A DNA stretch of 40,757 nt from Methanobacteriaceae archaeon (GTDB lineage Archaea > Methanobacteriota > Methanobacteria > Methanobacteriales > Methanobacteriaceae), in contig PWMT01000071.1 in the NCBI GenBank assembly GCA_003558085.1, positions 1-40,757 of the forward strand, read 5' to 3'. The position numbers and the translations under genes are program-made. Shown one piece after another: positions 1 to 40,757 of the stretch (positions are counted from its first letter, which is position 1; every line of letters begins with the position of its first letter). The notes under the pieces are model-generated. The model saw only the letters and a program-made list of their open reading frames with translations. It was not told the origin of the DNA and did no database searches.

Positions 1-2
1 AG

Positions 3-890
3 GAGATATTTGGAGTAGATAATGTGGTGGCAGTGACTGATCCAGTTTACCCCGTCTATGTGGAAACCAATGTCATGGCAGGTAGAACCGGTGCTATGAA
101 TGAGGAAGGGTGTTATGATAAACTGGTTTATCTACCCTGCACTGCTGAAAATCAATTTGTTCCAGAACTACCCTCACAGCCAGTTGACTTGATCTATCTA
201 TGTTTCCCTAATAATCCCACCGGAACAGTTCTCAACCGAGAAGAACTAACTAAATGGGTAGATTATGCCCTAGAAAATAGATCAATTATACTTTTTGATG
301 CTGCATATGAGGCTTATATCCGGGAGGATAACATACCTCATAGTATATATGAAATAGACGGTGCTAAAGAAGTAGCCATAGAATTTAGAAGTTTTTCCAA
401 AAATGCAGGATTTACTGGTACACGCTGTGCTTACACCGTGGTACCTAAACAAGTCAAGGCTTACGATAAGAAGGGAAATCCTCAGTCTTTAAATCCTTTA
501 TGGCATCGGCGCCAGACCACCAAATTTAATGGAGTATCTTATCCCATTCAAAGAGCAGCGGCAGCAGTTTATACTCGACAGGGTCAAAAGGAAATCAAAG
601 AATATATTGAATATTATATGGAAAATGCTCGTATTATCCGCGAAAGCTTAGAAAAAATAGGATTAAATATTTACGGTGGAGTTAATTCACCCTATATCTG
701 GATCAAAACCCCTGAGGATATGGACTCCTGGCAGTTTTTCGACCTACTTTTAAAGGAAGCAAATGTGGTGGGAACTCCTGGATCTGGATTTGGACATAGT
801 GGTGAAGGTTATTTTAGATTAACAGCCTTTAACACATTAGAGAATACTAAAAAAGGTTTAGAAAGAATTTCTAAGCTATCCTTTGAATAG
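3..890 (+). CDS. dapL: LL-diaminopimelate aminotransferase (5' partial, frame open to window edge)
   Basis: Class I PLP aminotransferase motifs [45 protein letters not shown] typical of DapL; frame continues upstream of the GTG at 24. Confidence 0.92.
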
Positions 891-1227
891 TTGATCTTTA
901 AATAGTCACAAAATCTCTTTAGATACTTTTTTTCTATCTGTCTCTTTTATTTAGTTAATAAATTAAAATATTGAGATTTAGATTTATCTAATCAAATGAT
1001 AACATTTTTTTTTTTAAGATTCAAATTCACATGTAAAACAAATTAGCTAAAAGAAGTATTAGTAAGAAGGCCAACCTATACCAAATAAAACATCTGATAT
1101 ATCAATTTTTCATGGGCTAATAAATTCAAATAACTTAACTTCGCAATTGTTTTGCTATATTGGGCATAGATCCAGGTAAAACTAGCATAAATTAAAAATA
1201 AAAAAAAATAAGTAATTTTTAAAATAT

Positions 1228-1977
1228 TTAGGTGGCAGTTTCAGTACTCATATAAATGTATAATGCTGCAGCTAGCACTGCTCCTACAATGGGGCCGATA
1301 ATATAGATAGGGAAAAGTTCCCATAAATTCTCTCCACCCAACACAAATACTCCTAAATAGGGGCCGAAAGTACGGGCTGGATTTATAGATGCACCGGTAA
1401 TGTTTCCTATAGTGGTGATAATTCCTGCAACAGTTAGACCAATAATGAGACCAGCAAATCCAGGAGTAGCTTTTCTATCAATAGCCACTCCCATGATGGC
1501 AATCATTAATAGGAAAGTACCTATACTTTCAACCAATATGGCCTGCAAATACCCTATTCCAGGAAATGGTGCAGTGGCTCCTAAACCACCAATTGTAACC
1601 GCATCCATTCCCACTGAAGCGGCAAATAAAAAACTGGCCACCCCAGCACCAGCTAATTGGGCTAAAATATAAGGAATAACATCCCTTGAGGGGAATTTTT
1701 TAATAGCCCATAGGGCTATGGTAACTGCTGGATTAATATGGGCACCTGAAACTCGTCCGAAAGCATAGATAGAGGCGGTTATCGCGAAACCGAATGCTAA
1801 ACCTATTGCTAACCAGTCACCTAGCCCGCCTAGTATTCCGATACCAATATTAAATTCTGTGGTGGTGGCCTGACCTGCACTGATCATCAAGGTGATAGCT
1901 GCTGCACCGGCACCAAAAAAGACCAGCATGAAAGTTCCCAGGAATTCGGCTAACATTTTTTTGGTAAGAGAAACCAT
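1228..1977 (-). CDS. aqpM: MIP-family channel, AqpM-type aquaporin
   Basis: AEFLGTF helix 1, two NPA motifs (HINPAVT, SINPARTF), six hydrophobic helices; F/I/S/R filter pattern resembles archaeal AqpM. Confidence 0.9.
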   Translation of the reverse strand: MVSLTKKMLAEFLGTFMLVFFGAGAAAITLMISAGQATTTEFNIGIGILGGLGDWLAIGLAFGFAITASIYAFGRVSGAHINPAVTIALWAIKKFPSRDVIPYILAQLAGAGVASFLFAASVGMDAVTIGGLGATAPFPGIGYLQAILVESIGTFLLMIAIMGVAIDRKATPGFAGLIIGLTVAGIITTIGNITGASINPARTFGPYLGVFVLGGENLWELFPIYIIGPIVGAVLAAALYIYMSTETAT

Positions 1978-1982
1978 TTTAA

Positions 1983-2189
1983 TTACTCCTTCAATCCTTC
2001 ATAACAGGGCGGACATAAAATTCGAGGTATAGTTTTCTCTAATTTCTCAGAAGGGAATGGATATCCTCCTTCCCATATATCCACTTCTTCTCGTATAGCA
2101 TGATCCATACAAAGACCCATACCACACACTATGCAGACAGCTACCGCTTCACTATCTTTACCCATCTGGGCACATATATAACATTTCAT
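1983..2189 (-). CDS. DUF2180-like small Cys-rich putative zinc-binding protein
   Basis: CYIC, CIVC, CMDH, CPPC motifs in 68 aa; GGGAGG RBS; 5 bp from the aquaporin start. Confidence 0.75.
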   Translation of the reverse strand: MKCYICAQMGKDSEAVAVCIVCGMGLCMDHAIREEVDIWEGGYPFPSEKLEKTIPRILCPPCYEGLKE

Positions 2190-2227
2190 CCTCTAACCTC
2201 CCAAAAAAAATATAAGATAAAGTAGAT

Positions 2228-3727
2228 TTATACTGCTTCTCTCCACTGACAGTGATTGTGTCGGAAATCTACTAAAACAGCAGATGCGCAATTTTTACAA
2301 GTCCGGGCAGGTGATGCTGCACTTTCCTTGTGTAGAGCAATGATATTAGTCATTAAAGTAGCGGTAACTGGCTCACTTGTTAAAAGACAGGGGTAATCTG
2401 ATAGGCGCATCAGGGAAGAATAACGGACTGTGATGGCACAGGCAGGATAAGTGTAGCGTTGCGGATTCATAATTACCTCATTTTCATGTATAGGATTTAG
2501 ATCAACTTTAAATCCACTTACACTTGGTTCTAGAGGTGTATCTAATCCGTTTCTCATTCTTCTGGCTTCGTCTAAATATTTCCAACCTCGGTAAACCATG
2601 TCCATAAAGTCACTGTTATGCAGTTCGGCAGCTGCTCCCCGGGTAGGGTATAATTGCACGTAGTTGTGGAATCTTTTGGTAAGCAAATCCACAACCATAG
2701 GAGCATTGAATCCATCTAATTCAAGCATATACTCCACAGCACACGCAGATGAACCTGTAGCTAAAGTTAAAACCTCATATTCGCTTTTAAATTTATTCAC
2801 AGCATCATTTAATGTTTTTTCCATAACAGCGGTGGTTGCTTCAATGATAGCCATGATAACATCATCTTTACACATATTATAAGTGGATTGAGCTATGTGG
2901 TGGGAAATGTCTCCTACACAGTAGGCTGGTACAGTTAATATGTTACCATAGTGTACTTCATCGGAGATAGCTGCTTGCACGGTTTTTTCCATTTTATCGC
3001 GGTAGTTGCTCATGTATTTTCTTACATCAAAGGAACTATGCCCTACAGAATCCATAAGTTCAGCCTGGGCGGTAACCGGTTCCTGATATATTTTTTTAAT
3101 CATGGCTACCTCTTTTTCAACAGCTTGACTTACAGTGGCACCATTTTCAATTTCATTTGCAAAGACTTCCCCTATTCCATAAGAAGTGTTCATACCCCAT
3201 GATTTAGCAGCTAAAATAGCTTGTTGATGCATTTCTGGGATATCCGTTTCTCTTAGTATTCGGTTTACAGTGTTACTGGTACTACCTGGCATTAAGGCAA
3301 AATCAACTACACATGTTGGACCATAGAATCCCCCGTATCTACGCACAGAGTCTCGTCCAATTAAAGCTTCTGCTTTTCCAATAGCATCTATAAAGGTATC
3401 CAAACTTTTTTCAAAAGAAGGATCTTCATCACATAATATTTCTAAAATTACAGGGGTCTGGTAATGTTCTACAAAAGGATCGTCTTCTGGTCGGATAGTG
3501 TCAGTTAAACTGTCTAAAATAGTATAGTGGGATTTAACTGAATTCACATGAAGATCAATAACTGACTGGCTTTGTTCCCCCACAGCCTCCATTCCCTGCA
3601 CCACATCATAATATGACTTAGTGTCCTTTATTTTAAAATCAGAACCTCTATTATTCTTTATTGTCTCAACATCTGCTTTTTGAGCCAACATGGCTTCTTT
3701 TATCATTTTTTCATATAGTTCAGACAT
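2228..3727 (-). CDS. DUF2193-like conserved methanogen protein with C-terminal Cys cluster
   Basis: 499 aa; recognised family segments (RRYGGFYGPTCVVDFALMPGSTSN, NPQRYTYPACAITVR); C-terminal CKNC...HNHC; AGGTGA RBS. Confidence 0.75.
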   Translation of the reverse strand: MSELYEKMIKEAMLAQKADVETIKNNRGSDFKIKDTKSYYDVVQGMEAVGEQSQSVIDLHVNSVKSHYTILDSLTDTIRPEDDPFVEHYQTPVILEILCDEDPSFEKSLDTFIDAIGKAEALIGRDSVRRYGGFYGPTCVVDFALMPGSTSNTVNRILRETDIPEMHQQAILAAKSWGMNTSYGIGEVFANEIENGATVSQAVEKEVAMIKKIYQEPVTAQAELMDSVGHSSFDVRKYMSNYRDKMEKTVQAAISDEVHYGNILTVPAYCVGDISHHIAQSTYNMCKDDVIMAIIEATTAVMEKTLNDAVNKFKSEYEVLTLATGSSACAVEYMLELDGFNAPMVVDLLTKRFHNYVQLYPTRGAAAELHNSDFMDMVYRGWKYLDEARRMRNGLDTPLEPSVSGFKVDLNPIHENEVIMNPQRYTYPACAITVRYSSLMRLSDYPCLLTSEPVTATLMTNIIALHKESAASPARTCKNCASAVLVDFRHNHCQWREAV

Positions 3728-3900
3728 TTAATCACCTAAATTTATATTTTTTTTGGGCCAGTTATTTGACCTTACTAATCTACAGATATATATTGTATTT
3801 TGAAATATAAATAATTTTAAATAGAGCCCCTTAATATGATTTTAGGGAGAGTTAGGGGTGTATAAAATCTTATAAAAAATTTTTAGAATTTTAGATATAA

Positions 3901-3997
3901 TTATACTAATAAAATTAAATAAAAAGTTAAGTTTATACTATTAAAATTTAAACTAAAAGTTAAGTTTATAATAAAATTAAAATAAAAAAAGTTAAGG
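3901..3997. repeat. Three imperfect tandem copies of a ~32 bp AT-rich unit
   Basis: Units TTATA..TAAAATT..AAAAGTTAAG start at 3901, 3933, 3966; T-rich on the minus strand downstream of ectC. Confidence 0.6.
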
Positions 3998-4038
3998 CAG
4001 GATTTAATTTTTAAAGATACTTAGAATGCAGAGGATTA

Positions 4039-4434
4039 TTATTTTTCAGGGGGCTTATAAGCACCATCCTCATCATGTATCTCATCACCTACTAAGGGCG
4101 GGTTGAATACACAGAGTAACCTTAAATCTTGATCATAGGCTCGGAGATAATGACGGTCATGTTTATCTAATGCATACATAGTACCTGGTTTTATGGGATA
4201 AATTTTTCCATCTTTTGTGGTTTCTATTTCTCCTTCCCCCTCCACACAGTATACTGCTTCTAAATGATATTTGTACCAAATTAAGGTTTCGGTATTGGCA
4301 AAGATAATGGTTTCATGTAAAGAAAAGCCCATGTTCTCTTCTTGTGTTAGAAAACGCTTGCTGACCCAGTTATTATTTTCAGCGAAAACTTCACGGTCTG
4401 TTCCTTCAATATCATTTATTGTTCGCACTATCAT
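4039..4434 (-). CDS. ectC: L-ectoine synthase
   Basis: MIVRT start, MGFSLHET, WYKYHLEAVYCVEGEGE, PGTMYALDKHDRHYLRA, CVFNPPLVGDEIHDEDGAY. Confidence 0.96.
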   Translation of the reverse strand: MIVRTINDIEGTDREVFAENNNWVSKRFLTQEENMGFSLHETIIFANTETLIWYKYHLEAVYCVEGEGEIETTKDGKIYPIKPGTMYALDKHDRHYLRAYDQDLRLLCVFNPPLVGDEIHDEDGAYKPPEK

Positions 4435-5707
4435 TATTTAAACCTTCAATCATTGCTTCTCTTTTTTCCTGCACAGCTTCGATGGAATCTTCTATGATCT
4501 GCAGACCATCCTCTAAAATTTCATTTTCGGTGGTTAGCGGAGGTAATAATTTAAGTACATCATCTTCTGCTCCAGCTAGTTCAATGAGTAAACCTCTGGA
4601 AAATGCTTCTTCGGATACATCACTGCAAAATCCTCGATAAGGTATTTTAAGTCCGTTTATTAAACCTTTACCACGTACCTCAGATTCTAGGGAAGTAAAT
4701 TTCTCAGAAATTTCCATTAATCTGTTTTCAACCAGTTGTGATTTGTTCTGCACCGCCTCCGATAAGTTATCGTTTTCCCAGTAACTTAAAAGTTCTCGGG
4801 ATGCTACAAAGGCCAGATTATTTCCCCGAAATGTACCGGTGTGTTCTCCTGGTTTCCACTGATCTAATTCCCCTTTAAGTAAAACCATGGATAGGGGTAA
4901 ACCTCCTCCGATTGATTTAGAAAGGGTGATCACATCAGGATTAATACCAGAGCTTTCAAAACTGAAGAAAGTTCCAGTTCGACCATTCCCTACCTGTATG
5001 TCATCTACTACCAAGAGTATGTCAAAATCCCGGCAAATCTGTTCGATATCCTGTAACCATTTATCACTGGCTACGTTAATACCTCCTTCAGCCTGAATAC
5101 ATTCCAATATTATAGCTGCAGGTAAGTCCACTCCACTACTTTGATCTTCTAAAAAAGTTCTAAGATATTCAGCAGTGTTTACTTCTTCTCCTAAGTAGCC
5201 ATCAAAAGGCACGAAACTTACATTAGAACGATTTATGAAAGCTTCATCCCGATAGAATGAATTAGCAGTTACCGCCATGGAGCCCATAGTTAATCCATGA
5301 AAAGCATTAGTAAAAGCAATAACATTGGATCTTCCTTTAACCATTCTCACCAATTTTAAGGCAGATTCTACGGCATTGGTACCAGTAGGTCCAGTGAATT
5401 GAATTTTGTATTCCATGTGCCGGGGCTGGAGAATGGTTTCATAGAATTTTTCCAGAAATAATTTTTTAGCTTTGGTGGCCTTATCCAGACCATGGACTAT
5501 ACCATCATTTTTTATGTATTCTATAAGTGCTTTGGATACTAGAGGATTATTATGTCCATAATTTAAGGTTCCTGCACCGGCAAAAAAATCAATATATTCG
5601 TTGTCTTGTTCATCACATAGAATAGATCCCTTAGCCTTATCAAAAATTGCGGGGAAACTTCTAACGTAACTGCGTACTTGAGATTCATGTTCTTTAAAGG
5701 TTTTCAT
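4412..5707 (-). CDS. ectB: Diaminobutyrate--2-oxoglutarate transaminase
   Basis: ESQVRSYVRSFP, DFFAGAGTLNYGHNN, GPTGTNAVESALK, DDIQVGNGRTG, WKPGEHTGTFRGNN; 23 bp overlap with ectC. Confidence 0.95.
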   Translation of the reverse strand: MKTFKEHESQVRSYVRSFPAIFDKAKGSILCDEQDNEYIDFFAGAGTLNYGHNNPLVSKALIEYIKNDGIVHGLDKATKAKKLFLEKFYETILQPRHMEYKIQFTGPTGTNAVESALKLVRMVKGRSNVIAFTNAFHGLTMGSMAVTANSFYRDEAFINRSNVSFVPFDGYLGEEVNTAEYLRTFLEDQSSGVDLPAAIILECIQAEGGINVASDKWLQDIEQICRDFDILLVVDDIQVGNGRTGTFFSFESSGINPDVITLSKSIGGGLPLSMVLLKGELDQWKPGEHTGTFRGNNLAFVASRELLSYWENDNLSEAVQNKSQLVENRLMEISEKFTSLESEVRGKGLINGLKIPYRGFCSDVSEEAFSRGLLIELAGAEDDVLKLLPPLTTENEILEDGLQIIEDSIEAVQEKREAMIEGLNNDSANNK

Positions 5708-5726
5708 CTAATCACTCATATTATAA

Positions 5727-5759
5727 ACAACGGTGTAGGGGAAACCCTGCACCGGTTGT
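5727..5759. other. GC-rich intergenic hairpin between ectA and ectB
   Basis: ACAACGGTGTAGGG-GAAA-CCCTGCACCGGTTGT, 14 pairs with one bulge. Confidence 0.65.
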
Positions 5760-5777
5760 GAATTTCATTTAATATAA

Positions 5778-6287
5778 TTAATCAATCTTTAATTTTCTAA
5801 GGGGCCCTATACGGATCAATAGTTCTTCTTCATGATCAGTATCACCAAATAGGTCACTAGTTAAAAACTCTGATTCTTTCAGGTTCGCATCATATTGGGT
5901 GGCTAGTTTGTTAAATAGAGACATGGATGCATTATTGGATGGTGTTATAGTAGTTTCTAAGAATCTTATAGTTTTAAGTTTTTCCCTTTCAATTATATCT
6001 TGTAATAATTGCATGGCTAATCCTTTACCCTGCATGGATGCATCTACTGCTACCTGCCAGATAAAAAGAACGTCCTTTTGATGGGGTTTTATGTAAGCTG
6101 ATACATACCCCACAATCTTTTTATCAAATTCAGCCACTACACTGGTGTTATCAAAATGAGCACATATAAGTAAATAACTATATAATGAATTAACATCCAG
6201 AGGAGGTGAATTTAATACTAACTGGTAGATACCATAGCCATCATCTAATTTTGGTTTCCTGATATTAATCGAATTATTTTTCATCAT
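5778..6287 (-). CDS. ectA: Diaminobutyrate acetyltransferase
   Basis: PPLDVNSLYSYLL, LFIWQVAV, GKGLA, LETTITPSNNAS..LF, HEEE.L.RIGP. Confidence 0.94.
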   Translation of the reverse strand: MMKNNSINIRKPKLDDGYGIYQLVLNSPPLDVNSLYSYLLICAHFDNTSVVAEFDKKIVGYVSAYIKPHQKDVLFIWQVAVDASMQGKGLAMQLLQDIIEREKLKTIRFLETTITPSNNASMSLFNKLATQYDANLKESEFLTSDLFGDTDHEEELLIRIGPLRKLKID

Positions 6288-6765
6288 AGTTGGGACCTGT
6301 ATATATTTTGATTTTTCTTTTATAAAAACAATTCGTTAGAAAATAGGCTTTATTATTGCTTTAAATAAATATATAGACTTCAATTAGCCTTATTTATATA
6401 TCTTTCTATAAATAATATTTTATATCATAATTTTATTAACAAAAAGGAGTATATTAACTTAAATTGGAGTCCTAAACATAAAATCAGAAAAATATAATTT
6501 TTACGTGAAATGATATTATTAAATAATTTATATAAGCTATTACGTAGATAACTCATAAAAAGTAATTGAAACTATTTAAATATTAAAATCAAGGTTAAAA
6601 GCATTAAAAGATGTCTAAAAGATATTATTAGCTACTTAAAATAATAATCTATTTATAAGCTATTAATATAATTTTTAGTAGGAATTTTAACTATCTTTTT
6701 TTAGTAGAGATTAAATTTAACTGAAGAGTATATCCATTAAAATAATATTTTGGAGGACCATAGAA

Positions 6766-7227
6766 GTGAAATGGCAGAATATTTTAGTTATATTATTTAT
6801 TGCAGGATTAGTTTTTATTGCAGGATGTGTTGGTCCACAATCAGTAACTATAGAGGAACTAGAGGAAAATCCAAACCAATACCTGGATAAAACAGTAACC
6901 CTGGAAGTAAGGGTGGCCTTGGCTGATACACAATATCACCAATTCTATCCTCAAGTTCCAGAAGGCGCGGTACAGGGTACACATCTATGGTTATATAATC
7001 CTGAATATGGAACTAGTTTCAATACAGTGGAAAGAACAAATGAAGTTTCTGCCTGGTATAAGGGGAATTTAACTGAAGATCCACTTAACGACCTTAGTGG
7101 TAAAGAGGTCAAGATCATTGGAGAATTTATAAGAAATCCAATTATCCAATCCCAAGACCAGTACTGGAAATACTGGCCAGCTGCAGAGTTGGTTATTCTA
7201 ATTGAAGAATTGGAGATCATAGCTTAA
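6766..7227 (+). CDS. Hypothetical lipoprotein (possible OB-fold)
   Basis: GGAGG RBS; signal peptide ending IAGC; 'VTIEELEENPNQYLDKTVTL' and 'GKEVKIIGEF' are OB-fold-like. Confidence 0.7.
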   Translation: MKWQNILVILFIAGLVFIAGCVGPQSVTIEELEENPNQYLDKTVTLEVRVALADTQYHQFYPQVPEGAVQGTHLWLYNPEYGTSFNTVERTNEVSAWYKGNLTEDPLNDLSGKEVKIIGEFIRNPIIQSQDQYWKYWPAAELVILIEELEIIA

Positions 7228-7607
7228 AAAAAAATATATTCTCTAATAAAATTAGACCTATATTTTTATAATTTTTCAAAAAAAAAGGTTATAACATGAT
7301 CAACTTTTATATTTAAACTTCAAATTAATTTTAGCTTAAGTAATTAAATAAAAGCAATATTTATTTGTTGTTTCATAGCCAAAAAATCTTTAATCATCAC
7401 TATTAAAGGCACGCTGGTGTTAATATAGTTTAGTTTTCTTTTAAAATTAATATCGAATTTGAAAAATAGACTCTACAACTTAATATATGATTATCACCGT
7501 ATAGTATTTGAACTTAATAATTTTTTAAAGCTGATATTTATATTAAAGCTTACAATTCTCAATTTAAAAAACTAGAATATTTAATTTTTGCTTTTATTAA
7601 TTTATTT

Positions 7608-7720
7608 GAGGTCGGGATTTCGGCCTTTTTGTTTATAAAAATTTTTTAGGCTGTTTTCTATTTATAATTCCGCTTTTTTCCCGACCTCTTTGGAGGAGAT
7701 AAAATATCGCTTTATCTCAT
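7608..7720 (-). ncRNA. Candidate structured small RNA (AUCUCCUCCAAA motif family)
   Basis: 8 bp hairpin 7696-7718, TTTGGAGGAGAT at 7689-7700, perfect 10 bp stem 7608-7617/7679-7688; BRE/TATA-like CGATATATTTATTAA ~25 nt upstream on the minus strand; no ORF. Confidence 0.5.
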
Positions 7721-7885
7721 TTAATATATATTGTAACTATTGATTAATAAATATATCGCTAAAAGTGTTAATAATCAAGTACACAAAATTATTACACAAA
7801 AAGTGAAATAAAATGGAAATAATGTGAATTTTTTCTTTTAAAAAAAAATAGGTTTTAGTTAATAAAACCAAACAAACTAATAAGT

Positions 7886-8189
7886 TTATTCCACTGGTAT
7901 GGGTCTTGCTTTTTTAATTTCTACAATCGGTGCTTTAATAGTTAAAATTTTATTCTCAAAAGATGGCTTTACTTCTTTCATCGTCAACATCATCTGCCAG
8001 CACCCAGCATCGACTAAAAGAAATGTCTTCTCTAGGAGCTCTAAAAAATATGGTATTTTCTGCTATTTTAATTTCAATATATTCTTTTTTGACTCCTGGA
8101 ATCTCAGATATCAGTATATAATCTTCATTAGTATGATAAAAATTAGCAGCAGGAGCTACTACTATTTTACGGGCTCTTTTCTCAACCAT
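7886..8189 (-). pseudogene. Small Hsp20/alpha-crystallin protein with a +1 frameshift
   Basis: EIPGVKKEYIEI motif; removing one base from the run at 7958-7961 restores FENKILTIKAP...RPIPVE*, the canonical beta-9 strand and IxI/V tail. Confidence 0.8.
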
Positions 8190-8465
8190 AAATACACCAC
8201 CATCTTTTTAATATGTTATTATACATGTTCAAAAAATATATTCAAATATTTCTCTAATACCTTATTTTAAAAAAATAACAGTTATTAAAGTTTAATTTTA
8301 TCTAAATTTAGCATAAAGTCTATATAAAAATTTTAGAATGCCTCAAATCTGTTTAAAATAAAAATAGAATTATCTTAAATAAACTAAGAGGTAATCTTAA
8401 AAATAAAATTTTAAAACTAATAAAATTTAATAACTAAAAATTAACTTACATTTCCCATCACAGGA

Positions 8466-8696
8466 TTATTCCTTTTCCACCCAGTTTCCGGATTCATCTT
8501 TAGTATAAGTTTGTTTTACAGCAGACCATGCCACTTTATGGGATACTTCTTCCTGTGATTGATTACCTCTACGTTTATCAGGATCTTTATATTGTTCCCA
8601 AGCATTATTAAATGCTTTTAAATATATTTCTTGGGCAGGTTTAGGTAAATTTTTTTTAATTTGCTCTGGTAACTCTTTTAAATTATTATATGGCAA
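8466..8696 (-). CDS. chaB: ChaB family protein
   Basis: (M)PY...LP..AQEIY.KAFNNAWEQY...AWSAVK..Y.K...W; TTG start at 8696 after GGGGTGA gives the typical MPY N-terminus. Confidence 0.88.
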   Translation of the reverse strand: MPYNNLKELPEQIKKNLPKPAQEIYLKAFNNAWEQYKDPDKRRGNQSQEEVSHKVAWSAVKQTYTKDESGNWVEKE

Positions 8697-8932
8697 GTTG
8701 ATCACCCCTCTTAAATCTTTAAATGTATAATAATTTATCTTTTTATAACTATTTTAAATCTCCAATTATCATTTTTTTATCTAAACCATTTTATTTTCAA
8801 CCTAAATATGCTTAGTTTCCCGAGAAGATTAATGATCACCATCACCGCTTAGCTAAAAATTTATCTACTTTTTTCAACAAACAATATATCATAGCCTATC
8901 ACAGTGAATTAGATTAAAGGGAGGAAATTTTA

Positions 8933-9097
8933 ATGTATCAAATAGATTATGTAGAATATGAAGGAACCCATCAGAATTTTGTAGAGACCATCAATGAATT
9001 AGCTAGAGGCGGATGGAGACCAGTATGGACTACTCTAAAAGTGCATAAAACAGCAGATGAAATATTGTTCGCCTTATTTATCGAAAAAATTGAATAA
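8933..9097 (+). CDS. Small hypothetical protein, 54 aa (absent from ORF track)
   Basis: GGGAGG RBS then MYQIDYVEYEGTHQNFVETINELARGGWRPVWTTLKVHKTADEILFALFIEKIE; 'INELARGGWRPV' resembles DUF4177-type motifs. Confidence 0.7.
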   Translation: MYQIDYVEYEGTHQNFVETINELARGGWRPVWTTLKVHKTADEILFALFIEKIE

Positions 9098-9108
9098 AAA
9101 GTGAAACA

Positions 9109-9285
9109 ATGAAAGCTAAAGCTTTTCTAGAAAAACTGAATACCTTTTTAGATGAGTCTGAAGAAAAAGCAGAATTAGAAGAATTAGAATTAGTATTTGT
9201 AACCCCAGAAAATATCTACTGGAAATTAGACGATATAAAAATAATTGAAGATAAAATGGCCTTTATACTCATTGAAGGAGAATAA
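9109..9285 (+). CDS. Small acidic hypothetical protein, 58 aa (absent from ORF track)
   Basis: 11 bp after the previous stop, AAGTGA RBS-like site; MKAKAFLEKLNTFLDES...FILIEGE*. Confidence 0.65.
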   Translation: MKAKAFLEKLNTFLDESEEKAELEELELVFVTPENIYWKLDDIKIIEDKMAFILIEGE

Positions 9286-9443
9286 ATTAAAAAGACTAGC
9301 TAAATTAAAATATTAGCTACAAGAATAACAACAGAAAATCTTTGAATTGGAATTTAAATTTCTAATATGCTATTAAGGTAATCAACTATAATATTAATAG
9401 TTTAACTTAAAAAACAGGTTATATTATAGTGGAGGGTGAGAAT

Positions 9444-9695
9444 ATGGCTACTGATTTGAGACTATCTGATTATTTAACTAAAAATGAGTTAAAATGGGTA
9501 GCACTTCGTTTAAATACCGTGGGTAAAGGCGAACTAAGCCAAAAAGTTAAAGAATATCTAAAACTTCAAGAAGATGACTTTGAAGGAGCATATCTAAGAG
9601 AACTGGAAAAAGAAGACATCGAGGTTAAACAGATAATAGGATTATCTAAAAAATATAATTTAATCCCGCCTCAGGAAAAGGAGCAAAAAGATTAA
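9444..9695 (+). CDS. Hypothetical protein
   Basis: GAGGGTGA RBS favours ATG at 9444; charged helical sequence. Confidence 0.65.
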   Translation: MATDLRLSDYLTKNELKWVALRLNTVGKGELSQKVKEYLKLQEDDFEGAYLRELEKEDIEVKQIIGLSKKYNLIPPQEKEQKD

Positions 9696-9753
9696 AAAAA
9701 CAGTTTTTGTATATTAATTATCTTTTAGGACATAGCAGAATTAGAGAAAAAAT

Positions 9754-10251
9754 TTAAAGTTTCAACTGCCTTATAATTTCAGTATAAAATATTTTATTTT
9801 TTCTTTTAACTTCTTTGAATCCATGTTTTTCATACACTATTTGAGCTTCCTTTTCATTTCGATCATCAGAAGTATAAAGTCGCAGATAATCCACGTTCAT
9901 ATTTTTTGCCTCTTTTATCGTATGTGTAAGTAATTTTTTACCTATTCCTTTTCCTCTCTCTTCAGGGGCCACGCAGTACCAGAATAGCCACACAGCTTCA
10001 TCTTCATCTCGCCAATAATTATAAAGCCCTGTAGTTCCAACCACCTGATCATGTTCATTTACAGCCACCCAGATATCAATAATATCTTTAATTCCAAATA
10101 AATTCATTATTTTATCTATCAAATTGTTATCCTGATGGGTCATAGCAATTAAAGTAAATTGTTCAGATATACTTCTATATGGAAACACTCTTTTTACCAA
10201 ATTTTTTGCTTCTAGAAGAGTTTCTTCTGTAGCTGATATAATTTTCACCAT
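9754..10251 (-). CDS. GNAT family N-acetyltransferase
   Basis: CVAPEERGKGIGKKLL acetyl-CoA motif; YEKHGFK. Confidence 0.88.
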   Translation of the reverse strand: MVKIISATEETLLEAKNLVKRVFPYRSISEQFTLIAMTHQDNNLIDKIMNLFGIKDIIDIWVAVNEHDQVVGTTGLYNYWRDEDEAVWLFWYCVAPEERGKGIGKKLLTHTIKEAKNMNVDYLRLYTSDDRNEKEAQIVYEKHGFKEVKRKNKIFYTEIIRQLKL

Positions 10252-10544
10252 TATAAAAAAATCCCTCTCTTTAATAACTTATATAGTAAAATAGTTAGAC
10301 ACAAAGTCATTTTTTTAAGTGGATATTGAATAGGTACTAACTAAAAATTATCATAGTTAAATGAAATAGAGCAGCTATTTGAAGTCATAAATAATTAGTG
10401 TTATAATTTTTTATTTTTTATCTTCTCAGTATAATATTTTTCAAAAGCTATTATAATAAGTATACCTCAAAAAAAAAATAAGGTTATAATGCGATTTAAA
10501 TCAAGTTAGACTCAACATCATAAATAAATAAAGAAAAAAAGGTT

Positions 10545-10760
10545 TTATTTTCTTTTAGGAAAGATCAAACCAGCCAGCACCAACATTAAAGATAAAAACA
10601 GGTAGGCTAATGGTAAACCAGTGCTTTTCATAGTAATAGTTTTCTGCTGCAACATCCACATCGTCTGGAATTACTGGTTCAATCGTTTTTCTCTAATCCG
10701 TAACTGGCCAGTTAGTACTTGATGGTCTGCAGTAACTTGGAGAGCGGAACATAAAGAATC
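10545..10760 (-). pseudogene. C-terminal remnant of a Methanobacterium-type cell-surface/adhesin-like protein
   Basis: TITMKSTGLPLAYLFLSLMLVLAGLIFPKRK* (MxxTG-LP motif, TM helix, basic tail); upstream frame broken by frameshifts. Confidence 0.7.
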
Positions 10761-10937
10761 TTTTATAGAAATAAATTTTTTTTAGAGCTAATTTGTAAAA
10801 AATAAGGATATTTTAAGGATATAATTTATACTGAAATTTTTAAAACTTAGAAATTTATTTTATAATTTTTAGGTTACATATATTCCATTATAAAGATTAA
10901 TGAATATCATTAAAAATTAAGATTATTACTAGAATTT

Positions 10938-11323
10938 AGATAAAGTTATCCTATTATGTTGAATAATAGTCCTATTTTATCAGTTTAATATAGCCCATTT
11001 GATTTAAATTCAGTAATTTCCCTGATTTTAATTAAAGCTATCCTTGAACTTCGTTAAACTATCCTATTGTTTACCTCATGGTCGTTATATTTTTAGGGTT
11101 TCCTCAGATTGCAGATTGAAAATTATTATTCAAAATTATATTATCAAGATTAATATTATTTTTAAGTAAAATTTTAAAAAATTAAGGTTTTTAGTAGATT
11201 AAGATAAAGTTATCCTATTATGTTGAATACTAGCCCTATTTTATCGGTTTAATATAGACCATTTAGTTTAAATTCATTAATTTCTCTGGTTTTTAATTGA
11301 AATTATGGTGAACTTCGTTAAAC
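10938..11323. repeat. 122 bp imperfect direct repeat (10938-11059 and 11202-11323)
   Basis: First 28 nt (AGATAAAGTTATCCTATTATGTTGAATA) and last 15 nt (TGAACTTCGTTAAAC) identical; copies 264 bp apart; no ORF found. Confidence 0.85.
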
Positions 11324-11830
11324 ATTTCTATAACGAAGATAATTTTTTTAGAAATCCTATTAATTATAATCACATATTAATTTTTTAGTTAATATAGGAG
11401 TTACAAATATAGTGGCAGTATCAGTTTAAATAATGAATGGATGGAAGTATTAGAAAGGATAGCTTACTAAAATTAGATTTTAAACTCATATTAGTAACTT
11501 TAGTGAAAATCATGCTATTGTTAAGGTTTTAATGCCCTAAAACATCCGGAACATATCTTACAGGGCATATTTTTTTTTAGTATATAAATTTAGACAATTT
11601 TTACTAAATCTTTCTTTACAAAAAATACCCGCTTTTGGTACAATCCATATCTATTATTTAGGTCTAATTTGTTATGCTTTTTATAAATTAAATATTACTT
11701 ATTAGGGTAGTGTTCACTACATGGTCGTTATAAATAAAAATTTTAAAATTCATGAGAATAAATCTGGCTGGGGATATTTACAGTGTAAAAATATTGTAGA
11801 TTAAATTTTGCTGGAAGACTATTCATTTAG

Positions 11831-12181
11831 TTAAGGGGTCAAATAGATGCTTATGCGGGCATCATCTAATTCTCCAACAGATGGAACAGAGGTATTCTGG
11901 GTATTAATTGTTTCATCTCCTCTTATCAAAGATATAGTCAGTGTTTCATTGCTGGGTTCCGTTTTTTCAACTATAATTCTCAGACTACCTGTAATGCTGC
12001 CTAAATCAATTGTTTCATCACCAGTACCTTCAATTGTGCGAGTTCCAGATGAATCAGTTATGGTACCGTTCCAGCCATCAGTATAATTTACAACCAATTT
12101 TACATTTGAAGTTACACATCCAGATATTGCAACTACCAAAAAAACTAATATTAATAAGATTATTCCAATTTTTTTTGACAA
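11831..12181 (-). CDS. Hypothetical lipoprotein
   Basis: AGGTG RBS then TTG at 12181; signal KKIGIILLILVFLVVAISGC; beta-rich body. Confidence 0.7.
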   Translation of the reverse strand: MSKKIGIILLILVFLVVAISGCVTSNVKLVVNYTDGWNGTITDSSGTRTIEGTGDETIDLGSITGSLRIIVEKTEPSNETLTISLIRGDETINTQNTSVPSVGELDDARISIYLTP

Positions 12182-12682
12182 TTTTATGCACCTTTTAAAC
12201 ACATTCATTTTCAGAATATATTAAATTATCCATTTAATAAGTCACAGAATTTCTCTTTTAATAAAAATTATATGTAACACCTTTTAAACCAGGAAATTAA
12301 AAATATCATCTATCAGCTAATATTATTAAATTCAATGGGAAGTATTTGTACTATTAACTAAGCTTTTGATATACAAATGGCATCAAATGTAATAAGATTT
12401 GTAAGATGTTACTTGGTACTATTTCCAGTATCATAATACTCTTTACTCCTATATTATGGGATTAACACATAATTTTTTTCTAAAATATAACGAATATGAT
12501 TTTTTTTAAAAAATCATTTTCAATATTAATTAAATGTAAATTTTTAGTTTATATGGAATTACATTTTTACAGTAGCACCTAAAAATGTAAAAGGCTTTAA
12601 TCATCAATATATAAATTGAAAATCTTTAATATAGGTGTATTTTCTCAAAAATCACTATTAAAAACTTAGGGAGGATTAACTA

Positions 12683-13109
12683 ATGGATCATGTTGTTTAT
12701 GTAGATGCAAAGGCAAAAGAAATGGATAATCTAATTGAAGGAAATAAAAAAATGATTATTAGGGGTGCTGCAGGAAGAAAAATGCCATATGGAAGAGTTA
12801 ATGCTGCTGATATTTTTTATTTTATAAATAACGATGCTGAAGGTATAGTTAAAGCAACTGGTAGAGTTTCCAGTGTTTATAACTCTAAAAAGATGTCTGA
12901 AGAAGAATCAACTCAATTAATTGAAAAAAATCAGGATGAATTACAATTAAATAACCAACAATTTAAGCGCTGGGCTGGAAAAAGATACTTAGTTTTACTA
13001 GAATTAAAAAAATGTTGAAACCATTGATCCATTTTCCATTGACCGTAGTGAATATGGAAATATGGATGACTGGTTACCAGTAAAAGATATCAATTCGGTG
13101 AAGAAATGA
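12683..13109 (+). pseudogene. ASCH/PUA-like hypothetical protein with a +1 frameshift
   Basis: GGGAGG RBS; G.K.MIIRG...GRV..DI.YF pattern; removing one A from 13006-13012 adds KNVETIDPFSIDRSEYGNMDDWLPVKDINSVKK*. Confidence 0.65.
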
Positions 13110-13299
13110 ATGCATCAGTTTCCTTTTCTAAAATACGAGATTGGATATTTTTTTAGATTATTTTTTAGTCAGTTTTCGCCATTTTGATTCTAAGTTATAA
13201 ACTCCTTCTCGTTTTAGTGATTATTCCCTGACCATAGATAAGTTGCCGGCCATTTTTTGAAGAACCAAAACATAGTATATCATAATTTTATGCTAATTG

Positions 13300-14079
13300 C
13301 TAATCCGACTGAATAAATTTTAGGACTTCCTCTGTAAAGAGGTCTGGAGCCGTTGTAATTGCATCATGTGCCTGGCCTTCAAGTTTTGTAATCATGCTTT
13401 TAGGAAGTGATTTATCAAGCATTTTTGTTGCCTTTTTATCGGACAAACGACTTTCGCTTCCGTATAACAACATAGTGGGGATGTTCAGGTCTTTAAACCG
13501 CGTAGACTCAAACTTGTATTCTGTTTCGGCTTTCATCTCACGGGGCAGTGTAGGAGTCGCATTCACCAACACATTCCAGTATGGTGTTTGGCGATACATG
13601 TCAACTTCATTGGATGGAATGCCGACCACTTTTTCCAGGAAGAATAAAAGGGCCTGCTCATTTCCATCTTCTCTTAATATGCTTTCGATTTTAGCAATGG
13701 TTTCTGGTTCATCAGCCCCGTAAATCCCCTGTGGTTCGTAGAGGATGAGTTTACTTAGATTTTTTGTTCGAAGCGCCGCTTCCAGTGAAATGAGTCCACC
13801 GCCGGAATGGCCAAGAAGGATCACTGGCTCTTCAATCATATCTAAAACTGCTACAACATCATCGATCTCCAATTCAAGCTTGTAATCGGCAGCATCACCA
13901 CTTTTACCGCGACCTCGGCGATCTATTGTATAAACTGTGAAGTATTTAGCCAGTGTGGGTAGGACCATCTTCCAGTGAGTATGATCAGCTGTGTCTCCAT
14001 GGACAAGAACCAGAGGTGGTCCTTCTCCTGTTTTCTCATAAGCAATTAAAGTACCATCTGATGATTTAAGTTTCTTCAT
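13300..14079 (-). CDS. Alpha/beta fold hydrolase
   Basis: SSDGTLIAY, PPLVLVHG, DRRGRGKSG, GHSGGG nucleophile elbow, C-terminal GQAH. Confidence 0.9.
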   Translation of the reverse strand: MKKLKSSDGTLIAYEKTGEGPPLVLVHGDTADHTHWKMVLPTLAKYFTVYTIDRRGRGKSGDAADYKLELEIDDVVAVLDMIEEPVILLGHSGGGLISLEAALRTKNLSKLILYEPQGIYGADEPETIAKIESILREDGNEQALLFFLEKVVGIPSNEVDMYRQTPYWNVLVNATPTLPREMKAETEYKFESTRFKDLNIPTMLLYGSESRLSDKKATKMLDKSLPKSMITKLEGQAHDAITTAPDLFTEEVLKFIQSD

Positions 14080-14202
14080 AATATAAAAATCTCCCATTTT
14101 TAGGTTTACAAGGTTAGCGATTAGGATTTACCGGCTGGATCCTTAAGTCCCATTTAAAATAGGTACAATGATGGTAGCAAAAAATGAAATATTTTAAGCT
14201 AA

Positions 14203-14598
14203 TCAAAATATTCTTTTAGCATCTCTAATTATTTGAGCTACTTTAGAATCAATTGCATTTCGATTAGGGTTCCCTACTTCATCTCTCCAATAAATACTGT
14301 ACCATCGGTCATTTAATTCAAAAAGATATTCTGCTCCGATTCTATTAAATTAAAGCTTTATATATTCCTTAAAATAGACAGAAAGTCCGTTTATAATAGT
14401 TTCACCGTAATCAATCATTTTGTATCCTACTTTTTCATATGATGTTGTGGAAATTCTGCTTTTTGCTTTTTCTATATTTAAACGCAAATCCATCCGTCCC
14501 AATCCGGATAAATCTCCTAAATATACAATAAAATCTTTTTGAGCAAATTGCCTTATCCATTCAACCCTTTCTCTCCTGTGGGTTGTGTATACTGAACT
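14203..14598 (-). pseudogene. Degraded hypothetical gene
   Basis: 132-codon protein-like frame (..QKDFIVYLGD..YFKEYIKL*FNRIGAEYLFELNDRWYSIYW..KRIF*) with internal TAA at 14350-14352 and a broken 5' end. Confidence 0.5.
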
Positions 14599-14953
14599 TT
14601 ACTTTGGTTCTTCATTTGCTTTTACAAAGTGAAGATGTCTCACCTGCAGTACCACTATTTAAACTGGACATATTTTAGTGGTACAATAACCAATATCCAT
14701 TTTTTAAATCTTTACTTTAGATTAATCCTAGAATACTTAAAAGGATTACAACGAATATTATTACTATAATCCAGTACAAAATGCCTCTCATAATTTCACT
14801 TCCTCACATCCAGATATTATTTAATTAATCCTGGAAAGGTCAGACTATTTTCGAATTTTAAGGGGTTATTGAAAATTTAAAGAGAAAATTGTTTCAGTTT
14901 AGATTTGATTTTTCTTAATTCTCTGGCTTTTTCTTTTAGTTTTTTAGAATTTA

Positions 14954-15760
14954 TTATTCAATATCTACTTTAGTTATATCTTCTGTTACTTTAGGGAGAG
15001 TAATAGTCAGTTTACATTCTTCGTATTTAGCTTTGGCTTCTTTAACATTAATTTTCGTAGAAAGATTTATAGTTCTATTTGCTTTGCCATAAATTCTCTC
15101 TTTTTGAATGAATTCAGCATCTTCAATTTCAGGTTCTTTTTTAAACTTTGCACTTATTTCTACCCTATTTTTTGAAATGCCAATATCTATATCATCTTTT
15201 TTAACACCAGGAATGTCGACTATTAATGTGATTGTAGTGTTGGTTTCTAAAACATCGACTAAAGGTTTAGATTTTACGGGTTGAGTTTTTGTGTAATCAG
15301 ATATTACCTCATCTACTTGCACTTGCCCTTCCTTTAATTTAGATACTAGCTCGTTAAAAAATTTTTCTGCAGGAGTAATTCCTTCTTTTTTACTTTCTTT
15401 TTCAAATTTTGCTTTCTGCTCTTCAAGTTCTTTTTTAAATTCACCCCATTTTTCCTCTAGATCTTCTTCTTCTTTAACTTCCTCTATCTTGCTGCTTACA
15501 TCTTCTTTCATTTCTTTAGCAGATTCCTTCGTTTCTTCCACTTTTTTCTCAACATCACCTTTAGTTTCTTTAGCAGATTCCTTCGTTTCTTCCACTTTTT
15601 TCTCAACATCACCTTTAGTTTCTTTAGCAGATTTCTTCGCCTCGTCCACTTTATCCTTTACCTCTTCTTTTCTTTCTTCACTCAAATCTTTTCCTTTTTC
15701 AACTTTTTTATGGGTTTTCTTTTTAATTTCATCGGTTGATTCAGATATATCATTTCTCAT
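14954..15760 (-). CDS. Hsp20/alpha-crystallin protein with a long N-terminal LEA-like charged repeat region
   Basis: C-terminal PLVDVLE..DIPGVKKDDIDI..ER.YG..AKYEE.KLTITLPK..VDIE; about 150 N-terminal aa K/E-rich. Confidence 0.88.
   Translation of the reverse strand: MRNDISESTDEIKKKTHKKVEKGKDLSEERKEEVKDKVDEAKKSAKETKGDVEKKVEETKESAKETKGDVEKKVEETKESAKEMKEDVSSKIEEVKEEEDLEEKWGEFKKELEEQKAKFEKESKKEGITPAEKFFNELVSKLKEGQVQVDEVISDYTKTQPVKSKPLVDVLETNTTITLIVDIPGVKKDDIDIGISKNRVEISAKFKKEPEIEDAEFIQKERIYGKANRTINLSTKINVKEAKAKYEECKLTITLPKVTEDITKVDIE
15511..15633. repeat. Perfect 54 bp tandem repeat (2.3 copies) encoding AKETKGDVEKKVEETKES
   Basis: 15511-15564 identical to 15565-15618, plus a 15 nt third start. 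Confidence 0.95.
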
Positions 15761-15833
15761 TTAAATCACCATTTTAAATGAATCTGACGAGAATTTAAGA
15801 ATCTGAAAAAAAAAATAATTTAAAATTAAATTA

Positions 15834-16073
15834 TTATTCTTTCTTTAAAGGTGTGCCTTTGATTAGAACATTATCACCAATAGATTCAATCATTTCATAG
15901 GACACTATTTTATGATCACCTAGTCCAATTTTTGCAGATATCCCTGCTTCTTTTAAAATAATTGATTTTACGGTGTTATTTTCAAAATCCCATTCAACGT
16001 CATCAACTAATCCTATTTGATCTCCAGATTCATCTACAACATCTTTTCCAAGTAATTCATCTGCTATTTTCAT
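15834..16073 (-). CDS. PRC-barrel domain protein
   Basis: ELLGKDVVDESGDQIG.VDDVE.D...IESIGDNVLI. Confidence 0.88.
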   Translation of the reverse strand: MKIADELLGKDVVDESGDQIGLVDDVEWDFENNTVKSIILKEAGISAKIGLGDHKIVSYEMIESIGDNVLIKGTPLKKE

Positions 16074-16082
16074 TTTTACCAA

Positions 16083-16246
16083 CTCCAAATTAACAAATAC
16101 AATTTTTATTTAGGCTAAGTAGGAAAAAAAATTATAAAAGCCATGGAGGTGTCTTCCATCATTTTTTCCCTTAGCCTAAATTTTTTTTGGAGGAGATTAC
16201 AGGAGTTCGCGAAAACTCCTATAAAATTCAATGACTCTCCTCAAAA
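16083..16246 (-). promoter_or_regulatory. Structured leader RNA candidate, copy A, upstream of the PRC-barrel gene
   Basis: Hairpin AUAGGAGUU/AACUCCUGU, AUCUCCUCCAAA, 11 bp stem 16109-16119/16170-16180; repeated at 16574-16646. Confidence 0.6.
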
Positions 16247-16258
16247 TTATTCTATCTT

Positions 16259-16432
16259 TTAAGTTCTGCCGTTTATGGCCTGATTCTTTGCTCTTATAAA
16301 ATCAAAAGGATCTCTAAAACCACCGAAAGGCTGAAATTCACATCCACATTCCGGGCATGGTTGGGCTTCTGTTCCCGGTTGGATATTAGGACATTTCCTA
16401 TTAGGACAACGCCAAATATTCAATGATACCAT
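16259..16432 (-). CDS. Small zinc-ribbon-like protein
   Basis: WRCPNRKC...PCPECG; GGGAGA RBS; start at 16432 or 16444. Confidence 0.65.
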   Translation of the reverse strand: MVSLNIWRCPNRKCPNIQPGTEAQPCPECGCEFQPFGGFRDPFDFIRAKNQAINGRT

Positions 16433-16442
16433 TTTTTTAAAC

Positions 16443-16820
16443 ATCTCCCTTAACTATTCATTATTTTAAGAGGCTAAGGAAAAAAAAAATAGTCATAAAA
16501 AAGACTTGAGGCAGTCTCTACCATACCCTCCCTTTTTTGGTTTTGGAGAGAAAATGGATTATTTAGTTAATATTTTTTTCCCTTAGCCTAAATTTTTTTT
16601 TTTGGAGGAGATTACAGGAGTCCGTGAAAACTCCTATAAAAATTCATTTTTTTTAGGTAAGTTAAACTTAAAAGTATAATTTTAAGCTAAAACGAGACTT
16701 AACCTAACCTAAAACCTAACTTAGACTAAATATCTGCCATAAAAAAATTAGAATAAAAAATAGTTGCTTGTGGAGCATTTTTTTTTATCTTTTTTTTGTA
16801 GATATAATTGAGATGACTCG
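16443..16820 (-). promoter_or_regulatory. Long structured leader, copy B, upstream of the zinc-ribbon gene
   Basis: TTTATATA box near 16846-16853; stems 16471-16479/16581-16589, 16614-16637 and about 16653-16711; G-U pairs favour the minus strand. Confidence 0.55.
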
Positions 16821-16940
16821 TTAACTAATACTATATCCTGCCTAGTATATAAAGTGATCGATAAGCTTCCAAATATAAAAATAAGGTAAAACAGCCTAAA
16901 TTAAATATAAATGCTTTAAAATATAAGGTTTAACAATATA

Positions 16941-17200
16941 TAACCAAATCATATTTGAATTTACCATAATAACATAAAAAATAATACGAATAACCAACAA
17001 TAAGCAAACCATCATTTAAATTACCATTATAACAGTAAAAATAAAAGATATTTCAAAAAATAAGCAAACCATCACTTAATTTTTCTTTATAATAGAAATA
17101 ATATAAGAGATTTCAAATAATAAGCAAAACATCACTTAATTTACCCTTTATAATAGAAATAATATAAGAGATTTCAAATAATAATCAAAATCATTTAATT
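16941..17200. repeat. 60 bp-period degenerate tandem array (4.3 units)
   Basis: Units start at 16941, 17001, 17061, 17121, 17182 with core TAAGCAAACCATCA(C/T)TTAA. Confidence 0.85.
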
Positions 17201-17602
17201 TATGATGAAAAAGCAAGAAAGAAGGTTATTCCAGGAAAAACCAGGGAACACCCACGGGATGTTTATTTTAATGCTATGAAAAATGCAGTGGATGTTTTTG
17301 GAGATAATCAGGTTAGTTCCTGGATTTTAATGGGATTGGAACCTCCTGAGAAGACCATTGAGGGTATCCGAAAAATAGCTGAAACTGGAGCCATACCCCT
17401 CCCCAAACCATTTCGCCCTTTATTTGGTTCTGACTATGAAACAAGAAAACCATCCACAGTAAAAGATGCAGAGTTAATCTATACTGAGTGGTTTGAGACC
17501 ATCAAAGGATGTGGATTGAATCCTCTAAAAGCAAAGGCTGGTTGTGTAAGGTGTAATGCCTGCTTTCCCATCCGTGAATTATGGAAATTTGGTATAGATT
17601 AA
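17192..17602 (+). pseudogene. C-terminal fragment of an MSMEG_0568-like radical SAM protein
   Basis: IPGK..AVDVFG.NQVSS.ILMGL..PFRP..G..KAGCVRCNAC; in-frame stop at 17165; no CxxxCxxC motif. Confidence 0.7.
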
Positions 17603-18353
17603 TTCTAAAATTAATTTTACTTACAAGAAATACTAATTTGCTAATCCTCGAATTTGATCTGAAGTTATCATTAAGGCACTGTCAAAAACTTGGGGGGTTT
17701 TTGCAATTCGTGATAATTTAAGGAGATAGGAATTTTTAGAGCACGAGATACAATAAATAAGAATAAAATTGCTATAACTAATGATCAGATGAGAAATATA
17801 AATTAATTATTGGGCAGGGGTTTAAACACAATGGTGTTATTTTCACATTTTTAAAAATTAATAAAATCATCAAGAAGTATATTAAATAAAATGAACTAAA
17901 TATGGAAGAATAAACAAGAACGGAAAGAAAAACTAGAATATTCAGTTAATTTTAAAATAAATCATTCAAAAATGCTAAGGAAGAAATTCAAACAAGCTTT
18001 TCTATAATGAATTTAATAAGTTATTCATTTATTAGCGATTCTTTGATGTCTTACTTTAGAACTTTTTTTTGCATTCTTAAAAGAGAGAAAATCTTTTACT
18101 TAAATAAATAATGTTATTTCGGGTTTTATAAAAAGAGAAACTCAATCTTCAGAATAATCCCAGAATCCTTAAAAGAATTATAATAAATATTATAACTATA
18201 ATCCAATATAAGATGCCCCTCATAATTAAACTTCCTTTAAATTCAGTATGTACTTATAATTAACCCCCATAAGACCCTATCATATCATTTGAAGGTTATT
18301 TAAAATAATAAAGTGCTTCTTGGTTATTTTTTTTGTTTAGATTTAATTTTTTC

Positions 18354-18554
18354 CTATGTTTCTTTGGTTTTTTCTTTTATTTTACTTTCTGCTTTTTTAA
18401 CTTCCCCTTTAAGTTCTTCAGCTTTACCTTTTAATTTACCTTTAAGTTCTTCAGTTTTACCACTAACTTCTCCTTTCTTTTCCTTGGCCTTACCTTTTAC
18501 TTCACCCTCTTTTTCCTTGGCCTTACCCTTCAATTCAGCAGTCTTCTCAACCAT
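18354..18554 (-). CDS. Small LEA/CsbD-like hydrophilic repeat protein
   Basis: GGGAGA RBS; 11-residue periodic (E.KGKA.E..G) K/E/G-rich sequence. Confidence 0.75.
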   Translation of the reverse strand: MVEKTAELKGKAKEKEGEVKGKAKEKKGEVSGKTEELKGKLKGKAEELKGEVKKAESKIKEKTKET

Positions 18555-19235
18555 AAAATCTCTCCCATATTTTAGTTCTAAAAGTCACTTTATATTTATA
18601 TGTAAGCCCAAGTAAATAAATTTAACCTCAAGAGAAATTTAGTGTATGTTAAAACCTGGAGGTGAGTATTAAAAGTCTTTTCTGGATATAAAATTTCTTT
18701 TTAAATGTTTATTGTACGTTATACCATTTTTAATCTTCATTAGCCTCTCAACGATTTTAGTAATGGTTTTTTAATATAACATTTTCAATTTTACTCGATG
18801 TTTGTTCGATACATCTATCATTATAATAAAGAAAAATAAGAATTAATATAATTTTGAGCTTTTTAACAGTAATAGAACTTTTTTAAGTTATTCATTAAAT
18901 TAATTTAAAATAAATAATTGAAATTTATATGGAGCTAAATTGTTGCCTAAAAATTCTAAAAATTTTTCTTTGGTAAATTTTATCAGGCTTTGATTTAGAA
19001 TTTTATTTAAGAGTATTCAGTCCTTCTAAAAATATTAGTTCTTATTTTTATAAGCTAGATTCTTTTTCTAGAATCTTTTTTGTTAAAAAGGAATCAAGGT
19101 TTTCTTCTATATGTTAACTGATTTAACAATATTAAATACTTTAATTTTAAACAAAAGATTTATATTAAAATAAAAAGAAAATTATTATATGCAACTTACT
19201 TCATCATAATTACCTTTATGGGGGGTGAAGTTAAT

Positions 19236-20200
19236 ATGGGGTTGAAACAGCTATTGAAGAAAGTTACTATAGGGAAATAGCTATTAAGGATAGTTTGTTT
19301 GAGAATGATAAGCAAAATTTGAAATACCATTTGAAACAAGATATTCCGTTTTATTTTCAAGATTTGAAAGTTATCTTTTCTTATCTCTATCATGCTCAGG
19401 ATAACTCTGATATAAAGTTAGGTTTAAATATTATTTTAAATCTTCTATCCCATAAAAAAAGAGTTCAGGCTATTGCGTTGGGGAAATTGTTTTTATTTAT
19501 CGAAGATAGTTATATTAGACATCTGATAATCTGTAAATTGAGGAAACTTGCTCTTAGTGAAGATTGCAGTGTTAGAATTTTTGCTGAATATTCCTTGCAA
19601 GTTATTGCTAGTGAAATATTTAATTTACCTGTCTTAGATGATTTTTTTAAGTATCTGGATAAAATTAGTTCTCTACTACAATCGGAATTTGTACAATTTA
19701 ACTCTCAAATTAGTTTGTATCTAGATATAGTCTATGATTGGATCGATGATATATCATTTTTAAGCAAAATTAATGAAACTGTAACACGTCGTTGTAGGAT
19801 TTTTCATAGATATTTAGATAGAATTTCCTTTTCCATACCTGGCCTGCAAGAAATGATACCCTATGATGATGAATTCTCAACTGAGGTTATAATAGAATTT
19901 ATACACCAACCAGTTATTCCCTTTTCATCTTTTGAGGAATTAGAATCTCCTGATGAAGATCCTTTTAGTATATTAGCAAATATTTATAGCTACAGTTTCC
20001 GTGAAAAAGGACATTTAAGTAGATTAGAAGCCATGCTTAATGATGATGATCCTTTAATACAATATACAGCGGTTTGTGCTTTAAGTTCTATTGTTCAAGC
20101 ACTATTAACTAATTCTAAACAAGAATATGCTACACAAAAATTCCCTAATTCCTATTTAGATAAAATTAATAATAATTTAGCCCTCAAAATTAACGGATAA
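19236..20200 (+). CDS. Hypothetical helical (HEAT-like) protein, apparent -1 frameshift just after the start codon
   Basis: GGGGTGA RBS and ATG at 19236; one extra G in 19238-19241 joins MGVETAIEESYY.. to the 301 aa ORF; 'LALSEDCSVRIFA' and 'MLNDDDPLIQYTAVCAL' are HEAT-like. Confidence 0.6.
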
Positions 20201-20719
20201 ATAATAATTTAGGTAGATATTAAACTGATCTTTACTTCTAACTGAATTTATTTTTTATCTCTTATGCACTAGTTAGCCTAAGCATCCTCACTATTTTTTT
20301 TAGAATAATGATTAAATCCTTTTTTCCCATAATTAAAAAATTAAGCTCAAGATTCAACCTAAGATAGCGTATTAAAAAGTAAACATCAAGCAATAAATAA
20401 ATGTAGACCTGATGGCATTGAACTACCAGTAGTGAGCTTAATTATCAACCCCTACTATTTTGTATATAAAATAAATATTTTCAATTACTCTACATGGATT
20501 TTTGATAAATTATCGCATATAATTATATTTAATGTTTAATATATAGAAAAAGAAAGAGGGAATTGAACCGATTCAAATCTAAAAGAATAAATTTAATGTT
20601 CCAATTGTTATTAAGCATCCTCTTAAAATATATTTAAGCAAATAGGGGTAATATAGATTTCAGGTTTTAGTTAAAAATACAGATCGAGGATTTACAGGGG
20701 GTTATTAGGAGGTTAAATA

Positions 20720-21067
20720 GTGGATGAAAAATTAGATTTACAGGTAATATTCGCCATTGTTAAAGTAGAAAAGGCCAGTGAAGTTCTGGATAAAGCTCAA
20801 GAAGCGGGGGCAGAGGGAGGCACTATTTTTTATGGAAGGGGTAAAACCAAACATGATCAACAAAAGTTTTTAGGGATACCTATAGAACCTAGAAAGGAAA
20901 TAATGATGATATTGATTAATAAAAAATGCGCTGATAATGTACTTCAAACAGTAGTAAAAGCTGGAAAGTTAGATGAGCCTGGAACTGGCCTGGCTTTTGT
21001 AGTGGATGTGGATAAAGTTGCAGGCATAACCTATGGGGGAATCGGTTCCCTATATGATGAATTTTAG
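20720..21067 (+). CDS. P-II family signal transduction protein (non-canonical)
   Basis: AGAEGGT.FYGRG, EPRKEI, PGTGLAFVVDV; AGGAGG RBS. Confidence 0.85.
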   Translation: MDEKLDLQVIFAIVKVEKASEVLDKAQEAGAEGGTIFYGRGKTKHDQQKFLGIPIEPRKEIMMILINKKCADNVLQTVVKAGKLDEPGTGLAFVVDVDKVAGITYGGIGSLYDEF

Positions 21068-21382
21068 AGTATAATTAAATATTTTATTAATTGGCTGTTG
21101 ATAATTAATTTTTTATTAAAACTTTTTTTATTTTTATAAAAATGTTCCTGCCATTTTTTTTTTAACTAATAGATTCATAAAATTTTTCTCTAAGCATCTA
21201 TTACCTTTATTTTGAAACTATTCTAGCACTACTTATAAAAAAATACCCGGTCCTCCTAAAAAGTGATTCTCACCATAAAAACTAATTTTTAGAAAAACAA
21301 AAGAAATCTATTTATTAATTAAGGATAATTAGTTATAATGCCGATATAAAATCATATTATGATTTAAGAGATTACTAGAGAA

Positions 21383-22405
21383 TTGAAAATGAAATATAAG
21401 ACTTTTACTCTATTATTGTTTGGAATCGCAATTCTAGTGATTATGATCCTATTTATAGGGCCTGATAAAATTGAATCAGCCCTTATATTGGCTAATCCAT
21501 GGTATATGGTTTTAGCAGTGATTATACAGTTTATTATTTATGGTTTGTGGACCTGGAGATGGGCTATTAACATAAAAGCGGTGCATATATCTGCTGATAA
21601 AATTCATCTTTTTCCCATGCTCATGGTGGGCATGGCTATTAATAATCTTACTCCAAGTGCCCGGGGAGGTGGAGAACCAATAAGGGGGTACATGTTGGGT
21701 AAATATTCTGATTCTTTTTTCGAAAAAGCTTTTGCAACAGTAGTTGCAGACAGGGCCCTTGATACATTTCCCTTCATCGTTTTAGCTATTTTAACCATAG
21801 TCGCGGCTCTTTTATATTTGAATTTACCCCAATACATCATCTATATACTGATAATTGCAGTGGTAGCTTTAGTTATAATTTTTTCTATAGCAATTTACAT
21901 GTCTTTAAATCTGGAATTTGGACGTAAAGTATCTTTATGGCTTGTGAATCTGATAAAAAAGTTTTCTAAAAAAGAGCACAGCAAATTAGAAGAAAAAGTT
22001 TTGCATTCTATTCAGGGATTTCAAAACAGCATGCGTCTTATGGTCAAGGATAGAAATGTGCTAATATATAATCTACCCCTCTCTTTTCTTATTTGGTTTT
22101 TAGAGATAATACGAGTATATATTGTATTTTCTGCCTTCAATGTGGAAGTATCCTTTTTGATAATTGCAGCCGTATTTACTCTATCTAGCTTAATTGGATT
22201 AATACCCATTCTACCTGGAGGTTTAGGTGCCATCGATGGAACCATGATAATCTTATTTTCAACTGCAGGGATTCATCCCTCTATCAGTGCTGCCGCTACA
22301 ATAATGGAACGTCTTATATCTTTTTGGATGACTTCCATTATTGGTATTGCCTTGTTTCCCTATTTTGGAGCCACAGTTATGGAAAAAATTACTAAAAAAG
22401 TTTAA
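21383..22405 (+). CDS. UPF0104 / lysylphosphatidylglycerol-synthase TM (flippase-like) membrane protein
   Basis: NNLTPSARGGGEP, DRALD, LPGGLGAID, ERLISFW. Confidence 0.88.
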   Translation: MKMKYKTFTLLLFGIAILVIMILFIGPDKIESALILANPWYMVLAVIIQFIIYGLWTWRWAINIKAVHISADKIHLFPMLMVGMAINNLTPSARGGGEPIRGYMLGKYSDSFFEKAFATVVADRALDTFPFIVLAILTIVAALLYLNLPQYIIYILIIAVVALVIIFSIAIYMSLNLEFGRKVSLWLVNLIKKFSKKEHSKLEEKVLHSIQGFQNSMRLMVKDRNVLIYNLPLSFLIWFLEIIRVYIVFSAFNVEVSFLIIAAVFTLSSLIGLIPILPGGLGAIDGTMIILFSTAGIHPSISAAATIMERLISFWMTSIIGIALFPYFGATVMEKITKKV

Positions 22406-22804
22406 ATGCTGTTCTCAAGCCACAGTAATTAAAATATTTATGGAAAAAATTTAATATATCTGCGCTGTTTTTAAGCAAAGCTTAGGGAATTTAACCTTCA
22501 TTAAAACAAGGATGACCGGATTTATCATATTTTTATTAATCCCTTAGCCTGGTTCTAAAATTATTAGAATAGAAAAGTGTTGTTTTAAACTAAAACGATT
22601 ATAAATTTTTAGTTTTTTTATTAAAACCTCAATACAGATCCATTTCTTTAAATTAATAATCTAATAGTCTAGATTCAGGGCTTATTTAATTATTTGCTGC
22701 TTTAATTTTTCCATAGATTTTTTACTTTTCAACTGCTCTTCCTCAACTTACACCTGCTAATTATTTCATAACTGTGATCAACCCCTTGGGGAAAGGAAAG
22801 TGAT

Positions 22805-23161
22805 ATGATGAAAGTGGAAGATGCTAAAGTCACCTTGGGTGTGGAAGAAATCAAATTGATAGATAAAAAATTAAGAGAAAAGTTAATTAAAAAAGAAAAA
22901 CCCCTGATAATACTGGATGATAAAACCATCTTCTCTAATCAGGACCGGGTTAAAGTAGTAGACTATGTTGATTTTGAAAAGTTAGGAACTATTCTTAAAG
23001 AATTTAGAGAGGATAAAAAAAGTTTAATGCAGCAATTAAATATAATGGAGGATATTTTAGAGGATAAAAACAATCAAATTCTAGTTCTGGATGCAGATCT
23101 GGATAGACTAAAAAAATCATCATCTTCAGGAATGAAGGCCCGTATCAAAAACCTAATTTAA
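22805..23161 (+). CDS. Hypothetical protein with C-terminal coiled coil
   Basis: AAGTGA RBS-like site; heptad-like C-terminal half. Confidence 0.65.
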   Translation: MMKVEDAKVTLGVEEIKLIDKKLREKLIKKEKPLIILDDKTIFSNQDRVKVVDYVDFEKLGTILKEFREDKKSLMQQLNIMEDILEDKNNQILVLDADLDRLKKSSSSGMKARIKNLI

Positions 23162-23249
23162 GTTACTAATAATGGGGTGATCCTTTTTCACTGAGATGGA
23201 TAAGTCCCAGTTAAATTCATCTTTCTATTTACGAAAAAATTAAACCATA

Positions 23250-23282
23250 GAACCCACGACTTTAGTCGTGGGAGTATGTCAA
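23250..23282 (+). mobile_element. IS200/IS605-family right-end remnant
   Basis: GAACCCACGACTTTAGTCGTGGGAGTATGTCAA: subterminal hairpin followed by TCAA, as in IS605/IS1341 right ends; no tnpA or tnpB nearby. Confidence 0.75.
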
Positions 23283-23607
23283 CTACTTAAAAGAGCTGAA
23301 AATGCACTTAGAAAGTTTTCCTTTAAAGAAGGAGAGGATATTAAACTGAGTCTGGAAGTAGGGGCCATCACCGCCTTTTTAAAATAAAATATTGATACTA
23401 AAAAATAAAATAAAGATTTAAGAATATTATATTTTTAAGCATAAAATTATCCAATAAGTATTCTATTGATAAAAAAACAATTAGTGAAAATCCAGTAATA
23501 TTAAAATAACTTTATCATATTAATGAAGTCGGCTATTTAGCTAAAAAAAATAGTTTTTTTAAATAAAAAAAGTAAGCTGTTTCCCTATCTATGGGGAAGC
23601 AGCCTAT

Positions 23608-25986
23608 TTAAGCTCCGGCACCACCTGCAAGGGAAGTGTTACCTAAATCCATTATCAGGGGTTTGGGTAATTCCAATCTTAGAGTTTCTTTTAAAACATC
23701 TTCTACTGATTCTACCAGAATAAACTCTATCTCTTTTTTAACCTCTTCTGGAATATCATCCAAATCTTTCTGGTTATCTTTAGGTAAGATGATTCTTTTA
23801 ATTCCCGCACGATGACCGGCCAGTACCTTCTCTTTAATACCCCCTACCGGGAGCACGGCACCTCTTAAGGATATTTCTCCGGTCATGGCCAGTTCAGGAT
23901 CTACTTCATGACCAGTTACTAGTGAAGCAATCGTGGTTAAAAGAGCTACACCAGCAGAAGGTCCGTCTTTTGGAATGGAACCGGAAGGAACATGTATGTG
24001 TAAATCTTTTTTATCAAATTCAACCTCTTGTAGATTGAAAGATAATCTAGATCGTATAAGGCTTTGAGAAATCTTAGCTGATTCTTTCATCACATCTCCT
24101 AACTGACCAGTAAGCATCAATTTACCGGTTCCAGGCATGAAAGCTCCTTCAATAAATAGGATATCTCCACCTACCGGGGTCCAGGCTAATCCAGTTACTA
24201 CTCCTGGAGGATTCCTTTCATTGATCCGGTCATGACGAATGGTTTCATGGCCTAAAAGATCATATAACATGTCTGTTTTAACCTGATAAGGTAATTCCAC
24301 TTTACCTAGCACAATTTTTTCAGATGCCACCCGGGCCACGGCAGATAATTGTCTTTTAACTCCCCTTACTCCTGCTTCTTTGGTATATTTTTCTATAATG
24401 GTTTTTAAAGCTTCATCATCTATTTGTAGTTGACTTTCATCCAATCCGTGGTCTTCTAGAACCTCTTTAATTAAGTGATACTTGGCTATATGGAATTTTT
24501 CATGACTGGTGTAACTACCAATTTCTATGATTTCCATACGATCGCGGAGTGGTGCAGGTATATCCCGTAAGTAATTGGCGGTGGCAATGAAAAATACATC
24601 GGAGAGATCATAAGGCACTTCTAAATAATGGTCAGAGAAAGTATGATTCTGTTCAGGGTCTAGTACTTCCAGAAGAGCGCTAGCTGGATCTCCATTATAT
24701 GATTCTCTAATTTTATCCACCTCATCCAGAATAAATACTGGATTTACCTCACCAGCGCGCTTCATCCCCTGGATGATTCTACCAGGGAGTGCTCCTAGAT
24801 AGGTTCTACGATGACCTCTAATTTCGGATTCATCTTTAACTCCACCTAAACTGATTCTAACATATTTACGGCCTAAAGCCTCGGCTATACTTTTTCCTAA
24901 ACTGGTTTTACCGGTTCCAGGTGGTCCTACTAATAAGAGTATTGAGCCTTGTTTGTTTTTCTTTAATTTCATCACGGTAAGGTGTTGTATGATACGATCT
25001 TTAACTTTATCCAAACCGTAGTGTTCCTCATCCAGTAATTTCCGAGCAGCTTCAATATCGATATCTTTAATTTCACTTTCACCCCAGGGAAGACTAGTTA
25101 AAAGATCCAAGTAATTGCGTATTACATTTTCTTCAGAACTGTGTGGACCCTGACGATCTAGTTTGTTCAATTCTTCCCAGGCCACTTCTTTGACTTCGGG
25201 AGGCATTTGAGATTCTTCAATCATTTCCCGGTAATCTTTTCGTCCGGCAACACCTTCATATTCGTTTAATTCTTCTTTTATGGCTTTCAACTGTTCTTTC
25301 AACATGTTTTCCCGGTGTTTTTTATTCATTTCATCATTGAATTTTGCAGCCATTTCCATCTGGAATTGTATAGATTCTTTTTGCTCAATTAGAATATCCA
25401 GGAATTTTAAACTCTTTTTCTTTAAGGAGCGTATTTCTAATAAGGCTTGTTTTTGTTCCATTGTTAACCTTAGGTAGGGGAATATAAATCCAATAACTTG
25501 ATTGATATCATTTAATTTATTTAAATGATCAATATAGTTTTCTGATCCTTTAAAATTTTTACTTATTTCTTTTACCAGGCTTCTAACATGTTTCAGGATT
25601 TCTTCTTTGTTTTCGTGATCGAGATCATTGATATCAGGAATAATTTCATAGTGAGCTTTGTAATCGGCTCCATCACTGATTAGTTCCTTTATCTCCACTC
25701 TTTTTTGGATATCCACGTTTAACTGATAGAATTCCTTTATTTCCTTAATATTTTCAATTTTTATTAAGGTTCCTATCTGGTAAAAATCAGATTCAATGTA
25801 TAAATCATTAGTATTGGATTCTTTAACCGCCAAAGCTATGGCGTAATTATTATCTTGGGTCACCCAAGAATACATTTCACTACCCAGGGCTTTACCAATT
25901 TTTAATTTCATATTAGTTTCAGGTAATAATACCGTATCCGGTATAACTACTACTGGTAGTTCTTTATCTAATTTCATTTCTTTCAT
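23608..25986 (-). CDS. lon: ATP-dependent protease La, LonA type
   Basis: N-domain, Walker [38 protein letters not shown] catalytic Ser, GGIKEK Lys; no TM insert; RBS favours ATG at 25986. Confidence 0.95.
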
Positions 25987-26129
25987 GATATCACACCAAG
26001 GAATAGGATACTGATTGCAGACCAACCATTTACATCAGCTATAGGATTTCTTTATCTTATCCTATAATGGCCAGAATCAGTATGCTTTTAAATAATACTT
26101 ATTTATTTTTTTTTTAAGCATCATAGGGA

Positions 26130-26483
26130 TTATTCCCTATTTTCTAATTCCTGACATTTAGCTAAAACACAAGTAAATAAAAAATCAATCTTTTTTTTGT
26201 GTTTTATTAATGATTTCTGGTTAAAATTATAATATATATGGTTTCCTTGTTTTTTTGCATCCAATATTTTCGCAGATTTCAATATTTTAAGATGCTGGGA
26301 TGCTGCAGGTTGGCTTAGTTTCATAATCTGTGAAATTTCATTTACACTGATATTTTCAATTTCTCCAGAAGATAGAGAATAAAGTAACACTATACGGTTA
26401 ACATTAGCCAGTGCCTTGAATAGTTCTTCTAATTCTTGGGAAAGATCAGAACTATACTCAGCATTTATTCTCAACATAGACAT
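26130..26483 (-). CDS. ArsR/SmtB family transcriptional regulator
   Basis: FKALAN.NR, SVNEI....LSQPAASQHLKILK, G.HIYY. Confidence 0.9.
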   Translation of the reverse strand: MSMLRINAEYSSDLSQELEELFKALANVNRIVLLYSLSSGEIENISVNEISQIMKLSQPAASQHLKILKSAKILDAKKQGNHIYYNFNQKSLIKHKKKIDFLFTCVLAKCQELENRE

Positions 26484-26485
26484 TT

Positions 26486-26509
26486 GTATATAAGTATATA
26501 CTTATATAC
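26486..26509. promoter_or_regulatory. Perfect 24 bp palindrome, putative ArsR operator overlapping the TATA box
   Basis: GTATATAAGTAT|ATACTTATATAC, 2 bp from the ArsR start codon. Confidence 0.75.
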
Positions 26510-26694
26510 TTATCGGTCTCTTTAAATAACTGGATATTTATTTCACCTAAAAATCCTGCAATATATAATCAGAAATTGTATAATCAAATAAAAAAGAATC
26601 AGAAACAAAAAAAAACTAATTTTATAAAAAAAATAAAAAAATTATGTTTAAATATAATTTAGGGTAAATATTTCCACCCAAAAATAGTGCATTG

Positions 26695-27228
26695 CTATAT
26701 TTTCTTTAAAATGGTTCCTGGAGGCACCACACTGATACCGGTATTTTCACCTACCATTTCCAGTTGCACTATCCACTGGGGATTAGATTGTGCAGGTTTC
26801 AGATTAAGTTTATCAAATAGTTCTATAGAAACCTTTTCTTTCAAATCCTCTTCAGAATGGATATATTTTCTCCCTCTAAGATCACATATTACTTTAAAAG
26901 AATTTGAGGCACTGACTTTTTCATCAGCCAGGAATAAGGTTTGCTCTAAGATACTATCCTCACGGGTTCTAACTACTTTCTCTATCGGAACTACTTTGGA
27001 AATAACTGTGGTGGGAATATTCTTAATTAATTCCACGGCTTTAAAGGGATCCATACTCAAATCAATTAATAAAACATTAGGGAATCCAGATTCTTTGAAA
27101 TTTAATATTCCTTCTTCTTCTTGCAAAGCTAAGGTCAATTCTTCCCTACCTAATAATTCTTCCCCAATATTTTCCGCCTTTTGACCCTGTAATGTAACTA
27201 ATAGATTGAAAATTACTGTTGGTTTGAT
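26695..27228 (-). CDS. THUMP domain protein (N-terminus extends beyond the tracked ORF)
   Basis: ISKVVPIE, SFKVICDLRG, PQWIVQLE..G..TGISV; open frame FNLLVTLQG.. up to ATC at 27228 after GGGGTG. Confidence 0.8.
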   Translation of the reverse strand: MKPTVIFNLLVTLQGQKAENIGEELLGREELTLALQEEEGILNFKESGFPNVLLIDLSMDPFKAVELIKNIPTTVISKVVPIEKVVRTREDSILEQTLFLADEKVSASNSFKVICDLRGRKYIHSEEDLKEKVSIELFDKLNLKPAQSNPQWIVQLEMVGENTGISVVPPGTILKKI

Positions 27229-27371
27229 AAGTACACCCCCTATTTAATACAATATATGTTCCTCGGGAGTATTAAAATTATTTATAAATTAATTCTAGTA
27301 GAAATAAAATGTGGAAAATTGTATTTATGCAGATTACAAATTATTGGTGGGAGATTATATAGGGATAAAGA

Positions 27372-28715
27372 GTGGATCTTATGGATTATTATCACGACCA
27401 AAAAATGCAGAAACTATTTGAATTGTTGACCCAGCCTCGAACTTTAGAGGAAATGGATTTATCATCAACCTTTATTAAACATTTGATTTTGAAGGTCATA
27501 GCTACCTATGGTAATATAAAAGTAAACCGAATAGTACAAATAACCGGTATAAATGTGGAACTGATAGAGATTATTCTCAGAGAAATGGAAAAAGAAGATT
27601 TATGTGCAGCAGTAAGTGGGGGATTTCTATTTCCCAGTGTAGAATTTACCATAAAAGATTTGGGCTATAAACAGGCATCTAAACTTATGAAGGAGAATCC
27701 TTACCTAGGAATAGCGCCAGTTACCTATGATTATTATTTTGAAGTTATGGAAGCACAATTAAAGGGTAGATTTCCCTTAAAAATACCAAATGAAGTGAAA
27801 GAAAATACTTTTAAAGATGCGGTAGGCAATGAATTTGCCAAAAAAGTATTGATAGAATCTTCTATAGGAGGTAAAGGTTTATTTATATATGGATTGCCTG
27901 GTACAGGTAAAACCTTTCTTACCAGTAAAATGTCAGATCTTTTACCTCCCCTGATAATCCCCCGCTATATTGAATTTTCTGACCAAGTCATTCAATTCTT
28001 TGATCCTGATTTCCATCGAGAGACTCCTGAACAGCCTGATGATCCTCGTTGGGTTAAAATATATGCTCCTTTTGTATTTACTGGTTCAGAATTAAGTACT
28101 AATAAACTGGAAACTAATTATGATCCTAATAAAGGGGTATATGAAACTTCTCCAATTATTAAAGCCAATGGTGGTGTACTGTTACTGGATGATTTAGGAA
28201 GACAGAAAGAAGATCATAAGGCTCTTTTAAACAGGTTAATTCTCCCTATGGAAAATAAAAAGGATATGATATATATTAAAGGATCTCCAGTTATTGTCCA
28301 CTCCCATTTCATACCTGTTTTTTCCACCAACCTGGATATAACCATTATGGATGAGGCACACTTAAGAAGGGCCCCTCTACACATTTTCTTGGAAACACCA
28401 TCAATTTCAGATATATTAAAGGTATTTAAATTGAACTTGAATGCGCTTAAAGAAAAATATGATCCCCAAATACTGGAAGTTTATGAAAAAGTCTATTTAC
28501 CTCCCTATAATGGTGGAGAAGGATTACAACCCACTTTTGCCCATGCCAGGGATTTGGCTCAAATAGCACAGGCCATACGCATCGGTAAAGGGGAGAAGAT
28601 TATTAGCACCCCTACCATGGAAGATGCTCTCCAGCAACATGTATTAATTGCCCTACAAAGAAGACTCACCCCTACTCTTTTTGATAGAATCATCCGTAAG
28701 AAAAATTTAGGTTAA
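27372..28715 (+). CDS. Uncharacterised AAA+ ATPase with N-terminal winged-helix-like region
   Basis: GLPGTGKT, KANGGVLLLDDLGRQ, FSTNL, DEAHLRR. Confidence 0.85.
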   Translation: MDLMDYYHDQKMQKLFELLTQPRTLEEMDLSSTFIKHLILKVIATYGNIKVNRIVQITGINVELIEIILREMEKEDLCAAVSGGFLFPSVEFTIKDLGYKQASKLMKENPYLGIAPVTYDYYFEVMEAQLKGRFPLKIPNEVKENTFKDAVGNEFAKKVLIESSIGGKGLFIYGLPGTGKTFLTSKMSDLLPPLIIPRYIEFSDQVIQFFDPDFHRETPEQPDDPRWVKIYAPFVFTGSELSTNKLETNYDPNKGVYETSPIIKANGGVLLLDDLGRQKEDHKALLNRLILPMENKKDMIYIKGSPVIVHSHFIPVFSTNLDITIMDEAHLRRAPLHIFLETPSISDILKVFKLNLNALKEKYDPQILEVYEKVYLPPYNGGEGLQPTFAHARDLAQIAQAIRIGKGEKIISTPTMEDALQQHVLIALQRRLTPTLFDRIIRKKNLG

Positions 28716-28865
28716 CCAACGATTTAAAGGGTTTATCCCAAATTTTTAAACCTAAATTAACCAATTTAATATTTTAATCCAAATTTTTTACCAATTTTAA
28801 AGGGAAAAGTTTTTATTATTTCTGCTTTAATATAAGAGAGGCAAAAAGATAAGGAGATTGTAATA

Positions 28866-29888
28866 ATGACATGCAGTGTTTTAGTCGGTGGAGGATGGGG
28901 TGACGAAGGTAAGGGTAAGTGTATCACTTATCTGTGCTATAATGATAAGCCAGATATTGTGGCCCGAGCTGGAGTTGGCCCTAATGCAGGACATTCGGTA
29001 GAATTTAATGGAGAAAAATATGGTTTAAGGTTAACTCCCTCTGGATTTATGAACATGGATGCACGATTATTGATTGGTGCAGGAGTTCTAGTGGACCCGG
29101 AAGTTTTTCATCATGAATTAGAATATTTAAATAAATATAATCTTAAAAATAGAACCTACGCTGATCATCGTTGCTCGATTATAGAACCACAACATAAAGA
29201 GCGAGATAAATCTTCAGATTATCTTTCTAAAAAGATAGGAAGTACAGGTACAGGTTGCGGTCCGGCAAATGCAGACCGGGTGATGAGAGTGGCTAAAATG
29301 GCCGGGGATATACCTCAAATGGAGGGTTATACTACTGATGTCCCCTTAGAGGTAAATGAAGCATTAGATAATGATAAAGATGTTTTTATTGAAGGTTCAC
29401 AGGGCTTTGGATTATCACTTTATTATGGAACCTATCCTTTTGTCACTAGTAAAGACACCACTGCTAGCACTGCAGCAGCAGATGTAGGAGTAGGTCCGAC
29501 TCGTATTGAAGAGGTAATCGTGGTCGTTAAATCTTATATTACCCGTGTTGGTGAAGGTCCTTTTAAAACTGAACTGAATCAAGATGAAGCAGAAAAAATG
29601 GGATTAGAAGAGTATGGTACTGTAACTGGAAGACGGAGAAGAGTGGGACTATTTGACATGGATATGGCTAAAGAGGCTTGTATGATTAATAGCGCTACTC
29701 AGATTGCCTTAACCTGTGTTGATAGATTATTCCCGCAATGTGAGAGAACTAGAGATTATTCTAGTCTTTCTCCAGAAATCAAGAATTTTATAAACGAAAT
29801 TGAAGGAGAAACTGGCGTTCCAGTTACTATTATTTCCACGGGCCCTGATTTAATGGACACTATAGATTTAAGAGAGGAACTTCTCTAA
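28866..29888 (+). CDS. purA: Adenylosuccinate synthetase (short archaeal form)
   Basis: [46 protein letters not shown]. Confidence 0.97.
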
Positions 29889-29994
29889 ATTAAAAAATTG
29901 CTCTCTTTTTTATCAATCCTTTTTAATCTTAAGCTAGGAAGTAGCTTCAGATAACTTATTTTTTTATTTTAATAATGACCATTATTTAAAATAA

Positions 29995-30771
29995 TCAAAT
30001 TAGTAAAGGCGTTCCTAGTAGAGCTATAAGAGATAAAATTACATGCAGAACTATATCTGCAGAGAAATGAGCCAACATAGCTGATTCAAATCCTCTTTTC
30101 CAGTACAACCAACCAAATATTATACCTCCTATACCATTAAGCACCAAAGCTCTAGCTACAACAATGGAAGTAAGCGGCACAATATCAGCGGTCACTGGCA
30201 AGTGACCCAATCCAAAAACAATGGCTGCGATTATTATGGCTAAATAGAACCCTGTTTTAGTGGGTTTACCCTCCGGAGTACTTTTAATCTTATAGAAAAT
30301 CCAGACCAGTAGACTCATAAAGAATAGTCGCAGCATAATTTCTTCATTTATAGCACCATAAAATGAGGCTAAAAATCCCTGCCAAGCTGGCGGAATCACA
30401 TCTGCAAATTGAACCGCCATTTCTGGATCCAGAAAATTAAAGACTTGGCTGAAGATAATGATCAAAACTGCAGCCAGGACACCCATTCCCACCGATATTT
30501 TTAAAACTGGTTTTAATTTAGAACTTACTTCCTTATTTTCTAACCAAGCTTCCAATATAGGAAGCCCCAGACCTACTTTCCGGGCTAATTTCAGCCCAAA
30601 ATATATTAAAATACCATAGATAATTAGACTATTTAAAACTTGTAATAAGGCAATCTCTAAAAATGGTTCGGCGGCCTGACTTATTAAAGTAAAAGTATAG
30701 GGGATAACTAATAGGGAAGATATAACCGAGGCTATAAGTAATATGATGAATATTTTCGTATCGGTTTTCAT
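29995..30771 (-). CDS. CPBP (CAAX/Abi) intramembrane metalloprotease
   Basis: EEIMLR, FGLGH, HFSAD motifs; multiple TM helices. Confidence 0.88.
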   Translation of the reverse strand: MKTDTKIFIILLIASVISSLLVIPYTFTLISQAAEPFLEIALLQVLNSLIIYGILIYFGLKLARKVGLGLPILEAWLENKEVSSKLKPVLKISVGMGVLAAVLIIIFSQVFNFLDPEMAVQFADVIPPAWQGFLASFYGAINEEIMLRLFFMSLLVWIFYKIKSTPEGKPTKTGFYLAIIIAAIVFGLGHLPVTADIVPLTSIVVARALVLNGIGGIIFGWLYWKRGFESAMLAHFSADIVLHVILSLIALLGTPLLI

Positions 30772-30836
30772 GATAGAACACCTATTTTAGTTAATTATAA
30801 TTTTCAGGTTAATAATCTTTATCTAAAAAAAAAAAT

Positions 30837-31586
30837 TTAAAATTTAACATTCCAGAACTGATTTAAAGTACCATAGCTTCCCTGGATTATGCTTTCTTTA
30901 ACATAATCATCAGCTAATTTTAATGATGATTCCATATTAAATCCTTTAACTAGATAGGCGACTACTGCAGCAGAAAAAGAACAACCACTTCCATGAGTAT
31001 TACTACTCTCGATGAGTTCACCTTCCAAAACTTTGATTTCTCCATTAAAAAAGATATTATCCCCTTCAAGATGACCACCAGTGATAATCACATCACAATA
31101 TTCTCCGATTTTCAGCGCTGCTTTCTTTGCATCTTCCTGATTTTTTATTTCCAAGCCAGATAAGATTTCAGCTTCTAGAATATTAGGGGTAACCAGCAGA
31201 GCATTTTTTAATAAATATTTTTTTAAAGCAATGGCAAAACCTTCCTGGGATAGTTTACCCCCAGAACCAGCAATCATCACCGGATCAACTACTATTTTAA
31301 GCTGATATTCTTGGATTTTTTTAGAAACTGCACGTATAACTTCTTCAGAATAAAGCATCCCGGTTTTACCATAAATAATAGGGTCTTCTTCCAGCACCAC
31401 ATCAATTTGTTCGGCTACAAAGTCAGATTCAATAGGGTAGATACTGGCTACTCTGTTCACATTCTGAGCAGTTAAAGCAGTTATAATGGCTGTACCATAT
31501 ACTTTTAGGGCAGAAAAAGTTTTAATATCATTCAGTATACCTGCACCTGCGGAAGGATCAAATCCCGCTATAGATATGGCCATCAT
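30837..31586 (-). CDS. thiD: Hydroxymethylpyrimidine/phosphomethylpyrimidine kinase
   Basis: [44 protein letters not shown]. Confidence 0.93.
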
Positions 31587-32260
31587 AGTATATCACGTCT
31601 AACTTTTAATCTGGATGATCCGCGATGAGCATTAACTGTTAAAGGGATTCTATTTAAGAAAGCCTCAGTATGGCTACCTTTCCCATGTAGTATAATTTCT
31701 CCTAAATCTTCAGCGGTATTAACATCCAGGGATAAATAAAAAGAATCGTAGACCATATGGTTTAATCCTTTTTTTACTGATTCTTGTATGTGTTCAAAGA
31801 AACTGAAATCTCCAAATTTTAATTCCATAGAATAGGGTTTAAACAGCAAAGCATTTGTTCCACCGCCCTTGGCAGGTGCAATTACCATATCATAATGATC
31901 TGAGTGGTTAATAAAATTTTCAGGTTCTGCTTTTCCAATAAGAGGAATATCTGAGGGTGTTATCAAAACTTTTTGACATTCTTCTTTACACCAATCCAGC
32001 GCCTGATTCAATGCTCCATTCAAATCAGTCTCACCTTCCTCCTCTAATATAGTTATCCCTAAATCATAAGCAAAATCAAGAACATCCGCATCCGAACTTA
32101 TTACCACCACTTTACTAACCAAATCCTTTAAAGCAGTGCTTACATCGGTCAGCATGGCTTTTAGGATCCCTTCTCTTTCAGAAGAGGATAAAGTTGGGGA
32201 TAAACGGGTTTTGGCATGTGAAAATCTTGAAACAGGTATGATGGCATATACTTTTTCCAT
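31583..32260 (-). CDS. cofC: 2-phospho-L-lactate/phosphoenolpyruvate guanylyltransferase (F420 biosynthesis)
   Basis: AIIPV....[28 protein letters not shown]. Confidence 0.93.
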
Positions 32261-32336
32261 GTTCAATCTCCCAGGAAGGTGTGAAAATTAATATTTACTA
32301 TTTTTTTAATTCTAGTTGATTAGGGGCAATACCGCT

Positions 32337-33020
32337 TTAATTCATCCCCCTAAAAAATTCAAGGATACTATCCCACCAACTTTGTTGAGATCTCATTAGC
32401 TCAATATTGGCACTCATGTTAGTGATTTCTTCTTCAGTAAGATTAAATTGAGCCATCAACTCTATTCTAGCAGTGGTTATATTATTATTAAGTTCACTGA
32501 AGGATATTCTTTGTTCTCTACTCAAAGATTGGGCTTCACCCTGATAAATATTAACTTCCCCGTCACTGGTCAAAATCCATATTTTTAACTGAGTTTTTAA
32601 AGCCTCGGCGGGGTTTTGAGGATTAGTATTATCTATTAAATCCTGTATTAACTTAGGAGTTTTTTTAGAGACAGCCATAACTGTATCTTGCTCCACATTT
32701 GCCTCTGTAGTTAAAGAATAGGCCATGATAGTGTTATTTTTACCAGGGGCTATGATTTCTTCTCGAGCAATAACCATGTCCTGCGATGCATCACTGACTA
32801 GAGTATATCCTCTTTCAACCTTAATGGGCCTTTCACCATTATTAAAAAGGATTAACTCATGTGGAACGACTCCTGCATCGGTCTTTTGAACTATTTCAAT
32901 ATTTCCCTCTTCATAAGCTTGCATAAGATTTAATTCTTGATCTGCCATGTAATTTAACGTTCCAAAACCCACGGCAAATACTAAGATGGTTAAAAGTACT
33001 AAAACTATCCTTATATTCAT
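32337..33020 (-). CDS. Hypothetical membrane-anchored protein
   Basis: N-terminal TM from ATG at 33020; in operon between proS and cofC. Confidence 0.75.
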   Translation of the reverse strand: MNIRIVLVLLTILVFAVGFGTLNYMADQELNLMQAYEEGNIEIVQKTDAGVVPHELILFNNGERPIKVERGYTLVSDASQDMVIAREEIIAPGKNNTIMAYSLTTEANVEQDTVMAVSKKTPKLIQDLIDNTNPQNPAEALKTQLKIWILTSDGEVNIYQGEAQSLSREQRISFSELNNNITTARIELMAQFNLTEEEITNMSANIELMRSQQSWWDSILEFFRGMN

Positions 33021-33030
33021 CAAAATTTCC

Positions 33031-34431
33031 TCAGTAAGTTTTTGACAGTAAAGCACGATATTTAGCATTACTTCCGCAATGGAAACAATTTCCGTTCTTT
33101 TCCTTGCCCTGTATTCCTAGGATATCTACCCTTACTTTTTCTTCTATATCTTTTCCACACTCTTCACGACCACACCAGGCAAAGGATATTATCCCCTTAG
33201 ATTCTTCAATTTGCTTCTGTGCTTCTTCCACACTATCCACTTGCTTTATACTAGAATTTAATTTTTCCCAGGCCTTTTCCCGTAAATTTGAAGTAATGGA
33301 ATTTAAGGTCTCAGTTACTTTCTCAGTGATATTATCTAAATCCACCTTAAATTTTTCACCGGTATCTCTACGGGCGATTACTGCACTATTATTTTTTAGG
33401 TCACGAGGACCGATCTCAATTCGAAGGGGCACGCCTCTCATTTCCCAATCGTAATATTTTTTACCAGCCCGGATATCCCGATCATCTAAATGTATTCTAA
33501 ATCCTTGTTTTTGAAGGGAAGTTTTCAGTATCCGGCATTTTTCTAAAACTTCTTGTCCTTCTTTTTTAAAGATAATGGGAACAATGACCATCTGATTAGG
33601 GGCAACATTTGGGGGTAGACATAATCCTGCTTCATCTCCATGAACTCCTATCACCGAGGCAATTACCCGATCAGATATGCCATAACAAGTTTGGTACCCT
33701 AATTCATGTTCTCCTGCCGGATTTTCAAAACTTATATCAAAAGTCTGGGCAAAACTTTGATCTAAATTATGCACCGTACCTATTTGCAATGTTTTACCAT
33801 CAGGCATAATAGTATCAAAGGCCATGGTGTAATCTGCTCCAGGGAATTTGTCCCAGACTGGTCTTTGGGTGATCAAGTAGGGTAAGGCCAACAAATCAAA
33901 ATATTCCTTATAAAATTCTATTGCTTTATCAACTTGGTCTTCTGCTTCTTTTCGGCTGGAATGAACAGTATGAGCTTCAGTAAAAGTGGTGATTTCTCTT
34001 ATTCTTATTAGTGGCCGGGTATGTTTAGTCTCATAGCGGAAAGTGTTCACGGTTTGGTAAATTTTAAGTGGCAAATCATTATGGGACCGCACCCATAAAG
34101 CAAACATGGGGTACATGGCAGTTTCACTGGTAGGTCTTAAGGCTAATTTTTGCTTAAGTTCTGTTAAACCTCCATGGGTAATCCAGTACACTTCTTCTTC
34201 AAAACCTTTAATGTGCATACCTTCTTTAGCTAACTCACTCTCCGGGATTAGGAGAGGAAATAATACTTCTTCATGCTCTCTATCTAAAATATTTTTCAAG
34301 ATATTCAAAATTTCTTTTCTCAGCTGAAATCCATGAGGAAGCCACACGTGCATACCTTTAATGGGATAGCGAGAATCAATTAGTTCTGCTTCCTCTAAAA
34401 TATCATGAAACCATTCACTGAAATTTGTCAT
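33031..34431 (-). CDS. proS: Proline--tRNA ligase (archaeal type)
   Basis: [34 protein letters not shown]-terminal Cys Zn site ending in Y. Confidence 0.97.
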
Positions 34432-34737
34432 ATTATTTTCACCGTGATATTAGATATAATAAACCTTAGAAATGTTAATAATTGATTTATACAGTTTTAA
34501 ACATAAATATTATTAGATTAAAGAGAATTTTATCTTATCAGAATTGATAAATATATTGAGGATATATGTTCAAAGCTAAACTCAGATCAGACTATAATTA
34601 GTTATACTTAATTTAAGGATATACAATATATAATCTACTAATTGCTTGGGATAAGATATTTTTAATCCCAATAATCTTAAAAGTATTTATTACTACTTAA
34701 GTTATTTACTTTAACCATTTTACTTAGGCAAGATAAT

Positions 34738-35781
34738 ATGGATGCTAAAAAAATTCAATTCCCCCGGGAGATACATACTGGACCGGGTGTGATCAAAAAA
34801 ACAGGTGAAATTTGTCGAGATTTAAGATTTAAAGGAAAAGCACTGGTTGTTAGCGGACCTAAAACTTTAAAAATTGGTGGAGAAACAGCTATCCAAAGTC
34901 TGGAAAAGCAAGGTTTTAGTGTGGATCATGTAAAAATTAAAGAAGCTTCCTCAAAATCTGTCCAGGAAATACAAGACCGCTTAGATGGAACTTCATTGGT
35001 TTTGGGGGTAGGCGGAGGTAAAATAATTGATGTTGCTAAGTTAGCTTCAACCCAATCTAATCTACACTTTATAAGTGTTCCTACTGCTGCTTCTCATGAT
35101 GGGATCGCATCTCCACGTGCTTCGATAAGGGATGGAAATGGAACGGTTTCACTAGAATCACAGTCCCCCATAGGGGTAATTGCAGATACAGAAATTATAA
35201 GTAAAGCACCAGCCCGATTACTGGCTGCTGGCTGTGGAGATATAATTTCTAATTATACTGCTATTTTAGATTGGAAATTAGCCAATCGTCTTTTAAATGA
35301 AAATTATAGTAAATCAGCTTCAGCATTATCTTTAATGTCAGCTAAGATGATTATCGAATCAGCTGATGCCATAAAAGTCGGCCTGGAAGAAAGTGCCAAA
35401 TTGGTGGTTAAATCCTTAATTAGTAGTGGGGTTGCTATTTCCATTGCCGGCAGCAGCCGACCAGCCAGTGGTTCTGAACATAAATTTAGCCATGCTCTGG
35501 ATAAATTAGCTCCTAAAACAGCTTTACATGGAGAACAATGTGGAGTGGGTACTATTATGATGATGCATCTTCATGGAGAACACTGGGAATTTATTCGCGA
35601 TACTTTAAAGAAATTTAAAGCCCCCACTACTGCTGCAGATTTAGGTATTGATCCCGAATATATTATAGATGCTTTAACCATAGCCCATAAAATTAGAAAA
35701 GAAAGGTACACCATTCTGGGTGATAGAGGCTTAACCAGGGAAGCAGCCGAAAATCTGGCATTTACTACGGAAGTGATTTGA
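34738..35781 (+). CDS. egsA: sn-glycerol-1-phosphate dehydrogenase
   Basis: [50 protein letters not shown]. Confidence 0.96.
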
Positions 35782-36212
35782 TGATAACCCTTATTGGAAA
35801 AAAAATGGCAAAAAAGGGATTGAAGTTTCAGTATATAGGTCCGGCTGAGGAATGTGATAACTGCAGATTCAGAGCAACTTGCCTAGATTCATTAGAAGAG
35901 GGAAGGTTCTATATCATCCGTAAGGTTAAAGAAACGGAACAATACTGTAAACTACATGAAGATCACAAGGTAAAAGTGGTTGAAGTTGAAAAAGCCTACA
36001 TAAAAGCATTGGTAAATTCTAAAAGTGCTTTTGAAGGATCTATAGTTTCTCTAAGCACACCAATATGTGATGAAGAGTGTGAATATCATGATTTGTGCTT
36101 CCCAGAAGGTCTTAAGGGCAATGATCGGTGTAAAATAATTAAAAATTTTGGCAAAACTGATAAAAAATGCATACAAGGTTATGAGCTTAGCGAAGTACTA
36201 TTAGAATGTTAA
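35778..36212 (+). CDS. UPF0179 family protein
   Basis: MITLIG..AK.G..F, CxxC, C.LH, further Cys cluster; follows egsA. Confidence 0.85.
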
Positions 36213-36271
36213 ATAATGATATATTCATATTTTCTAATTTCTGATTTGAATTATTATCAGGAGAATTACCC

Positions 36272-36946
36272 ATGAATTTAAAGGAAATGGCAGGTTATAA
36301 AGCTGCCGATGAAATAAAAGATGGACAGGTTGTAGGCTTAGGTACTGGTTCTACTACTCATTATTTTATTGAAAAGTTAGCCTGGAAGATTAAAGAAGAA
36401 AGTTTAGATATAATGGGAGTACCAACTTCTTATCAATCTTTTTTTTTAGCCAGAGACTTAAACATCCCCCTAACCTCATTAGAAGAACATGAAGTGGATG
36501 TTGCTGTTGATGGGGCCGATGAAGTGGATAATGATTTGAATTTAATTAAAGGAGGTGGAGCTGCCCATACACTGGAGAAAATAGTGGATTATGCAGCAGA
36601 TAGATTTATTGTAGTGGTGGATGATTCTAAAATGGTGGATCAACTTGGAAATATTCCAGTTCCTTTAGAAGTAATGCCCTCTGCTCTGCGTACTATTATC
36701 AATTCTCTGCAGGAATTAGGTGCTTCTGCTCAAATTAGAATGGCCCTCAATAAAGATGGTCCCATTATCAGCGATCATGGAAATTTTATTGTGGATGCAG
36801 ATTTTGGATTGTTAGACCATCCTTTAAAATTAGAAAAAGAATTAAATTCTATCCCGGGGGTGGTGGAGAATGGAATTTTTTCTAATGAGGTAGACCTTGT
36901 TATAGTAGCACAATCTCAAGGTATAAAGATGATCAAGCCCGGATAA
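36272..36946 (+). CDS. rpiA: Ribose-5-phosphate isomerase A
   Basis: GLGTGST, DGADEVD, IKGGGAA, PGVVENGIF. Confidence 0.97.
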   Translation: MNLKEMAGYKAADEIKDGQVVGLGTGSTTHYFIEKLAWKIKEESLDIMGVPTSYQSFFLARDLNIPLTSLEEHEVDVAVDGADEVDNDLNLIKGGGAAHTLEKIVDYAADRFIVVVDDSKMVDQLGNIPVPLEVMPSALRTIINSLQELGASAQIRMALNKDGPIISDHGNFIVDADFGLLDHPLKLEKELNSIPGVVENGIFSNEVDLVIVAQSQGIKMIKPG

Positions 36947-37075
36947 TTTTTTTAATCTAATATTTTAGAAAATTTTTCTTTTTAACATAAACTGAAATTC
37001 ATTGAACTTTTTCTATATAAATAAAGTAAATTAAATCCCTGGGTAGGGCTTATAAAATCATTTCTCACCAATTTT

Positions 37076-37888
37076 TTATTTAATAATATCAAATTTTTTT
37101 TTTAAAAAAAATGTGATTAAAAAAGCTATTGCCAAAACAAGGACAATGGTAGATCCGGAAGCTAGATCAAATACATAGGATAGCCATAAACCAGCCATAG
37201 TTAATACCATTCCTAAGACCACAGAACCTAACATTAATTGGGGAATTTTATAGGTAAATTGCCGGCTTATAGCAGCAGGTATGGTTAGAAGAGCAATTAT
37301 CAGGATAATCCCCACAGCTTTAATTAAAACCACTACACTTAAGGCAACCAGTGCCAGCAAAATCAAATAAATCAGCTTAGTAGGGACTCCCACCACTTCT
37401 GCAAATTCTTCATCAAAAGATATAGCAGTGAATTCTCGATGTAATAGGCCCACTATCAAGAGTATGGTTAAAACCAGAACTAGCATTATAATTAGATCAG
37501 TATTAGAAATTGTTAAAATACTCCCAAATAAATAACTAAAAAGATCAGGAGCATATCCTGGACTTAAATTTATAAAGAGAATACCTAAAGCCATGCCTAC
37601 CGACCAAAGGATACCTATGGCAGTGTCTTCACTTATATCTACTTTTTTAGCTAAAGCACCTATTAAAATCGCGGATAGGGCACTAAAAGGTATAGCGGTT
37701 AAAACTGGGTTTATTCCCAGAAAAAATCCCAGGCCGATTCCTCCAAAAGCAGCATGAGATATACCTCCACTAATAAAAACTATCTTTTTGATCACTACGT
37801 AGGTACCTACAACCCCACAGGCTATGCTCACCAACAGGGCTGCTAAGAAAGCGTTTTGCATGAATTGATATTGTAAAAATTCCAACAC
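37076..37888 (-). CDS. Zn/Mn-type ABC transporter permease (ZnuB-like)
   Basis: [40 protein letters not shown]. Confidence 0.92.
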
Positions 37889-37957
37889 CTTTTTATTCCC
37901 CCTTCTACTATGTACAGGATAGTTTTAAACTCACTTTCTAATACAATCAATTAATCT

Positions 37958-38701
37958 TTAATTTCCATGATTTCGTAAAACACGATGTGGTAGACCATGG
38001 GCAATTAAATCTATAGGGCACTGATAAGCTTTTTCTAATTCTTCTACAGATTCTTCAACCGGGCCATGACAGTATATCTTTCTATTCAAGCAGGCTATAC
38101 TATCCACATAGGAGGAGACTACTCCAATGTCATGAGAAACCATTATTATAGTCATCTCTTTTTTTAATTTGCTTAAAAGTTCGTAAAATTTGCCTTGAAA
38201 TTGAGGATCTAAACTAGCAGTTGGTTCATCCAGTATCAATAATTCCGGATCCCTAACTAATGCTCTAGCAATTAAAACTCGTTGTAACTGACCACCAGAT
38301 AATTTTTCTATATGCTTATCCTTCAAATCTAATATATCAACTTTTTTAAGTGTTTTTAGGGCCATTTTATGGTCTATTTTATCATAATTTTTTAAGAAAT
38401 GATTATAACGACCCATAAGTACCACTTGGAATACACTTATGGGAAAATTTGATTTATAGGAGGATCTTTGGGGTAGATATCCTATCTTATTTGCTTTACC
38501 AGGTAGTAGTCCTAAAACTTCTATACTTCCCTTATCTGGTTTTAAAAGACCTAAAATATGTTTTAATAGAGTAGTTTTACCCCCACCATTAGGTCCAATT
38601 AAGGCCATAAACTCATTTTTTTCAATGGTGAGGTCAATTTCTTCCAGTACATAATCTTCCTTAAATTTATAGTACAATCCTTCGATATTTACTACAGACA
38701 T
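37958..38701 (-). CDS. Zn/Mn-type ABC transporter ATPase (ZnuC-like)
   Basis: GPNGGGKT, IGYLPQ, LSGGQLQR, LDEPT, His-rich tail. Confidence 0.93.
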   Translation of the reverse strand: MSVVNIEGLYYKFKEDYVLEEIDLTIEKNEFMALIGPNGGGKTTLLKHILGLLKPDKGSIEVLGLLPGKANKIGYLPQRSSYKSNFPISVFQVVLMGRYNHFLKNYDKIDHKMALKTLKKVDILDLKDKHIEKLSGGQLQRVLIARALVRDPELLILDEPTASLDPQFQGKFYELLSKLKKEMTIIMVSHDIGVVSSYVDSIACLNRKIYCHGPVEESVEELEKAYQCPIDLIAHGLPHRVLRNHGN

Positions 38702-38712
38702 TTCAGTACCTC

Positions 38713-39633
38713 TTAAGCATTGCTGAATGCTTCTAAAACCTTTTCCATATTTTCCAAGTAATTAGGAGATAAAGGATCCAGTAAGACTACCTCAGCCCCT
38801 ATTTCTTGGGCTATGGTTTTTGCATTTTCTAGAGGAAATTGAGGGGAAACGAAGATTACTTTTATATCTTCTTTTTTAGCCTGCTGGATGATATTAGCCA
38901 TATTTTGGGGTGTGGGCTCTTTTCCATCTTTCTCTATGGCAATTTGCTGAAGACCATAATCTTTGCAGAAATAACCCCAGGAGGGATGATAAACCAGTAT
39001 CTGCTTATTTTCTTGGTTAGAGACCTCTTCCCTAATTTTCTGATCCAATTTATCCAGTTCAGTTAAATATTCCTCTTTATTATCCTGATAAAATTCTTTA
39101 TTTTCTGGATCAGCTCTAACTAGTTCCTCATAAATAATTTCCACCATGGATTTTACATTACTTGGAGAAGTCCATACATGAGCATCTACATCCCCGTGAT
39201 GATGCTGACAATCATGCGCTCCGCTACAAGTATCTATTTCATCCGGGAAGTGAATCAAATCAATTTCCCGGGAACTGTTAACCACTTTCATGTGGGGATT
39301 GATGGAATTTAAACGGTCCATGTAATTTATTTCAAACTCCATACCAGAGCCTAACTTAAAATAAAGCTGTGCATCAGATACTTCCTGCATGGTACTGGGC
39401 TCTATTTCATAGGTATGAGGGTCTGCTCCATCAGGAACCATTATTACTACATTAACTTTTTCTTTACCCACTCTTTCGATAAATTCTTTTTGTGGCATTA
39501 AAGTGGCAGCGACCACTATTTGTTCATCACTTTCCTGAATGGGAGAACTACTGAAAATAGAAACAATAAATAATGAGGCTATGAAAATAGTTATTATGGA
39601 TCCTAGAAATATATTTTTTAAATTTTTATCCAT
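38713..39633 (-). CDS. Zn-type ABC transporter substrate-binding protein (ZnuA-like)
   Basis: DPHTYE, His/Cys-rich loop CSGAHDCQHHHGDVDAHVW, YHPSWGYF, EKDGKEP; GAGGTGA RBS before ATG at 39633. Confidence 0.92.
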   Translation of the reverse strand: MDKNLKNIFLGSIITIFIASLFIVSIFSSSPIQESDEQIVVAATLMPQKEFIERVGKEKVNVVIMVPDGADPHTYEIEPSTMQEVSDAQLYFKLGSGMEFEINYMDRLNSINPHMKVVNSSREIDLIHFPDEIDTCSGAHDCQHHHGDVDAHVWTSPSNVKSMVEIIYEELVRADPENKEFYQDNKEEYLTELDKLDQKIREEVSNQENKQILVYHPSWGYFCKDYGLQQIAIEKDGKEPTPQNMANIIQQAKKEDIKVIFVSPQFPLENAKTIAQEIGAEVVLLDPLSPNYLENMEKVLEAFSNA

Positions 39634-39790
39634 ATAGTCACCTCTTATATTTTTAGTCAATGCAGATACCGCTATTGGTTTTCTAAAAGCTCTTTACCAG
39701 TAACTGAAAAAAGTGTAATCATTCTCAGATTATTTTTTCAGTCTGGTTTTCTTTTGGAGATTTAGACGGGCAATGGTCTTAATTATAATC

Positions 39791-39882
39791 TTATTAATAT
39801 TTAAAAATTTTCTTAATAAATGTTAATTAATAGATTAATTATTTTAATAAATATTATTAAATAAGATGAAAATAATTAATAA
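39791..39882. promoter_or_regulatory. Two TTATTAA-N15-TTAATAA inverted repeats, putative NikR-family operators
   Basis: Exact matches at 39791-39819 and 39854-39882 in the divergent promoter region. Confidence 0.55.
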
Positions 39883-39927
39883 ATTTTATGCACAATATAT
39901 ATAAACTATTATTAAAATACTAGTTTT

Positions 39928-40311
39928 ATGGCCATTATCAGCATATCACTTAATGATAAACTTTTAGCAGAAATAGATGATCTAATAGAAGAAATGGGGT
40001 TTTCAGGTCGATCAGATGTAATCCGATCTGCAGCAAGAACCCTGATTGATGAAAACAAATCAGAAAAAACTATAGAGGGATCAGTCAATGCCCTCTTATT
40101 TTTGATCCATAGTCAGAAAGTGGAAGGTGAAGTTACTAATATAAAACATGCCTTCGAAGACATAATCAATACACAAATTCACAGCCATTTAAAAGAAGAG
40201 AATTGTTTGGAAATATTCATTTTAGAGGGGGATGGTTCTAGAATAAAAGACTTCACCCGAAGATTTAGAAATAGTGGTAAAATGGACCATCTCAAATTAA
40301 TCGTTTTTTAA
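39928..40311 (+). CDS. NikR-family ribbon-helix-helix metal-responsive regulator
   Basis: IISISL..LL.E.D...GFSGRSDVIR; H..HSH....CLEIFILEG metal domain. Confidence 0.9.
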   Translation: MAIISISLNDKLLAEIDDLIEEMGFSGRSDVIRSAARTLIDENKSEKTIEGSVNALLFLIHSQKVEGEVTNIKHAFEDIINTQIHSHLKEENCLEIFILEGDGSRIKDFTRRFRNSGKMDHLKLIVF

Positions 40312-40537
40312 GTTAGGTTGAATCTAAAAAAAAAGTGTAATCAAAAGGCCCTATAACAAGATTTAGATTTGATATTCTCAAGCATTCTAAAAATAATAGC
40401 TGAATAAGCTAAGAAATCACTAAAGCATATTTCTTCTAAAAGGTTGATTTTTAATTTATTTATTTTAAGAGGAATAAAATATAGGATCCCTTTTATTATA
40501 GTTATTATACTCCCCTTAGAATAATCATAGAAATCTA

Positions 40538-40757
40538 TTAATCTAATAATTTAGATTTAGGGTCAGCGGTTCGATATTCATGGCTAAATTTAGCATCATA
40601 TAATTTCGATGCCTGGAAATCTCCTGGATCTAAAACCGAACCCACCACAATCATGGCGGTTTTGTTTATACGAGCTTGCTTTATCTTTTCGGCAATATTT
40701 TCCAAGGTACCCTTAACTACTATTTCATCTGGCCAGGATGCTTTCTTAACCACTCCA
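40538..40757 (-). CDS. cbiF: Precorrin-4/cobalt-precorrin-4 C11-methyltransferase, C-terminal part (partial)
   Basis: KASWPDE.VV.GTL..IA....I.KTA.I.VG and S.LYD..FSH.YR, typical of the CobM/CbiF C-terminus. Confidence 0.85.
   Translation of the reverse strand, partial: GVVKKASWPDEIVVKGTLENIAEKIKQARINKTAMIVVGSVLDPGDFQASKLYDAKFSHEYRTADPKSKLLD

Follow-up and report, generated by a model that had tools for sequence, protein, structure and literature searches.

A stand-alone relative of structured leader RNAs in a Methanobacteriaceae archaeon: a candidate trans-acting RNA with an anti-Shine-Dalgarno-like tract

The stretch of DNA analyzed here (40,757 nucleotides from a Methanobacteriaceae archaeon, referred to as the window) contains two structured leaders near 16 kb that share the 12-mer AUCUCCUCCAAA. 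The same 12-mer recurs on the minus strand in a gene-less element at 7566–7760, which we call copy C. The original prediction proposed that copy C is a stand-alone member of the leader family encoding a small RNA of ~150 nt, which could pair with GGAGG ribosome-binding sites (RBSs) or titrate whatever binds the leaders. The locus raises two questions: whether the resemblance to the leaders is real and, if so, whether copy C is a working RNA or the remains of a leader that has lost its gene. To our knowledge, very few regulatory RNAs of methanogens have a known mechanism, and the copy C element was not described in the literature that we searched.

Architecture of copy C

Read along the minus strand, copy C comprises the following parts:
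7758–7744, minus strand: BRE/TATA-like box CGATATATTTATTAA, read from the sequence
7718–7696, minus strand: P1 hairpin, GAGAUAAAG / loop CGAUA / UUUUAUCUC, 9 bp, the last a G-U pair
7700–7689, minus strand: 12-mer AUCUCCUCCAAA, exact match
7688–7679 with 7617–7608, minus strand: P2 stem GAGGUCGGGA/UCCCGACCUC, a perfect 10 bp with 7 G-C pairs
7682–7674, minus strand: 9-mer GGGAAAAAA, read from the sequence
7641–7637, minus strand: T5 run within the P2 loop
7571–7566, minus strand: T6 run, candidate archaeal termination signal

Every part named in the original prediction was present, namely the 12-mer, the hairpin, the CUCC tract, the perfect 10-bp stem, the BRE/TATA-like box ~25 nt upstream, the T6 run, and the lack of an ORF. 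P1 appeared in both the minimum-energy and the centroid structures, and the descriptor scan returned it as nine contiguous pairs. The first five bases of the 12-mer sit in the 3' arm of P1, and both predicted folds left the tract CUCCAAA (7695–7689) unpaired in the segment between P1 and P2. The loop closed by P2 is 61 nt long and A/U-rich. With this layout, P1 and P2 would serve as clamps that hold CUCCAAA single-stranded between them.

Oligo-T runs terminate transcription in archaea. The TATA-like box, whose 3' end is placed 25 nt before the start of P1, predicts a transcript start at about 7725–7718; with the T6 run as its end, the predicted RNA would measure ~155–160 nt. Most likely, the TATA-like box would serve copy C as its own promoter and drive a non-coding transcript of ~85–160 nt, ending at T5 or T6. 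We found no minus-strand ORF of at least 30 aa within 7566–7736. Rfam 15 gave no match at the gathering score in the whole window and none at E ≤ 5 over 7000–17000, and the searches for tRNA or tmRNA found none.

Copy C is linked to the 16-kb leaders beyond chance

The two leaders near 16 kb are the following:
16465–16640, minus strand: copy A, leader of a 61-aa Zn-ribbon gene, with a P1 of 12 bp, a free motif, and a P2 of at least 17 bp
16107–16225, minus strand: copy B, intergenic leader of a PRC-barrel gene, with P1 and P2 as in copy A

Copy B is placed between the 61-aa gene and the 84-aa PRC-barrel gene, which is followed by a T10 run and then by a 268-aa Hsp20. The 61-aa four-cysteine protein downstream of copy A had no match in Pfam or NCBIfam. 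An 85%-identical duplicate of copy A, copy A2, lies on another contig (C103) along with a paralogous gene. We also observed a tandem array of about four 60-nt units (16918–17202) just upstream of the copy A promoter region, and long T runs on the minus strand inside P2 before its 3' arm (T6 and T10 at 16480–16502 in copy A, T8 at 16124–16131 in copy B). Situated ahead of the coding regions, these T runs may cause premature termination and so yield short RNAs with a free motif.

The source genome assembly comprises 1.86 Mb at 35% G+C. In the window, the 12-mer with at most one mismatch occurred four times against 0.40 expected, and none of 100 shuffles reached four. Genome-wide, the exact 12-mer was not common: there were seven sites, against none in the backwards control, and both stems were present at four of the seven (A, A2, B, and C). 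Of the remaining three sites, one is antisense within a frame of 734 codons, another falls inside a frame of 314 codons, and the third sits at the very beginning of a frame of 1063 codons.

The fold of 7722–7566 had a predicted energy of −30.5 kcal/mol (z −3.73), and none of 200 dinucleotide shuffles was as good. When mononucleotide shuffles were used, copy C scored z −5.0, whereas the lowest value among 150 ORF-free windows sampled from the 1117 of its own genome was −4.7, and only one of these 150 reached z ≤ −3.5.

A pattern consisting of the 12-mer, a spacer of 4–22 nt, and GGGAAAAAA matched four sites in the source genome, which were exactly A, A2, B, and C, and all four carried a P1 of at least 9 bp and a P2 of at least 10 bp. 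Elsewhere the pattern was found in 20 stretches of species-representative genomes and 40 of a metagenome collection, and not one of these 60 sites had even P1 ≥ 7 together with P2 ≥ 9. By our own arithmetic, ~20 hits per 596 Gb for the 21 specified bases correspond to ~6e-5 expected in a genome of this size. The presence of the stems at 4/4 own sites against 0/60 outside sites indicates that copy C is a real relative of the 16-kb leaders and is linked to them beyond chance. These data bear out the original prediction that copy C repeats the design of the leaders with different stems.

The layout is not identical in all copies. The spacing from the 12-mer to GGGAAAAAA is 6 nt in copy C versus 15–19 nt in A, A2, and B; P1 is 9 bp rather than 12 bp long, and its 3' arm overlaps the motif by 5 nt rather than by 1 nt.

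A chance resemblance in an AT-rich genome, with neither common origin nor function, is very improbable in our view. Such an explanation could draw on the loose architecture (P1 ≥ 6, P2 ≥ 9), which was as common in the reversed genome (146 of 2433 cores) as in the real one (140 of 2816), with no enrichment, and on the covariance models described below, which do not link copy C with A or B. The strict descriptor (P1 ≥ 9, P2 ≥ 10) was satisfied by 11 of 2816 real cores and by 4 of 2433 reversed ones; at arbitrary sites it matched 932 of 235,044, or 16 of 235,044 when P2 had to be as G+C-rich as that of copy C. Against chance stand the 21 shared bases with their low expectation, the lack of stems at the 60 outside sites, and the fold of copy C as an outlier among the ORF-free windows of its own genome.

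A lineage-restricted family with a diverged member

Beyond A, A2, and B, we found a further copy in the source genome and two in a sister species. Copy D (C77:15675–15784, minus strand; locus L046) is 81% identical to copy B; it has lost the 12-mer, its stems are mismatched, and it is gene-less. The sequence flanking it upstream shows homology to the corresponding flank of copy A. The existence of this decaying, gene-less copy indicates that orphaned leaders do arise in this genome. In the sister species G003, the orthologous small gene is preceded by two tandem copies (G3a and G3b). The P2 arms of these copies have other sequences than those of copy A yet still pair (GGGUCAGGAAA/UUUCCUGACCU versus GGCUAAGGGAAA/UUUCCUUAGCC), and P1 pairing is kept through U-G and G-U wobbles, which suggests a maintained RNA structure rather than a DNA palindrome. 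The motif is changed in both G003 copies.

We searched for further members with two single-copy covariance models, R1 built from copy B and R2 from copy C. Besides A, A2, and D, R1 recovered the first of the two G003 copies, with no convincing match elsewhere; at E ≤ 0.005, it matched 2 of 150 genomes of the family. Its matches in the sister species G001 and G002 (E 0.04 and 0.12) were rejected as members, as the sequence looks coding. The leader family was not found in G001 or G002, and where G001 encodes distant homologues of the small gene, these lack a leader of this kind. A family-wide 17-nt degenerate pattern allowing two mismatches gave noise outside the genus, with real counts about equal to the backwards control, and its 12 extra matches within the genus all fell in coding-looking sequence. 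A looser motif pattern revealed no new member in the four genus genomes; of its matches outside the known copies, the six closest to the 12-mer were folded, and all six look coding. A motif-like site on contig C131 was discarded because it lies inside a 378-aa ORF.

One possible loose relative was noted within the window:
39695–39783, minus strand: element E, a weak hairpin, AAAUCUCCAAAAG, and the stem ACCAGACUGAAAAAA/UUUUUUCAGUUACUGGU; R1 E 0.18

The stem of element E has A6/U6 ends, and the site is upstream of a znuA/znuC/znuB-like operon (read from ORFs). We rejected it as a conserved member, given that the orthologous znuA-like leaders in G001–G003 have a different long stem and no motif.

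Copy C itself proved strongly diverged. In blastn comparisons with A and B, it showed no similarity beyond the 12-mer and the 9-mer, and its stems were wholly different. The original prediction also held that a covariance model built from the 16-kb copies should recover copy C. This expectation failed: R1, built from copy B alone, listed 38 matches at E ≤ 10 when run over the whole window without filters, but not one of them lies at 7566–7760. Conversely, R2 did not recover A, A2, or B. Neither blastn nor R2 detected a homologue of copy C in 40 relatives, where R2 gave three marginal matches (E 0.03–0.05), all without the motif and P2. That the two models do not find each other's locus and that the 40 relatives yielded no homologue counts against a working RNA. 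The promoter-proximal part (7756–7718) produced blastn matches of 83–87% over 34–39 nt in related genomes, and two of the five inspected lie shortly upstream of a Shine-Dalgarno (SD) sequence and ATG; because the sequence is AT-rich, these matches are weak evidence. In a genome of another genus (G009; loci L011 and L027), an element with a promoter-like box, a hairpin, and ~150 shared nt is repeated at least four times upstream of unrelated genes and is 77% identical over 56–64 nt to the promoter and first hairpin of copy C.

Changed stems combined with 21 identical specified bases form the pattern expected if a single-stranded motif is under selection. Judged by sequence and predicted fold, copy C has diverged but remains an intact paralogue within a structured RNA family that is restricted to this lineage and comprises A, A2, B, and the two tandem sister-species copies.

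The motif resembles an anti-Shine-Dalgarno tract

To interpret the shared motif, we considered the hexamers enriched upstream of 1389 long ORFs. AGGAGG was present 54 times versus 4.5 expected, GAGGTG 32 times versus 2.7, and GGTGAT 59 times versus 6.6; AGGTGA was also enriched. In our reading, these hexamers assemble into an SD consensus whose complement would match all but one of the first nine bases of the motif. On the strength of this near-match, the motif looks like the SD-reading tail of the ribosome. The CUCCAAA tract of copy C is likewise complementary to SD-type hexamers enriched upstream of starts.

Whole-leader folds of A and A2 predicted pairing of AUCUCC(U) with the gene's own SD, GGGAGAU. 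The probability of an unpaired SD was 0.02 in A and 0.01 in A2, with ~5.7–5.8 expected motif-SD pairs at 37 °C, suggesting that the motif plausibly works as an anti-SD. This support is modest: the two leaders are paralogous and amount to a single observation, and sequestration as strong as theirs was seen in 6% of 160 start regions sampled from 254. The corresponding pairing was weak in copy B (2.0 expected pairs at 37 °C), and in G003 the motif of the first copy pairs with the second copy and not with the SD of the gene. The SD-pairing part of the motif in A and A2, AUCUC, is taken up by P1 in copy C, which leaves CUCCAAA free.

Two simple uses of the motif were set aside. An RNA thermometer does not fit, as the probability of an unpaired SD in A and A2 stays at 0.01–0.06, and the pairing thus closed, across 20–65 °C; copy C has no SD. 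A pseudoknot joining the motif to the interior of P2 (GGAGG in copy A) was also dismissed, the partner being absent from A2, B, and C when inspected by eye.

Since the pairing in A and A2 is predicted to stay closed at 20–65 °C, its opening would need a trans factor. This leads to a reading in which copy C, rather than pairing with mRNAs, is a decoy that titrates a protein or RNA recognizing AUCUCCUCCAAA (and GGGAAAAAA) in the leaders and so tunes the stress operon. Copy C and the leaders share no sequence other than the identical 12-mer and 9-mer, in line with a decoy, and the genes downstream of the leaders encode Zn-ribbon and PRC-barrel proteins of unknown role. We consider this reading quite unlikely: no such factor is known or was identified, the spacing between the two shared blocks differs between copy C and the leaders, five motif bases are paired in copy C, and the motif is changed in the sister-species copies.

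Genomic neighborhood of copy C

Two features precede copy C on its strand:
7886–8189, minus strand: Hsp20-like gene, split by a frameshift into 7956–8189 (77 aa) and 7886–7993 (35 aa)
7848–7840, minus strand: T9 run between the Hsp20-like gene and copy C, from the sequence

The original prediction placed the element downstream of the other hsp20 of the window. An Hsp20-like gene does lie upstream of copy C, but it is split by the frameshift and scores below curated cut-offs: its match to the NCBIfam archaeal Hsp20 model (E 4.4e-8) is under the cut-off of that model, and Pfam gave no match at E ≤ 0.01. In BLASTP against the 268-aa Hsp20 of the window, it scored 3e-7. The split results from a one-base shift in a short A-rich stretch, so that the gene is either a pseudogene or the product of a homopolymer assembly error. 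The T9 run likely represents the end of the hsp20-like transcript, and its position ahead of copy C argues for an element that forms a unit of its own.

The window is rich in stress genes (4412–6287, 8466–8705, 14954–15760, and 18354–18554); these comprise ectB-/ectA-like genes (read from ORFs) and genes for ChaB, Hsp20, and a lysine- and glycine-rich repeat protein. The Hsp20 of the window has a YtxH-like, repeat-rich N-terminal half encoded by 54-nt repeats.

The locus around copy C is variable. The 6.7–9.3-kb region is not conserved in the three sister species G001–G003, and a 3-kb region at copy C matches sister species at its far end only. The next gene downstream is convergent, encodes 153 aa, and was found in 1 of 26 genomes, that of the source. 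Such a setting would suit an orphaned cis-leader whose gene was lost by recent rearrangement, leaving a functionless relic that has not yet decayed. Copy D is just such a gene-less copy, the adjoining hsp20-like gene is frameshifted, copy C has no detectable homologue, and every other intact member examined (A, A2, B, and G3a/G3b) precedes an SD and a gene.

The sequence downstream fits this explanation less well. The 380 nt that follow copy C contain no GGAG-type SD and no ORF, tblastn over 7228–7885 detected no trace of the Zn-ribbon, PRC-barrel, or Hsp20 proteins, and the same interval showed no paralogous DNA apart from chance AT-rich matches. With no gene remnant downstream, one must assume either an in-situ decay that spared the leader alone or a clean deletion. 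In addition, the stems of copy C are perfect and its 12-mer is untouched, in contrast to the recent orphan D, which is decayed and has already lost the motif; this contrast favors a working RNA. We regard the orphaned leader as a serious possibility, although a somewhat doubtful one.

Candidate targets of copy C

If copy C is expressed, its CUCCAAA tract could pair in trans with purine-rich RBSs and thereby block initiation, or it could compete for a factor that recognizes this motif in the leaders. We scanned 4892 candidate start regions for duplexes with copy C and obtained a mean of −10.0 kcal/mol (sd 3.2); the best duplex of the scan lies inside a coding frame. The complement of the 7-nt seed, UUUGGAG, is present at 35 putative start sites, which makes the target prediction unspecific. 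Of the originally predicted pairing with GGAGG RBSs, a predicted free tract complementary to SD hexamers stands.

A start region on contig C121 is complementary to 13 consecutive bases of copy C, with a duplex energy of −24.6 kcal/mol; the corresponding values for the PRC-barrel and Zn-ribbon start regions were −14.0 and −10.6 kcal/mol. This site (C121:922–960, plus strand; locus L196) belongs to a 1057-aa pseudomurein-binding, transglutaminase-like protein with an apparent ATT start 7 nt after GGAGG. All four genomes of the genus, G001 and G002 among them, conserve GGAGGAGAT followed by ATT TCG CGA, and only three extra U's in this region are specific to the source genome. The start region of this cell-wall protein would be the best candidate target of copy C. 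That its SD is also conserved in G001 and G002, two species in which we found no member of the RNA family, counts against a working RNA.

Discussion

Our results establish copy C as a relative of the 16-kb leaders. As to its function, we tentatively favor a working small RNA that acts via its exposed anti-SD tract, a reading that we hold to be plausible without calling it probable. The predicted ~150-nt RNA holds up insofar as a promoter-like box and oligo-T runs are positioned for a transcript of 85–160 nt. Trans action is nevertheless something that we infer and did not find, because an orphaned cis-leader would account for the same facts almost equally well.

Several known systems invite comparison. 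In bacterial RNA thermometers, such as ROSE and fourU, a pyrimidine tract sequesters the SD in the leaders of heat-shock genes. By contrast, the predicted SD pairing of A and A2 stays closed over 20–65 °C, copy C has no SD to sequester, and there is no sequence relation. In Listeria, the terminated riboswitches SreA and SreB, which have known ligands and targets, also act in trans. They illustrate how a freed or stand-alone cis-leader element can regulate other mRNAs by base pairing; in our case, the analysis revealed no ligand pocket, conservation, or target.

The two closest described cases come from methanogens. The intergenic RNAs sRNA154 and sRNA41 of Methanosarcina mazei are proposed to mask RBSs in the mRNAs that they target; anti-RBS sequences are found in sRNA154, and the sites masked by sRNA41 lie within operons (PMC5867862). 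Copy C resembles them as an intergenic element of a methanogen with putative RBS masking (PMC5867862). The expression of sRNA154 and sRNA41 was measured and targets were validated (PMC5867862), whereas the transcription, trans action, and targets of copy C are predictions. Copy C has no sequence or structural relation to either RNA. It is also a paralogue of cis-leaders, a relationship that is not described for sRNA154 or sRNA41 in that review (PMC5867862).

The Hsp20 gene of Methanolobus psychrophilus is described as having a 65-nt 5' UTR predicted to bury the RBS (PMC5378194), much as the A and A2 leaders are predicted to hide an RBS in a methanogen. The M. psychrophilus case depends on the use of alternative start sites at different temperatures, whereas A and A2 would rely on long-range pairing across a large inserted stem (PMC5378194). 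Moreover, A, A2, and B precede Zn-ribbon and PRC-barrel genes rather than hsp20 as in M. psychrophilus (PMC5378194), and copy C precedes no gene. In sequence, copy C is unrelated to the M. psychrophilus Hsp20 leader. In literature searches that were not aimed directly at this question, we came across no methanogen cis-leader that has a stand-alone paralogue.

Taken together, the leaders and copy C might make up a small archaeal circuit based on a mimic of the ribosome's anti-SD tail. The leaders would shut their own start sites, and copy C, with its motif held between clamps, would be a free competitor that either silences genes with extended GGAGGAGAU-type start sites (such as that of the pseudomurein-binding wall protein with its apparent AUU start) or sequesters the factor responsible for opening the leaders. 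We consider this scheme unlikely in its entirety. Were it true, a methanogen would possess a pair of paralogous riboregulators, one acting in cis and one in trans.

The family was found in only two genomes and copy C in one; even if real, the regulator would be lineage-specific and not a general principle. It would be linked to a neighborhood of stress genes (ectoine, Hsp20, and ChaB). If copy C is expressed and acts via its anti-SD tract, it would provide a compact, testable example of a leader element becoming a trans-acting regulator.

Follow-up and report, generated by a model that had tools for sequence, protein, structure and literature searches.

A lineage-restricted upstream module of an orphan zinc-ribbon gene in a Methanobacteriaceae archaeon, with a copy before a PRC-barrel/Hsp20 gene pair

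Two consecutive minus-strand genes of a Methanobacteriaceae archaeon are each preceded by a copy of the same structured unit (assembly GCA_003558085.1, contig PWMT01000071.1; the window is the whole stretch of 40,757 nucleotides analyzed here). Which gene does this unit serve, and what might it do? A preliminary description read it as a translational switch on a PRC-barrel/Hsp20 stress operon, an interpretation that is partly supported: The upstream module is real, measures 120–180 nt, and is duplicated. It belongs primarily with an orphan zinc-ribbon gene and not with the stress genes. The module is probably not a conserved stress-operon riboswitch but a structured leader of the zinc-ribbon gene.

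Duplication and anatomy of the module

Both copies lie on the minus strand, as do all features given below unless noted. Copy B (16466–16646) stands 5′ of the zinc-ribbon ORF, and copy A (16097–16230) stands between that ORF and the PRC-barrel ORF. Alignment by blastn matches 16162–16230 with 16574–16646 at 91.8% identity over 73 columns (E 4.7e-21), and a repeat search pairs 16181–16226 with 16596–16641 (46 nt, 96%) and 16162–16195 with 16574–16607 (34 nt, 91%). The duplicated element of ~70 nt reported earlier before these two genes is thus present at 92% identity, and homology extends beyond it across the whole stem-loop, reaching 16097 (copy A) and 16466 (copy B). Contigs from three public DNA runs span the junctions (16150–16770, 15898–16210, and 16118–16298) with zero differences, so the arrangement is not an assembly artefact; four DNA runs contained paralog and strain differences only, with no new alleles useful for covariation. 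The module occurs four times in this genome (G000, 1.86 Mb) and twice in a sister species (G003), and was found nowhere else.

Copy B begins with a BRE/TATA-like box, TGAAT+TTTTATAGG (the start as a whole, TGAATTTTTATAGG, at 16633–16646), and continues with hairpin 1 (16612–16639; 11 bp including U.G pairs, 6-nt loop), the AAUCUCCUCC tract that mimics an anti-SD (16604–16613), an A11 run (16593–16603), and a long stem around an inner hairpin and U-tracts. The 5′ arm of the long stem (AGGCUAAGGG plus A7) occupies 16573–16589; the inner hairpin followed by U6 (16497–16502) lies at 16497–16519, and U10 (16480–16489) with the 3′ arm CCUUAGCCU (16471–16479) at 16471–16489. Copy A has the same order: hairpin 1 with an 11-bp stem (16197–16224), the AAUCUCCUCC tract (16189–16198), A8 (16181–16188), the 5′ arm (16162–16177), a segment at 16124–16159 made of the inner hairpin (16143–16159), U4 (16136–16139), and U8 (16124–16131), and the 3′ arm (16112–16123). 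Inverted-repeat arms were recovered at 16108–16119/16170–16181 in copy A (12 nt, 100%) and at 16471–16490/16570–16589 in copy B (20 nt, 90%), and the minimum-energy folds of both copies contain the long stems. The hairpin, CUCC tract, and long stem that had been described are all borne out by the repeat search and these folds, as is the single stem difference between the copies, U-A versus U-G at the innermost pair. ATG or TTG codons at the copy starts open frames that differ in length and sequence and so do not encode a leader peptide, and G003 has not retained a hydrophobic ORF of 20 codons from the upstream module.

The preliminary description had placed complementarity to the AAUCUCCUCC tract at the RBS of each downstream gene, with a rival partner upstream of copy A, and these coordinates agree with ours. 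For the zinc-ribbon gene the SD is GGGAGAU (16443–16449), with AAUCUCC (16607–16613) as its predicted partner; for the PRC-barrel gene the SD region is UUUGGAG (16083–16089), a sequence native to the gene itself and shared, by conservation, with its ortholog in another sister species, G002. The rival partner, UUUUGAGGAGA (16236–16246), is complementary to the copy A tract plus A-run and starts 12 nt past the zinc-ribbon stop codon (16259–16261). It is present in RNA only with transcription entering from the zinc-ribbon gene, and it pairs with the copy A tract in the predicted fold of 16275–16050.

Two features present in every copy were overlooked in that description: U-tracts within the long stem and a start that resembles a BRE/TATA box. 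Together they open up attenuator, promoter/operator, and small-RNA-gene readings. The U-tracts lie just before the 3′ arm in every copy (U4+U8 in copy A, U6+U10 in copy B, U4+U7 in the further copy C103, U5+U5 in C77, and U7 and U7 in G003). Tracts of 4–7 U are an archaeal terminator signal, with the highest termination efficacy from two U4 tracts, in the part of the published account available (PMC8716108); all copies carry one or two tracts of at least four consecutive U, the terminator criterion given there. The copy start—TGAAT or TGAC, a T-run, and ATAGG or ATGGG—is kept in all six copies; the box is TGAAT+TTTTATAGG in G000 and TTTTATGG in both G003 copies. If BRE/TATA is defined by a purine-rich element immediately 5′ of an A/T-rich 8-mer such as TTTATATA, the box resembles the genome’s tRNA-gene promoters (TTATATAGGA, TTAATATAGGA, and TTTATATA), though words of this type are frequent in this 35% G+C genome.

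Gene partners and distribution

The zinc-ribbon ORF (16259–16444) encodes 61 aa from the ATG at 16444, or 57 aa from a second ATG (16259–16432), and has four Cys. Its protein belongs to no Pfam or NCBIfam family, with generic zinc-ribbon look-alikes only, and a homolog search recovered just itself and its paralog. The PRC-barrel ORF (15834–16073; 79 aa; PF05239, E 4.3e-10) is followed by an Hsp20-family ORF (14954–15760; 268 aa) whose long N-terminal part is a Lys/Glu-rich repeat. A T10 run (15806–15815) parts the stop codon of PRC-barrel from the start of hsp20, with a T15 at the same place in G002, which makes the proposed operon doubtful; no module copy stands before hsp20. No transposase or integrase genes were found near the module.

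G002 further separates the module from the stress genes, to which it had been attributed: Its PRC-barrel/Hsp20 ortholog pair is 86% identical, and the module is absent. Homology between G000 and G002 begins only at 16096, 23 nt 5′ of the PRC-barrel ATG, next to the point near 16097 where copy B homology stops. In G003, two module units stand in tandem before one gene. The C77 copy is degenerate, with tract and hairpin pairing lost, and no ORF of at least 80 aa lies downstream on its strand. The module is itself part of a larger repeat at 4–5 genome places (blastn: C1 16272–17063, C103, C77, C73, and C152).

Wider searches returned few candidates. A pattern search matched 3 of 301 family genomes, one of them (G047) by chance at a gene end, and among 150 genomes a covariance model placed only the six training copies below E 0.02; weaker model matches in G002, G047, G062, and G067 were rejected as coding sequence, a gene-end hairpin, or a plain promoter region. 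A loose-pattern search gave 96 loci in genome contigs and at least 118 in metagenome contigs, and the 214 loci among the matches listed, from which records near the window’s own genome were possibly left out, were set aside as chance, none having the tract continuation; a Clostridium palindrome among them shared only a TTATA flank. In viral contigs, 22 loci carried the 17-mer pattern and none fit the model; the upstream-module pattern had no match there. An Rfam search of 14500–18500 on both strands with E up to 10 found no family at its gathering score, the eight matches all having E of at least 2.5 and 13–25 bits against gathering scores of 50–92; the preliminary description had recognized no riboswitch class. 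Conservation in relatives, to which the switch proposal had been tied, extends to two species only; the marks of a conserved cis-regulatory RNA, namely conservation before orthologs together with significant covariation, were not found.

RNA folding and predicted SD pairing

Folding in silico supports an RNA structure on the gene strand, as first proposed. Copy A folds at −40.5 kcal/mol (z −5.67) and copy B with its RBS at −56.8 (z −4.13), values matched by 0 of 200 shuffles in each case. Sense folding exceeds antisense folding in all six copies, also relative to each copy’s own shuffles (z sense/antisense −5.5/−3.7, −4.7/−1.3, −6.9/−2.9, −2.7/−1.0, −3.9/−1.8, and −2.6/−2.3), and in none of the six is the duplex of the long stem less stable in the sense than in the antisense direction, the differences being 0.3 to 6.8 kcal/mol. 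Because MAFFT gave no common columns for the arms, these were compared by duplex folding, not by pair counts. Between AGGCUAAGG/CCUUAGCCU in G000 and GGGUCAGG/CCUGACCU in G003 copy 1, two adjacent pairs have changed on both sides and a one-base indel is paired, changes that are compensatory. Template-switch repair at the DNA level can also yield compensatory changes in inverted repeats.

Hairpin 1 has 94.9% of 59 cells paired, versus 36–52% when the partner is slid. Four of its pairs vary, each on one side only, and all still pair via G.U; the stem reaches through the TATA-like letters only by way of G.U pairs and hence on the gene strand only. Covariation, proposed as a check in the preliminary description, did not reach significance in hairpin 1 (163 of 500 shuffles score at least as high as the real alignment) among the six copies, which are paralogs from two species only and too few for such a test. 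A genome-wide descriptor search for the A-run/U-run clamp architecture gave 11 raw matches: nine overlapping ones at the three intact copies, some on the plus strand, and, besides the copies, two unrelated loci on C68 (three matches). The clamp architecture is specific to the module.

The 16S rRNA is not assembled in G000, and its tail was not found in the searched parts of G001–G003, so we deduced the anti-SD from SD words: GGAGG, AGGTG, GGTGA, and GTGAT are enriched before 1012 ORFs, giving AUCACCUCCU. The AAUCUCCUCC tract equals this inferred anti-SD at 9 of 10 positions; words of the form ATCNCCTCC number 71 in 3.7 Mb, both strands counted. Predicted SD masking is strong for the zinc-ribbon genes and weak for the PRC-barrel gene. 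Pairing between SD and tract is 0.97–0.99 in copy B and 0.91–0.97 in its C103 paralog, which are not independent cases, and 0.34–0.68 in G003; freeing the SD would cost 4.8, 5.9, and 3.5 kcal/mol, respectively. For copy A it is 0–0.6 and varies with the 5′ end, the summed pair probability ranging from 0.0 to 4 of about 7. RBS sequestration, claimed for both genes, is therefore upheld by prediction for the zinc-ribbon genes (0.91–0.99) and falters for the PRC-barrel gene. Among 400 ordinary SD-bearing genes of this genome, long-range SD pairing reaches at least 0.9 in 4.5% and at least 0.95 in 3%, a background that makes the predicted masking no more than moderately unusual.

The suggestion of a thermometer finds no backing in temperature folding. 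In copy B the probability that the SD is paired stays at 0.97–0.99 at 25, 37, and 50 °C, in copy A pairing rises with temperature, and no melting of the SD helix is predicted in silico from 25 to 50 °C. The module precedes the zinc-ribbon and PRC-barrel ORFs, and hsp20 comes only after the T10 run. ROSE and fourU are bacterial SD-masking leaders, or RNA thermometers, before small heat-shock genes. Like them, the module has, within what would be the 5′ leader, an anti-SD stretch rich in C and U that can pair with the SD, and a small heat-shock gene lies nearby. Unlike their local hairpins, its long-range pairing closes a domain of ~150 nt, without predicted melting or an Rfam match, in an archaeal host, and its main partner is the orphan zinc-ribbon gene, with hsp20 lacking a copy. 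A methanogen case is the Hsp20 gene of Methanolobus psychrophilus (Mpsy_0075): In the accessible portion of that report, one mRNA isoform has a 65-nt leader predicted to bury the RBS of this stress gene, and the 5′ end used determines whether the RNA includes the masking part, as it would for copy A (PMC5378194). That organism belongs to another methanogen order, and its leader, as far as that portion describes it, has no sequence relation to the module and neither a U-tract nor a long clamp stem; its start sites are mapped (PMC5378194).

Possible functions of the module

We tentatively favor a leader, specific to this lineage, that would lower expression through attenuation together with SD masking. 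The module would be a lineage-restricted upstream unit of the orphan small zinc-ribbon gene, and one further copying in G000 would have placed it directly before a relocated PRC-barrel/Hsp20 pair. Transcription on the gene strand would produce a structured leader with the 11-bp hairpin, the single-stranded AAUCUCCUCC tract mimicking the 3′ tail of 16S rRNA, the A-run, and the long stem, whose A-run/U-run clamp would enclose the small hairpin and then the two U-tracts. Many transcripts may end at these U-tracts, which would amount to attenuation; in transcripts that read through, the anti-SD mimic would mask the SD in vivo, strongly in zinc-ribbon genes and weakly in the PRC-barrel gene. The C77 copy fits such a leader, its degenerate sequence lacking the tract, the hairpin pairing, and a following ORF of at least 80 aa alike. 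Against the leader stand the BRE/TATA-like start of each copy, which if used would leave hairpin 1 out of the RNA; the U-tracts themselves, since the conserved 3′ arm would seldom be transcribed if they terminated efficiently; and the G002 ortholog pair, which works without the module.

This leader can be set beside known termination systems. Terminators of the aCPSF1-read archaeal type, in the part of the source available, are matched by two U-tracts of at least four U after a small hairpin, here upstream of a coding region; the U-tracts treated there lie at gene ends, whereas here the U-run sits inside the 3′ half of a long stem (PMC8716108). As in bacterial terminator/antiterminator attenuators, the A-run farther upstream is able to pair with the U-run in the manner of an antiterminator. 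A more ambitious version of the cis leader, in which a single fold couples the 16S-tail mimic masking the SD to an A-run/U-run clamp hiding or exposing the terminator, is unlikely; it would make the module a combined attenuation/translation switch, maybe for zinc-ribbon autoregulation, portable to a stress-gene pair.

The box at the start of each copy raises a different possibility, less probable than the simple leader though not a negligible one: TGAAT+TTTTATAGG would be the BRE/TATA of each gene, with a start ~23 nt downstream near GUAAUCUCC, and the palindrome AGGAGTT-N6-AACTCCT between them would be an operator in the DNA, bound by a dimeric repressor that might be the zinc-ribbon protein, leaving the remainder as a long 5′ UTR. 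Palindromes between TATA and start site are typical archaeal repressor sites, those of heat-shock repressors of Thermococcales among them, and the module shares with such operators 7-bp arms, a 6–7-nt spacer, a position directly after a TATA-like box, and stress-related genes downstream. Duplication would then have supplied a promoter to the relocated pair. Conservation of the start in all six copies and the comparable tRNA-gene promoters favor a promoter, as does the homology with G002: Since it covers only the last 23 nt before the ATG, the PRC-barrel pair has lost its native promoter region and needs a new one, and the 38-nt gap between long stem and ATG is too short for a promoter plus an SD leader.

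The variation among copies points the other way. The TTTTATGG of both G003 copies is a poorer TATA, and its A-to-G change leaves the pair in the RNA intact as G.U; read as DNA, the G003 palindrome shows symmetry at only 5 of 7 positions, whereas it pairs 12 of 12 as RNA. All asymmetries are G.U-compatible on the gene strand, unlike those of archaeal operators, and a stem that passes through the TATA-like letters by G.U pairing exists on that strand alone. Even with up to two changes allowed, the palindrome has no further promoter-like occurrence in the genome, which argues against a regulon, and no regulator gene was identified. The implied leaders of ~125 and 185 nt exceed the distances at which TATA words before ATGs show a peak, itself weak (40–70 nt).

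It is improbable that the module is a neutral or selfish repeat, that is, duplication-prone intergenic DNA, part of the larger repeat or a MITE-like remnant, with palindromes kept by DNA-level processes and no regulatory role. Its place within repeated DNA, its restriction to two species, the degenerate C77 copy, AATGAAT-like words flanking several copies on both sides, and the G002 pair that does without it would all suit such a repeat, and it resembles MITEs and small intergenic repeats in being a short noncoding inverted-repeat unit with a degenerate copy. A MITE or terminator match was named beforehand as counting against an RNA switch. MITEs have terminal inverted repeats, target-site duplications, and many dispersed copies; here there are four copies with an internal inverted repeat, no clear or consistent target-site duplication, and a fixed orientation to genes at a fixed distance before the SD. 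The sense folding bias in all six copies, the agreement of the tract with the anti-SD at 9 of 10 letters, the lack of a fit among the 22 viral loci, and the absence of transposase or integrase genes nearby also argue against it.

A small-RNA gene is a poor candidate as well. The promoter box would start an RNA of ~85–135 nt with AAUCUCCUCC as 5′ seed, a stem-loop, and a U-tract terminator, acting in trans or cis on SD regions, while the genes would be transcribed with short leaders that begin in the A/T-rich DNA 3′ of the stem. These features do occur in the succession canonical for a transcription unit (first the promoter-like box, then the seed, the hairpin, and the double U-tract), the 3′ arm is followed by TTAAAATA-like words, and the tandem units before one gene in G003 and the ORF-less C77 copy would be at home in such a model. 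The C77 copy has lost the seed, however, and a seed mimicking the rRNA tail would bind most SDs, an odd target range. The 3′ arm, beyond the U-tracts, is still complementary to the 5′ arm across species, which is understandable only if transcripts that read through are of consequence; any promoter 3′ of the stem would place its start no earlier than the SD, and the PRC-barrel SD is conserved with G002.

Least probable is the two-state RBS-sequestering switch first proposed for PRC-barrel and Hsp20, responsive to temperature or a protein, for which tract–SD complementarity in both copies, release of the SD by the alternative partner in the polycistronic fold of copy A, and the 65-nt methanogen leader (as partly described in PMC5378194) speak, against the absence of predicted melting, the module-free G002 pair, the T10 run before hsp20, and the lack of a match to any Rfam thermometer or leader family, the eight matches found lying far below their gathering scores.

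The value of the module is limited by its occurrence in two species and its attachment mainly to an orphan gene, and a promoter followed by a long leader, or a repeat in decay, may be all that it is. Bacterial regulatory leaders have been charted well; the literature consulted here gives few archaeal examples. With its terminator-type U-tracts and its mimic of the rRNA tail in a single fold before a gene, the module would offer a tractable system in which to test attenuation and SD masking in a methanogen.

Genomic setting and the PRC-barrel/Hsp20 pair

The window belongs to a draft genome (G000; 1.86 Mb, 35% G+C, 175 contigs) that encodes McrA and therefore represents a methanogenic archaeon; the DNA runs that include this sequence come from metagenomes of salt and soda lakes. 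Three consecutive minus-strand ORFs encode a zinc-ribbon protein (57 or 61 aa; 16259–16432 or 16259–16444), a PRC-barrel protein (15834–16073; PF05239), and an Hsp20-family protein (14954–15760; PF00011). The zinc-ribbon ORF matched no family in Pfam or NCBIfam, and its product is an orphan, with only the protein and its paralog recovered from 5.8 billion proteins searched. The Hsp20-family protein carries a Lys/Glu-rich N-terminal extension of ~150 aa with weak YtxH-like similarity and an internal tandem repeat (15498–15601 versus 15606–15709, 74%). Two ~230-nt stretches (14715–14942 and 18147–18383; 72% alike, direct orientation) flank the hsp20-to-tandem-repeat segment, the second overlapping a Lys/Glu-rich ORF of 66 aa with a weak CsbD-like match. 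A full-length LonA-type protease (805 aa; 23608–26025; LON substrate-binding, AAA, and Lon_C domains) is encoded on the same strand at a distance of 7 kb and, together with Hsp20 and the CsbD-like ORF, makes up a loosely stress-related neighborhood.

The preliminary description treated PRC-barrel and hsp20 as one operon, but a T10 run separates them (T15 at the same place in the sister species G002), which by archaeal rules argues against a simple operon. G002 has the same pair (PRC-barrel 86% identical, then an Hsp20 ORF) without the upstream duplicated module, and its nucleotide homology with G000 spans only 14950–16096, from the hsp20 stop to 23 nt before the PRC-barrel ATG; the surroundings of the pair therefore differ between the two species. 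In G000 it adjoins the module found upstream of the zinc-ribbon gene, here as a secondary duplicate. GTTAA is present in both sequences at the join, and we infer recombination at this microhomology.

Anatomy, structure, and distribution of the module

The duplication reported earlier (16162–16230 versus 16574–16646) is real (91.8% identity, E 4.7e-21), and its hairpin, CUCC tract, long stem, and three complementarities lie where they had been placed. In three public DNA runs, contigs span the junctions with zero differences, so the repeat is not an assembly artifact. Its homology exceeds the reported length, running over 16097–16230 in copy A, before the PRC-barrel ORF, and 16466–16646 in copy B, before the zinc-ribbon ORF (both minus strand).

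On the gene strand, both copies start with TGAAT and TTTTATAGG, and the TATA-like letters of this start fall within an 11-bp hairpin (hairpin 1). There follow the tract AAUCUCCUCC and an A8–A11 run. GGG(A)6–7 ends the 5′ arm of the long stem and U8–U10 precedes its 3′ arm; within the stem stand a small hairpin and then an additional U4–U6 tract. The Shine–Dalgarno sequence (SD) lies 30–40 nt beyond the stem. The stretch directly 5′ of each zinc-ribbon start codon (16430–16466; locus L006 on contig C103) reads TGAAT, TTA..., and GGAG as SD, resembling the module start (16633–16646: TGAAT, TTTATA, GGAG). The SD region, duplicated in tandem, may have given rise to the module; the hairpin 1 GGAG would then be a paralog of the SD.

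The module occurs four times in G000: copies A and B, one on C103 preceding the paralogous zinc-ribbon ORF, and a degenerate one on C77 with no ORF of at least 80 aa downstream on its strand. The sister species G003 has two tandem copies before its zinc-ribbon homolog (68% identical). A pattern scan of 301 family genomes matched only G000, G003, and G047; the G047 match, a hairpin at the end of a gene, was rejected as chance. In 150 family genomes, the only matches below E 0.02 to a covariance model of the module's 5′ part were the six copies on which it was trained; the next-best matches were inspected and rejected. The loci listed by loose-pattern scans of genomes, metagenomes, and viral contigs were all chance matches, and an Rfam search gave no match near a gathering score.

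The gene strand folds more stably than its complement in 6/6 copies, both in absolute energy and against shuffles of each strand, and the long-stem duplex of the sense strand equals or exceeds that of the antisense in stability (6/6). Structural comparison draws on paralogous copies from two species. The long-stem arms of G000 and G003 copy 1 differ at two neighboring pairs, each altered in both bases, and by a paired indel, and G003 copy 2 and C77 carry one mismatch each; compensation in inverted repeats can be mimicked by template-switch repair. In hairpin 1, 94.9% of cells are paired, and variation at four pairs affects a single side, all four still paired via G·U (one of them through the A-to-G substitution in G003's TATA-like letters); covariation there was not significant against the shuffle control (163/500).

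Repeats and a conserved unit farther upstream

A unit at ~16650–16940 (minus strand), with zero Rfam matches, is conserved at C1 (the window's contig), C103, C77, and C73 and in G003. Its core in C1, C103, and G003, CTTATCGAT(C/T)CA(C/T)TTATAT(A/G)CTA, contains a consensus TATA box resembling the boxes of tRNA promoters; the TATA part is divergent in C77 and C73. After the core come a conserved GTCATCTCAA in C1 and C103 (shortened or variant in C77, G003, and C73) and, only in C1, C103, and C77, ATGCTCCACAAGCAA; runs of T6 and T7 stand next. Such an arrangement may represent a small transcription unit. In the metagenome runs, contig depth over it (20–130) is above that over the element and PRC-barrel stretch (16064–16283; ~3–7), so the unit is multicopy in the community; the zinc-ribbon ORF reaches ~58 in run X2.

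A tandem array of four to five A/T-rich 60-nt repeats, 60–100% alike, occupies 16918–17190. Similar units occur on C77 and C152, and the syntenic place in G003 (L038 ~1860–2100, minus strand) has an array of its own, five perfect 60-nt units unrelated in sequence. C103 ends within the upstream repeat and probably joins C152, because it overlaps the C152 start (102 nt, 99%); its 1618-aa ORF (39–4895), of no recognized family, runs convergently toward the zinc-ribbon paralog.

Predicted effects on expression and competing readings

We tentatively favor a lineage-specific structured leader through which expression would be damped by U-tract attenuation and SD masking. Passages of PMC8716108 describe archaeal termination signals as tracts of four to seven U, hairpin not required, with highest efficacy for two U4 tracts. 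U-tracts lie between AAUCUCCUCC and the SD in every copy, a feature absent from the preliminary description. The stem-to-ATG remainder, 38 nt, is too short for a promoter plus SD leader, so every mRNA of the downstream gene has to extend across these tracts. The A-run is able to pair with the U-run, which means that the long stem could mask the U-tract; this clamp architecture is essentially confined to these copies in G000.

From the SD words that are enriched ahead of 1012 ORFs, the anti-SD is deduced as AUCACCUCCU, which the tract matches in 9/10 letters. In partition-function folding, predicted SD–tract pairing was 0.97–0.99 for copy B (three 5′-end contexts; 25, 37, and 50 °C), 0.91–0.97 for C103, and 0.34–0.68 for G003; for copy A it varied with the 5′ end and was zero if the RNA contained the upstream complement 16236–16246. 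Freeing the SD is predicted to cost 3.4–5.9 kcal/mol, and long-range SD pairing of at least 0.9 occurs in 4.5% of 400 SD-bearing G000 genes. Given these values and this background, the proposed sequestration is plausible for the zinc-ribbon genes, with copy B strongly predicted, but weak for PRC-barrel.

A promoter with operator and long leader is a less likely account. The start of each copy resembles the BRE/TATA of G000's tRNA promoters, a likeness not previously considered. If this box were used, transcription would start near GUAAUCUCC, placing hairpin 1, as a DNA palindrome, between TATA box and start site and making the tract the RNA 5′ end. A neutral or selfish repeat is improbable; ranked after it, and doubtful too, is an independent small-RNA gene, a reading that becomes possible with the tract as RNA 5′ end. 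Least probable is the stress-responsive two-state switch first proposed: Nothing points to a thermometer, copy B pairing holding at all three temperatures. The closest published methanogen parallel comes from Methanolobus psychrophilus, whose Hsp20 leader isoform is predicted, in passages of PMC5378194, to bury its RBS.
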